58,640 nt of DNA from a bacterium. GTDB lineage: Bacteria; Bacillota_I; Bacilli_A; RF39; UBA660. Made by a program: the position numbers and the translations under genes. Positions within the stretch are counted from its first letter, which is position 1. The number at the start of each line of letters is the position of its first letter. The stretch covers positions 19,539 through 78,178 of the forward strand of contig CAVLCG010000001.1 in the NCBI GenBank assembly GCA_963661445.1. The letters run 5' to 3'. The notes under the pieces were generated by a model that worked only from the letters and a program-made list of their open reading frames with translations, was not told the origin of the DNA and made no database searches. Of the stretch, positions 1 to 58,640 are shown piece by piece.

Positions 1-437
1 GAATAACATCTGATCATAGAGGATTTAAATTGAAAAATGAATTATTTAAAAAATTAGAAGAAGAATATGACATTGTTGATTTTGGTACTTTTAGTGAAGA
101 AAGTGTTGATTATCCTGATTATGCTTTTAAATTAAGTGAAGAAGTAGCTAATAAAAACCTAGATTATGGAATAGCTATTTGTGGAAGTGGAATTGGCATA
201 AGTATTGCTTGTAATAAAGTTAAGGGAATAAGAGCGGCTAGAGTAGTATCATTAGAAGATGTTTTAGAAACTAGAACTGATAATGATGCTAATATAATAT
301 GTCTTAGTGAAAAGTTATCGACTGATGAAGCATATACTCTAGTTAAAAAATTTATTGAAACACCATTTTCGATTGAAGAAAGACATCATAGAAGAATTGA
401 AAAAATAGCTAAATATGAGGATAGTCATGAGTGCTAA
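1..437 (+). CDS. rpiB: ribose-5-phosphate isomerase B (RpiB/LacAB family), 5' end cut by window edge
   Basis: The frame stays open upstream of the ORF-track Met back to nt 3 (ITSDHRGFKLKNEL, resembling the RpiB N-terminal SDH.G motif). It also has the ICGSGIGISIACNKVKGIRAA active-site loop. Confidence 0.85.
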   Translation, partial: ITSDHRGFKLKNELFKKLEEEYDIVDFGTFSEESVDYPDYAFKLSEEVANKNLDYGIAICGSGIGISIACNKVKGIRAARVVSLEDVLETRTDNDANIICLSEKLSTDEAYTLVKKFIETPFSIEERHHRRIEKIAKYEDSHEC

Positions 438-624
438 ATATTTTATTTACATTTTAGTGGGAATCTTAGTTATTTGGTCTTTTGATTCTTTAAATATAAA
501 TTCATTATTTAAAAAAAATAGAGTACTACAAGCTAGAGTTTTATACTTTATGTTAGCACTTTCAATGACCTACTTAGTAACTAACTTTATTTGGGACTTT
601 TTTACAGTATCAAAAATTTTTTAA
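427..624 (+). CDS. small integral membrane protein, DUF1146 / YwzB-like
   Basis: Two hydrophobic helices flank 'LFKKNRVLQARVLYFMLALSMTYLVTNF', which resembles B. subtilis YwzB from memory. A GAGGA RBS lies 5 nt before the ATG at 427; the ORF-track start at 415 is also possible. Confidence 0.6.
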   Translation: MSAKYFIYILVGILVIWSFDSLNINSLFKKNRVLQARVLYFMLALSMTYLVTNFIWDFFTVSKIF

Positions 625-675
625 AAAATTGTATAATTTTTGCCTTTTAGGTAAAACTTTAAATGAGGTGAAAAT

Positions 676-1386
676 ATGAAAAGATTAAAATTCAGGAAAG
701 GTGCAATAGTAGGAATCTATGCTGCTATCTTTGTCTTTACTGGAGTAGGAGCTTATCTAGTAAGTCAAAATATGAAAAAAGATTTAAAACCTACTGAACA
801 AGTTGAACATGTTAATAGTTCTATTCTAGATAAAGATGAAGATGTAGAAGTTATAAATGAAACTACTAAAATGATAAAACCTTTTAAAGATCAGTCTGTA
901 ACAACTACTAAATATTTCTATAACTACCAAGCTGATAATGCAACACAGGAGAAATCAATTTTGTATCATGAAGATACATATATTCAAAATTCAGGAATGG
1001 ATTTTACTAAGAATGAAACCTTTGAAGTAGTAGCAGTTTTAGATGGAACAGTTATTAATATAAAAGATGATGAGTTGTTAGGTAAAATCGTAGAAGTACA
1101 ACATGAAAATAATCTTGTAAGTAGTTATCAAAGTTTGGGAGAAGTATCTGTTAAGAAAAATGATACAGTAAAACAAGGACAAGTGATTGGTAAGAGTGGA
1201 ACTAACAGTATTGATAAGGAATTAGGTAATCATTTGCATTTTGAACTTTATTTAAATAGTCAAGTAGTTAATCCCGAAGATTATTTTGATAAAGAAATAA
1301 AGGCAGAAACTACTACTAATGATAATAATAAAAGTGAAACAGATGAATCTAAGAATAATACTACTGAAACAAAGAAACCAGAATAA
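676..1386 (+). CDS. spoIIQ: SpoIIQ-like bitopic membrane protein with degenerate LytM (M23) domain
   Basis: N-terminal TM helix plus a C-terminal M23 domain. 'YQSLGEVSVKKNDTVKQGQVIGKSGTN...GNHLHFELY' closely parallels B. subtilis SpoIIQ as I recall it. The HxxxD motif reads NSGMD. The C-terminal tail is low-complexity and acidic. RBS GAGGTG. Confidence 0.65.
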   Translation: MKRLKFRKGAIVGIYAAIFVFTGVGAYLVSQNMKKDLKPTEQVEHVNSSILDKDEDVEVINETTKMIKPFKDQSVTTTKYFYNYQADNATQEKSILYHEDTYIQNSGMDFTKNETFEVVAVLDGTVINIKDDELLGKIVEVQHENNLVSSYQSLGEVSVKKNDTVKQGQVIGKSGTNSIDKELGNHLHFELYLNSQVVNPEDYFDKEIKAETTTNDNNKSETDESKNNTTETKKPE

Positions 1387-1396
1387 TGTTAACTAG

Positions 1397-1424
1397 AGAT
1401 GATTAAAAAACAATCATCTTTTTG
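1397..1424 (+). terminator. rho-independent terminator after the spoIIQ-like gene
   Basis: 8-bp stem AGATGATT / AATCATCT with a 7-nt loop, followed by a T-run. Confidence 0.7.
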
Positions 1425-1558
1425 TATGAAAAATAAAGTAATAAATGCAATTATAATGTATATATTTAAAATAGTAGGAAAAACTAATTTTGATGGGAAA
1501 TTAATTTACAAGTAAAAGAAATTTTGTTAAAATATTAACAGTAAAAGGACGTGATAGG

Positions 1559-2551
1559 ATGTTAGCAAAGGATATTGGAATAGATTTAGGAACAGCCAAT
1601 GTATTAATATATATAAAAGGTGAAGGAATTGTTTTAAATGAACCTAGTGTGGTAGCTATTGATACAGATAATAAGAAAGTTGTAGCAGTAGGACGTGAGG
1701 CTAGTGAAATGTTAGGAAGAACTCCTGGAAAGGTTAAAGCTATTAAACCAATGAAAGATGGAGTTATTGCTGATTTTGAGATAACAGAGATTATGCTTGA
1801 TTATTTTATTAGAAAGATTCATGCTCGCAATTTCTTTTCAAGACCTAGAATCTTGATATGTTGTCCATCTAATATTACTCCAGTTGAGAAAAATGCTATT
1901 AAAGAAGCAGCTGAAAGAACTGGAGCAAGAAGAGTGTTTTTAGAAGAAGAGCCTAAAGTAGCTGCTATTGGAGCAGGAATGGATATTTCTAAACCTAGTG
2001 GTAATATGGTAATAGATATTGGTGGTGGTACTACTGATATAGCGGTTCTTTCTTTAAAGGATATAGTTACTAGTGCTTCAATTAGAGTTGCTGGTAATGT
2101 ATTTGATCAAGATATTATAAAGTTTATTAAAGAAAAATATAAATTATTAATAGGTGATAAAACAGCAGAAGAGATTAAAATAGAGTTTGCTAACGTTTAT
2201 AATCCTGATAAGAAGAAAAAGATGGAAGTAAGAGGAAGAGACTTAATTACAGGATTACCTAGTACAATAGAAATCTATGAGAATGAAACAGAAGAAGCTT
2301 TATCTGAATCACTTCAAAAGATAATTAAAGCGGCTACTAATGTTTTAGAACAGACTCCTCCAGAATTATCAGCTGATATTGTAGAAAAAGGAGTAGTCTT
2401 AACTGGTGGTGGAAGTATGTTAACAGGTTTAGTTCCATTATTAAAAGATAAACTAAAGATACCTGTTTTTATTGCTGATACACCATTAACTTGTGTAGCA
2501 GAAGGAACAGGAGTTTTACTTGATGATGTAAGGAGTCTAGAAGAGAACTAG
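1559..2551 (+). CDS. mreB: rod-shape determining actin homologue MreB/Mbl
   Basis: DIGIDLGTANVL phosphate-1 motif, DIGGGTTD, and LTGGGS; 330 aa, typical of MreB. Confidence 0.93.
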   Translation: MLAKDIGIDLGTANVLIYIKGEGIVLNEPSVVAIDTDNKKVVAVGREASEMLGRTPGKVKAIKPMKDGVIADFEITEIMLDYFIRKIHARNFFSRPRILICCPSNITPVEKNAIKEAAERTGARRVFLEEEPKVAAIGAGMDISKPSGNMVIDIGGGTTDIAVLSLKDIVTSASIRVAGNVFDQDIIKFIKEKYKLLIGDKTAEEIKIEFANVYNPDKKKKMEVRGRDLITGLPSTIEIYENETEEALSESLQKIIKAATNVLEQTPPELSADIVEKGVVLTGGGSMLTGLVPLLKDKLKIPVFIADTPLTCVAEGTGVLLDDVRSLEEN

Positions 2552-2626
2552 ACTTTTTTCTTTTCTTAAAATAATTGTACAATAGAATATAAACTGATAT
2601 AATTGAATAAGAAAAGAGGAAGTAAA

Positions 2627-3745
2627 ATGAATCAAGAAATATTAAGTGCTTTAAAGATAGTAGCAGTAACCTTTCTTTGTTCAGCACTGATAATGCCAGG
2701 AATGAAAAAAATTGCTTTTCATATAGGTGCTTTAGATGTTCCAAGAAGTGATGAGGGTAATAGACATATTCATAAAAGAGTAATGCCAAAACTTGGAGGA
2801 GTAGGAATATTTTTAGCTTTCTTAGTTGGTTATATGCTGTTTGGAATAGAAAGTATTCAAATGAATTCAATTCTGATAGGTAGTTTTATAATTATTTTAA
2901 CTGGTATCATTGATGATATTAAGTCTATTAGAGCGAGTAGAAAACTATTAGGACAATTAATTGCTGCTTGTATTATAGTCTTTTATGGAGGAATACTTTT
3001 AAATAACATTACAGCTTTTGGTTATACAATTGACTTTGGTATTTGGTCTTATCCACTGACTATTTTCTTTATAGTAGCTTGTACCAATATTATTAATTTA
3101 ATAGATGGCTTGGATGGTTTATGTGGAGGTATATGTAGTATTTTCTTTTTAACAATTGGTATAATTGGTTTCTTTCAAGGCAGAAGTGGTAGTCTTGTTA
3201 TGATTTTAACATTCATTATGTTAGGTGCTACCTTAGGATTTTTACTTCATAACTTTTATCCAGCTAAAATATTTTGTGGCGACTGTGCCATGTTCTTAGG
3301 CTTTATAATAGCAGTAATAACACTTTTAGAATTTAAGGGGCCTGCTTTAACCAGTTTATTTGTTCCTATAATGATTTTAGGTATACCTATTCTTGATACA
3401 TTATTTGCTATTATTAGAAGACTACTTAAACATCAACCTCCATTTGCTCCTGATAAGGATCATATTCATCATCAGTTATTAGGAATGAATTTTTCTCACA
3501 GAACAACAGTATTAATTATCTATGGAATTGATTTCTTATTTGCAACAGCTTCAATTTTCTATATACTTAAAGATCCTGTTTTAGGTAAAGTATTTTATAT
3601 CTTAATATTTATAGTAGTAGTATGGTTTGTTTTAAGGACTAGTATTATCTCTCCTAAAAACAAGGAAGTGACTGATAGTATTATTGATAAAGTGGAAGGT
3701 ACTATTAAGAAAGAAAAGAGAAAAAAACAAAAAAAGGTTAAATAA
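2627..3745 (+). CDS. tagO: glycosyltransferase family 4 (MraY/WecA/TagO-type) undecaprenyl-phosphate HexNAc-1-phosphate transferase
   Basis: Polytopic membrane protein with NLIDGLDGL and IIDD motifs of the MraY/WecA family. Start moved to MNQEIL after the AGAGGAAG RBS. Confidence 0.8.
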   Translation: MNQEILSALKIVAVTFLCSALIMPGMKKIAFHIGALDVPRSDEGNRHIHKRVMPKLGGVGIFLAFLVGYMLFGIESIQMNSILIGSFIIILTGIIDDIKSIRASRKLLGQLIAACIIVFYGGILLNNITAFGYTIDFGIWSYPLTIFFIVACTNIINLIDGLDGLCGGICSIFFLTIGIIGFFQGRSGSLVMILTFIMLGATLGFLLHNFYPAKIFCGDCAMFLGFIIAVITLLEFKGPALTSLFVPIMILGIPILDTLFAIIRRLLKHQPPFAPDKDHIHHQLLGMNFSHRTTVLIIYGIDFLFATASIFYILKDPVLGKVFYILIFIVVVWFVLRTSIISPKNKEVTDSIIDKVEGTIKKEKRKKQKKVK

Positions 3746-3773
3746 CCAGTGGTTAAACAACTACTGGTTTTTT
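3744..3773 (+). terminator. rho-independent terminator after tagO
   Basis: AACCAGTGG / CTACTGGTT stem followed by TTTTTT; it overlaps the stop codon. Confidence 0.7.
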
Positions 3774-3836
3774 GCTGTAAAAATATCCACTTTTATGGAA
3801 AAATATGGTAAAATTAAGGGGTCGGAGGTATACCAG

Positions 3837-4580
3837 ATGATAAATTTTATTATATGTGATGATGAGGAAATATTTAGAAATTCTATTAAGGAGAAAATAG
3901 ATTATTGTATGATGAAAAGTACTGTTGAATATAAAACTCATTTTTTTAGTTGCTATGACGAAAAGTTTTTCAATTTTGCTAAGAATCCTAATGGCTTTAA
4001 TGTTTACTTTTTAGATATTCAAATGCCAGATGGTGATGGTATAGATGTTGCGAGAACTATAAGATATAAACTAGGTGATTGGAATTCCCTGATTATCTTT
4101 GTAACCAATTTTAGTAAGTATAGAAATAAAGTTCTAACTAGTCGTTTGGATGTTTTAGATTATATTAAAAAATCTAAAAAAGGTTATGAACAATTGGAAG
4201 AAGTAATGGCTATAATACTTTCTAAATATAGGAGTACAGATGGCTGTTTAACTTTTGAGAAAGATCATTCTGTTTTTAAAATTAAGTATAGAGATATTGT
4301 TTTTATAGAAAGAGAGTTAAATAGTAAGTGTTGTATTTTATACACTACTAGTGGTGAGTATAGAATAGCTAAGTCATTATCCGAAATTGAAGAGCTGTTA
4401 GATAATAGATTTTTAAGAACTCATCGTAGTGCTATTATTAATGTAGATAAAATAATTGAATATAATGTTAAAACAAATATAGTTATTTTTTCTACTGGTG
4501 AATCAACTGATTTGGTAGCAAGAAGTAAGAGAAAGGAGTTGAAGGAACGTGTCCTTAATTATAGTAAAGTGTGTAAATAG
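3837..4580 (+). CDS. LytR/AlgR (LytTR) family response regulator, AgrA-like
   Basis: Receiver domain (IICDDEE ... YFLDIQMPDGDG) plus a C-terminal LytTR domain (FIERELNSKCCILYT...FLRTHRSAIINVDKI). The true start is the ATG at 3837 after a GGAGG RBS. The ORF-track extension back to 3684 runs through the tagO terminator. Confidence 0.9.
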   Translation: MINFIICDDEEIFRNSIKEKIDYCMMKSTVEYKTHFFSCYDEKFFNFAKNPNGFNVYFLDIQMPDGDGIDVARTIRYKLGDWNSLIIFVTNFSKYRNKVLTSRLDVLDYIKKSKKGYEQLEEVMAIILSKYRSTDGCLTFEKDHSVFKIKYRDIVFIERELNSKCCILYTTSGEYRIAKSLSEIEELLDNRFLRTHRSAIINVDKIIEYNVKTNIVIFSTGESTDLVARSKRKELKERVLNYSKVCK

Positions 4581-5837
4581 TTTAGTAATGAGCTTAGCTA
4601 TAATTTTTACTGCAATGTATTTAACTGATGAAAGAATAAAATTGATATCTATAAATACAATCTTTTGGATACTTATAAGTATTGCTCCATGTTTTGTTTT
4701 TTACGCTCCTGGATATAATATGCTTTTTACAATTTTTTCATTTTTATGTTTGGTACTGTTAATTAATCATTTATTTAGTATTAATGTGATGAGTTCTTCT
4801 GTAATAGTTATGTATTTTATAATACTTTCAATTATACCAGATTTAGTAGTCTCATCGATAGTTATTAACTTTTTAAACTATAATCAATTAATTAATAATC
4901 TTCTTGTATTTTTTATTACTAATTTTTCTGTATCAATTATTACATACTTTTTATTTAAAATACCTTTAATAACAAAACTTACTAATAATAGTATGATAAG
5001 AATAAACAAATCAAAACATAAAAACGTAATTCTATATGCTATTTTGTCTTTTTTCTCCATTGGTATAGCTTATTATAGTATAACTGACATTTTTAAACCA
5101 ACACATACTTATTTTATTATTAATCTTCTCGCATTATTTTTAGCAACACTTGTATTTGTATATATAAGTGAGTTAATTAAATACAATCAATTAGAAGATA
5201 AAAATGCCGTTTTATATGAATGTATGAAAAATATTGAAATTATCAGGAAGAACAGGATTTAAAAATTCATGAGTATAAGAATCAGTTATCTAAAGTAACA
5301 GCTTTAACTAATGATAAACTAGTACTGGAAAAATTAGAGGAAATATTGAATGTTGATTTAACTACAGATGTATATTTGTTAGGAAAATTAAAAAATGTAC
5401 CAAAGGGTGAATTGAAAAGTTTAATATACTACAAAATGTTAATTGCAAATAAAGAAAATATAAAACTTTCCATAAGTGTTACTAAACTAGATGAAAATAA
5501 CTATAGATTTACTAGGGAACAAGAAAAAAGTTTAAGTCATTTGATTGGTATTTTCTTTGATAATGCTATTGAAGCTGCCAAAGCATCAGATGAAAAGAAG
5601 ATTTTGTTTGAGATATATGATTCGAATTTAGGAATTACCTTTTTGATTGAAAATTCTTTTAGTGGAAATATAGATTTAAATAAAATTGATAAAAAAGGAT
5701 TTACTACAAAAGGAAAAGGACATGGAAATGGATTGCATTTTGCAAAAAAAATAGTTAAGAAGAGAATTGGCATTTATACTAGAAGATTAATAGAGAATAA
5801 TAATTTTATTCAAAAAATAATAATAGAAAAGGAATGA
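4549..5837 (+). pseudogene. AgrC-like (HPK10) sensor histidine kinase, reading frame interrupted before the H-box
   Basis: ORF 4549-5262 encodes a polytopic sensor domain with about 6 TM helices. The next frame is open from 5238 and reads NYQEEQDLKIHEYKNQL (H-box), then FFDNAIEAA (N-box) and GHGNGL (G-box), ending at 5837. The two parts overlap in different frames at 5238-5262. The downstream part has no ATG before the H-box. Confidence 0.7.
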
Positions 5838-5853
5838 ACTTTTAGTCCATTCC
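5831..5853. terminator. bidirectional hairpin shared by the convergent kinase and agrD genes
   Basis: GGAATGAAC-TTTTA-GTCCATTCC with one mismatch. A/T runs lie on both sides and the hairpin overlaps both stop codons. Confidence 0.5.
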
Positions 5854-5961
5854 TTTTAATGCTTTTGGCTCATCAACTGCCCACCAGATACAACCAACAC
5901 TAGCAGATGCAGTGGCAAGCATTCCTAAAGCTACTAATAATTTTGCAACTCTTTTTTTCAT
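5842..5961 (-). CDS. agrD: AgrD-like autoinducing peptide precursor (39 aa), absent from the ORF track
   Basis: Manual minus-strand translation gives MKKRVAKLLVALGMLATASASVGCIWWAVDEPKALKGMD. An AGGAG RBS sits 5 nt upstream of the ATG. The gene lies 40 nt downstream of agrB. A single Cys is followed by a hydrophobic stretch and then an acidic/Pro tail (VDEPKAL), as in AgrD. Confidence 0.7.
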   Translation of the reverse strand: MKKRVAKLLVALGMLATASASVGCIWWAVDEPKALKGMD

Positions 5962-6001
5962 ACTTGGCTCCTGTTCTATTTTAAATGTTAATAAATAACA
6001 T

Positions 6002-6586
6002 TTAAACCATTAAATAATTCCTATATGGCATACCATATATCCTATAAGTAATAGGTAAAATTAAAATTGTTTCTATTATCATACCTGATAATAAATATAT
6101 AGAAATATCATTATTATTAAATATTATTATTATTACTGAATAAATGATTGCTATTGCACAAGTTGCTATTTTTCTTAAGACTCTTTTCCTTTTGTTGGTT
6201 AAAGGTCTTTTTACTGTGTCAGCTGGAGCATATAGTATAAAGCATATAAATGTAATTATACATATTGCTATTTTAACTGGCAAAGTAATAGTAATTTTTG
6301 ACATTAGTAATGGGATACCTACTAATATCACTATAGATGAGAATAAGCAAGTTGAAGACTTATTAGCATGCATACCAAAGGCTGGATATCTGATTATATT
6401 AAAGAATATTAGAGTTAGAATAAATTCCTTAAATATTCCTAATAAGAATGCTAGTGGAAAAATTATTAAAAATTTTCCAAATGTTAAATATATTCCCTCT
6501 AGTCCGTATCTTAGTTCTTCTTCTTGTATTTCTATATTGTTACTTTTAACAAAAGAAATACAATTATTTAAAAATCTTTCTTTCAT
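6002..6586 (-). CDS. agrB: accessory gene regulator B (AgrB) family membrane peptidase
   Basis: 194 aa polytopic protein. 'IRYPAFGMHANKSSTCLFSS' matches the AgrB R..(A/F)GG.HA....C..S catalytic His/Cys region, and 'APADTVKRPL' is also present. Confidence 0.88.
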   Translation of the reverse strand: MKERFLNNCISFVKSNNIEIQEEELRYGLEGIYLTFGKFLIIFPLAFLLGIFKEFILTLIFFNIIRYPAFGMHANKSSTCLFSSIVILVGIPLLMSKITITLPVKIAICIITFICFILYAPADTVKRPLTNKRKRVLRKIATCAIAIIYSVIIIIFNNNDISIYLLSGMIIETILILPITYRIYGMPYRNYLMV

Positions 6587-6704
6587 TTTATACCTCTCTT
6601 GTTGCTTTAATGATACTATAAAAAGGTAACTATAGCTTAAATTGGCTCTTTTGCAAGATTACATTATATTAATAGGATATTACTTGTCATGATAAATGAT
6701 AAAA

Positions 6705-6743
6705 TTTACCGTTTGGAGTATTCTAAAAACCAATTACGGTAAA
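6705..6743. repeat. imperfect inverted repeat TTTACCGT-N23-ACGGTAAA in the agrB/csp intergenic region
   Basis: Read directly from the sequence. On the minus strand it can also be read as two similar 9-mers, ACCGTAATT and ACGGTAAAT. Function is unknown (operator, or csp 5'-UTR structure). Confidence 0.3.
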
Positions 6744-6850
6744 AGTATAAAAAATTCAAAAACTTATGTTAAGATACAATTACATCGTTTTAAGAAGTTC
6801 AAAAACCGGGACGTACTTAGTGGATGTAATAATTTATGGAGGTGAGCCAA

Positions 6851-7069
6851 ATGATAGGCAAAGTAAAATGGTTTAATAATGAGAAAGGTTATGGATTCAT
6901 TGAATATAAAGAAAATGAAGACATCTTCGTTCATTATTCAACTATTAACATCATCGGTTATAAGACTTTATCGGAGGGTCAATATGTAGAGTTTACTTTA
7001 CTAGAAACAAGTAAAGGATATCAAGCCGTTGATGTAACGCCTATAAAAGAACCAGCTACTGTAAAATAG
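6851..7069 (+). CDS. cold-shock protein (CspA family, S1-like CSD)
   Basis: GKVKWFNNEKGYGFI (RNP1) and DIFVHYS (RNP2). Start at MIGKV after a GGAGGTG RBS. The upstream intergenic region is long (about 260 nt to agrB). Confidence 0.92.
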   Translation: MIGKVKWFNNEKGYGFIEYKENEDIFVHYSTINIIGYKTLSEGQYVEFTLLETSKGYQAVDVTPIKEPATVK

Positions 7070-7178
7070 CTAGTTCTTTTTCATTGTTTCCCATAAATTT
7101 TACATAATTTTTGACAAGAAATTATCTTCTTTTTTTTAAAGTATTATGCTATACTACAGGTATAAGGAGAGTGATAAT

Positions 7179-7712
7179 ATGGAAATAATTATCCGTGGTG
7201 ACAAAATCGAAGTTACTAAAGCAATGAAAGACTATATTAAGGAGAAGCTAAAAAGACTAGATAAATATCTAGAAAATAGTGATGCTGTTAGAGCAAATGT
7301 AGTAGTGAGAGTATCTTCACATCGTCAAACAGTGGAGATAACTATTCCACTTCACAATTTTATTATTCGTTCTGAAGAAACACAGGAAGATTTTTATGCA
7401 GCTGTAGATAAAGCAATAGATGTAATGGAACGTCAAATTAGAAAGAATAAAACAAGATTAAAATCTAGAGAAGATAAAACAAGAATAGATTTTAAAATGA
7501 TTGATTTAACTGATATTGAATATGAAGAAAAAGAAGATAAAATAATCAAAAGAAAGAAAGTAGAAGTAAAACCAATGGATGAAGAGGAAGCAATTCTTCA
7601 GATGGAACTTTTAGGACATCAGTTTTATCTATTTAAGAATATAGATACATCAAAAGAAGCAGTTGTTTATAAAAGAAAAAATGGCGGCTACGGTTTAATT
7701 GAATCTGAATAG
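7179..7712 (+). CDS. hpf: ribosome hibernation promoting factor, long form (HPF/YvyD)
   Basis: MEIIIRGDKIEVTKAMKDYIKEKL is an S30AE N-terminal domain. The C-terminal dimerisation domain reads KPMDEEEAILQMELLGHQFYLFKN. RBS AAGGAG. Confidence 0.92.
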   Translation: MEIIIRGDKIEVTKAMKDYIKEKLKRLDKYLENSDAVRANVVVRVSSHRQTVEITIPLHNFIIRSEETQEDFYAAVDKAIDVMERQIRKNKTRLKSREDKTRIDFKMIDLTDIEYEEKEDKIIKRKKVEVKPMDEEEAILQMELLGHQFYLFKNIDTSKEAVVYKRKNGGYGLIESE

Positions 7713-7718
7713 ATAAGA

Positions 7719-7743
7719 GCAGTTAGTAATTAACTGCTTTTTC
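7719..7743 (+). terminator. rho-independent terminator after hpf
   Basis: GCAGTTA-GTAAT-TAACTGC followed by TTTTT. Confidence 0.75.
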
Positions 7744-7802
7744 TAAGCCTTGAAAAATATGACCTTTTATGATAATTTAGATAAAAGAAAAGAGGAGAAA
7801 GT

Positions 7803-9194
7803 ATGAAATTATATAATACTAGAACAAGACAAGTTGAGGAGTTAAAACCTAAGAATGGTAACCTTATAAAAATGTATACTTGTGGCCCTACAGTTTATCA
7901 TTTTGCTCATATTGGTAATTTGAGAACTTATATATCAGAAGATATTTTAGAGAAAGGATTAAAGTATCTAGGATATGATGTTCAAAGAGTAATGAATATT
8001 ACTGATGTTGGTCACTTAGTAGGTGATGGTGATACTGGTGAAGATAAAATGCTTGTAGCTGCTAAAAGAGAACATAAGTCTTCGATGGAAATAGCTAAGT
8101 ATTATACAGATTGTTTCTTTACAGATTGTAAAAAACTAGGTATTAGAAAACCAGATGTAGTAACTCCTGCTACTGATCATATACCTATGTATATAAAAAT
8201 GATAGAAAAATTACTAGAAGATGGCTATGCTTATATTGCTAATGGTAATGTCTATTATGATACTTCAAAGTTTTCTAAATATTATGAATTATCAGGTAGA
8301 AATAAAGATGATTTATTAGTAGCAGTTAGAAATGATATAGAAGAAGATAATTCTAAACGTAATCCTTTTGACTTTGGACTATGGTTTACTAATTCTAAGT
8401 TTAATAACCAAGAGCTTAAATGGGATTCACCTTGGGGAGTAGGATATCCTGGTTGGCACATAGAGTGTTCTGGTATTTCAATTCAAGAACTAGGAGATTA
8501 TTTAGATATTCATTGTGGAGCAGAAGATGCTGTTTTTCCTCATCATACTAATGAAATTGCTCAGAGTGAAGCTTACCTTGGTCATAATTGGTGTGACTTT
8601 TGGGTACATATGGGATTTTTGAATGATAAAGGCGGAAAGATGAGTAAATCAAGAGGGGAATTTCTTACAGTATCCTTATTAGAAGAGAAAGGCTATAATC
8701 CGTTAAGTTATCGTTATTTATGTTTAAATTCTTATTATCATAATCAGTTGACTTTTAGTTATGAAATACTAGATGGAGCAGAAAATGCATATCTAAAGTT
8801 AAAGAGAAAAATAGCTAGTATTAAAGATGAAGGCGAATTAAATAATGATAAAATAACTAGTTATATTAGTAAATTTAAAGAAGCAATTAGTAATGATTTA
8901 AATTCTTCTAATATGATAACTTTATTGTATGATGTTTTAAAAGATGAAGAGTTATCGGGTAAGAGTAAATTATATTTGGTAGAAGATTTTGATAAAGTGT
9001 TATCATTGGATTTAATGAGTAGTGAAGAAGAAAATAGTCAAGATGATTCTTGGATAATTACTAAAATAGAAGAAAGAAGAAAAGCTAAGGAAGAAAAAGA
9101 CTATAAAAAGGCTGATGCAATACGTGATGAGTTGTTAGAACAAGGAATAATTTTAAAAGACGGTCGTGATGGTACAACTTTTGAAAGAAAGTAG
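7803..9194 (+). CDS. cysS: cysteine--tRNA ligase
   Basis: Class I motifs HIGN and KMSKS. The C-terminal DALR-like region reads KEEKDYKKADAIRDEL. Confidence 0.95.
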   Translation: MKLYNTRTRQVEELKPKNGNLIKMYTCGPTVYHFAHIGNLRTYISEDILEKGLKYLGYDVQRVMNITDVGHLVGDGDTGEDKMLVAAKREHKSSMEIAKYYTDCFFTDCKKLGIRKPDVVTPATDHIPMYIKMIEKLLEDGYAYIANGNVYYDTSKFSKYYELSGRNKDDLLVAVRNDIEEDNSKRNPFDFGLWFTNSKFNNQELKWDSPWGVGYPGWHIECSGISIQELGDYLDIHCGAEDAVFPHHTNEIAQSEAYLGHNWCDFWVHMGFLNDKGGKMSKSRGEFLTVSLLEEKGYNPLSYRYLCLNSYYHNQLTFSYEILDGAENAYLKLKRKIASIKDEGELNNDKITSYISKFKEAISNDLNSSNMITLLYDVLKDEELSGKSKLYLVEDFDKVLSLDLMSSEEENSQDDSWIITKIEERRKAKEEKDYKKADAIRDELLEQGIILKDGRDGTTFERK

Positions 9195-9201
9195 GTTTTG
9201 A

Positions 9202-9882
9202 ATGGAAGTATATCAAATAATTAGTTTAGTAGTTTTAATTGTTATAATTATTTATTCAGCAGTATTATCAGTAATATACTATGTAAGAAGTTATAAGAGT
9301 AAAAAGATAGATGCTAGTAATAAAAGTGGTAAAGAAATAGTTGCATCTATCTTAGCTAAGTATAATTTAAAAGATATAAAGATAGAAAAAATAGATGGCA
9401 GTGATAGATATTTCTATACTGAAGATACTGTTTACTTATCTAAAGATATCTATGAAGGTAAAAGTATTTATGATGTAGCAGTTAGTGGTTATCTTGTCTC
9501 ATCTTTTATTAAGAATAATGAATCTAAACATTTAATTAGAGTTTTATCAAATTTATATTCATTTTTAGATTTTACTATATTGTTTAGTTATGCTATTGTC
9601 ATTCTAGGACTAAGTTTTGAAATAAGTAATCTTATTTGGATAGGTGTTTATCTTCTTATTTTTGCTTTCATAAGTAACATATGCTTATATATTAAAGAAA
9701 GAAAATTAATAAATGATACTGTTAATATATTAAGACATGAAGAGATTATTAATACTACTTTAAAAGAAAAAACTACTAAGATGTTATTTTCTATAGTAAG
9801 TTTATCAGTAGCTTCCCTAGTTTTTAAAGTGACTTCTTTTTTTCAAAAAGCAATATATATAATAATAAATGATGAGGAGTAG
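9202..9882 (+). CDS. YugP-family (Zn_peptidase_2-like) membrane protein lacking the HExxH motif
   Basis: The N-terminal TM helix, 'GKEIVASILAKYNLKDIKIE...VYLSKDIYEGKSIYDVAVSGYLVSS' and C-terminal TM helices align with B. subtilis YugP from memory. GYLVS replaces HEAGH. Confidence 0.55.
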   Translation: MEVYQIISLVVLIVIIIYSAVLSVIYYVRSYKSKKIDASNKSGKEIVASILAKYNLKDIKIEKIDGSDRYFYTEDTVYLSKDIYEGKSIYDVAVSGYLVSSFIKNNESKHLIRVLSNLYSFLDFTILFSYAIVILGLSFEISNLIWIGVYLLIFAFISNICLYIKERKLINDTVNILRHEEIINTTLKEKTTKMLFSIVSLSVASLVFKVTSFFQKAIYIIINDEE

Positions 9883-9886
9883 AATT

Positions 9887-10261
9887 ATGAATTTAAAAGA
9901 AATTAATCCTTTAGTTTTAGCTTATCTAGGTGATAGTGTTTATGAAACTTATATAAGACTTTTTCTAGTTAAGAAAAAGATACCTAATATTGGTAGTCTA
10001 CAAAAAGAATCTCTTTCTTATGTAACTGCTAAAAGTCAAGCTTCTATACTTACTAAGTTGATTGATGACAACTTTTTTAATGAGGAAGAACTTACTATAA
10101 TACGAAGGGCTAGAAATACAAAAGGACATAAACCACCTAAAGGTTGTGACTTAGCAACTTATCATTTTGCTACGGCTTTTGAAGCTGTAATTGGTTATTT
10201 ATATTTAAAAGGTGATAATGAAAAAATTAAGAATCTAATGGAAAAGATAGAAATGGAGTAG
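9887..10261 (+). CDS. mrnC: mini-ribonuclease 3
   Basis: LAYLGDSVYE RNase III-like signature, about 125 aa, in the conserved position after cysS. GAGGAG RBS before the ATG at 9887. Confidence 0.88.
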   Translation: MNLKEINPLVLAYLGDSVYETYIRLFLVKKKIPNIGSLQKESLSYVTAKSQASILTKLIDDNFFNEEELTIIRRARNTKGHKPPKGCDLATYHFATAFEAVIGYLYLKGDNEKIKNLMEKIEME

Positions 10262-10263
10262 TT

Positions 10264-10965
10264 ATGATAGTATATGGTTATAATGTGGCAGAAGCTATAT
10301 TAAAAAAAGAAAAAAACTGCAAAAAAATCCGAAAAATCGTAATTCAGGATAGTATGATGGGCAAATTTGCTAAATTGCTGCCTGAAAACGTTAAATCTAG
10401 GACCTTTTATGCCTCAAAAAGCGAAATTGACTTTTTGTCAAAAGGATTACATCAAGGTATAATGATAGACATGGACTACTCATACTGTTCATTGAATGAA
10501 CTTTTGAAGAAGAATCCAGAAAATATTATTATTCTTGATCATTTAGAAGATCCACATAATCTAGGAGCGATTATTAGAACAGCAGCTGCTTCTTCCTTTG
10601 ATGGTGTTATTATTCCTAAGGATAGAGAGGTTGGTGTTACTAGTACAGTAGTAAAAGCTAGTGTAGGTACTATTTTTGATATGGATGTTGTTCAAGTTAC
10701 AAATATTAAAAATACAATCGAAGAATTAAAAAAAGAAGGCTTTTGGATAGTAGGTACTAGTATGAATGGGAGTGACTATCGCCAGATAGATTATAGTGGA
10801 AAAATAGCTCTTGTTATTGGTAATGAAGGGAAAGGAATGAGCAAGTTAGTAACAGATTCATGTGATTTTCTAGCTAGTATTCCTATTGCTTCAAATGTAG
10901 AAAGCTTAAATGCTTCTGTGGCAGCAGGTATTATGATGTATGAGGTAGTTCGAAATAGAAAGTAG
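10264..10965 (+). CDS. rlmB: 23S rRNA (guanosine-2'-O)-methyltransferase, TrmH/SpoU family (RlmB/YacO)
   Basis: SpoU motifs LDHLEDPHNLGAIIRTA, ALVIGNEGKGMS and IPIASNVESLNASVAAG. It follows mrnC as in Bacillus. Confidence 0.9.
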   Translation: MIVYGYNVAEAILKKEKNCKKIRKIVIQDSMMGKFAKLLPENVKSRTFYASKSEIDFLSKGLHQGIMIDMDYSYCSLNELLKKNPENIIILDHLEDPHNLGAIIRTAAASSFDGVIIPKDREVGVTSTVVKASVGTIFDMDVVQVTNIKNTIEELKKEGFWIVGTSMNGSDYRQIDYSGKIALVIGNEGKGMSKLVTDSCDFLASIPIASNVESLNASVAAGIMMYEVVRNRK

Positions 10966-10970
10966 GTACT

Positions 10971-11576
10971 ATGAAATACTATAATGATTACGAACTTCTT
11001 TATCTTATTAATGAAAATGATGAAATAGCTAAAGATATATTAAAGAGAAAATATGCTCCTTTAATTTATGAAAAGTCTAAGGAATATTATCAAAGAAATC
11101 ATTATGATATTCCTTCTTTTTCGTTTGATGAATTAATAAATTTAGGAAATAGTGTGTTGTTAAGAGCCACTAAAACTTATAATGAAAAAGAAAATGCTTT
11201 ATTTTATACTTATTTTATTACTTGTCTAACAAGAGAGTTTTCTCTTTATAAAAGAGGATTACTTGCTAAGAAAAATCAAATACTTTATAGTTTTCCACAT
11301 GATGTTAATTCCTATGAGATTAATGACTATGTTAAAGAAGAAGTTAAGTGGGATAATGACCCAAGTAAAGTTTGTGAAGAGAATGAACTGTTTGAGTTTA
11401 TTAAACAATATATGTATAAGCTTGAAGGATATGATAGAAAAGTATTTGAGTTAAGATATAATGGATTTAAGTATAGAGAAATTGCAGAACTTTTAGAGTT
11501 ATCTACTACTACAGTAGGCAAAATAGTAGAAAAACTCAAAAAAAGTTTACAACAAGAATTGAAAAAAGAATGGTAA
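10971..11576 (+). CDS. sigH: sigma-70 family RNA polymerase sigma factor, SigH-like by position
   Basis: Region 2-like N-terminus and a region 4 HTH (YREIAELLELSTTTVGKIVEKLKK). It sits directly after rlmB, where sigH lies in Bacillus (there yacP intervenes). Confidence 0.7.
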   Translation: MKYYNDYELLYLINENDEIAKDILKRKYAPLIYEKSKEYYQRNHYDIPSFSFDELINLGNSVLLRATKTYNEKENALFYTYFITCLTREFSLYKRGLLAKKNQILYSFPHDVNSYEINDYVKEEVKWDNDPSKVCEENELFEFIKQYMYKLEGYDRKVFELRYNGFKYREIAELLELSTTTVGKIVEKLKKSLQQELKKEW

Positions 11577-11606
11577 TAGAGTAAAATTAAGATAGGGTGA
11601 GTGTAT

Positions 11607-12248
11607 ATGATGAGAGTATTGTTGAAAGATTATATGAATTCCTATCATGATGTTAAAGATTATCAGCAGACATTTTATGCGATGGATCAAACTCTTAAAT
11701 ATATACATGAAAATAATTATCAGGTATACTCATTTAATCCTGAAGCGATTACTCTCTTTAAAGATGATAATAATAAAACGGCTTCAGTAGTTTATCAGAA
11801 TGTAACTAGTCTAGGTGATAAACCTTTAGATGAAGTTCATCAGAATATGTTTAATTTAGCACTATTAGAGGTGGCTATTTATACATCTACCTATCCTTAT
11901 TTGAAACAAGATTTTTTAAGAGAAAATTTTAAAGAGATATCTATGTTGTTACCTAGTGAAGACATTGCTTATTATAGAAGAAACTTATTAGAGAAAAACT
12001 ATTTCTATTATAGTGATTATTGTAATGCTAGAAATAAAAATGAGATAGAAAAAATAAATAAGAGTCTAGAGTCTGATTGTGGAAAAGGTAGAAAGATGGT
12101 TAAGTCTACTCCTTATGGTGCTATGTATCAGGATTTAGGAGAAGATAATAATAAAGCTGCCTTTGTAACTAGATTTATTCTTCCGTTTATTATTATTTCT
12201 CTTAGCTTATTAATACCTCTATTATCAATTGTATTAGCAAATAAATAA
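11607..12248 (+). CDS. hypothetical tail-anchored membrane protein
   Basis: Soluble domain of about 185 aa with a single C-terminal TM helix (FILPFIIISLSLLIPLLSIVLA). No motif recognised. Start uncertain (GTG 11601, ATG 11607 or ATG 11610). Confidence 0.6.
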   Translation: MMRVLLKDYMNSYHDVKDYQQTFYAMDQTLKYIHENNYQVYSFNPEAITLFKDDNNKTASVVYQNVTSLGDKPLDEVHQNMFNLALLEVAIYTSTYPYLKQDFLRENFKEISMLLPSEDIAYYRRNLLEKNYFYYSDYCNARNKNEIEKINKSLESDCGKGRKMVKSTPYGAMYQDLGEDNNKAAFVTRFILPFIIISLSLLIPLLSIVLANK

Positions 12249-12272
12249 AGTTCTCATGAGGGAACTTTTTTT
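12249..12272 (+). terminator. rho-independent terminator
   Basis: AGTTCTC-ATGA-GGGAACT followed by T7. Confidence 0.75.
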
Positions 12273-12318
12273 CAGGTATATATAGTATTATATTTCAATA
12301 GAATAATTATTTTGCAAT

Positions 12319-12341
12319 AAAAAACCTTACCATTGGTAAGG
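12319..12341 (-). terminator. rho-independent terminator of hup
   Basis: CCTTACC-ATT-GGTAAGG followed by T6 on the minus strand. Confidence 0.75.
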
Positions 12342-12354
12342 AATTTTAACTTTA

Positions 12355-12630
12355 TTATTTATTAACAGCTTCTTTTAAAGCAGTTCCAGCTTTAAATCCA
12401 ACACTCTTGCTAGCTGCGATTTGGATTGTAGCACCTGTTTGAGGGTTACGTCCTTCGCGAGCTGCACGTTCAGAGATTTTGAATACACCAAAACCAGCTA
12501 CAGATACTTTATTTCCGTTTACAAGTTCATCTTTGAATAAATCAAATGTTGCAGTGAAAACCTTTTCAACATCAGATTTACTTAAACCTGTAGTACTAGC
12601 GATAGCTTCTATCATTTCAGACTTTTTCAT
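12355..12630 (-). CDS. hup: DNA-binding protein HU
   Basis: 91 aa with the canonical GFGVFKISERAAREGRNPQTG arm. Confidence 0.95.
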   Translation of the reverse strand: MKKSEMIEAIASTTGLSKSDVEKVFTATFDLFKDELVNGNKVSVAGFGVFKISERAAREGRNPQTGATIQIAASKSVGFKAGTALKEAVNK

Positions 12631-12899
12631 TGTTTCACCTCCTGTACTGTCTAATTCATTATAGCATATATTTTTTAGAAAAGTATACGATTAATGGGCA
12701 AAATTTACATTTTTCTTTATTATTTCAACGAAAATAGGTTATATATAGAAAATATGTTTGATTATATTGATTAAATATGTTATAGTATGGATGTATTAAT
12801 TCCTATTATGAGTGAAATTATGGGAGTTTTTAACAAATTAATAAAATTCTTTTATTTTTCAAAAAAAGTGTTATACTAACAACGAAATGAGGTGTTACT

Positions 12900-15707
12900 A
12901 TGGATAAAATAGTAGTGAAAGGTGCAAGAGAGAATAATTTAAAAAATGTAAATATTGAACTTCCTAAGAATAAATTGATTGTTATGACTGGACTTTCTGG
13001 TAGTGGGAAAAGTTCATTAGCATTTGATACAATTTATGCGGAAGGACAAAGAAGATATGTAGAGAGCTTGTCAGCTTATGCTAGACAGTTTTTAGGTGGC
13101 AGTGAAAAACCAGATGTTGATTCTATTGAAGGATTATCACCTGCTATTAGTATTGATCAGAAAACAACTAATAAGAATCCACGTAGTACTGTTGGTACAG
13201 TAACAGAAATATATGATTATTTAAGATTGTTGTTTGCTAGAGTAGGTACACCATATTGTCCGACACATAATATTCCAATAAAAAGCCAAAGTGTAGAAGA
13301 AATTGCTAATAAAATATTAGAATATCCAGTTGGTACAAAAATAGTTTTATTAGCACCAGCTGTTTATGGAGAAAAGGGTACACATAAAGAATTACTTGCA
13401 GATTTAATGAGTGAAGGTTATATTAGAGTTCGTATTAATGGTGAGATGTATGATTTGTCTGATAAAATAGAACTAGATAAAAATAAAAAAGATAATATTG
13501 AAGTAGTTGTAGATAGATTAGTCTTAAAGGAAGATATAAGAAGTCGTTTAAGTGAAGGATTAGAAAATGCTTTAAAACTAGGACATGGTAAAGTAGTTGT
13601 ACAATTTAACTTATCAAAAGAATTAGTCTTCTCTGAAGATTTTGCTTGTCCTTATTGTGACTTTTCTTTACCAGAACTAGAACCTAGAATCTTTAGTTTC
13701 AATGCTCCTTATGGTGCTTGTGAAGAATGTAAAGGACTAGGAGTAAAATTACAAATGGACCCTGATCTAGTAATACCAAATAAAGATTTAAGTCTAGAAG
13801 AGGGGGCTATTGTAACATTAGGTGATGACACCGATGGAATTTATTATAAGAAGTTAGAGTGTCTTTGTAAGCATTATAAGATAAGTACTAAAAAGGCTTT
13901 TAAGAAATTAACTGATAGAGAAAAAGAGTTAATTTTATATGGCAGTGATGAACCTATTTTATTTGATTATAGGTCAAAGAGTGGTAATCATTTTCATCAA
14001 GTAGATTATTATGAAGGTATAATCAATAACTTAGAGAGAAGATATATGGAAACATCTAGTACTTGGATTAGAGAATGGTTAGAAAAATTTATGATAGAGC
14101 ATACTTGTGAAGCTTGTAAAGGTTCTAGACTAAAAGATAATGTTTTATCAGTATTAATTGGTGGAAAGAATATTTATGAATTAACTTGTATGAGTATAAA
14201 AGATTTAATACCTTTTTTTACAGAACTTAAACTTAGTGAAGAACAATTAAAAATTGCTGATTTGTTATTAAAAGAAATATTATCTAGATTAACCTTCCTA
14301 AAAAATGTTGGTCTTGAGTATTTAACATTAGCAAGAAGTGCTGCTACCTTGTCTGGTGGAGAGGCTCAGAGAATTAGACTAGCTACTCAGATAGGCTCTA
14401 GATTAACTGGAGTATTATATGTACTAGATGAACCAAGTATTGGTTTACATCAAAGAGATAATGACCGTTTAATTAAATCTTTACTTGATATGCGTGATTT
14501 AGGTAATACCTTAATTGTAGTAGAACACGATACTGATACTATGCTTGCTGCTGATTATTTGGTTGATGTTGGACCAAAAGCTGGTGATGAAGGTGGAAGA
14601 ATAGTAGCAGCTGGTACACCACAAGAAGTTATGCAAAATGATAAAAGTATAACTGGTAGATATTTAAGTGGAAAAGAATGTATTGAAATACCAAAAACAA
14701 GAAGAAAAGGTACTGGTAAATATATTACTATTAAAGGAGCAAGAGAAAATAACTTAAAGAATATTACTGCTAAGATACCTCTTGGTACCTTTACTTGTAT
14801 AACCGGAGTAAGTGGTAGTGGAAAGAGTACTTTAATTAATGAAATACTAGTTAAGAGTGCAATGAATTATGTTTATCATAGTAAGAATAAACCAGGACAA
14901 CATGATAAAATACTAGGACTTGAAAATATAGATAAGATAGTAGATATATCACAAACACCAATTGGGCGTACACCTAGAAGTAACCCGGCTACTTATACAG
15001 GAGTATTTGATGATATTAGAGATTTATTTACTACTACTAAAGAAGCTAAGATGCTTGGTTATGAAAAAAATAGATTTTCCTTTAATGTAAAGGGAGGAAG
15101 ATGTGAAGCTTGTCGTGGTGATGGTGTAAAGAAAATTGAAATGCACTTTTTACCAGATGTTTACGTTCCTTGTGAAGTTTGTCATGGAACTCGTTATAAT
15201 CAAGAGACTTTAAAAATAAAATATAAGGAGAAGAATATCGCTGATGTTTTAGATATGCGAGTACATGAAGCGTTAAAATTCTTTGAAAATCATAGTAAAA
15301 TTAAGAATAAACTTCAAGTCTTGGAAGACGTTGGATTAGGTTATGTAAAATTAGGACAAAGTGCTCCTACATTATCAGGTGGAGAAGCAGAAAGAGTAAA
15401 ACTTGCTAAGGAATTACAGAAAAAAGCGACTGGAAAAACACTATTTGTTTTAGATGAACCAACTACTGGTCTTCATACTGATGATATAAAGAGGTTGCTT
15501 GCAATTTTACAAAAAATAGTAGATAATAATGATACAGTAATAGTAATAGAACACAACTTAGATGTTATAAAATGTGCTGATTATATTATTGATTTAGGAA
15601 AAGAAGGTGGAGACTTAGGTGGTGAAATAATTGCTACTGGAACACCTGAAGATATTAGTAAAGAAAAGAATTCTTACACTGGACAATTCCTAAAAAAGAT
15701 TTTATAG
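12900..15707 (+). CDS. uvrA: excinuclease ABC subunit UvrA
   Basis: 935 aa. Two ABC modules ([34 protein letters not shown]) and zinc-finger CxxC pairs. Confidence 0.97.
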
Positions 15708-15717
15708 GAGGATAAAG

Positions 15718-16143
15718 ATGAAAATTGTTATCTTATCAAAAGGAAAAGAAAGACTAAATAGATTTATAGAGTGGTTATTATATTTTATATCTTACTCTTT
15801 AGTCTTTATTATAGTAGGTAGTTTTTTTAAATCATTTTATATAGATAGTGCTCATCCATTACTATATAGTATACTAGCTACTTTTATTCTCTATATCTTG
15901 AATAAAACTGTTAAACCAATATTAGTTAGTTTAACTATACCTATAACAGGTGTTACCTTAGGATTATTTTATCCATTTATTAACCTATTTATCTTAAAAT
16001 TAGTTGATTGGATACTTGGTAGCCACTTTGATTTAAAGGACTTTTGGGTAGCTTTAGTTATTTCTATTCTTATCTCTGTAATGAATTTTGTAATGGAAGA
16101 TATAGTTATAAAACCATTAATCAGGAGATTCAAACATGAATAG
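15718..16143 (+). CDS. phage holin family 4 / DUF360 (YvlD-like) membrane protein
   Basis: 141 aa with 4 TM helices. 'VKPILVSLTIPITGVTLGLFYPFINLFILKL' is the typical core of this family. Confidence 0.7.
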   Translation: MKIVILSKGKERLNRFIEWLLYFISYSLVFIIVGSFFKSFYIDSAHPLLYSILATFILYILNKTVKPILVSLTIPITGVTLGLFYPFINLFILKLVDWILGSHFDLKDFWVALVISILISVMNFVMEDIVIKPLIRRFKHE

Positions 16144-16948
16144 GATAGCATTAGACTTAGGTTTTATTAAGATTTATTACTATACAATTTTCATCTTGTT
16201 AGCTATTATTTCTGCTACATACTTAATAGTGAAAGAAGCTAAAAAACAAAATATAGATAAAGAGTTTTTAATAAATACTATTTACTATGTAATAATATTT
16301 GGTATATTGGGAGCAAGACTATACTATGTAATATTTGAATGGGATTATTATGTTAAAAATCCTTTAGAAATATTTGCTATTTGGCATGGCGGACTTGCCA
16401 TTCATGGTGGAATAATAGCAGGACTAATCTTTATTCTATATTATTGTCATAAAAATAAAGTTTCTAATCTAAAATTTTTAGATATGGTAGTAGTAGGACT
16501 AATTCTAGCACAAGCTATTGGTAGATGGGGCAATTTCTTTAATCAGGAAGCCTATGGTGCTATAACTACTAAACAAGAACTTATTAATATGCATATACCT
16601 CAATTTATTATAAAAGGAATGCATATAGATGGAAACTATTATCAGCCTACTTTTTTATATGAATCTATCTTAGATTTGTTAGGATTTGTAATATTATTTT
16701 TAACCCGTCTTTATCCATATCTTAAAGTTGGTTTTTTAACTGGATTATATTTGATTTGGTATGGAGCAACTAGGTTTTTTGTTGAAGGAATGAGGTCAGA
16801 TAGTTTGATGCTAGGACCTTTAAAAATGGCTCAGATAGTTTCCATCATAATGATAATTTGTGGTATATATTTCTGTTTTATAAGAAATATAAAATCTAAG
16901 AGATTTGAAAATTTATATCAAGAGGGAGGAATTAGACATGAAGTATGA
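16136..16948 (+). CDS. lgt: prolipoprotein diacylglyceryl transferase
   Basis: GARLYYV, HGG and GRWGNFFNQEAYG signature motifs. Confidence 0.93.
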   Translation: MNRIALDLGFIKIYYYTIFILLAIISATYLIVKEAKKQNIDKEFLINTIYYVIIFGILGARLYYVIFEWDYYVKNPLEIFAIWHGGLAIHGGIIAGLIFILYYCHKNKVSNLKFLDMVVVGLILAQAIGRWGNFFNQEAYGAITTKQELINMHIPQFIIKGMHIDGNYYQPTFLYESILDLLGFVILFLTRLYPYLKVGFLTGLYLIWYGATRFFVEGMRSDSLMLGPLKMAQIVSIIMIICGIYFCFIRNIKSKRFENLYQEGGIRHEV

Positions 16949-17828
16949 AGTTGGTATAATAGGATGCGGAGTAGCAGGAATGACTGCTGCTATATATTTG
17001 AAAAGAAGTGGCATATCCTGTGCTATATTTGAGTCATCAATGCCAGGTGGACAAATAGTAGCAAACGATAAAATAGAAAATTATCCTGGATTTTCTAAGA
17101 TATCTGGTAGTGATTTAGCTATTTCTATTTTAAATCAGGTTAAAGAGTTAGAAATACCTGTTATTTTTGAAAAAGTTGAAAAAATGGATAATAAAGGAGT
17201 AGAAAAAGAGATAGTTACAGATAAAAATACTTATTCTACTTTAAGAATTATAATAGCAACAGGCAGAAAATCTAAGAAACTTAATGTATTATTTGAAGAT
17301 AAGTATCTCAATCATGGACTTAGCTTTTGTGCTGTTTGTGATGGTAGTTTATATAAAGATAAAGACGTAGTGGTAGTAGGTGGCGGAGATAGTGCCTTAG
17401 AGTCTGCTATTTATCTTAGTCCTATAGTAAAAAGTGTAACTATTCTTCATAGACGAGATAAGCTTAGAGCTAAAAAGAGTCTTGTAAATAAAGCTGAAAA
17501 ATTAGAGAATGTTTCTTTTAGACTTGGTGAAGTATTGTCTTTTATTGGAGAAGATAATTTAGAAGGAGTTAAATTAAAGAGCGAAGAAGTAATTGATTGT
17601 GAAGCTGTGTTCATTTGTATTGGTCAAACTCCTAATACTGAGTTTTTAAAGAATTTAAACATTTTATCAAAAGATTCTTATATAGAGGTAGATGATAATT
17701 TTGAAACTAAGCAGAAGGGTATTTATGCAGTAGGAGATTGTGTTTTTAAACCACATTATCAAATTGTTATTGCTATGAGTGAAGCGGCAAGATGTGCCTT
17801 AAGAGTAAGGGAGGATATTCATGAATAA
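16938..17828 (+). CDS. trxB: thioredoxin-disulfide reductase
   Basis: GIIGCGVAGMTAA FAD-binding site, redox-active CAVCDG, GGGDSALE and HRRDKLRA NADPH-binding site. Start at the ATG at 16938 after a GGGAGG RBS. It overlaps the lgt end and the yvcK start. Confidence 0.9.
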   Translation: MKYEVGIIGCGVAGMTAAIYLKRSGISCAIFESSMPGGQIVANDKIENYPGFSKISGSDLAISILNQVKELEIPVIFEKVEKMDNKGVEKEIVTDKNTYSTLRIIIATGRKSKKLNVLFEDKYLNHGLSFCAVCDGSLYKDKDVVVVGGGDSALESAIYLSPIVKSVTILHRRDKLRAKKSLVNKAEKLENVSFRLGEVLSFIGEDNLEGVKLKSEEVIDCEAVFICIGQTPNTEFLKNLNILSKDSYIEVDDNFETKQKGIYAVGDCVFKPHYQIVIAMSEAARCALRVREDIHE

Positions 17829-18771
17829 AAAAGTTGTAGTGCTTGGTGGTGGAAAAGGAATATCCTATCTTTTAGCAGGTTTAAAAGATTTCCCTCTTGA
17901 TATTACGGCCGTTATTTCTGTAGCTGATAATGGTCAAAGTACGGGAAAACTCCGTGAAGAGTTTCATATACCAGCCGTTGGTGATATTAGAAAAGTGATT
18001 ACTAGTTTGTCAGAGAGTGATGAAAATATTAAAGAAATGATGGCTTATCGTTTTCATACAACTAGTGATTTAGATGGCCATGCTCTTGGTAATTTAATAC
18101 TAACTTCATTATTAGATATTACTGGTAGTTTAAGAGCATCTATTGAAGAGTTATCTATTTTATTAGATGTTAAAAGTAAGATTCTTCCTTTAACCGAGGA
18201 TGAGAATGTAACTTTAATGGGAGAGGCGGTAGATGGAGAGCTTATTGAGGGAGAAGAAATGATTACTAAGTCACCTAAAAAAATCAAAAGAATATTTTAT
18301 AAGGAAGAGCCTCATGTTTTAAATGAAGTAATTGAAGCTATTAATGAAGCAGACCTTATTCTTTTAAGTATGGGTAGTTTATATACTTCATTATTTCCTA
18401 ACTTATTAGCAAAAAAAGTCAAAAAAGCTCTTGATAAGACGAAAGCTCCTATTATGTATGTTTGCAATATAGTAACGCAACCAGGTGAGACTGATAATTT
18501 TACTGTTAGTGACCATGTTAATTTAATAAATCAATACTTAGGTATGCATAAATTAGATGCTGTTATTGCCTCTAATTCACCTATATCTCAAGAAATGGCA
18601 GAAAAGTATGCAAGTGAAGAAAGAAAAGACCCAGTTAAAATTGATTATGCTGTTTTAAAATCGTTAGACGTAGAATTTATTGAAGCGGATTTATTAACTA
18701 TAGCTGATAATACATTGAAACATCATAGTCAAAAATTAAGTTCGCTAATATTTTCTTATTTAATGAGGTGA
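17821..18771 (+). CDS. yvcK: gluconeogenesis factor YvcK (UPF0052 / CofD-like)
   Basis: VVVLGGGKGISYLLAGLK N-terminus and ADNGQSTG motif. It lies immediately upstream of whiA, as is conserved in Bacillota. Confidence 0.9.
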   Translation: MNKKVVVLGGGKGISYLLAGLKDFPLDITAVISVADNGQSTGKLREEFHIPAVGDIRKVITSLSESDENIKEMMAYRFHTTSDLDGHALGNLILTSLLDITGSLRASIEELSILLDVKSKILPLTEDENVTLMGEAVDGELIEGEEMITKSPKKIKRIFYKEEPHVLNEVIEAINEADLILLSMGSLYTSLFPNLLAKKVKKALDKTKAPIMYVCNIVTQPGETDNFTVSDHVNLINQYLGMHKLDAVIASNSPISQEMAEKYASEERKDPVKIDYAVLKSLDVEFIEADLLTIADNTLKHHSQKLSSLIFSYLMR

Positions 18772-18775
18772 TGGT

Positions 18776-19684
18776 ATGTCTTTTACAACTAAGATAAAAG
18801 AAGAGATAGTATCTAATGACTTATCAGAAACAGAAAAGTATTCTATACTAGCAGGCTTTGTTAGAAATAATGCTACCTGGTATGAAGATAAACTACAACT
18901 TATTAATGAAAATGGTGATATAATTAACTATTTTAAAAATATATTAGATATGTTTAAAGGAATCAAGTATGAAGAATACACTAAGGATAGTAACAATTTT
19001 ACTAAAAATGATTTACATGTTTTAGAAATAGTAGAAGGTAGTTCTTTTCTGCTTGATTTAGTAGCTTACCAAAAGGAAGTACCACCTGATTATTTCTTTG
19101 ATGGAAAACTAGAAACTAAAGCTTACCTAAAAGGAGTATTTTTAAATGGTGGTAGTGTTAATGATCCAAAAACTTCAAGATATCATATGGAAATATTAAT
19201 TGACTATCCAGAAGAAGCTGTTTTTGTGCAAAAAGTATTAAATTCTTATAACTTAAATATTAAGATGCTTAATAGAGATCGTAGTTATATGCTTTATCTA
19301 AAAGAAGCAGAAAAAATAAGTGATTTTCTAAAAATTGTCGATGCAACAAATGCCGTTTTATATTATGAAAATGTTAGAATTTATCGTGATAAAAAGAATC
19401 AAACTAATAGACTTAATAATTGTGAACAAGCTAATACTGATAGAATAATTGCTAGTGCTTTAGAACAACTTAAACAGATAGAAATACTTAAAGAAAATAA
19501 TGCTTTAGACTTACTAGATGATAAAACAAAAGAAGCTCTTTATTATCGTGAAAAGTATAAAGAAACTTCTTTAAAAGAATTAAGTGAAATCATAAAAAAA
19601 GAAACTGGTCGCTCTATTTCTAAATCTGGATTAAATCATCGATTTAGAAAAATTAAAGAACTAGCTTCTAAATTTATGGAGTAG
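18776..19684 (+). CDS. whiA: DNA-binding protein WhiA
   Basis: [11 protein letters not shown] start, LAGLIDADG-like repeats and a C-terminal HTH ([16 protein letters not shown]). Confidence 0.92.
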
Positions 19685-20255
19685 TAGTTAATATTTTATC
19701 AATAAGACCATAATCTTTAGCATCATTAGCTGTTAAATAGTTATCTCTATCAGTATCATTTTCTATTTGCTTAATAGATTTTCCTGTATTTTTAGCAAGA
19801 ATTTCATTAAGCTTTTTCTTTGTCTTTAAAATATGTTCGGCAGCAATTTTTATTTCTGTAGCCTGTCCACTAGCTCCTCCAAGGGGTTGATGTATCATAA
19901 CTTCACTATTAGGTAAGGCATATCTTTTGCCTTCTTTTCCACTAGATAATAAGAAAGCGGCCATACTTGCTGCCATTCCAAGACAAATAGTAGAAACATC
20001 ACTTTTAATAAAGTTCATTGTATCATAAATAGCAAAGCCAGAAGTAACATTACCACCAGGAGAATTAATATAAATAGAAATATCTTCGTGACTTAGTGAA
20101 TCAAGATATAAAAGTTCTGCTACTACAGTATTTGCTAATATATCATCTATTTCACCAGATAAAAGAATTATTCTATTTTTTAATAGTCTTGAAAATATAT
20201 CGTAGCTTCTTTCTCCCCCAATTTCTTTATCAACTATCATAGGAATTAAGCTCAT
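19674..20255 (-). CDS. clpP: ATP-dependent Clp protease proteolytic subunit
   Basis: [22 protein letters not shown], active-site [11 protein letters not shown] and MIHQPLGG. Confidence 0.96.
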
Positions 20256-20426
20256 TTTATCACCTTTATCTTTCTAAAATTACTATATCCGTAAAGATAG
20301 TTAAATATACTTAAAATAGTTCATCATATTTTGCACAATTTACATCTTGAAATATAAATGTTATAATGTGATTGTATAAAATAAAGTGGTGTTGTAATTA
20401 TAATTACTACTATAAGAGGAGTATAT

Positions 20427-20987
20427 ATGAAATTTGTTTATCATGGTACAAACTTAAAAAATCTAGATGTTATAAAACCAAATGTTAGTACACATATGAA
20501 AAAGTGGGTGTATGCCACCCCTTCAAAAGCAATTGCCACTATATTTTTATCACCACTACATAGTGATTTATATTATTCATTATCAGGAGATGGAGTTAAT
20601 CATCCGGTAGAATTGGTTGAGAGAAAAAAAGGTATGTTTAAAAAAATATTTAATTGTTCAGGCTATATATATAAACTAGACTCTTCAAACTTTAAATCAG
20701 GGTTAACTGGTTGGACCGCAGAGGTTGTTAGTGAAAAAGAAGAGAAGGTTATTTCTTGTGAATATATAGATAATGTTTATGATGAGCTTGTGAACTTAAA
20801 TGAAAAAGGGTTAATAAAACTTTACTTATATCCATCTAGACCAAATGGTGTTCCTCTTGATAATAGTGATTTGATACCTAAAATTATTAGATGGCAAAAA
20901 AATGGATTTGATATAGATAGGTTTTATTATTTATATCCTGAATTAAGAGAAAAACTTTCTAGTGAAATGAATGATATATCTTGTTAG
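20427..20987 (+). CDS. hypothetical protein (186 aa), function unknown
   Basis: Strong AGAGGAG RBS and a soluble protein. The N-terminal 'VYHGTNLKNL...WVYATPSKAIA' is not assignable by eye. Confidence 0.6.
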   Translation: MKFVYHGTNLKNLDVIKPNVSTHMKKWVYATPSKAIATIFLSPLHSDLYYSLSGDGVNHPVELVERKKGMFKKIFNCSGYIYKLDSSNFKSGLTGWTAEVVSEKEEKVISCEYIDNVYDELVNLNEKGLIKLYLYPSRPNGVPLDNSDLIPKIIRWQKNGFDIDRFYYLYPELREKLSSEMNDISC

Positions 20988-21034
20988 AGAATCATATATA
21001 ATTATTGAATAATAAAGAATAAGAGGGTGAACTT

Positions 21035-22690
21035 ATGATAGAAGAAATAAAAGTTAAAGTTAATGGTAAAGAAGAGAAAGTTCCTATTGGAACAACACTA
21101 CTTCAACTTAGTAAAAATTATAGTAATAAATATCGTTTTCCTATTATCATTGCTAGAGTTAATAATACTTATAGGGAACTTAGTTATAGCATTCATGATG
21201 CTTGTGAGATAGAATTTTTTGATTTAAATTCAAGAGTGGGTAATAGAACACATATTGCAGGACTTACTTTTCTTCTATTGGTAGCAGTTAAAGAGCTTTA
21301 TGGAGAAAAAGCAGATATAATTGTTCAACACTCATTAGATAAAGGAATTTATATAGAAACAACTTTTCCAGTTAGTGATACTTTAGTTAAGTCTATAGCT
21401 AAAAAGATGTTATATTTAGTGGAACAAAATCTTGATATAACTAAAGTTAGTGTTGAAAGAATAAGTGCAATTAAGTATTTTGAAGCGATTAAAGATAAGG
21501 CTAAAGCTAATATAATGAAGTATAATACTAATACCTATATTACTTTATATAGATTAGGTAGTTATTATAATTATTTCTATCATTATATGCCAACCTCAAC
21601 AGGGCTTTTAAGAGATTTTAAATTAACTTATTTAAATGATAATGGTTTTATTTTACAGTTTCCAACCGTTTATTCTAAAAATACTATAACAGAATATAAA
21701 CATCATCCTAATATGTTTAAAGTATTTAAAGAGTGCCATGATTGGGCTAAACTTATGCATGTTTCTAATCTTTCAGAATTAAATAGTATTGTCTCAAAAG
21801 GACAAGTAGAAGATTTAATAAGAATAGATGAAACCTTACAGAGTAATAGATTATTAGAAGTGGCAAAAACTATAGTAGCAAATAAAAAAGATAAAAAGAT
21901 TGTTCTTTTAGCAGGTCCATCATCAAGTGGAAAAACAACAACTACTAGAAAATTATGTATGTTCTTAAGAAGCTTTGGTTTAAACCCTAAGATGATAAGT
22001 ATGGATGATTATTTTGTAGAACGAGATGAGACACCTCTTAATGAAAAAGGTGAAAAAGACTATGAATGTTTTGAAGCGGTTGATCATAAATTACTTACTG
22101 AACAAGTGTCTTCCTTATTGCAAGGTGAGACAGTAAAAACACCTATTTATAGTTTTATTGAAGGTAGTAAAGAGTTTGTCAGAGAAATGAAACTTGAGAA
22201 AAATGATATTCTATTGATAGAAGGTATTCATGCACTTAATCCTAAAGTTTTAGATAAAATACCAGCTAAGAATAAATATAAAATATATTTATCAGCTTTG
22301 ACAGAACTTAATATAGATTCTCATAATCGTTTTTCGACAACAGATAATCGCCTTTTAAGAAGAATTATTAGAGATAGTAGAACTAGGGGATATGATGTTG
22401 TTGACACGATAGCTATTTGGCCTAATGTTAGAGGCGGTGAAGAAAAATACATCTTCCCATATCAGGATGAAGCAGATTCTACTATCAATACAGCTTTAAT
22501 CTATGAACTTGGTGTATTAAAGACTTATGTAGAACCATTACTTTATTCTGTGGATGAAGATTCCATTTACTATGATGAAGCAAAAAGACTATTAAATCTC
22601 TTTAGATTGATATTACCAATACCAAGTGAAGCGATACCAGATGATTCTATTTTAAGAGAATTTATTGGTGGTAGTTGCTTTCATGACTAA
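21035..22690 (+). CDS. uridine/nucleoside kinase-family P-loop protein fused to a ThrRS-like TGS N-terminal region
   Basis: The N-terminus 'IKVKVNGKEEKVPIGTTLLQLSK...IEFFDL...GNRTHIAGLTFLLLVAVKELYG' parallels the ThrRS TGS/N2 region. The centre and C-terminus carry the Walker A 'LAGPSSSGKTTTTRKL' and 'LLIEGIHALNP' of the Udk/PRK family. Confidence 0.75.
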   Translation: MIEEIKVKVNGKEEKVPIGTTLLQLSKNYSNKYRFPIIIARVNNTYRELSYSIHDACEIEFFDLNSRVGNRTHIAGLTFLLLVAVKELYGEKADIIVQHSLDKGIYIETTFPVSDTLVKSIAKKMLYLVEQNLDITKVSVERISAIKYFEAIKDKAKANIMKYNTNTYITLYRLGSYYNYFYHYMPTSTGLLRDFKLTYLNDNGFILQFPTVYSKNTITEYKHHPNMFKVFKECHDWAKLMHVSNLSELNSIVSKGQVEDLIRIDETLQSNRLLEVAKTIVANKKDKKIVLLAGPSSSGKTTTTRKLCMFLRSFGLNPKMISMDDYFVERDETPLNEKGEKDYECFEAVDHKLLTEQVSSLLQGETVKTPIYSFIEGSKEFVREMKLEKNDILLIEGIHALNPKVLDKIPAKNKYKIYLSALTELNIDSHNRFSTTDNRLLRRIIRDSRTRGYDVVDTIAIWPNVRGGEEKYIFPYQDEADSTINTALIYELGVLKTYVEPLLYSVDEDSIYYDEAKRLLNLFRLILPIPSEAIPDDSILREFIGGSCFHD

Positions 22691-22694
22691 AATA

Positions 22695-22735
22695 AAAATC
22701 AAGGAATAGTTAAGTCTAAACCTTGATTTTGTTTT
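22695..22735. terminator. bidirectional terminator between the convergent kinase and phosphoketolase genes
   Basis: AAATCAAGG ... CCTTGATTT stem flanked by an A-run and a T-run. Confidence 0.7.
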
Positions 22736-22747
22736 GTATATAAATTA

Positions 22748-25108
22748 TTACCACAATACTTCAATATCTTTATCAATATCGTGCCATACGAAGTTTTGTA
22801 CTTCTTCCATGTCTTCACCATATTCTCTTATATAATTGTTATGCTTAACAAGCTTATCTTTGCACCATTCATAAAGAGGAGTAGCTCTGTTACCTAGTTT
22901 AGGTAAGTACTTTAAAGCATCCATTACTAGATGATATCTATCAATTTTGTTTTGAACTCGCATATCGAATGGAGTAGTAATAGTACCTTCTTCAATGTAA
23001 CCATGGACATGCATATTATCGTTTTCTCGTTTATAGGTTAATTGATGAATTAAAGAAGGATAACCATGGAAAGCAAAAATGATAGGTTTGTTTTTAGTGA
23101 ACAACATGTCATAATCTTGATCAGTTAGTCCATGAGGATGTTCTAAATTTGATTGTAATTTCATTAAATCAACAACGTTTACACAACGAATCTTTATTTC
23201 TGGGAAAAATTTATGAAGAATAGAAATTGCTGCTAGAGTTTCTAGAGTTGGTGTATCTCCACAACAAGCCATTACTATATCGGGTTCGTATCCTAAATCA
23301 TTACTAGCCCAGTTAAATATACCAATACCCTTACTACAATGATTGATAGCTTCATCCATACTTAACCACTGCATACTAGGATGTTTAGATGCGACAATTA
23401 CATTTATATAATTTTTACTCTTAATACAATGATTGCAAGTAGAAAGTAGACAGTTAGCATCAGGTGGAAGATAGATTCTTGCTATATCAGCTTTCTTTGT
23501 AACAATATGATTTAAGAATCCTGGGTCTTGATGGGTATAACCGTTGTGGTCTTGCTGCCAAATGTGAGATGTTAGTAAGTAATTAAGAGAAGAAATATTT
23601 CTTCGCCAATCAAGTTGTTTACAAACCTTTAACCATTTAGCATGTTGACTTGCCATAGAATCAACAATTCTTACAAAAGCTTCATAAGTATCAAATATGC
23701 CGTGTCTTCCAGTTAAAATATACCCTTCAAGCATTCCTTCACAAACATGTTCAGAAAGAAAAGAATCTATAACTTGTCCCTGTTCACTTAAATATTCATC
23801 ATTATCCAAGATTTTTCCATTAAATTGACGATTAGTTGTTTCAAAGACAGCATTTAGTCTATTTGATAAAGCTTCATCTGGTCCGAATATTCGGAAATTT
23901 TTGTTTTTCTTAATAATCTCTTCTAAGAAATTACCTAAAATTTTTGTATCTTGAACTTTAATATCGCCATGGTTTTTAACCTCAACTTTATAATTACGAA
24001 AATCAGGTAAACATAGTTCTTTTAATAAAAGTCCACCGTTAGCATAAGGGTTAGCTCCCATTCTCTTGTTACCTTTTGGTACTAGTTCTCTTAACTCTTC
24101 TTTTATAGAACCATCTTCATTAAAGATTTGTTCAGGGTGGTAACTTTTTAACCAATCTTCTAATATATCAACATGTTCCATATGGTCTTGATCTATTGGT
24201 ACGGGTACTTGATGTGCTCTAAAAGTTCCTTCGATTTGAGCACCTTGAAACATTTTTGGACCAGTCCAGCCTTTTGGCGTTTTTAAAATAATCATTGGCC
24301 ATTTAGGAGTAGTAGTTGATTTATCACTCTTAATTTGTTTTATCTTTTTAACAACTTCATCTAAGGCTTCTGCCATTTTCTCATGAAGAACCATTGGATC
24401 TTTTCCTTCCAAATAAATTGGATTATAACCATAGCCATCAAAAAGATTAAGCAATTCCTTTTTAGGTATTCTGTCAAGAATAGTTGGATTTGCTATTTTA
24501 TAACCATTTAAATTTAGAATAGGTAAAACAACTCCATCTGTTTCTTTATTAATTAGTTTGTTACAGTGCCATGAAGTAGCAAGAGGACCTGTTTCAGCTT
24601 CCCCGTCACCTACTACTACCGCTGCTATTAAATCTGGATTATCAAGAACAGCACCATAAGCATGAGCAAGACTGTATCCTAATTCACCACCTTCATTTAT
24701 CGAACCTGGCGTTTCTGGAGCTACATGTGATGAAATTCCTCCAGGAAAACTAAATTGCTTAAATAATTTTTTTAATCCTTCTTCGTTTTCTGATATATTT
24801 GGATATACTTCACTATAAGTTCCTTCCAAATAAACATTTGAAACAATAGCATTACCGCCATGTCCTGGACCTGAGATATAAATCATATTAAGATCATATT
24901 TCTTTATAATTCTATTTAAATGTGTATAAATAAAATTTTGAGCAGGAACAGTACCCCAGTGACCAACTACTTTCTTTTTTAAATCATTTTTTTTGAGTGG
25001 TCTTTTTAATAGGGGATTATCCTTTAAATAAAGTTGTCCTACTGATAAATAATTAGCTGCATTAAAGTATCTATTAATTCTTTCTTTCTCTTTTTCTGTA
25101 AGTACCAT
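22748..25108 (-). CDS. xfp: xylulose-5-phosphate/fructose-6-phosphate phosphoketolase
   Basis: GHWGT, EGGELGY, and GDGEAETGP ThDP motifs; about 786 aa. Start set at MVLTEKEK after a GGAGGA RBS. The ORF-track start at 25159 has no RBS. Confidence 0.93.
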
Positions 25109-25222
25109 ACTAGTCCTCCTTATTCTATTTAGATTATAAGATAAAATTTGATTTTTCACAATATAATACTAATCATTAAATATAAAATTAGTTTATTTTA
25201 CGTTATCTTTTAAAAAATATGT

Positions 25223-25251
25223 TTGACAAACCTATAAAGTGATGTTATATT
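25223..25251 (+). promoter_or_regulatory. sigma-A type promoter of the str operon
   Basis: TTGACA, 17 nt spacer, TATATT. About 100 nt upstream of rpsL. The leader contains the hairpin AATTTTGT-TGAGAG-ACAAAATT. Confidence 0.6.
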
Positions 25252-25351
25252 ATAATCGCTGATTAAATTTAATTTTGTTGAGAGACAAAATTTTATTTAG
25301 AAGTTAAAATGATACACCCGGATATGTGTAAAGAAAGGAGATATATTTTAT

Positions 25352-25762
25352 ATGCCTACAGTTCAACAATTGGTACGTAAAGGAAGAGAAAATAAAGTTC
25401 GTAAGAGTAAGGCTCCAGTATTAGGTGTTGGTGTTAATACAATTCGTAGAAAATCAACTAGTAATCCATCACCACAAAAACGTGGAGTATGTACTCGTGT
25501 AGGAACTAAGACACCTAAGAAACCAAACTCAGCTTTAAGAAAGTATGCTCGTGTTCGTTTATCAAATGGAAAAGAAGTAGATACTTATATTCCAGGAATT
25601 GGACATAACTTACAAGAGCACAGTGTTGTATTAGTACGTGGCGGACGTGTTAAGGACTTAATCGGAGTTCGTTATCACATCGTTCGTGGTACATTAGATA
25701 CTGCTGGAGTAAAAGATAGAAAACAAGGTCGTAGCAAATATGGTGCTAAACGTCCTAAGTAG
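25352..25762 (+). CDS. rpsL: 30S ribosomal protein S12
   Basis: [12 protein letters not shown]... [10 protein letters not shown] is canonical. Confidence 0.98.
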
Positions 25763-25796
25763 AATTAATAATTAGTATTGGAAGGAGGAAATCAAT

Positions 25797-26264
25797 ATGC
25801 GTAAAAGACGTGCTGTAAAAAGAGATGTTTTACCAGATCCTATATATAAATCTAAGACAGTAGCTAAATTAACAAACACTATTATGTTAGATGGTAAAAA
25901 AGGAACTGCACAAACTATTCTTTATGAAGCATTTGACATGGTTAAAGAAAAAACTGGTCGTGATCCACTTGAAGTTTTTAATGAAGCAATGGATAATATT
26001 AGACCAGCTTTAGAAGTTAAATCACGTCGTGTTGGAGGAGCTAACTATCAAGTACCTCAAGAAGTAACACCTCGTCGTGCTGAAGCTTTAGCACTTCGTT
26101 GGTTAGTTAAATATTCTCGTCTTCGTGGTGGACGTGGAATGGCTGATAACTTAGCTAGTGAAATTATAGATGCTGCAAATGGAACAGGAGCAGCTGTTAA
26201 GAAAAAAGAAGATACTCACAGAATGGCAGAAGCAAACAAGGCTTATGCACATTATCGTTGGTAG
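25797..26264 (+). CDS. rpsG: 30S ribosomal protein S7
   Basis: Canonical S7 sequence ending AHYRW. Confidence 0.98.
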
Positions 26265-26276
26265 AAAGGATAATAT

Positions 26277-28346
26277 ATGGCAAGAGATACGTCTTTAGAA
26301 AAGACAAGAAATTTTGGAATTATGGCACATATTGATGCCGGAAAAACAACTACTACAGAACGTATATTATTCCATGGTGGAAATATCCATAAAATTGGAG
26401 AAACTCACGATGGAGCTAGCCAAATGGACTGGATGGAGCAAGAAAAAGAGCGTGGTATTACTATCACTTCTGCTGCTACTACAGTTCACTGGAAAGGATA
26501 TCGTTACAATATCATCGATACTCCAGGACACGTAGACTTCACAATTGAGGTTAGTCGTAGTTTAAGAGTACTTGATGGATCAGTAGCTTTACTAGATGCC
26601 CAAGCAGGTGTTGAGCCTCAAATGGAAACAGTATGGCGTCAAGCTGATGAATTTATGGTACCTAGAATTATTTTTGCTAATAAGATGGGTAAGATGGGAG
26701 CAGACTTTAGTTACAGTCTTAAATCTATTAAAGACCGTTTGGGAGTTAATGCTAAACCAATCGAATGGCCTATTGGAGCAGAAGATGATTTTAGAGGAGT
26801 TATCGATTTAGTTACTAAAAAAGCAATTGAATTCGATGGTAAACCAGAAGAAGATGCTAAGGAAATTGAAATTCCAGCAGATTTAAAAGATTTAGTAGAA
26901 GAGAAGCATGCTGAACTTATTGATGCAGTAGCTGAATTTGATGATGAAATGATGGAAACTTACCTTGAAGGTGGAGAAGTTACTGAAGAAATGATTAAAA
27001 GAGCTATCCGTAAAGGATGCCTTGCTACTAAGTTCTTCCCAGTTATGTGTGGAGATGCTTTAGGAAATAAAGGTATTAAACCATTAATGGATGCTGTTAT
27101 TGATTATTTACCAAGTCCATTAGATATTGCCTCAATTAAAGGACACAATCTAAAAGGTGAAGAAGAAACTCGTCATCCAAGTGATACTGAACCATTTAGT
27201 GCATTAGCATTTAAGGTTATGACAGATCCATTTGTTGGACGTTTAACATTCTTCCGTGTTTATTCAGGACATCTATCAAGTGGTAGTTATGTTTTAAACT
27301 CTACAAAAGATAGTAAAGAAAGAATTGGTCGTATTTTACAAATGCACGCTAATACTCGTAAAGAAATTACTGATGTATATACTGGTGATATTGCTGCTGC
27401 TGTAGGACTTAAGAATACAACAACTGGTGATACACTATGTGATGAAAAGAAACCAATTATTCTTGAAAAATTATCAGTTCCTGAACCAGTTATTCAATTA
27501 GCTGTTGAACCTAAGAGTAAAGCTGATCAAGATAAAATGGCTTTAGCTTTACAAAAATTAGCTGAAGAAGATCCAACATTTAAAGTTCATACAGACCATG
27601 AAACAGGACAAACTGTTATTGCTGGTATGGGTGAATTACACTTAGATGTATTAGTTGATCGTATGAAACGTGAATTCCACGTTGAAGCTAATGTTGGTGC
27701 TCCACAAGTTGCTTATCGTGAAACAATTAAGCAAGCTGCTGATTGTGAAGGTAAATATATTAAACAATCTGGTGGTCGTGGACAATACGGACATGTTTGG
27801 GTTAAGTTTGAACCTAATCCAGATAAGGGATATGAATTTGTTGACCAAATCGTTGGTGGAGTTGTTCCTCGTGAATATATTCCAGTAGTAGATAAAGGTT
27901 TACAAGAAGCTATGCAAACCGGTATTTTAGCAGGATATCCTATGATTGATGTTAAAGCTACATTATTTGATGGTTCATACCATGATGTAGACTCTAACGA
28001 AATGGCTTTCAAAATAGCTGCATCTATGGCTTTAAAAGAAGCTAAAAATAAATGTAATGCTGTTTTATTAGAACCAATTATGAAAGTTGACGTAACTACA
28101 CCAGATGAATATTTTGGTAATGTTATGGGAGACTTAACAAGTCGTCGTGGTAGACCACTTGGACAAGAGAGTACTGGAAATGCAGTAAAATTATCTGCTA
28201 TGGTACCACTTTCTGAAATGTTTGGTTATGCTACTAACTTACGTAGTAATACGCAAGGTAGAGGAAACTTTGTTATGACATTTGATCATTATGAAGAAGT
28301 TCCAAGAAACATTGCAGAAGAAATAATTAAAAAGAGTGGAAATTAA
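26277..28346 (+). CDS. fusA: elongation factor G
   Basis: [20 protein letters not shown]; 689 aa. Confidence 0.98.
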
Positions 28347-28440
28347 TTATAAACTCTTAAAAAATAGTTCTAAACAGTTGCAAAATTGCTAATTGTTAGA
28401 TAAAATAAATATTGAACATGAAAAAGGAGGAAATTTAATT

Positions 28441-29631
28441 ATGGCAAAACAAAAATTTGATCGTTCAAAACCACATGTTAACATTGGTACAATTGGACAC
28501 GTAGATCATGGTAAAACTACTTTAACTGCAGCTATTACTAAATGTTTACATGATAAGAACCCTGATTGGGCTGATTTCACTGATTATGCAAACATTGATA
28601 AAGCTCCAGAAGAAAGAGAACGTGGTATTACAATTAATACTGCACACGTTGAATATCAAACAGAAAATCGTCACTATGCACACGTTGACTGCCCAGGACA
28701 TGCTGATTATGTTAAAAACATGATTACTGGTGCTGCTCAAATGGATGGAGCAATCTTAGTTATTGCTGCTACTGATGGTGCTATGGCTCAAACTCGTGAA
28801 CATATCTTATTATCACGTCAAGTTGGAGTACCTCGTATGGTTGTATTCTTAAACAAATGTGATATGGTTGATGATCCTGAGTTAATCGACTTAGTAGAAA
28901 TGGAAGTTCGTGACTTATTAAATGAATATGGTTACGAAGGAGATGAAACTCCAATCATTAAGGGTTCTGCTCTTAAAGCTCTTGAAGGAGAACAGAAGTA
29001 TGTTGATGCTATCTATGAATTAATGGATGCTGTTGACACTTGGATTCCTACTCCAGAACGTGATAACGACAAACCATTCTTAATGAGTATTGAAGATGTA
29101 TTCACAATCACTGGTCGTGGTACAGTTGTTACTGGACGTGTTGAACGTGGACAATTAAAACTTAACGATGAAGTAGAAATCGTTGGTATTAAACCAACTC
29201 AAAAGACTGTTGTTACAGGAATTGAAATGTTCCGTAAACAATTAGACTTTGCAGAAGCTGGAGATAATGCTGGTGTATTATTACGTGGTATTTCACGTGA
29301 ACAAGTAGAACGTGGACAAGTTCTTGCTAAACCAGGAAGTGTTCATCCACATCACCAATTCAAAGCTGAAGTATATGTACTAAGCAAAGAAGAAGGTGGA
29401 CGTCATACACCATTCTTCTCAAATTATCGTCCTCAATTCTATTTCAGAACTACAGACGTAACTGGTGTTATCACATTACCTGAAGGTGTTGAAATGGTTA
29501 TGCCAGGAGACAATGTTTCAATGGATGTTGAGTTAATTCACCCAATCGCTATTGAAAAAGGTACCAAGTTCTCTATCCGTGAAGGTGGACGTACTGTTGG
29601 TGCTGGTGTTGTTTCTGAAATCGAAGGATAA
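28441..29631 (+). CDS. tuf: elongation factor Tu
   Basis: [28 protein letters not shown]. Start at 28441 after a GGAGGA RBS; the ORF-track start at 28393 is an upstream extension. Confidence 0.98.
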
Positions 29632-29645
29632 TAACATTATAAATA

Positions 29646-29684
29646 AAAACTGTAAGATCAAATTACGATTTTACAGTTTTTTTT
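29646..29684 (+). terminator. rho-independent terminator after tuf
   Basis: AAAACTGTAA ... TTACAGTTTT followed by a T-run. Confidence 0.8.
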
Positions 29685-29728
29685 GTTTGTTAAATGTGAT
29701 ATATTTAATATACTAAGGATGTGTTAAG

Positions 29729-30349
29729 ATGAAACATAAAAAGGAAATATTATTAGTGTTAATTGGTGTTGTATTAATTTTAGTAGGAGCTTATTTAACA
29801 TCAAAGATATCAGTTAAGGAACCAGTTAAAAAGAAAGTAGAAAAAGAGGAATTAAAAGTTAATGGTGAAGTTATTAATCTAAAGTTATATCGAGTTGATA
29901 AAGCTTTCTTTTTGAAAGTACCTGATAGTTTTGTAGCAGTTACTGGTGATGCTTTAAATCAAAAATATGGTACTAGTGAAAGACCAGAGTTAGTGTTTGA
30001 AAGTAAAGATGATTTAACACATGTATCAGTTACTAGAGGTAAAGAAGCAATGACTGATGATATGCTTAATAATTATGTTAGTTCTATCAAAGAAGGATTA
30101 ACAGGATTTACTGATGTTAAGATGGAAAATTATCAAAAGTATGATAAGAATTTTGTAAAATTAACGGCAACTAGTACTGATGAAGCGGCTAAGTATTATG
30201 ATATACGTTATTTCACTTTAGAAGATAAGCTAGTAACTGTAGAATTTTATACTACTATTAATCAAAAAAGCGAATGGGAGAAAGTAAGTAAAAAGATTCT
30301 TGATAGTATATGCTTTAATGAGGAAGATAGTAAAGATACAACTAATTAA
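29729..30349 (+). CDS. hypothetical membrane-anchored protein
   Basis: N-terminal TM helix (ILLVLIGVVLILVGAYL) and a soluble domain of about 170 aa. No motif recognised. Confidence 0.6.
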   Translation: MKHKKEILLVLIGVVLILVGAYLTSKISVKEPVKKKVEKEELKVNGEVINLKLYRVDKAFFLKVPDSFVAVTGDALNQKYGTSERPELVFESKDDLTHVSVTRGKEAMTDDMLNNYVSSIKEGLTGFTDVKMENYQKYDKNFVKLTATSTDEAAKYYDIRYFTLEDKLVTVEFYTTINQKSEWEKVSKKILDSICFNEEDSKDTTN

Positions 30350-30350
30350 T

Positions 30351-30390
30351 AAAAAAGAGAACCAATATTTGATTTTTATTGGTTCTTTTA
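30351..30390. terminator. bidirectional terminator
   Basis: 10-bp stem AGAACCAATA / TATTGGTTCT flanked by A6 and T4. Confidence 0.75.
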
Positions 30391-30397
30391 ATAACAA

Positions 30398-31648
30398 CTA
30401 ATTTGCCTTTTTCTTATCTTTGTTTAAATTTCTATATAGATTATAAGGTAACTGATTTATAACAAAATCAAACTCTCCTACATATTCACTAATGACTGGA
30501 TTAAAACCTAGCTTCATTTCATTAAGACCAGAGTATTCAGTTATATGTTCAAAGTCTCCACTTACAGCATTGAAATTTATATACTTTAAGTTCATATTTT
30601 TGTATTTAGAAATCAATTCCCATTTCATAAGATAGCTTGGGTTTAATGATTTAAACTTAGAGTTTAGTCCTTCAATTATTAGAAATGCGGCATAATCATA
30701 TCTTAAAATGAATGATGAAGAGATTAAAATACCATTTGGATTTTCTTTTAATAGATTAGTAGCCCATACTAAATTTTTCTTATAAGTATTTATTAATTTA
30801 TCAGATTCTATTTTTTCATTAATTAGTTTTTTTCTAGTATTAGCATTTTTTGCTTGTTGAATTTTATAAGCTAGATTATCATTTATTTCCATTTCCTTTT
30901 CATATAGCTTTTTACTGTTAATAACAAAAGTTTCAGTATTTAGCTTAGCAAAGTATAAATCAACATTACCTTCGAATTGTTTATAAAACTCTTGATAATA
31001 TTCTATCGGCCTTGCATATTTTTTCTTAACGAATTCATAAAATAAAGGAATATTTTGTTCACTGCCTTTGATAATTTCTACTCCACTTCTAATAGCCTTT
31101 TTAATTTTGTAACGAACTCGTTTTTCAAAGTTATCATAGATAGTATTGATATCTTTATCAAGTGAGATGACAGCTTCAAATCTTGGCTTTTCTGTTTCAA
31201 AGAAAAGTGTAGGCCCATGATATTCCCAGTGACTAGCTTTTAAATTTTCTACAATTATATTAGATTCAGGATTGATATTTAAAATCTTACCAGTGGCATT
31301 ATGAATAGAAACTGGAATTACAGGGTCTATTTTAAGTAGCATAAATCCTTGCTTTGACAATAACTTTTTTAACCTTTCGGTAAATTCTTTTAGGAGAGCT
31401 CCATTACTGTAGTCAAACAATAATCCTCTAGGAGCATAAGCTATTTTATAATTCATGAATACCTCTTTATATAGTAATAAAGAAGCTCCGATAAGATTTT
31501 CATTGTCATCAATAATGCCAAGATAGTGAGTATCGTAGCCAAATTTTTTCATAATTTTGCCATAGGCACTAGATTGATAGTAACTACGATACTTATGGTT
31601 TTCAGCATACTTATTGAATTGATGTTCTTCTAGAGTAATTATTTTCAT
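30398..31648 (-). CDS. FemAB-family peptidoglycan interpeptide-bridge aminoacyltransferase (FemX/MurM-like)
   Basis: 416 aa. N-terminus 'YQSSAYGKIMKKFGYDTHYLGI...YAPRGLLFDY', a central coiled-coil insert, and C-terminus 'YNFNAVSG'-like 'INFNAVSGDF'. Confidence 0.8.
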   Translation of the reverse strand: MKIITLEEHQFNKYAENHKYRSYYQSSAYGKIMKKFGYDTHYLGIIDDNENLIGASLLLYKEVFMNYKIAYAPRGLLFDYSNGALLKEFTERLKKLLSKQGFMLLKIDPVIPVSIHNATGKILNINPESNIIVENLKASHWEYHGPTLFFETEKPRFEAVISLDKDINTIYDNFEKRVRYKIKKAIRSGVEIIKGSEQNIPLFYEFVKKKYARPIEYYQEFYKQFEGNVDLYFAKLNTETFVINSKKLYEKEMEINDNLAYKIQQAKNANTRKKLINEKIESDKLINTYKKNLVWATNLLKENPNGILISSSFILRYDYAAFLIIEGLNSKFKSLNPSYLMKWELISKYKNMNLKYINFNAVSGDFEHITEYSGLNEMKLGFNPVISEYVGEFDFVINQLPYNLYRNLNKDKKKAN

Positions 31649-31758
31649 GGAACTCCTCCTTTAATCTCTTATATTATAACAGTGATTTCTATAATTTTCA
31701 ATGAAAGGGGGTTTAAACATTTGTAAAATTTAGTATAATGTTAGTGGAGGGAGTTAAT

Positions 31759-33111
31759 ATGTTTGAAAATAAAAAGATACTAGTTCTTGGCATGGCAAGA
31801 AGTGGTTATGAAGCTGCTAAATATTTAATTAAACATGGAAATACTGTTATCTTAAATGATGGTGGTAGTGAAGAAAAACAAAAAAAAGAACAAGTAGAAG
31901 AATTAAAAGAATTAGGAGTAACTTTGATATTTGGAAATCATCCTGATGATTTACTAGATGATTCTTTTGATTATTTGATTAAAAATCCTGGTATACCTAT
32001 TGATCATAAATATGTTTTAAAAGCTAGAGAGTTAAACATAGAAGTTATTAATGAGGCAGAAATGGCTTATAGATTATTACCAGAATCTGTAACTTTAATA
32101 GGGATAACTGGTACTAATGGTAAAACAACTACGACAACATTAACTTATGAAATGATTAAAGAAAGTGGAAAGAGAGTTCATTTAGCAGGAAATATTGGTT
32201 ATCCTTTAACTAGCTTTTTAGATAAGTTAGAAGATAATGATATTATTGTGATGGAAGTATCTTGTCAACAACTAGAAAACATGAGTGAATTTAAACCACA
32301 TATTGCTTTAATGACTAATTTAAGTGTTGCCCATGTTGATTTCCTAAAAAGTTATGAAAACTATAAAAGAGTAAAACTAAAATTATTTAAAAACCAAACA
32401 GCAAATGATATAGCTATCTTGAATATCGAAAATGATGAAGTGATGGAAGGTACTAAAGATATTAAAGCTACTACTAAATATTTTTCTAGTAAAAGAGAAA
32501 TAAACGGTGCTTATTATAAAGACAATGCTTTATGGTATTATGGTGAAAAGATATTAGATAGAGATAAATTTTTATTAGCAGGTAATCATAATATTGAAAA
32601 TGCTTTAGGAGCAATTATGATTGCTAAGGAAGTAGGAGTAGATAATGAATCCATCGTTAAAGTTTTAACTACTTTTAAAGGCGTTGCTCATCGTTTAGAA
32701 TTTGTTGATGAAATAGATGGTGTTAAGTATTATAATGATACCGAAGCTACTAATACTAAATGTACACAAATTGCTTTAAATTCATTTAACTGTGATATAG
32801 TTCTTATTTTGGGCGGATTAGAACGTGGACAGGATTTTCATGACTTAGATAAATATATGGGAAACGTCAAAGAAATAGTTGGTATTGGACAATGTAGAAA
32901 TAGAGTTAAAGAGTATGGAGATGATTTAAATATCAATACTCAAATCTTTGAAACTTTAGATGAAGCAATGGATTATATCAATGAAATTAAACAAAGTGGA
33001 GAAGTAGTTTTATTAAGTCCTGCATCTGCATCTTGGGATCAGTATAAACAATGTGAAGATAGAGGAGACGAATTTAAAGAAAAAATTAGAAAAATGAGAG
33101 AAAACTCTTAA
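31759..33111 (+). CDS. murD: UDP-N-acetylmuramoyl-L-alanine--D-glutamate ligase
   Basis: KILVLGMARSGYEAAKYL, GITGTNGKTTTT. Start at MFENKK after a GGAGGGAG RBS. Confidence 0.93.
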   Translation: MFENKKILVLGMARSGYEAAKYLIKHGNTVILNDGGSEEKQKKEQVEELKELGVTLIFGNHPDDLLDDSFDYLIKNPGIPIDHKYVLKARELNIEVINEAEMAYRLLPESVTLIGITGTNGKTTTTTLTYEMIKESGKRVHLAGNIGYPLTSFLDKLEDNDIIVMEVSCQQLENMSEFKPHIALMTNLSVAHVDFLKSYENYKRVKLKLFKNQTANDIAILNIENDEVMEGTKDIKATTKYFSSKREINGAYYKDNALWYYGEKILDRDKFLLAGNHNIENALGAIMIAKEVGVDNESIVKVLTTFKGVAHRLEFVDEIDGVKYYNDTEATNTKCTQIALNSFNCDIVLILGGLERGQDFHDLDKYMGNVKEIVGIGQCRNRVKEYGDDLNINTQIFETLDEAMDYINEIKQSGEVVLLSPASASWDQYKQCEDRGDEFKEKIRKMRENS

Positions 33112-33192
33112 TATTTTCTAAAAATATGTTATCATTTTAAGTGGGATTATTAATTCCTGCAGTATAATATTAAAGAAAGGAAGACTAGATTT

Positions 33193-34422
33193 ATGAAGAT
33201 TAAAAATATTATAGGTAGAGAAATTTTAGATTCAAGAGGTAATCCAACAGTTGAGGTTGATGTTTATCTAGAAAATGGTGTTATGGGAAGAGCTGCCGTT
33301 CCATCTGGAGCTTCAACTGGAGAAAGAGAAGCCTTAGAAATGAGAGATGGAGATAAAACAAGATTTTGTGGAAAAGGTGTTTTAAATGCTGTTAATAATG
33401 TAAATACTGTTTTGCATGATAATATAATTGGTATGGAAGTTGAAGACCAAAAAGCAATAGATGAAGCTATGTTAAAATTAGATGGTACTAAGACAAAAAG
33501 TAATTTAGGAGCTAATGCTATATTAGGTGTTTCCATGGCATGTTTAAAAGCTGCTGCTAATAATAGTGGAAAACCTTTATATGCTTATGTTGGTGAGGGA
33601 AGAACTTTACCAGTACCAATGATGAATATTATTAATGGTGGAGCTCATGCAGATAACTCACTTGATTTTCAAGAGTATATGATTATTCCACAAAGAGATA
33701 CAATTCATGAAAGAGTAAGAGTTGGTGCTGAAGTATTCCATTCTTTGAAAAATGTTTTAAAAGAAAAAGGTTATGCTACATCAGTTGGTGATGAAGGTGG
33801 ATTTGCTCCTAACTTAAAAAGTAATAAAGAAGGTTTTGAATTAATTACAGAAGCAGTTAAAAGAGCGGGTTATAAGCCATATGATGATGTTTGTTATGCT
33901 ATAGATGTTGCTGCTAGTGAATTTTATCGTGATGGAAAATATCATTTAGATGGTGAAGGAAAAGTATTAACTACTGATGAGTTAATTGACTATTATAAAG
34001 ATTTAGTAAATACTTATCCAATTATTTCAATTGAAGATGCAGTTGATGAAAATGATTGGGAAGGATTTAGTAAAGTAACTAAAGAATTAGGTGATAAGAT
34101 TCAATTAGTTGGAGATGATTTATTTGTTACTAATAAAGAATGTCTTCAAAAAGGAATTGATAACAAAGCTGGTAATGCTATTCTTTTAAAAGTTAATCAA
34201 ATTGGTACTATTACTGAAACTTTAGAAACTATCGAACTTGCTAAGAGTCATGGTTATAAGACTATTATTTCACATAGAAGTGGTGAAACTGAAGATACTA
34301 CTATTGCTGATTTAGCAGTTGGTCTAGATTTAGGACAAATTAAGACTGGTTCTATGTCAAGAACTGATAGAATCTGTAAATATAATCAATTAATGAGAAT
34401 AGAAGAAGAATTAAATAAATAA
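33193..34422 (+). CDS. eno: enolase (phosphopyruvate hydratase)
   Basis: [23 protein letters not shown], and [12 protein letters not shown]. At 409 aa it ends right after the last conserved helix, so it is shorter than the roughly 430-aa Bacillus enzyme. Confidence 0.95.
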
Positions 34423-34439
34423 TTATCAGTAAATTAAGG

Positions 34440-34478
34440 GAAATGCTAAAGATAAGTATCTTGCATTTCTTTTTTTTC
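34440..34478 (+). terminator. rho-independent terminator after eno
   Basis: GAAATGC ... GCATTTC stem with an inner GATA/TATC pairing, followed by T8. Confidence 0.75.
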
Positions 34479-34517
34479 TATGGTAGTATAGTGTTGTTTA
34501 TTCATGGAGGTACATTT

Positions 34518-34733
34518 ATGAAAATTGCATTAGTTATAATATCAATTCTATTAATTATTATTGTTTTGTTACAAAGTAGTAAAGCTGAAGGTGGTGCACA
34601 AATTCTATCTGGTAATACTACAGATCTATTTAAGAATCGTAAAGAAAGAGGAGCAGAACTAGTAGTTACTAGAATAACTATGGTTTTAGGACTTGCATTT
34701 TTTGTTATTTGTTTAATAGAATCTTTCTTATAA
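34518..34733 (+). CDS. secG: preprotein translocase subunit SecG
   Basis: 71 aa with two TM helices and 'LLQSSKAEGG', typical of SecG. Start after a GGAGGT RBS. Its position after eno is common in Bacillota. Confidence 0.85.
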   Translation: MKIALVIISILLIIIVLLQSSKAEGGAQILSGNTTDLFKNRKERGAELVVTRITMVLGLAFFVICLIESFL

Positions 34734-34821
34734 AACATTGACAAATGAAAAAAGTTATGATATTTTACAAGTAAGCACTGATAGGTGTTTTTCTTTTGAT
34801 AAAAAGAAAGGGAGTTAAAAA

Positions 34822-35076
34822 ATGGCAAAAAAAGAAAAGAACTTAGAAGTTAAAGAGAAAACTACTAAGAAAAAAGAAACAAAAAAAGATGGAATTTGGG
34901 CTAAGATAGTTTTATTCTTTAAGGGAGTAAAATCTGAATGGAAAAGAGTTAAATGGCCTACTAAAAAAGAAATGATTAAATATTCTGTAGCAACAATAGT
35001 ATTGATTGTTGGTTGTTCAGTATTTTTCTATGTAATTGATGTTTTATTAGCATTTTTACATAGCTTAGGTAAATAG
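34822..35076 (+). CDS. secE: preprotein translocase subunit SecE
   Basis: Lys-rich N-terminus, 'EWKRVKWPTKKEM' and a single C-terminal TM helix. It lies upstream of nusG. Confidence 0.92.
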   Translation: MAKKEKNLEVKEKTTKKKETKKDGIWAKIVLFFKGVKSEWKRVKWPTKKEMIKYSVATIVLIVGCSVFFYVIDVLLAFLHSLGK

Positions 35077-35088
35077 GAAGGTGAGATA

Positions 35089-35622
35089 ATGGAAAAGGAA
35101 TGGTTTGTAGTTAATACTTATTCAGGACATGAAAACAAGGTAAAAGAAAAATTATTAATGCGTGCTGAATCTATGGGAATGCAAGATTATATTTTTCGTG
35201 TTATTGTTCCTGAGCAAGAAGAAACAGAAATAAAAGATGGTGTTACTAAAAAAAGAGTTAAGAAATTATTTCCAGGTTATATATTAGTTGAGATGGTTAT
35301 GACTGATGAAGCTTGGTATGTTGTTCGTAATACTCCAGGAGTAACAGGATTTATTGGTTCAAGTGGAAAAGGAGCAAAGCCTACTCCATTACCACCTCAA
35401 GAAGTTGACAATGTCTTAAAAGTTATGGGAATGTCACGTATTGATGTTGATAAAGATTTAACAGTTGGAACAAAAGTTAAAATTATTGGTGGACCATTCA
35501 CTGGTATGTTTGGTACTATTGAAGAAATTGATAATGAAAATCAAAAGATGGTTCTTAATGTAGACTTATTTGGACAAGAAACTCAAGTTGAAGTTGAATT
35601 TGAACAAATATCTAAGGCTTAG
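35089..35622 (+). CDS. nusG: transcription termination/antitermination factor NusG
   Basis: WFVVNTYSGHENKV NGN domain, PGYILVEM, and a C-terminal KOW domain. Confidence 0.96.
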   Translation: MEKEWFVVNTYSGHENKVKEKLLMRAESMGMQDYIFRVIVPEQEETEIKDGVTKKRVKKLFPGYILVEMVMTDEAWYVVRNTPGVTGFIGSSGKGAKPTPLPPQEVDNVLKVMGMSRIDVDKDLTVGTKVKIIGGPFTGMFGTIEEIDNENQKMVLNVDLFGQETQVEVEFEQISKA

Positions 35623-35624
35623 TT

Positions 35625-36191
35625 ATGCAATCTCTAGAAGAAAAAATAAAAATTACTAATCTTTTATATAAAGATGCTTTAAAGAGTGGTTGCCTTAATG
35701 ATATAGAAAAAAAGTTTATTTTAAATACTGCTTATTTGCAATTTTCTACTATTGAATCTAATTTGGATTTAGAAAGCTATAGTGAATTTTATCATAAATT
35801 GGATGAAATGAAGAAAAAAATCTTTGTAGATACATCCCTTTATGAAAAATGGCTATTTTCCTGTGAATTTTATTCTCATCAATTGATGAGAGAAGTAAAG
35901 GATGGCAAAAACTATGTAGAAATAGTAAGTAGGAATAATGATATTATAAATTTTTTTCAATTATATCAGTTTAAAAGTGAAACTCTATCGTTTTATAAAA
36001 ATTTGATAATATGTTCGTCAAGTGCAAATGCTCATTTTGTAAAGGATCAAAGACTAGCTTTTAAAAAGAAAACTGTAAATGTTCCAATGAATAATTTAAA
36101 TGAAGTTTCTAGTATAATTGATGAAAGTTGTATTATGATGGATAAAAATTGCAAAAAATTGCAAAAAATTAAGACAGAGTTCAATAAATGA
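35625..36191 (+). CDS. hypothetical protein inserted between nusG and rplK
   Basis: 188-aa ORF starting 2 nt after the nusG stop. No TM helix or motif recognised. Its codon and amino-acid usage resemble the neighbouring genes. Confidence 0.55.
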   Translation: MQSLEEKIKITNLLYKDALKSGCLNDIEKKFILNTAYLQFSTIESNLDLESYSEFYHKLDEMKKKIFVDTSLYEKWLFSCEFYSHQLMREVKDGKNYVEIVSRNNDIINFFQLYQFKSETLSFYKNLIICSSSANAHFVKDQRLAFKKKTVNVPMNNLNEVSSIIDESCIMMDKNCKKLQKIKTEFNK

Positions 36192-36251
36192 TTGATAAAT
36201 ACTAAAAAGTATGATATTATTTAGGGGCTATATTAAATTTAATATAGATTA

Positions 36252-36289
36252 AGTGGGAAGCAAAAGTAAAAAAAGCTATTAAGACCACT
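36252..36289 (+). promoter_or_regulatory. candidate L1-binding regulatory helix in the rplK leader
   Basis: AGTGGGAAGC-N13-GCTATTAAGACCACT, with outer stem AGTGG/CCACT and inner stem AGC/GCT. The GGGAAG and AAGACC elements resemble the L1 site as I recall it. A TTGATA-17-TATTAT promoter precedes it at about 36191-36219. Confidence 0.4.
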
Positions 36290-36322
36290 CGCGAAAACGA
36301 GGGAAGAAAGGATGTGTTTTTC

Positions 36323-36757
36323 GTGGCAAAGAAAGAAGTTGTAAAAAAAGTAGGTTTACAAATTCAAGCAGGAAAGGCTAACCCAGCTCCACCAGTTGGT
36401 ACTGTACTTGGACCTTTAGGAATTAACTTACAAGAATTTTGTACTAAGTATAATGATGCAACAAGAGATAAAATGGGAGATGTTGTACCTGTTGAAATTT
36501 CAGTTTATGATGATCGTAGTTTTGATTTTGTAATTAAAACTCCACCTACAAGTTTCTTAATTAAGAAATATGCTAAAATTCAAAAAGGTTCTGTAAAAGG
36601 AAAAAATGAAATTGTAGCTACATTAACTGAAGATCAACTTAAAGAAATAGCAGAAATTAAATTACCAGATTTAAACTGTTATGATGTTGAAGAAGCTAAG
36701 AAAATAGTTGCAGGAACTGCTAAAAATATGGGCGTTGCTGTAGAAGAAAATAAGTAA
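36323..36757 (+). CDS. rplK: 50S ribosomal protein L11
   Basis: (V)AKKEVVKKVGLQIQAGKANPAPPVGTVLGP. GTG at 36323 chosen by homology; the ORF-track GTG at 36314 is possible. Confidence 0.95.
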   Translation: MAKKEVVKKVGLQIQAGKANPAPPVGTVLGPLGINLQEFCTKYNDATRDKMGDVVPVEISVYDDRSFDFVIKTPPTSFLIKKYAKIQKGSVKGKNEIVATLTEDQLKEIAEIKLPDLNCYDVEEAKKIVAGTAKNMGVAVEENK

Positions 36758-36778
36758 TAACATATAGGTTTAGAACCT

Positions 36779-36822
36779 ATGTGGGAGGAAATTAAGCTTT
36801 GCTTACCCCGTAAAAACCACAT
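36779..36822 (+). promoter_or_regulatory. second L1-site-like helix immediately upstream of rplA
   Basis: ATGTGGGAGGAAATTAAGC-TTT-GCTTACCCCGTAAAAACCACAT, with outer stem ATGTGG/CCACAT and inner stem AAGC/GCTT. It ends 3 nt before the rplA RBS. Confidence 0.3.
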
Positions 36823-36836
36823 AAGGAGGAATAAAA

Positions 36837-37535
36837 ATGAAGAAGAGAAGCAAAAAATATTGTGAAGCTCTTAAAAAAGTAGAAAAAGGTAAATTCTACA
36901 CTAAAGAAGAAGCTGTTAAATTAGTAAAAGAAACAAGTGTTACATCATTTGATGCTTCAATTGAAATTGCAATGAGACTTAATCTTGATACTAAAAAAGC
37001 AGACCAACAATTAAGAGGAGCAATAGTTTTACCAAAAGGAACTGGAAAAACTACTAAAGTTCTTGTTATTGCTAAAGGAGATCAAGCTAAGGCTGCACAA
37101 GAAGCAGGAGCTGACTATGTTGGAGATACTGATATGTTAGAAAAAATCGAAAAAGAAAATTGGTTCGATTTTGATACTATGATTGCTACTCCAGATATGA
37201 TGCCTTTACTTGGTAGATTAGGACGTGTTTTAGGACCTAAAGGATTAATGCCAAACCCTAAAACTGGTACTGTTACTACTGATGTTGCAAAAGCTGTATC
37301 TGATGCTAAAGCTGGTCGTGTAGAATACCGTACTGATAGTTTTGGAAATATTCATGCTATCATTGGTAAGGCTTCATTTACTGATGAAGATTTATTATCT
37401 AATATGAATGCTTTTGTAGGACAAATCATTAAGATTAAACCAGCAACTGCAAAAGGTGAATATATTAAAAATATTTCAATTTCATCAACAATGGGTCCTG
37501 GAATAAAAATTGATACAAATAGTTTTGACAAATAG
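36837..37535 (+). CDS. rplA: 50S ribosomal protein L1
   Basis: Canonical L1 ([29 protein letters not shown]). Confidence 0.97.
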
Positions 37536-37553
37536 TAATTAATAATATATAAT
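37525..37553 (+). promoter_or_regulatory. sigma-A type promoter for rplJL
   Basis: TTGACA, 17 nt spacer, TATAAT. It overlaps the end of rplA. Confidence 0.6.
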
Positions 37554-37559
37554 AGTGTT

Positions 37560-37655
37560 AATTTGTTGGTGCCAAAGACAGTAGGTATAAAAATAAATCC
37601 TACCGAGGACAACGTTTCGTTAGAAAGTTCTCGAAGTCTTTTGAGAACTTTTTTG
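37560..37655 (+). promoter_or_regulatory. L10 (rplJ) leader with terminator/attenuator
   Basis: GCCAAAGACAGTAGG...CCTACCGAGG helix, then the terminator AGTTCTC-N10-GAGAACT plus T5 at 37624-37655, upstream of the rplJ RBS. This matches the layout of the Firmicute L10 leader. Confidence 0.6.
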
Positions 37656-37682
37656 CACCTTCAAACTAGATAGGAGGATGTT

Positions 37683-38183
37683 ATGGCAAATAAGAAAATC
37701 TTAGAGAAAAAGCAAACAGTAATCGATGAAATCAAAGATAAAGTTAATGATAGCTCTAGTTTTGTATTATTCGATTATCGTGGTTTAACAGATGCTGAAA
37801 TCAAAGAATTAAGATGTGCTTTAAGAAATGCTGATGCTAATTATAAAGTTTATAAAAACACATTAATGGCAAGAGCTTTCAATGATCTTAACATTGATTT
37901 ATCATCATCTTTAGAGGGACCAAGTGCTTTTGCTTATAGTAAGGATCAAGTAGCACCTATTAAAGTACTATCTGATTTTGCAAAAGATCATGAAGCTTTA
38001 GTATTAAAAGTTGGTGTAGTTGATGGTGAAATAGCTGATACTGAAAAGTTAAAAGAATACGCAACTATCCCATCAAGAGATGGATTGCTTACTATGCTTG
38101 CTGGTGGTATGATAGGACTTGTTCGCGACCTATCAATCTGCTTAAATTTATATGGTGAACAAAAAGAAGAAAGTGAAAAATAA
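37683..38183 (+). CDS. rplJ: 50S ribosomal protein L10
   Basis: Canonical L10, 166 aa. Confidence 0.96.
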   Translation: MANKKILEKKQTVIDEIKDKVNDSSSFVLFDYRGLTDAEIKELRCALRNADANYKVYKNTLMARAFNDLNIDLSSSLEGPSAFAYSKDQVAPIKVLSDFAKDHEALVLKVGVVDGEIADTEKLKEYATIPSRDGLLTMLAGGMIGLVRDLSICLNLYGEQKEESEK

Positions 38184-38195
38184 GGAGGAAATAAA

Positions 38196-38564
38196 ATGGC
38201 AAAATTAACAAGAGATGAATTTATTAGCTCATTAAAAGAAATGAATCTTTTAGAAATTAAAGAATTAGTAGACGCAATGAAGGAGGAATTTGGTGTTGAT
38301 CCATCTGCTGTAGCTGTTGCTGCTGCTCCAGCTGCTCAAGAAGATCAAGGACCTGCTACTGTTACAGTATCTATTTCTGATGCTGGAGCTGCTAAAGTAG
38401 CTGTTATCAAAGTAGTTCGTGAAATTACTGGTCTTGGATTAAAAGAATCTAAAGATTTAGTTGATAACGCTGGTTCTCCAATCAAAGAAAACATTTCTAT
38501 GGAAGAAGCTAATGAAATTAAAGCTAAGCTTGAAGAAGCTGGAGCTACTGTTGAAGTTAAGTAA
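38196..38564 (+). CDS. rplL: 50S ribosomal protein L7/L12
   Basis: Ala/Pro hinge ([10 protein letters not shown]) and the C-terminal domain [19 protein letters not shown]. Confidence 0.97.
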
Positions 38565-38608
38565 TTGATGTAAAACAGACACAAAAATAATAAATTAATT
38601 TTAGAAAA

Positions 38609-38631
38609 GGTAGCAATGTGCTATCTTTTTT
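38609..38631 (+). terminator. rho-independent terminator after rplL
   Basis: GGTAGCA-ATG-TGCTATC (one G-U pair) followed by T6. Confidence 0.65.
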
Positions 38632-38654
38632 GTTATCCTAATAATAGGAGGCTT

Positions 38655-39239
38655 ATGACTATGGTTTGTGAAAAATGTAAGAAAAAGATTGATACTTACC
38701 CTTGTTATATATGCGGCTATGAAGGAAAAGAAAGTGAAAAACAGGTTTCTTCCTTCTCTATTACAGATATTATTGATCAAGCATTTCATCCTCCATATCA
38801 GGATGACTCTAAGAAAGAACTTTTAATAATTTTTCTATCTTGTGTAGTGGGTTTTATTACCTTTTTAGCTAATTTGTTATTCTTTAAAGGTAAAAATTTA
38901 ACTTTAATGGCATCATATGGAATTAACCCTTATGTTCAGTTACTAGTAGCCATAGTACTTGGAACGTTTTTCTATTATCACCGAAAAGTTTCTTGTCTTA
39001 CTTCCTTTGTTACTTGTGTAGTTATATCAGCTTTTAATTTTTTTATAACAGCTTTAATGTTGTTTAGTAGAACTTATTCATTTGTTTATTTGATTCTTCT
39101 TTATTATTTATTCATGAAAGCTTTTTTTACTTTCTTTATGAAAAAAATATCTAGTTATTGGCTTATACCAACAATATTTATGTATTATGCAATTAATTAC
39201 TTTTTAATATCATTGACTTTGATACTACTATATTGTTAG
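38655..39239 (+). CDS. hypothetical membrane protein with N-terminal zinc-ribbon
   Basis: MTMVCEKCKKKIDTYPCYICGYEG has two CxxC pairs, followed by about 4-5 TM helices. Start after an AGGAGG RBS. The ORF-track start at 38616 lies inside the rplL terminator. Confidence 0.6.
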   Translation: MTMVCEKCKKKIDTYPCYICGYEGKESEKQVSSFSITDIIDQAFHPPYQDDSKKELLIIFLSCVVGFITFLANLLFFKGKNLTLMASYGINPYVQLLVAIVLGTFFYYHRKVSCLTSFVTCVVISAFNFFITALMLFSRTYSFVYLILLYYLFMKAFFTFFMKKISSYWLIPTIFMYYAINYFLISLTLILLYC

Positions 39240-39285
39240 ATTTAGTAAAATATTGTTAACTAGTAGCAAAAAAGTTAAAAAAATG

Positions 39286-39314
39286 TTGACGATTTAATAA
39301 AAGTATTGTATTAT
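39286..39314 (+). promoter_or_regulatory. sigma-A type promoter
   Basis: TTGACG, 17 nt spacer, TATTAT. Confidence 0.5.
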
Positions 39315-39328
39315 AACCATACGAAAGG

Positions 39329-39370
39329 AGACAACTGTTTATCTATAATGATGGAAGGTTGTCTTTTTCT
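39329..39370 (+). terminator. leader hairpin plus U-tract (candidate attenuator) upstream of the methyltransferase-rpoBC block
   Basis: AGACAAC-N22-GTTGTCT followed by TTTTCTTGTTT. It lies between the promoter above and the ATG at 39387. Confidence 0.4.
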
Positions 39371-39386
39371 TGTTTGGAGTGATAAA

Positions 39387-39974
39387 ATGAGTCACTATTT
39401 TGAAAATGACCAAAATTTAAAAAGTCAGTTAAAAAAGACTAGTTGTTCAATCTTTAATAGAGAATTTACTTTCTATACTGATAATGGTGTTTTTGCTAAG
39501 AAAGGTGTAGATTATGGAAGTAAGTTATTATTAGAATCAATTAAAGATGAGAACTATAATAACATTCTTGATGTGGGTTGTGGTTATGGAACATTGGGAA
39601 TAATTTTAAATAAAAAATATAATTGTTATACAACTATGGTTGATGTTAATAAAAGAGCTTTACATTTAACTAAAAAAAATATAATAGAAAATAAGTGTGA
39701 TAATGTAGAAGTATTTGAAAGTGATGCTTATCAAAATATAGATAAGAAATATGACTTGATAGTTACTAATCCACCAATTCATGCTGGCAAAAAGAAAGTC
39801 TATGAGATATTAATGGATGCTAAAAAATATCTTAATGATAATGGCAAACTTTACTTTGTAATTCATAAAGACCAGGGAGCTAAATCAGTAGTAAAAGATT
39901 TAAGTGATATTTATAAAATTGAGGTAGTAAAAAAAGATAAAGGTTTTTTCATAATTTTAGCTGAAAACAGTTGA
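39387..39974 (+). CDS. class I SAM-dependent methyltransferase, RsmC/YbxB-like
   Basis: ILDVGCGYGTLG SAM-binding motif and TNPPIHAG motif IV. It sits between rplL and rpoB like B. subtilis ybxB. Start at MSHYFEN after a GGAG RBS. Confidence 0.85.
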   Translation: MSHYFENDQNLKSQLKKTSCSIFNREFTFYTDNGVFAKKGVDYGSKLLLESIKDENYNNILDVGCGYGTLGIILNKKYNCYTTMVDVNKRALHLTKKNIIENKCDNVEVFESDAYQNIDKKYDLIVTNPPIHAGKKKVYEILMDAKKYLNDNGKLYFVIHKDQGAKSVVKDLSDIYKIEVVKKDKGFFIILAENS

Positions 39975-40068
39975 CTTGTTGCTAAGATTGTGTTAATAAT
40001 ATAAATTGGCAACGTGTTATTTTTAGAATAACATTTGTACGAAAAATTGTGTATAGGGGTGAAGATGA

Positions 40069-43000
40069 GTGGCATATAAAATAGTAAAATATGGAAAACA
40101 TCGTGAAAGAAGAAATTATTCAAAAATAAGAAATACTTATGAATTAAAGGATTTATTGGAAGTTCAAAAGAAATCATATGATTGGTTTATTACTACAGGA
40201 ATCAAAGAGGTATTTGATGATTTATTTCCTGTGGAAAACTTTTCTGGTACTTTATCTTTAGAGTTTGGTGATTATCATTTTGATAGTCCAAGATATACTA
40301 TTAAAGAAAGTAAAGACAGAGAAACAACTTTTGCATCTCCTTTAAAAGTTGATGTTCGTTTATTTAACAGAGAAACTGGTGAAGTAAAAGAGCAAGAAAT
40401 TTTTATGGGTGATATGCCTACTATGACTGATAGTGGTACCTTTGTAATTAATGGGGCAGAACGTGTTATTGTATCACAATTAGTACGTAGTCCAAGTGTT
40501 TATTATAATAGAGAGATAGACAAAAATGGTCGTGAGTTAATTACATCTCAAATCATTCCTACACGTGGTACTTGGTTAGAATTTGAAGCAGATGCTAGAG
40601 ATGTTTTGTATGTAAGAATTGATAGAACAAGAAAGGTAACTCTTACTACTCTTTTACGTGCTTTTGGACTTTCTTCTGATGAAGAAATCTTAAAGATGTT
40701 TGGAGAAGATGATTACTTAAAAAATACTATTCAAAAAGATTCAACTAAAAATACAGATGAAGCTTTAATTGAAATATATGAAAAATTAAGACCAGGTGAA
40801 CCTGCTACTCTTGATTCTTCTAAGAACCAAATTATTACTAGATTCTTTGATGAATTTCGTTATGACTTAGCTAAAGTTGGACGCTATAAGTTCAATAGAA
40901 AATTAAATATATTAGATCGTTTATTAAATCAAACATTAGCTGAAGATGTAAAAGTCAATGGTGAAGTTAAATTTAGTAAAGGAACTAAGATTAATAAAGA
41001 TGTATTCTTAGAATTAAAAGATATATTTGCTGATGGTTATGGTGTTAAAGAAGCAACTATTAATGAAGACTTAGATACTTATAATAAAATTCAAGAAATT
41101 AAGATAGTTGATCCATCAGATAAGAAGAAGACTTTAACAGTTATTGGTAATGATCAAACATTAGAAGTTAAGAGATTAACTATTTCTGATGTATATGCTT
41201 CAGTATCTTACTACTTAAACCTATTACATGGTGTTGGTAACTTTGATGAAATCGACCATTTAGGAAATAGACGTATTCGTCAAGTAGGAGAACTTTTACA
41301 AAATCAATTCCGTATTGGTGTGTCAAGAATGGAACGTGTTATTCGTGAGAGAATGACTACTCAAGAAATGGAAGAGGTAACTCCTAAGACATTAATTAAT
41401 ATTCGTCCAGTAACAGCTGCTATGAAAGAATTCTTTGGAAGCAGTCAGTTGTCACAATTCATGGACCAAACTAACCCAGTTGCAGAGCTTACTAATAAAA
41501 GACGTTTATCAGCTTTAGGACCAGGTGGACTTTCTCGTGATAGAGCCGGTGTTGAAGTTCGTGACGTTAATGCTTCTCACTATGGTAGAATTTGTCCAAT
41601 TGAGTCACCTGAAGGACCAAATATCGGACTTATTACTTCACTTGCAAGTTATGCTAAGATTGATGAGTATGGATTTATAATGACTCCATATCGTAAAGTT
41701 GAAAAATGTAAGATAACAGACCATGTAGATTATTTAACAGCTGATGAAGAACAAGATTATATAATCAGTCAATCTACAGTAAATACAAATGAAGATAATG
41801 TAATTATAGATAAACAAGTATCTGCTAGATTCCGTGATGAAAATATTCTTGCTAAGCCAGAGCAAGTTGATTATATTGACGTATCACCTCAACAAGTTGT
41901 ATCTGTAACAACAAGTTGTATTCCATTCCTAGAACATGATGATGCTCATAGAGCTTTAATGGGAGCTAACATGCAACGTCAGGCTATGCCGCTTTTAAAA
42001 ACAGAAGCTCCTTATATTGGAACTGGTGTTGAACATATTGCAGCAAAAGACTCAGGAGTTTGTATTGTTGCTAAAGCAGATGGTATTGTTTCTTATGTAG
42101 ATGCTAAGAAGATAAAAGTAAAAACTAAGAATGGTGAAGATACTTACTATTTAGCTAACTTTGAACTAGCAAACTCAGGAATTTGTAATCATCAACGTCC
42201 AATTGTTCAAGTTGGTGAAGAAGTAGAAGCTGGTAAGACAATTATTGCTGATGGTAATAGTACTGATATGGGAGAACTAGCTCTTGGTAAAAATGTTACA
42301 GTAGCCTTTATGACATTTAATGGTTATAACTATGAGGATGCGGTAATATTAAATGAAAACTTAGTAAAAGATGATAAATATACATCACTTCACTTGGAAG
42401 ACTATGAAATGCAATGTAGAGAAACTAAACTTGGACCAGAAGAGATTACAAGAGATATTCCAAATGTTAGTGAAGAAGCAAGAAAGAATCTTGATGAAAA
42501 TGGTATTGTAACTATCGGTACTGAAGTTAAAGAAGGAGATATTCTTGTTGGAAAAGTTACTCCAAAAGGAATGGCCGAATTAACTAGTGAAGAAAAATTA
42601 TTACATGCTATCTTTGGTGAAAAGACTCGTGAAGTTCGTGATACTTCATTAAGAGTTCCACATGGTGGAGATGGTATTGTTCACGATATTAAAATTTATT
42701 CAAGAAAAGATAATGATGAATTACCTGCTGGTGTTTCTAAAGTAATTAGAGTATATATTATTCAAAAGAGAAAGATTCAAGTAGGAGATAAGATGTCTGG
42801 TCGTCATGGTAACAAGGGTGTTATTTCCCTTATTCTTCCACAAGAAGATATGCCATATTTACCAGATGGTCGTCCAGTTGATATTATGCTTAACCCTCAA
42901 GGTGTTCCATCTCGTATGAACTTAGGACAGATTCTAGAGTTACATATGGGTATGGCTGCTAAGAAGTTAGGTGAATATGTAGCTACTCCAGTATTTGATG

Positions 43001-43662
43001 GAGCTCACATTTCTGATATTGAAGAAATGATGGAAGAAGCTGGTATGGACAAAGATGGAAAAACAGTTCTATATGATGGACGTACTGGTGAACCATTTGA
43101 TAATCGTATTTCTGTAGGTATCATGTATATGATTAAATTACATCATATGGTAGATGATAAACTACATGCAAGAAGTACCGGACCTTACTCATTAGTTACC
43201 CAACAACCACTTGGTGGTAAAGCTCAGTTTGGTGGACAGCGTTTCGGTGAAATGGAAGTTTGGGCATTATATGCTTATGGTGCTGCTTATACATTACAAG
43301 AAATGATGACTGTAAAATCAGATGATGTAGTTGGTCGTGTTAAAGTATTTGAATCAATTGTCAAAGGACAAGAAATAAATGAAGCCGGTATTCCAGAATC
43401 ATTTAGAGTATTAATGAAAGAATTCCAAGCTTTAGGACTTGATATTTCAATCATAAATGATGAAGGACAAGCTTTAGATTTAAAAGAAATAGAAGAGGCT
43501 GAAGAAAAAGCGGAAGCAGAAGAACTTGATAGAGCAACAAGAGAAGCTATAGAAGATAATACCAAAGATATGGTAAAAGAAATTAAAGAAGAAATTATCG
43601 AAGATGATGAAGATGATAGTGATTTAATGGAAGGGGATGACGAAGATGATGGAAGTAAATAG
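40069..43662 (+). CDS. rpoB: DNA-directed RNA polymerase subunit beta
   Basis: 1197 aa with canonical blocks ([25 protein letters not shown]). GTG start after an AGGGGTGAAG RBS. The C-terminal tail is acidic. Confidence 0.98.
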
Positions 43663-46600
43663 ATTCGATGGAATTAAGATTGGAATTGCATCTCCAGAAA
43701 AGATAAGAGAATGGTCTCATGGTGAAGTTAAAAAACCAGAAACTATTAATTATCGTACTTTAAGACCGGAACGTGATGGACTTTTCTGTGAAAAGATTTT
43801 TGGACCTACTAAGGATTTTGAATGTGCTTGTGGAAAGTATAAACGTGTTCGTTATAAAAACATTGTTTGTGACCGTTGTGGAGTTGAAGTTACAAAAGCT
43901 AAAGTAAGACGTGAGAGAATGGGACATATTGAACTAGCTAGTCCTGTTTCTCACATCTGGTTCTTTAAAGGCGTTCCATCTCGTATGGGATTAGTACTAG
44001 ATATGAGTCCAAGAGACTTAGAGGAAGTATTATACTTTGTTAGTTATGTTGTAATTGATAAAGGTAATGCTCCACTTGAAAATAAACAAACATTATCTGA
44101 GAAAGAGTATCGTGCTTACTATGAAAAATATGGTAATGGTTTCAAAGTAGGTATGGGTGCTGAAGCTATCAAAGCTTTATTAAAGAAAGTAGATTTAGAG
44201 CATGACATTAATGAAATTAATAAAGAACTTGAAACTGCTCAAGGTCAAAAGAGAGTTCGTTTATTAAAGAGATTAGATGTTTTAAATGCTTTCTATCAAT
44301 CAGGACAAAAACCAGAGTGGATGATTTTAGATTGTATTCCAGTTATACCTCCTGAGTTACGTCCAATGATTCAATTAGATGGTGGAAGATTTGCTACTAG
44401 TGATTTAAATGATTTATATCGTCGTGTTATTAACCGTAATAACCGTCTAAAGAAATTAATCGATTTAGGAGCTCCTGGTATCATTATTCAAAATGAAAAG
44501 AGAATGCTTCAAGAAGCAGTAGATGCCTTATTTGATAATGGTCGTCGTGGAAGAAGTGTTACAGGTGCTGGAAATCGTCCTTTGAAATCACTTTCTAGTA
44601 TGTTAAAAGGTAAGCAAGGACGTTTCCGTCAAAACTTATTAGGTAAACGTGTTGACTATTCTGGACGTTCAGTTATCGTTGTTGGTCCATCACTAAAGAT
44701 GTATCAATGTGGTATTCCAAAAGAAATGGCACTAGAATTATTTAAACCACATGTTATTAATGGTTTGGTAAGCAGAGATATTGCTCATAATATTAAAGCT
44801 GCTAAGAGATTGATTGAAAATCAAGACCCAGTAGTTTGGGATATCGTTGAAGATGTAATTAAAGAGCATCCAGTTCTATTAAACCGTGCTCCTACATTAC
44901 ACCGTTTAGGAATTCAAGCTTTCGAACCAGTTTTAGTTGGTGGTAAAGCAATTAGACTACATCCATTAGTATGTCCTGCTTTCAATGCTGACTTTGATGG
45001 TGACCAGATGGCTGTTCACGTACCATTATCAGAAGAAGCTCAAGCAGAAGCTAGATTATTAATGTTAGGTTCTAATAACATTCTTCACCCAAAAAGTGGT
45101 GATCCGATTGTTACACCAAGTCAGGACATGGTTTTAGGTAACTATTATATTACAATGGAAAAAGCAGGAGAAGATGGAGAAGGACGTGTTTTCAAAGATT
45201 GTAATGAAGCTTTAATGGCTTATGAAAGACGTGAAATCACTCTTCACACTCGTATTGTTATACCAGTAGATTCATTTAAATATAAAATATTTACTGAATC
45301 ACAAAAAGGTAAATACTTAGTAACTACTACTGGTAAAATTAAATTCAATGAAATTTTACCAGATTCATTCCCATATATTAATGAACCAACTGATGAGAAT
45401 ATTCAAAATATTACTCCAAATAAGTATTTCTTACCACAAGGAGCTAATATTAAAGAAGAGATTAGTAAAATGGATTTAGTTAAACCATTTGCTAAAGGAA
45501 CATTAGAAAAGATAATTGCTCAAGTATTTAAACGTTATAAAACTACTGAAACTTCTGCAATGCTTGATAAAATGAAAGACTTAGGTTTCTATTATTCAAC
45601 AATAGCAGGTATTACTGTTTCAATGTCAGATATTGCTACAAGTCGTCATAAACAAGAGTTTGTTGATGAAGGACAAGCTATGGTTGATAAAATTAATAAA
45701 CAATATTCTCGTGGTTTAATTACTGAAGAAGAACGTCATGAAAAAGTTATTGAAACTTGGTATGGAGTTAAAGATAAAGTTCAAGCTGAGCTTGAAGATA
45801 TCTCTAAAGAACAAATTGATAACCCAATCTTCATGATGATGCACTCTAAGGCTCGTGGTAACATTTCAAACTTTACTCAGGTTGCTGGTATGCGTGGTTT
45901 GATGCAGAAGCCAAACGGAGACCCAATTGAAATTCCCGTTCTTTCAAACTTTAAAGAAGGACTTTCAGTATCCGAATTCTTCTTATCTACTCACTCTGCT
46001 CGTAAAGGTGATGCCGATACAGCCCTAAAGACAGCTGATTCAGGTTACTTAACTCGTCGTCTTGTTGATGTCAGTCAAGATATGATTGTACGTGAAGAAG
46101 ATTGTGGAACTGAACAAGGAGTTATGGCTCATGCCTTCATTAATGAAAAAACTGGTTCTGTTATTGAGAGCTTAAAAGATCGTATTGTTGGTCGTTATGC
46201 TAGTAAGAAAGTAATAGATCCTAATACAAAAGAAGTAATTATTGATCGTAATGAATTTATTACTGAAGCTCTTGCTGATAAAGTAGTAGCTGCAGGAATA
46301 GAAACTGTAGAAATTCGTACAATCTTAACATGTAATACTGAAAAAGGTGTATGTCAAAAATGTTATGGTAGAAACCTTGCAACAGGAAACTTAGTTGAAA
46401 TTGGTGAAGCTATCGGTGTTATGGCTGCTCAATCAATTGGTGAACCTGGTACACAGCTTACAATGCGTACTTTCCATACTGGTGGTGTTGCCGGTGGAGA
46501 AGATATTACTCAAGGTCTTCCTCGTGTTCAAGAGTTATTTGAAGCTAGAAATCCAAAAGGAAAAGCAACTATTGCTGAAATTGATGGTAAAGTTTCTAAG

Positions 46601-47278
46601 ATTACTGAAGACCATGGTAAATTTAAGATTAGCATTACTAACAAATTAGAGACTAAAGAACATGTATCTAATTATGGTGCTAAACTTGCTGTAGAAAAAG
46701 GACAAGAAGTTCATTGTGGTGATAAGTTAACTGAAGGTGCTATTAGTCCAAAAGAATTGTTAGCAGTAACAGACCCTATTACAACTCAAGAATACATCTT
46801 AAAAGAAGTTCAAAATACTTATCGTTCTCAAGGTGTTGATATTTCTGATAAGCATATCGAAGTTATTGCTCGTAGAATGATTAGTAAGATTCGTATTGTT
46901 GATAGTGGAGATACTACATTCTTACCTGGTAGTCTTGTTAATTTCCGTGAGTTTACTGAAGGAAATAAAGAAATTATCATTAAAGGTAAGAAACCTGCTA
47001 CTGGTCGTCCTATTCTTTTAGGAATTACTAAAGCATCACTTGAAACTGATTCATTCTTATCTGCAGCATCATTCCAAGAGACAACAAGAATCTTAACAGA
47101 TGCATCTATTCGTGGTAAGGTTGATAAACTTGAAGGACTTAAGGAAAATGTCTTACTTGGTAAACTAATTCCTGCTGGTACTGGTTTAAAACATTATCGT
47201 GATGTATCTTACAACTTAGAAAGTGAATTAATGGATGATGAACCATTAGATAAATTAGAAGATGAAATTATGGAGTAG
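43646..47278 (+). CDS. rpoC: DNA-directed RNA polymerase subunit beta'
   Basis: Zinc motif [20 protein letters not shown] and catalytic NADFDGD. The start is ambiguous (ATG at 43637, 43646 or 43649); all of them overlap the rpoB 3' end. Confidence 0.97.
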
Positions 47279-47300
47279 TGTTTAACTACTCTTTTCTTTT
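47273..47300 (+). terminator. rho-independent terminator after rpoC
   Basis: GAGTAGT-GTTTA-ACTACTC followed by TTTTCTTTT; it overlaps the stop codon. Confidence 0.7.
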
Positions 47301-47339
47301 GGTAAAAATTATGTTATTCTCTAAATGAGAGGTATCGTT

Positions 47340-48086
47340 ATGAAATATATTAAAGTATTAGTTGTAGTAGGTTTACTTCTAGCATTTTCATTGCTATTTG
47401 TATATAAGGACCAGAAAGTAGCAGTTTTAGGGTATCATTCTTTTAGTGAAAATAAAGAAGAAGATATGTTTATTATGCCAATAAATGAGTTTGAAGAACA
47501 ATTAAAGTACTTAAAGAAGCATAATTATAAAACATTAAGTCTTGATGAATTCTATGATTATTATAAAGGTAAAAAAAAGATTCCTAGAAAAAGTGTTTTA
47601 ATCACAATGGATGATGGTTATCAATCTAATTATGATTTAGCATTTCCTTTACTAAAAAAATATAAGATGAAAGCGACAGTTTTCTATATTGGTTCTAATG
47701 AGACTGGTGAAAATAAAGATTATATGAATAAAGAAACATTGGCTTTAATTAAAAAGAATTATCCTAATATAGAAATAGCATCTCACTCTTATGGACTTCA
47801 TTATGATAAATCGATAGAAAAAGGAATAGATTATTTAACAGCAGATTTTGATAAAATGGGTGATGTTGTTAATACTAAGTACTTTGCATATCCTTATGGT
47901 CATTATAATGAAGATATTATTAAAGTATTAAAAACTAAGAAATATAAAATGGCTTTTGGATTTGGACCTGGTAGGGAACATAGAAAAGCTAGTCGTAGTG
48001 ATAACATTTATACAATACCAAGACTTAACATTACTAATGGAATGCCACTATGGAAATTTTCTTTTAGATTGATTTTACCTTATTAA
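47340..48086 (+). CDS. polysaccharide deacetylase (NodB homology, CE4) family protein
   Basis: N-terminal TM/signal anchor, TMDDGY (motif 1) and HSYGLH (motif 2). Confidence 0.82.
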   Translation: MKYIKVLVVVGLLLAFSLLFVYKDQKVAVLGYHSFSENKEEDMFIMPINEFEEQLKYLKKHNYKTLSLDEFYDYYKGKKKIPRKSVLITMDDGYQSNYDLAFPLLKKYKMKATVFYIGSNETGENKDYMNKETLALIKKNYPNIEIASHSYGLHYDKSIEKGIDYLTADFDKMGDVVNTKYFAYPYGHYNEDIIKVLKTKKYKMAFGFGPGREHRKASRSDNIYTIPRLNITNGMPLWKFSFRLILPY

Positions 48087-48171
48087 TGTGAAAAAGTGTC
48101 AATAACTATTTTGTCACTTTTCTTTTTATCTAATATTTGTTAGAATAAGAATAGAATAAGAAGGTGTTAGT

Positions 48172-48774
48172 ATGCGTATAGGTGTAGATGTAGATGGAGT
48201 ATTAAATGATGTGGCTGAATGGCATTTTGCTTACGGTTCTAAGTTTTGTGCAGACCACAATATTAATCGTGGATTTAATCCAAATGGTTATTATATGGAA
48301 GAACAATTTTATTTAACAGCTGAGGAGAATAGAGAATTTTGGAGGCAGTACATATTTGATTTATTATTAGCAATCCCACCACGTCCTTTTGCAACTGAAG
48401 TGATTCATAGATTAAGACAAGATGGACATGAAGTATTTATTTTAACCGCTAGAGATAATCAATATTTAACTAATCAGTATGATGGCATGAGTGATTTTTA
48501 TGTAAAACATTGGTTAAATAAATATAATATTGAATATGATGGTATAATAACGGGTACTACTAATAAAAAGGAAAAATGTATAAATGGGAAATTTGATATT
48601 ATGATAGAAGATAAGAAAACTAATGTTGATATGATTAGTAAAATTATCCCAGTCTTTGTTTTTGATGCCCCATATAATCAGACTTGTAGTGGTACTAACG
48701 TGATAAGAGTTTACTCTTGGTATCAAGTATATCAAGAGATTACAGAAAAGTTTGCTCCAGTAGAAATATTATAA
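48172..48774 (+). CDS. HAD-superfamily 5'(3')-deoxyribonucleotidase-like hydrolase
   Basis: MRIGVDVDGVLND is the DxDxV motif I, LTAR is motif II, and IEDK lies near the C-terminus. Confidence 0.65.
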   Translation: MRIGVDVDGVLNDVAEWHFAYGSKFCADHNINRGFNPNGYYMEEQFYLTAEENREFWRQYIFDLLLAIPPRPFATEVIHRLRQDGHEVFILTARDNQYLTNQYDGMSDFYVKHWLNKYNIEYDGIITGTTNKKEKCINGKFDIMIEDKKTNVDMISKIIPVFVFDAPYNQTCSGTNVIRVYSWYQVYQEITEKFAPVEIL

Positions 48775-48786
48775 GGGGGAAAGATT

Positions 48787-48954
48787 ATGAAACTAAATAA
48801 TAAAGGTTTTGGTATGGGAACATTAATTTTCTTTATATGTTTATTCTTTGTAATATTACTTGCTGTAACTTATATAGCATATACAAATGGGATAGAAAAG
48901 AAAGACAATAATAGTAATTCTATACCAGAAATTAGAGAACCAGCGAATGAATAA
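48787..48954 (+). CDS. small hypothetical membrane protein (55 aa), absent from the ORF track
   Basis: Manual translation gives MKLNNKGFGMGTLIFFICLFFVILLAVTYIAYTNGIEKKDNNSNSIPEIREPANE. A strong AAGGGGGA RBS lies 6 nt upstream. It has one TM helix. Confidence 0.45.
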   Translation: MKLNNKGFGMGTLIFFICLFFVILLAVTYIAYTNGIEKKDNNSNSIPEIREPANE

Positions 48955-48971
48955 GAAAGGAAGAGATACAA

Positions 48972-49973
48972 GTGCGAGTAGCAATTAATGGTTTTGGAAG
49001 AATAGGAAGACTAATTTTTAGAATAATGGATCAAGATAGTGATTTTGAAATAGTTGCTATTAATGATTTAACGGATGCTGAACAGTTAGCATACTTATTA
49101 AAATATGATACTGCTCATCGTCCTTATAGAAAAGATGAAATATCTTTTGATAATGATATGCTTATTGTAGGAGATAAAAAAATAAAAGTTTTAAGTGAAA
49201 AAGACCCATCATTATTACCATGGAAGGAACTAGATATAGATTTAGTTTATGAATGTACAGGATTATTTACTTCTCTTGAGAAAGCCAATGCTCATATAGA
49301 AGCAGGAGCTAAAAAAGTAGTTATATCTGCACCAGCTAAAGGTGATGTTAAGACGGTAGTATACAATGTAAATGAAAATATCTTAGATAAAGATGATAAA
49401 ATTATTTCTGCAGCTAGTTGTACTACTAACTGTTTAGCACCAGTTTTAAATGTTATCGAAAAAGAATTTGGAATAGAAAGTGGTTATATGACTACAGTTC
49501 ATGCTTATACTAATGACCAAGCAAATCTAGATGTTGCTCATAAAAAAGGTATATATGCAAGACGCGGTAGAGCTAGTGCAGCTAATATAGTACCAACTAG
49601 TACAGGAGCAGCTAGTGCTATTGGAAAAGTAATACCTTCACTTGATGGAAAACTATCAGGAATGGCAATGCGTGTTCCAGTGATAACTGGTTCAGTTGTT
49701 GATTTAGTTTTAAAACTAAAAAAGAATGTTACTAAAGAAGAGATAAATGAAGTCTTAAAAAATAATCAGAATGAAACATTAGGATATACTACTGACCCAA
49801 TTGTTTCTAGTGATGTGATTGGGATGAGTTATGGCTCTTTGGTAGATGGGCTATTAACCTCTGTTAATAAAACTGATGATATGGAACTTGTTAAAATAAT
49901 AGCTTGGTATGATAATGAGATGAGTTATTCTTATCAAATGGTAAGATGTGCTAAATACTTCTTAAGTTTATAA
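48972..49973 (+). CDS. gap: type I glyceraldehyde-3-phosphate dehydrogenase
   Basis: INGFGRIGR and ASCTTNCLAP. GTG start after a GAAAGGAAG RBS. Confidence 0.96.
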   Translation: MRVAINGFGRIGRLIFRIMDQDSDFEIVAINDLTDAEQLAYLLKYDTAHRPYRKDEISFDNDMLIVGDKKIKVLSEKDPSLLPWKELDIDLVYECTGLFTSLEKANAHIEAGAKKVVISAPAKGDVKTVVYNVNENILDKDDKIISAASCTTNCLAPVLNVIEKEFGIESGYMTTVHAYTNDQANLDVAHKKGIYARRGRASAANIVPTSTGAASAIGKVIPSLDGKLSGMAMRVPVITGSVVDLVLKLKKNVTKEEINEVLKNNQNETLGYTTDPIVSSDVIGMSYGSLVDGLLTSVNKTDDMELVKIIAWYDNEMSYSYQMVRCAKYFLSL

Positions 49974-49981
49974 ATTTTAGG

Positions 49982-50006
49982 GAAAAGCCTAGCTTTTCTT
50001 TTTTTC
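49982..50006 (+). terminator. rho-independent terminator after gap
   Basis: GAAAAGC-CTA-GCTTTTC followed by T8. Confidence 0.8.
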
Positions 50007-50049
50007 TTCTTAAAAAAATGTTATACTGTCTTTAGGGTGAGTTGGCAAT

Positions 50050-51237
50050 ATGAAAAAGACAATAAGAGATTTTAATTTAAAAGATAAAAAAGTAATCATA
50101 AGATGTGATTTTAATGTCCCTATAAAAGAGGGGAAAATAATAGATGATACAAGAATTAAAAATAGTTTAGAGACTATTAAATATGCAATAGATAAGAATG
50201 CTAAAGTAATATTACTTAGTCACTTAGGAAGAATTAAGGAAGAAAGTGACAAATTAAAAAATAGCTTAGACATAGTGGCTAAAAGACTTAGTAAACTACT
50301 TAATAAAAAAGTAACATTTGTAGATGAGGTAGTAGGTGAAAAAGTAGAAACTGCTATTTCGAAAATGAAAGATAAAGATGTTATCTTACTACAAAATACT
50401 AGATATGAAGACTTAGATGGTAAAAAAGAAAGTAAATGTGATTTAGAATTTGCCAAGCAATTAGCAAGTTATGGTGATATATTTATTAATGATGCTTTTG
50501 GTACTATTCATAGAGCACATGCCTCAAATTATGGAATTAGTAAGTATCTAGAAAGTGGTATTGGCTTTCTAGTAGAAAAGGAATTAGAAAAGTTATCTAT
50601 CTTAAATAATCCTAAAGACCCATTTGTTATTATTATGGGAGGAGCTAAAGTAGCTGATAAGATTGGAGTTATTGATAACTTATTACCAAAGTGTGATAAA
50701 TTACTAATTGGTGGAGGAATGGCTTTTACCTTCTTACAAGCGGAAGGCTATGAAATAGGAAATTCGATTCTTGATGCAGATTCACTAGAATACTGTCAAA
50801 AATTATTAAAAGAGTATCCAGATAAAATAGTCTTACCAATTGATGTTGCTTGTAGCACAGAATATAAAGATAGTGATAAAAGAATAGAAAAAGATATAAA
50901 TGGGATAGACTTTCATGAGATGGGCTTAGATATTGGGGAAAAGACTCTTAATCTTTTTGAAAAATATTTAGAAGAGGCAAAGACTGTCTTTTGGAATGGA
51001 CCATTAGGCGTATATGAATTTTCTCTTTATGCTAAAAATACTGATAAATTATTAAACTACTTAGGAAAAAGTAAAGCTAAAGTAGTACTTGGTGGTGGGG
51101 ATATTGTAGCAGCAGCTAGTAAACTTTCGATAACTGATAAATTTTATCATGTTTCAACCGGAGGGGGAGCTACTTTAGAATATCTTAGTGGCAAAGAATT
51201 ACCAGGACTTGAAAATATAGAAGAAAAAGAGGCATAA
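50050..51237 (+). CDS. pgk: phosphoglycerate kinase
   Basis: RCDFNVP, SHLGR, and GGGDIVAA / STGGGATLE motifs. Confidence 0.96.
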   Translation: MKKTIRDFNLKDKKVIIRCDFNVPIKEGKIIDDTRIKNSLETIKYAIDKNAKVILLSHLGRIKEESDKLKNSLDIVAKRLSKLLNKKVTFVDEVVGEKVETAISKMKDKDVILLQNTRYEDLDGKKESKCDLEFAKQLASYGDIFINDAFGTIHRAHASNYGISKYLESGIGFLVEKELEKLSILNNPKDPFVIIMGGAKVADKIGVIDNLLPKCDKLLIGGGMAFTFLQAEGYEIGNSILDADSLEYCQKLLKEYPDKIVLPIDVACSTEYKDSDKRIEKDINGIDFHEMGLDIGEKTLNLFEKYLEEAKTVFWNGPLGVYEFSLYAKNTDKLLNYLGKSKAKVVLGGGDIVAAASKLSITDKFYHVSTGGGATLEYLSGKELPGLENIEEKEA

Positions 51238-51239
51238 AG

Positions 51240-51692
51240 ATGAATAAGAGATATGTAGAAGTAGTAACTAATAAAGACTTAAATAAAATAGAGGCATTAA
51301 ATGATTTTTGCCTTCATAATGATATAGAAAATGTAAGTAAAAATATTTTAGCTAGTAAAGAGTTATCACCAGTTGTTTTTGAAGATTATTTGGCTTACTT
51401 TGATAATGATAAAGTAATAGATTACTGTTTTATTCATGGTGAGAAAGATTTAGGAAGAGGATTTTTATCATTTCCTTGTACACTAAAACCAAGAAAAAGT
51501 ACTACTTTTGTTGAAATATCTACTGATTATGCCTTTTCTAAGGGACTTGATGAAGTGTCTATTATGACTAAAGATAATAATTTAAAAAATATTTTAGATA
51601 AGATGGGGTTTATTTCCTTAGGAACATATAATGATATGTCATCTTATGTTTTGGGAAGAGAAGATAAAGAGAAAGGGAAAATAATGGTATGA
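51240..51692 (+). CDS. hypothetical protein (possibly GNAT-like), inserted after pgk
   Basis: 150 aa starting 2 nt after the pgk stop. There is only a weak resemblance to acetyltransferase C-terminal strands (LDKMGFISLG). Function is not supported. Confidence 0.55.
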   Translation: MNKRYVEVVTNKDLNKIEALNDFCLHNDIENVSKNILASKELSPVVFEDYLAYFDNDKVIDYCFIHGEKDLGRGFLSFPCTLKPRKSTTFVEISTDYAFSKGLDEVSIMTKDNNLKNILDKMGFISLGTYNDMSSYVLGREDKEKGKIMV

Positions 51693-52702
51693 AAAACTTA
51701 AAAAGAAATAGTTTTATTATTCTACTTGTAACATTATTTGTTTTATTCTTAGTACTTAAAGATGACTATAAGAATATTATTGCTATTATTACAACTATGG
51801 ATATGAAATTTGTTATTATAGCAGTTATTCTTTATCTTGCTTATCTTTTCTTTCATACTTTAGTAAACTACTTATGGGTAAATGAAAAAGAAAAATTATC
51901 ATTACCACAAGCCTTTCAACATATGGTTATTACCCAGTTCTTTAATGGAATTACCCCTTTTTCTACAGGTGGACAACCAATGGAAATATATATGTTAAAG
52001 AATCATGGCTTTCGTTATACTAAAGCGACTAATGTTATTATGCAAAACTTTATTGTTTATCAATTAGCACTTGTTATCTTTGGGTTGTTTGCTGTTATCT
52101 ATAATTTTATTACTGGTGTATTAGTTTATAAAAGTGTCTTAACTACACTTATTATTCTAGGATTTTTAATAAATACTGTAGTAGCAGTTGTTATGTTGTT
52201 TGTAGCTACTAGTAAAAAATTTACAAAATCACTATTAAATATCATTACTAAACTAGGTAATAGTTTGCACTTTATTAAAAATAAAGAAAAGTTCTTAGCT
52301 AAATGGGAAGAAAGATTAGAAGACTTTCATGACTGTACTAGAGAAGTTAAGGAAAAGAAAGGATTATTTGTATTAGGAATTATCCTAAATCTTATTAGTT
52401 TAACTTGTTATTATGCTATTCCTTTATTCTTAGTTTATAGTCTTCATGATTATAACTCTATGACATTCTTTACTTCAATAGTAGCTAGTGCTTATGTTTT
52501 AATAATTGGCTCTTTTGTTCCTATTCCAGGTGCTACTGGTGGAATTGAATATGCCTTCTTAGAAATATTTTCTAGTTTTCTACCAACTAACAGTGTTAGA
52601 GCAGTTATGATAATTTGGCGTTTTATTACATATTATTTAGGAATGATACTAGGTGGTATCTTGTTTAGTTTTCATAAGGAAGGTGAGATAGAATGCGAAT
52701 AG
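51689..52702 (+). CDS. flippase-like / lysylphosphatidylglycerol-synthase TM-region (UPF0104) family membrane protein
   Basis: About 8 TM helices. 'FFNGITPFSTGGQPMEIY' and 'PIPGATGGIEYAF' motifs are typical of this family. It overlaps the upstream gene by 4 nt. Confidence 0.75.
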   Translation: MKNLKRNSFIILLVTLFVLFLVLKDDYKNIIAIITTMDMKFVIIAVILYLAYLFFHTLVNYLWVNEKEKLSLPQAFQHMVITQFFNGITPFSTGGQPMEIYMLKNHGFRYTKATNVIMQNFIVYQLALVIFGLFAVIYNFITGVLVYKSVLTTLIILGFLINTVVAVVMLFVATSKKFTKSLLNIITKLGNSLHFIKNKEKFLAKWEERLEDFHDCTREVKEKKGLFVLGIILNLISLTCYYAIPLFLVYSLHDYNSMTFFTSIVASAYVLIIGSFVPIPGATGGIEYAFLEIFSSFLPTNSVRAVMIIWRFITYYLGMILGGILFSFHKEGEIECE

Positions 52703-53940
52703 GACTTTTTACAGATAGTTATCCTCCGTATATAAATGGTGTATCTACTAGTGTTGAGACTTTAAAATATGCTTTAGAAGCAGAAGGACATATTGTCTAT
52801 GTTGTGACTGTTGGTCAAGATGCGACTACTTATTCTTATGATGAAGAAAAACATATATTAAAAGTACCAGGTGTACCTTTAGGAATATATGATTATAGGG
52901 CTGCTAGTATCTATCCTTTAAAAGTTATTAAAAAGATTAGGTCATGGAACTTAGATGTAATTCATTCACAGACAGAATTATGTATGGGTATCTTTGCTAG
53001 ACTTTTAGCTAAACAGTATCATATACCTCTAGTACATACTTATCACACTATGTATAAAGACTATACTTATTATGTTTCTAGAAATCATAAATATTTTGAT
53101 ATGGGATGTAAGAAAGCAGTTGAATACTTAAGTAAGTTTTATTGTGATAATACAGCAGATGCATTTATTGTACCAACGATTAAAACTTATCATTTATTTA
53201 GAAATGAGTATCATTATAATAAAGAAATATATATAGTACCGACTGGTATTGATTCATCAAGATTTAATAAAGAAAATGTCGATATGTTAAAAGTCAGTGA
53301 AATGAGAAAAAAACTAGGCTATAAGAAAAATGATTTTGTTTATTTATTTGTAGGTAGAATGGCTCAAGAGAAGAATATCTTATTTTTATTAGATACGATG
53401 AAGGAAATTAAGAAGGAAAAAAGTAATATAAAACTTTTACTAATTGGAGATGGTCCTGATAAAGATTTGTATGATAAGAAGATGAAAGAGATGGGACTTA
53501 CTGATTGTGTTAAATTCTTTGGTTCTGCTCCATGGAGTGATATGCCATTATACTATCATGTTTGTCAGGCTTTCGTGACGGCATCTGTTACAGAGACTCA
53601 GGGATTAACAGTTATTGAATCTTTAGCAGCTGAGAAACCGGTACTATGTATAGAAGATGAAGCTTTTCACACAATGATTGTGGATAAAATGAATGGGATG
53701 TTCTTTGATGATGTTTCAACCTGTGCAAAAGAAATGTTAGAGTTAGCAGCTGATAAAAAAGAGTATAATTCTTTGCAGAAACAAACGAAAAGTTCGATTA
53801 AAGCTTATTCATTATCATCATTTGCAAGTAGTGTATTAGATGTCTATAAAGTAGCAATAGATAACTTTAATAATAAAAAAGACTTTCCTAATATAATTCA
53901 CAATACTGTTAAGAAGATATTTGATAAGAAGGAGGATTAG
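52693..53940 (+). CDS. GT4 glycosyltransferase, diacylglycerol glucosyltransferase-like (glycolipid synthase)
   Basis: The 'MRIGLFTDSYPPYINGVSTSV' N-terminus is typical of alMGS/CpoA-type enzymes, and the E-x7-E region reads 'TETQGLTVIESLAAEKP'. It overlaps the upstream gene by 10 nt. Confidence 0.82.
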   Translation: MRIGLFTDSYPPYINGVSTSVETLKYALEAEGHIVYVVTVGQDATTYSYDEEKHILKVPGVPLGIYDYRAASIYPLKVIKKIRSWNLDVIHSQTELCMGIFARLLAKQYHIPLVHTYHTMYKDYTYYVSRNHKYFDMGCKKAVEYLSKFYCDNTADAFIVPTIKTYHLFRNEYHYNKEIYIVPTGIDSSRFNKENVDMLKVSEMRKKLGYKKNDFVYLFVGRMAQEKNILFLLDTMKEIKKEKSNIKLLLIGDGPDKDLYDKKMKEMGLTDCVKFFGSAPWSDMPLYYHVCQAFVTASVTETQGLTVIESLAAEKPVLCIEDEAFHTMIVDKMNGMFFDDVSTCAKEMLELAADKKEYNSLQKQTKSSIKAYSLSSFASSVLDVYKVAIDNFNNKKDFPNIIHNTVKKIFDKKED

Positions 53941-53942
53941 TA

Positions 53943-54608
53943 GTGAAGATTATTTTAAATCATAAAAGTAATTTAACTTATCAAGAGATAATTGACTATT
54001 ATAATGAGTATAAAAAGCTAAAAACTAAGCATGATTTAGTTGTTTGTCCTACAACTTGTTATTTACCTATTTTTAAAGATGTAGTCTTAGGTAGTCAAGA
54101 TATTAGTCCTTATAAAATGGGAAGTTATACTGGTGAAGTATCAGGAGAAGCTTTAAAATCATTAGGGGTTAAATATGTCTTTATTAATCATAGCGAAAGA
54201 AGACATTTTAATAATGAACCGTTAGAACTCGTAAAAGAAAAATTAATAAGAGCCAAGGAAGTCGGATTAATACCAATTCTTTGTGTAGGAGAAGAATCTT
54301 TAGAAGATGCTATTAGTGTATTAACTCATGATTTAAATTATTTACTAAAAGACTTAACTTTTGATAATTTATATATATCTTATGAACCTTGTTATGCGAT
54401 AGGTTCAGGTAATATTCCTAGTAGAGAAAAACTGGTGACAGTATTTAACTATTTAAAAGAAAAATATAACTATCCATTATTATATGGAGGTAGTGTTTCA
54501 GTTGATACTATAGAACAATTAAAAGATATTCCCTATTTAGATGGAGTGCTACTAGGAAAAGCTAGTCTTAAAGTGGAAGATGTTAGTGAATTTATAAAAA
54601 AACTATAA
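53943..54608 (+). CDS. tpiA: triose-phosphate isomerase (short, divergent)
   Basis: 221 aa with a GTG start. The catalytic positions are retained (LNHKSN has the Asn and Lys, INHSERR the His, YEPCYAIGSG the Glu), as is YGGSV. Confidence 0.85.
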   Translation: MKIILNHKSNLTYQEIIDYYNEYKKLKTKHDLVVCPTTCYLPIFKDVVLGSQDISPYKMGSYTGEVSGEALKSLGVKYVFINHSERRHFNNEPLELVKEKLIRAKEVGLIPILCVGEESLEDAISVLTHDLNYLLKDLTFDNLYISYEPCYAIGSGNIPSREKLVTVFNYLKEKYNYPLLYGGSVSVDTIEQLKDIPYLDGVLLGKASLKVEDVSEFIKKL

Positions 54609-54615
54609 AGAGAAA

Positions 54616-54622
54616 TTCGACA
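54616..54622. promoter_or_regulatory. perfect Spo0A box (TTCGACA = reverse complement of TGTCGAA) about 100 nt upstream of spo0A
   Basis: Exact 7-mer read in the tpiA-spo0A spacer. A 7-mer can occur by chance. Confidence 0.35.
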
Positions 54623-54722
54623 AAATCTCTCTTTTTTTGCTCTATCATTTTTTTATTTATTGTTATATAATAAAATTGCGTAAGGTAGTATTGATGCGTG
54701 GTAGTATATGGAAGGAGAATTT

Positions 54723-55499
54723 ATGAAAAAAACCAACGTGTTGATGATTGATGACAACATAGAACTAGTAAACATGGTGAAGGAATATTTTAATGATAAT
54801 GATGAGGTGTCTATCACACTTACTGCTCATGATGGAGTAGAGGGTTTAAAATTAATTTTAGAAAGAGAAAATGAATATGATGTTGTATTACTTGATCTTA
54901 TTATGCCTAAGAAAGATGGTATGCATATCCTAAGAGAATTAAAAGAAAAGAATATAGTTAAAAAGATTATAGTATTAACATCATTTAATGCTCAGAATGT
55001 TATAAGAGAAGCTAGTGAGCTTGGTATAAGTTATTTCATTTTAAAACCTTTTGAGTTAGTAGAACTAGAAAAGAGAATCTTAGAATGTAATAGTGATAGT
55101 AGTTATAGTAAGAAAACAATTGATATGCGATATAACAATTTACAAGTATCAATTACTAAAATTTTACATGAGTTAGGTGTGCCATCTCATATTAAAGGTT
55201 ATCAATATATAAGAGAAGGAATAGCAGTTTTATTTGAACATCCTGATGTAGTAGGTGGGATAACTAAAGAACTTTATCCTGATATAGCATCTAAATATGA
55301 TACAACAGTATCAAGAGTGGAAAGAGCGATAAGACATGCTATAGAAGTTAGTTGGAATAGAGGTAATTGGCAGTTGATGGAAGAAATATTTGGACATAGT
55401 GTTGATATAGATAAAGCTAAACCAACTAATTCAGAATTTATTGTAACAGTAGCAGATAAACTTAGATTAGAGTTTCATCAAGATGCCGTTAGAAACTAG
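54723..55499 (+). CDS. spo0A: sporulation transcription factor Spo0A
   Basis: Receiver domain (VLMIDDN ... [12 protein letters not shown]) plus the Spo0A-specific C-terminal domain ([31 protein letters not shown]). Start after a GGAAGGAG RBS. Confidence 0.93.
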
Positions 55500-55530
55500 T
55501 ATTAGACCTTTTAATCTAATGCTTTTTTTG
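55499..55530 (+). terminator. rho-independent terminator after spo0A
   Basis: GTATTAGA-N8-TCTAATGC followed by T7. Confidence 0.65.
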
Positions 55531-55602
55531 TTTTTTCATTGACTTTAAAGAACTAATAAACTATACTTAAACTGTATTAAATATGTGAGGTGAATACAAT
55601 TT

Positions 55603-56877
55603 ATGGAACGAAAAATAGAAAAATTCTTTTTAAGATGGAGGGAAGATAAGATAAGAAAACCACTATTATTATTTGGACTTAAACAAATAGGTAAAACTTA
55701 TACTGTCTTAGAATTTGGTAGAAAAAACTATAAAAATATTGCTTACTTTAATACCTTACATAATGAAGAGTTATTAAAAATATTTAAGAAGGAACGTTCT
55801 ATTGAACGACTTGTTAAAATTCTATCAGAGTTTTCTGATGTATCAATAGAGAAAAATGAAACCTTGATTGTATTTGATAATATTGAAGATGAAGAAATAA
55901 TTAAAGGAGTAAAATTATTTGGTTTTGATAGAAATGATTATCATGTAATGGCTATTACCTCAAGAAGAGAAAACTTACTAAAATTTAGTGGGGAAGAACT
56001 ACAATATAAGTTTATGACGGAAATGGATTTTGAAGAATACTTGTGGGCAAGAGATGAGAAAGAGTTAGCTGACCTTATTAGAAAAGCTTATCAAAATAAA
56101 AAGGCTTGCTCTAAACATGCCAAGATAATGGATTTATTCTATGATTATTTATTAACTGGTGGTTTTCCAGAGGTAGTTAAAGAATCGTTTCAAACTGTTA
56201 GTAGAGGTTACTATGAGAGTGTAAAAGAAAAAGTAACTGAAATACTTAGAACTTTCTTAACAGAGTGTGATAATTTAATAGATATCCCAAGAGGATTAGA
56301 AGTGTTAGATAGCATACCTAGTCAATTAGCTAAAGAAAATAAAAAGTTTCAATATGGAGTTTTAGGATATGGTAGAAGAGCTAAGGAATATGAAAATGTT
56401 ATTAAATATTTAGTTAGTAATCAACTACTTTATAGAAGTTATAAAATAAGAACGATAAAATCACCGTTATCAAGTTGTCGAGAATTAGATAGTTTTAAAC
56501 TTTATTATCCTGATGATGGTATTTTATCAGGCAGATATCATTTAACTAAAAAGCAACTATTAGAGAAAGCTGATTTAAAATATGCTCTTTTTGAAAATCA
56601 TATCGCTCATACTTTATTTGAAGCTGGTTATTCATTGTATTATTATCAGTCAGAGGGAAAAGCTGAGGTTAACTTTGTCATTCAAAATAGAATGGGTAAA
56701 GTTATTCCAATAGAGATAGTTAAACAGGGTTCTAAATCTAAGAGTTTATCTGTCTTTATGAAAAAGTATGTAGTAACAGATGCTTATAGAATTACAGAAA
56801 ATAATTTTTCAGTAAAAAAGGGTGTATATTATTTACCAATCTATGCAGTCTTTTGCTTAAATGAACAAATATATTAG
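55603..56877 (+). CDS. AAA-family ATPase with DUF4143-like C-terminal region
   Basis: 'LLLFGLKQIGKTYTV' Walker A and 'LIVFDNIED' Walker B-like motifs. The length of 424 aa is typical of the AAA_14/DUF4143 family. A TTGACT-17-TATACT promoter lies upstream. Confidence 0.7.
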   Translation: MERKIEKFFLRWREDKIRKPLLLFGLKQIGKTYTVLEFGRKNYKNIAYFNTLHNEELLKIFKKERSIERLVKILSEFSDVSIEKNETLIVFDNIEDEEIIKGVKLFGFDRNDYHVMAITSRRENLLKFSGEELQYKFMTEMDFEEYLWARDEKELADLIRKAYQNKKACSKHAKIMDLFYDYLLTGGFPEVVKESFQTVSRGYYESVKEKVTEILRTFLTECDNLIDIPRGLEVLDSIPSQLAKENKKFQYGVLGYGRRAKEYENVIKYLVSNQLLYRSYKIRTIKSPLSSCRELDSFKLYYPDDGILSGRYHLTKKQLLEKADLKYALFENHIAHTLFEAGYSLYYYQSEGKAEVNFVIQNRMGKVIPIEIVKQGSKSKSLSVFMKKYVVTDAYRITENNFSVKKGVYYLPIYAVFCLNEQIY

Positions 56878-56891
56878 AAAGAAGGATATAA

Positions 56892-58388
56892 ATGAAAAAA
56901 GTTTTATTAACAATAATAGATGGATTTGGTTATCGTGAGGAAGAAAAAGGTAATGCAGTGATAAAGGCAAATCCTAAAAATATAATTTCTTTGTGGAATA
57001 AATATCCACATACAACATTAGAAGCTAGTGGAGAAGCAGTTGGTCTTCCTAAAGGTCAAATGGGAAATAGTGAAGTAGGACACTTAAATATTGGGGCAGG
57101 AAGAGTAGTAGATCAACCACTTATGCAGATTAATCATGCTATAGAAGATGGTAGTTTCTTTAAAAATGAAGTTCTTTTAGATGTGATTAACCATTGTAAG
57201 AAAAATAATTCAGATTTACATTTATTTTGCTTACTTAGCGATGGAGGAATTCATTCACATATAAATCATTTATTTGCTGTTTTAGAGTTATGTAAAAAAG
57301 AAGACTTTGCTAATGTTTATGTTCATGCTTTTCTTGATGGACGTGATACCTTACCTAATGTAGCTTTAAAATACTTAGATGAGTTGGATGCTAAAATAAA
57401 AGAACTTGGTATTGGTAAATTAAGAGATGTATCAGGTAGATATTATTCTATGGATAGAGAAAGAATGTGGAACTTAACTAAAGAGTATTATGATTTATTA
57501 GTACATAATGAAGGAGAAAAGATTTCATCTTATAAAGATTATATTAATTCATCTTATGAAAAGGGAATAATGGATGAGTTTATTGTTCCGGCAAGACTAA
57601 TGGATGAAGGAAATTTAAAAGAAAATGATGGAATGATAATGGTAAACTTTAGACCTGATAGAATTACCCAATTATTTACGGCTATAACTAATAAAGACTT
57701 TAAAGAGTTTCCAAGAGTTGACTTTAAAAACACTAAGTTAGTAACAATGATGATGCCTGAACATACAGTTATTTCAACACCAGCTTTTCCACCGATGCAT
57801 CTTACTAATACTTTAGGAGAATATGCAGCATCTAAGGGACTTAAGGTTTTAAGAATAGCAGAAGCTAGTAAATATCCACATGTTACTTATTTCTTTGATG
57901 GTGGTGAAGAAAAAGATTTACCTAATACTGATAAAATTATAGTTCCAAGAAAAGATGTTGCTACTTATGATTTATATCCAAAGATGAGTGCTTATGAAGT
58001 AGCAGATAAATTGATTGATGTAATGGATAAGTATGATTTGATTATTTTAAACTTTGCTAATTGTGACATGGTTGGACATACTGGTAAATTTGATAAAGTA
58101 GAAGAAGCAGTTAAAGCAGTGGATGAGAATATTAAAAGACTATATGACACTGCCACTAAAAAAGGTTTTACTATGTTTATAACAGCAGATCATGGTAATG
58201 CTGAGATAATGATTGATGATAAAGATGAGGTTATTACATCACATACTACCTCTCCAGTTCCATTTATAATAACTGATGATAATATAGAAAAAATTAGTAG
58301 TGGTAAATTAGGAGATATTGCTCCAACTATTTTAGATTATATGGGGTTAGATATCCCAAAAGATATGACAGGTAATCAATTGATTTAG
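56892..58388 (+). CDS. gpmI: 2,3-bisphosphoglycerate-independent phosphoglycerate mutase
   Basis: IIDGFG, GNSEVGHLNIGAGR, and ADHGNAE motifs; 498 aa. Confidence 0.95.
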   Translation: MKKVLLTIIDGFGYREEEKGNAVIKANPKNIISLWNKYPHTTLEASGEAVGLPKGQMGNSEVGHLNIGAGRVVDQPLMQINHAIEDGSFFKNEVLLDVINHCKKNNSDLHLFCLLSDGGIHSHINHLFAVLELCKKEDFANVYVHAFLDGRDTLPNVALKYLDELDAKIKELGIGKLRDVSGRYYSMDRERMWNLTKEYYDLLVHNEGEKISSYKDYINSSYEKGIMDEFIVPARLMDEGNLKENDGMIMVNFRPDRITQLFTAITNKDFKEFPRVDFKNTKLVTMMMPEHTVISTPAFPPMHLTNTLGEYAASKGLKVLRIAEASKYPHVTYFFDGGEEKDLPNTDKIIVPRKDVATYDLYPKMSAYEVADKLIDVMDKYDLIILNFANCDMVGHTGKFDKVEEAVKAVDENIKRLYDTATKKGFTMFITADHGNAEIMIDDKDEVITSHTTSPVPFIITDDNIEKISSGKLGDIAPTILDYMGLDIPKDMTGNQLI

Positions 58389-58473
58389 TTTAGAATTTTG
58401 TATAATAATAAATATTATTTTATAAGAACTGTTATCAATATAAAAAGAAAAGAATAAATTTTGTCAAAAAATG

Positions 58474-58502
58474 TTGACATTATTATTAAAGACTGGTATA
58501 GT
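58474..58502 (+). promoter_or_regulatory. consensus sigma-A promoter (probable rrn P1)
   Basis: TTGACA, 17 nt spacer, TATAGT, with a TGn extended -10. Confidence 0.6.
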
Positions 58503-58569
58503 GATAACAACACCGAAGAAAACGGTGTAAAATTGTGCTAAAAAGTTGTAAAAAAAATATAAAAAAAGC

Positions 58570-58598
58570 TTGACATAGTGATTCGAGTTTGTTATATT
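58570..58598 (+). promoter_or_regulatory. consensus sigma-A promoter (probable rrn P2)
   Basis: TTGACA, 17 nt spacer, TATATT, with a TGn extended -10. It is followed by '...TTCTTTGAAAACT', a motif typical of Firmicute rRNA leaders, at the window end. Confidence 0.6.
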
Positions 58599-58640
58599 AA
58601 TAACGCAGCTTGAAAAAAGCAACAATGTTCTTTGAAAACT

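Follow-up and report, generated by a model that had tools for sequence, protein, structure and literature searches.

The window analysed here, a stretch of 58,640 nucleotides, contains an agr-type locus in which agrA and agrC on the plus strand converge on agrB and agrD on the minus strand. The source bacterium is related to Clostridium sp. CAG:451; a documented placement in RF39 exists only for its distant relatives CAG-594 and Candidatus Aphodocola. The locus comprises the following features:

3837..4580, plus strand: agrA, with Response_reg and LytTR domains; best NCBIfam match quorum_RR_AgrA; intact
4549..5837, plus strand: agrC, a GHKL sensor histidine kinase with an HATPase_c_5 domain; the AgrC model is its best NCBIfam match
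5827..5857, minus strand: terminator-like hairpin of 14 pairs followed by a U-rich tract, spanning the agrD stop
5842..5961, minus strand: agrD, 39 codons and a TAA stop, translated as MKKRVAKLLVALGMLATASASVGCIWWAVDEPKALKGMD
AgrD residues 1-23, minus strand: signal-peptide-like leader, MKKRVAKLLVALGMLATASASVG
5875..5892, minus strand: AgrD core, codons 24-29 (C24-V29, C-I-W-W-A-V), hypervariable and predicted to form the macrocycle
5845..5874, minus strand: AgrD follower, D30-D39 (DEPKALKGMD), the predicted AgrB recognition element
5968..5972, minus strand: agrD ribosome binding site (RBS) AGGAG, 6 nt 5' of the ATG, read directly from the sequence
6002..6586, minus strand: agrB, 194 codons, a membrane cysteine peptidase/cyclase (Pfam PF04647, 108.3 bits, E=3.8e-31)
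6663..6690, minus strand: sigma-70-like promoter ATGACA-16 nt-TATAAT upstream of agrB, a consensus match only (11/12 positions)
6704..6740, minus strand: a pair of conserved boxes, ACCGTAATT at 6740..6732 and ACGGTAAAT at 6712..6704, immediately 5' of the -35

The agrD reading frame and its neighbours

agrD lies on the same strand as agrB, 40 nt beyond the agrB stop; the open reading frame at 5842-5961, its AGGAG RBS and this gap are exactly as an earlier note on this DNA had described them. A length of 39 codons is in itself no evidence for a gene, as dozens of comparable short ORFs (30-60 codons) occur by chance in the AT-rich window, and the possibility that this is another untranslated frame in intergenic DNA had to be weighed against what is seen in relatives. 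Searching the AgrB protein against one genome per bacterial species gave 27 loci, all in metagenome-assembled genomes of uncultured gut Bacilli, including Clostridium sp. CAG:451 (97% identity to the window AgrB), CAG:594 and Candidatus Aphodocola. A homologous ORF of 39-47 codons, with a GGAG-type motif at the equivalent RBS position, was found 3' of agrB in 26/26 loci with DNA at that place, which bears out the conservation beside agrB that the earlier note had proposed as a check; the arrangement is kept even where AgrB identity is only ~43-51%. At one of these loci (L023) the agrD start codon is TTG.

In a comparison of 11 close alleles, pN/pS was lowest in the leader (0.05), intermediate in the tail (0.17) and highest in the ring (0.38), and 17 leader codons showed synonymous variation only. 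The non-synonymous rate was 0.20 in the ring versus 0.013 in the leader, a difference of ~15-fold, and the non-synonymous changes cluster at codons 25, 28 and 29. By these values the leader is under strong purifying selection. When 1.84 billion representative proteins were searched exhaustively with phmmer, 13 further AgrD relatives emerged at significant E values (5e-7 to 8e-4); these are 30-56 residues long and all have a G-[C/S]-x5-[D/E]-E-P layout except for the truncated 30-aa P0034. Conservation after agrB and coding constraint together indicate that agrD is a real gene, conserved and translated. By comparison, an untranslated chance frame, which would have to recur behind agrB with an RBS down to ~43% AgrB identity and vary at synonymous sites only through much of its leader, is so improbable that it can be set aside.

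In AgrB the motif R..G.H......C reads IRYPAFGMHANKSSTC, and the longer form IR....G.H......C is invariant in 20 distinct AgrBs of the family. The R, G, H and C align with R70, G75, H77 and C84 of S. aureus AgrB. These four S. aureus residues are required for proteolysis (PMC10196373). The AgrB encoded in the window would process AgrD.

Most of the closest relatives share the -35 element ATGACA upstream of agrB. The boxes that precede it, AC[C/G]GTAAAT, are conserved across 10 loci while their flanks diverge, and they resemble the S. aureus AgrA box, which makes them candidate binding sites for AgrA through its LytTR domain. Their start-to-start spacing is 28 bp, whereas LytTR sites are usually spaced by 21 bp, and given this atypical spacing we only infer their role. 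At the other end of agrBD, the terminator-like hairpin is located between the convergent agrD and agrC genes, with a folding energy of -16 kcal/mol (z=-3.06 versus shuffled sequences). A search of the agr region against Rfam identified no RNA family.

Family assignment and annotation of AgrD

The earlier note had proposed an AgrD-type pro-peptide directly after agrB, with a leader, a Cys-containing core and an acidic, Pro-containing follower, and this proposal was supported: the product has a membrane-targeting leader, a core (CIWWAV) with one Cys and a charged follower (DEPKALKGMD). Among NCBIfam models its best match is TIGR04223, titled 'AgrD family cyclic lactone autoinducer peptide', with a score of 17.6 bits (E=0.0032) against a cut-off of 19 bits. 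Ten relatives scored 14.4-21.3 bits with this model, three of the ten above the cut-off; TIGR04223 was the top match for each family member tested, and those siblings and distant members that pass scored 19.7-21.3 bits. Pfam PF05931 (Staphylococcal AgrD), the model with which the earlier note had suggested searching, gave no match for the window peptide and at best 12.6 bits in the family, against a cut-off of 22.7 bits; as this model is specific to staphylococci, the negative result is uninformative. From the layout, the genomic context and the TIGR04223 matches, the ORF is very probably a genuine agrD that encodes an autoinducing peptide (AIP) precursor in an agr-type locus of an uncultured member of the Bacilli from the human gut.

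Databases already contain the gene, contrary to the earlier suggestion that it was unlisted and missed by annotation. The exact AgrD sequence has been called on 183 public contigs, and it belongs to a cluster of 45 members formed at 90% identity, several of which are named 'cyclic lactone autoinducer peptide', among them CDE73265.1 (UPI0003349651) from Clostridium sp. CAG:451. The exact window allele, on the other hand, is labelled 'lipoprotein' by one public source. The name given varies from allele to allele, since the family's TIGR04223 scores fall on both sides of the 19-bit cut-off. Sibling alleles lie on contigs of 1.3-1.4 Mb, and the lineage appears to be small-genomed. Some assemblies have no call for agrB and carry in its place a spurious ORF on the antisense strand.

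The earlier note had not recognised the peptide as a characterised AIP, and this stands: a full-text search of one literature library with the ring and follower motifs found no paper that contains them. Among the top-ranked papers of a search for RF39 and agr, none mentioned RF39. In a survey of 306,481 human-microbiome genomes, nine predicted AIPs were synthesised. The agrD family is known and the gene already called; it is the peptide itself that is uncharacterised.

Ring size and maturation of the peptide

To define the core, 45 distinct precursors were anchored on the Cys and the entropy of each column was measured, as follows:

Position -4: almost always Ala, 0.31 bits
Position -3: Ser (31) or Thr (14), 0.89 bits
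Position -1: invariant Gly, 0 bits
Position 0: Cys 43, Ser 2, 0.26 bits
Positions +1 to +5: variable, 1.9-3.0 bits
Positions +6, +7 and +8: D, E and P, at most 0.15 bits (D in 44/45, E in 45/45)

The Cys and the D-E-P, whose conservation in relatives the earlier note had proposed to test, are therefore near-invariant, and the variable block runs exactly from C+1 to C+5, bracketed by Gly and D-E-P, which implies a core of Cys plus five residues. The spacing from Cys to the D-E pair is accordingly five residues in the window peptide and not the four that characterise the commonest form with its five-residue ring; such a spacing predicts a ring of six residues, like that of C. acetobutylicum. A ring of this size is a known minority variant among AgrD peptides and is no ground for exclusion from the family.

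Two experimentally studied systems bear on the position of the cut. In S. aureus, C84 of AgrB cuts AgrD-I between M32 and D33, directly before D33-E34, and both D33 and E34 are essential for this cleavage (PMC10196373). C. acetobutylicum AgrD (CA_C0079, precursor of the R6T0 AIP) reads ...GK-CVLVTL-YEPKMPEEL and shares with the window peptide the spacing C-x5-[Y/D]-E-P-K and a hydrophobic core (PMC10301443 supplement); its product, determined by mass spectrometry, is a six-membered macrocycle without N-terminal extension (PMC8251862). The two systems are also alike in having agrBD and agrCA as separate transcription units. In other respects they differ: the C. acetobutylicum precursor totals 54 aa with a long, charged leader that is not signal-peptide-like and a longer follower (YEPKMPEELLKENIDK), it has no detectable similarity to the window AgrD outside E-P-K, and the LanM-like gene found downstream in systems of the C. 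acetobutylicum type is absent at the window locus.

Given the core entropy, the spacing shared with C. acetobutylicum and the S. aureus cut before D-E, we favour with reasonable confidence a six-residue ring C-I-W-W-A-V, which the earlier note had listed as the alternative to its headline five-residue ring C-I-W-W-A. For the five-residue thiolactone (with or without a tail) AgrB would have to cut after Ala28, leaving Val29 as the P1' residue of the follower. Rings of five residues are by far the commonest size among characterised AIPs (PMC10301443, PMC8251862), and among relatives of 39 and 41 aa C+5 is confined to V, I, L or M, as could result from a constraint on the P1' position, which the mostly aliphatic C+5 (I/V/L) of the closest relatives would fit equally well. 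Family-wide, however, C+5 is variable (2.64 bits; also A, H, F, T, W and D) where D-E-P is invariant, the E-P-K spacing is that of a peptide whose six-membered ring was confirmed by mass spectrometry, and S. aureus AgrB cuts directly before D-E. Further, strains with CIWWAV and CIWWAL differ in the ring only at C+5, and their AgrC sensors are 40% identical while their AgrBs are 98% identical; this sensor divergence would fit a signal that includes C+5, as judged from one clean pair in which relatedness is uncontrolled. The shorter ring is on balance doubtful. CIWWTV and CIWWTI had been considered as a second pair differing only at C+5 and were dropped, since their sensors are 64% identical and the pair is not clean. 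A PDB sequence search with AgrB gave no match and hence no structural template for the cleavage register.

The signal-peptide-like N-terminus also raises the question of whether the product might be a tiny lipoprotein, as its public label states and as the earlier note had cautioned. Signal peptidase II would then cleave SVG|C so that a lipopeptide of 16 residues with a diacylglycerol-modified Cys24 remains, and [ST]-x-G-C does loosely fit permissive lipobox patterns. A lipobox of the form [LVI][ASTVI][GAS]-C with an invariant Cys is nevertheless not what the family has: position -3 is Ser (31) or Thr (14) throughout and never the L, V or I typical of lipoboxes, and Ser replaces Cys in 2/45 precursors (P0037 and P0043), a change compatible with a lactone and incompatible with lipidation. 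The gene is moreover tied to agrB in 26/26 loci, the D-E-P follower is invariant and the TIGR04223 matches fit AgrD. On the Ser-for-Cys substitutions, the -3 residue, the agrB linkage and the invariant D-E-P, we reject the lipoprotein as very unlikely.

For the AgrD precursor, a maturation route can be proposed. The signal-peptide-like leader would bring the precursor to the membrane, where AgrB would cut V29-D30, directly before the D-E pair, and transfer the acyl group to Cys24; the result would be the six-residue thiolactone C-I-W-W-A-V, with the follower DEPKALKGMD removed on cyclisation. A second protease would then take off the leader. Two conserved leader sites fit the -3/-1 small-residue rule, A-S-A|S-V-G-C and S-V-G|C. 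Cleavage at the invariant G|C would give a tail-less product that would rearrange by an S-to-N acyl shift to cyclo(CIWWAV), with a predicted [M+H]+ of 759.365, whereas cleavage after A-S-A would retain an S-V-G tail ([M+H]+ 1002.487). The candidate [M+H]+ values calculated for both ring sizes are 759.3647 for CIWWAV, 1002.4866 for SVG-CIWWAV, 660.2963 for CIWWA and 903.4182 for SVG-CIWWA; two other tailed forms, G-CIWWAV and VG-CIWWA, would share one mass, 816.3861. The protease that removes the leader in S. aureus is MroQ and not signal peptidase (PMC9388083).

Among clostridia, the native AIPs detected by Molloy et al., plus one reported earlier, are all tail-less, and they rearranged by an S-to-N acyl shift into homodetic cyclopeptides (PMC8251862). 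A further likeness is to Rc-AIP1 of R. cellulolyticum (Ruminiclostridium), cyclo(CWFWSY), a Cys-first, Trp-rich six-residue macrocycle that is tail-less and rearranged in this way (PMC8251862). By analogy, should leader cleavage fall at G|C, homodetic rearrangement would be a realistic fate of C-I-W-W-A-V. Rc-AIP1, however, belongs to another lineage, has been demonstrated experimentally and controls sporulation, while the window peptide is a prediction.

The last steps of the proposed circuit would be sensing of the peptide by the adjacent AgrC and activation of AgrA, which would probably drive the agrBD promoter. In the window genome these sensing steps are unworkable as written, because agrC is frameshifted.

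The receptor gene: a frameshift and allelic hypervariability

The agrC sequence of the window consists of two ORFs in different frames, a lesion absent from the earlier note. Alignment with L003, a related locus, gave 93.5% identity over 1,290 nt with a single gap, at which the G in TTGA[G]AATT is absent. This 1-nt deletion (~5237/5238) lies outside any homopolymer run, just upstream of the H-box (...EEQDLKIHEYKNQ), and splits the sensor half from the H-box/ATPase half. A complete circuit with intact AgrC and AgrA was not found in the window, where AgrA is intact (a product of 247 aa is called in relatives) and agrC is split. AgrC was intact in every other locus examined, that is in 24/24 related loci reaching agrC (430-453 aa) and in 10/10 independent contigs with an identical AgrD. 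One of these 10 contigs (L034) carries a frameshifted agrB.

Either the window strain is signal-blind or the contig contains an assembly error. We lean slightly towards an agr circuit that is defective in this genome: agrBD may make a peptide that the frameshifted agrC does not sense, or the locus may be decaying. Consistent with this are the position of the deletion outside a homopolymer, the intact AgrC at all other loci, from which the window departs, and the independent agrB frameshift in L034, which shows that defective agr variants exist in the lineage. Against it, an indel of one base in a contig assembled from a metagenome may stem from faulty assembly or consensus calling, and agrC has no other lesion while agrA, agrB and agrD are intact. 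A strain defective in this way would be a signal-blind variant comparable to agr-defective S. aureus isolates.

Divergence of the locus was examined by sliding-window DNA identity against L001 and L007. Identity was 98-100% in the flanks, about 86% in agrA, 54-64% in the sensor half of agrC, 66-80% in its kinase half and 90-94% in agrD/agrB, from about 5840. The protein comparison with L001, L007 and L008 gave the same picture, with identities of 97-100% for the flanking genes, 87-98% for AgrB, 87-97% for AgrD and 82-92% for AgrA; and of 64-66% for the kinase half and 39-42% for the sensor half of AgrC. The 24 loci with a complete AgrC were then pooled and their sensors classed by single linkage at 75%, which gave at least nine sensor classes, each with its own ring sequence. 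Between classes, the sensor halves share 34-68% identity, the kinase halves 58-90% and the AgrBs 75-100% (mean 85%). A metagenome DNA-pattern scan added no more than 10 loci, and this sets the limit of the allele-receptor statistics. Class 1 has rings of the form C[I/L]WW[A/T]V, and the exact CIWWAV allele occurs with a class-1 AgrC in 11/11 cases; the rings of the other classes are CLWWAM, CVWWLL, CIWWAL, CLWWMV, CLWWLV, CIWWSL, CIWWLV and CIWWTI. On these alignments agrC is a hypervariable block whose sensor classes track the ring sequence, among genomes otherwise 98-100% identical.

Comparison with S. aureus agr brings out both the shared and the particular features of this locus. The four components, the AgrB catalytic residues and the acidic D-E pair after the core are common to both, as is an allelic hypervariability in which peptide and AgrC sensor change to match, known in S. 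aureus as specificity groups. By contrast, agrA-agrC converge on agrB-agrD here and the S. aureus genes form a single agrBDCA operon; the leader resembles a signal peptide where that of S. aureus is an amphipathic helix; the follower is 10 residues long instead of 14; there are at least nine receptor classes against four specificity groups; and divergence is centred on the whole of agrC, and partly agrA, rather than on agrB.

No quorum signals of Gram-positive bacteria are better understood than the agr-type peptides, but their chemistry and genetics are drawn nearly entirely from staphylococci, Listeria and a few clostridia. The AgrD finding leaves the understanding of the agr mechanism unchanged; what it shows is an agr system in an abundant, uncultured lineage of human-gut Bacilli, with the exact peptide on 183 contigs. 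For annotation the lesson is that, where a family straddles an HMM cut-off, the alleles of one gene can receive different names or be wrongly labelled as a lipoprotein. The peptide is also a synthesisable target, as cyclo- or thiolactone-CIWWAV. Three of its positions vary in nature, and the variants have matched receptor variants; these matched pairs offer a ready panel for studies of AIP-receptor specificity and of strain-level interference in the gut.

Taken jointly, the observations on agrC, agrB and the rings raise the possibility, which we put forward tentatively, of a highly polymorphic pherotype system with at least nine sensor classes, each paired with its own six-residue macrocycle of the form C-[ILV]-W-W-x-x, and with natural signal-blind (agrC) and signal-null (agrB) mutants; one class boundary in such a system would be marked by the sixth ring residue only. 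If true, strains of a never-cultured human commensal would use six-membered cyclopeptides to discriminate kin.

Variability and coding arrangement of agrC

Comparison of the window with four agr loci of related genomes (L001, L007, L008 and L003) showed agrC to be a hypervariable block with sharp edges (window about 3837..5840). At the DNA level the flanks are 98-100% identical, a figure that drops to 54-64% across the sensor half of agrC and recovers to 90-94% at agrD. The 24 loci compared fall into nine classes of AgrC sensor half, each with its own variant of the AgrD ring (probably C-I-W-W-A-V in the window).

The maximal agrC ORF, which starts with a GTG at 4549, shares its first 32 nt with the end of agrA (window 4549..4580), and the identical overlap is present among the called genes of relatives. 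Its retention in relatives suggests that agrA and agrC are translationally coupled.

Intergenic DNA upstream of agrB and other features of the window

Upstream of agrB lie two conserved boxes:

6704..6740, minus strand: ACCGTAATT and ACGGTAAAT, just upstream of the agrB -35

The two are spaced 28 bp apart, which is atypical for AgrA (LytTR) sites; despite this, they may be sites of that type. Further upstream, CTTCTTAAAACGATGTAATTG (about 6775..6798, minus-strand reading) is the same in each of the 10 close loci, whereas the adjoining intergenic DNA diverges. It is positioned upstream of a divergent cold-shock protein gene (6836..7069, plus strand; Pfam CSD), and may be part of the promoter or leader of that gene.

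Two other features were recorded:

9202..9882, plus strand: three genes away from agrB, a putative membrane zinc metallopeptidase (Pfam Zn_peptidase_2)
37554..37663, plus strand: ribosomal protein L10 leader, matching Rfam RF00557 at 48.4 bits

The metallopeptidase has 59-60% identity to its counterparts in the related L005/L006/L009 group, compared with 86-88% for its neighbours cysS and hpf. RF00557 was the sole Rfam family to reach its gathering score within the window.

Lesions in agrC and agrB

Alignment with L003 showed that window agrC (4549..5837, plus strand) is split at about 5237/5238 by a 1-nt deletion, the absent base being the G of TTGA[G]AATT, a short distance upstream of the H-box. 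All 24 related loci that reach agrC encode an intact AgrC, as do 10/10 contigs with an AgrD identical to that of the window.

An ORF of 160-161 amino acids runs antisense to agrB (window 6144..6629, plus strand; 3332..3814, minus strand, in contigs L028 and L034). Because of its length, gene callers pick it in place of agrB in some assemblies, and agrD appears there with no annotated AgrB.

In L034 (ERZ28656074), whose AgrD is identical to that of the window, agrB itself (about 3375..3959) is frameshifted, with about 19 nt gone close to the N-terminus. L034 is an independent agr-defective variant within a lineage common to it and the window.
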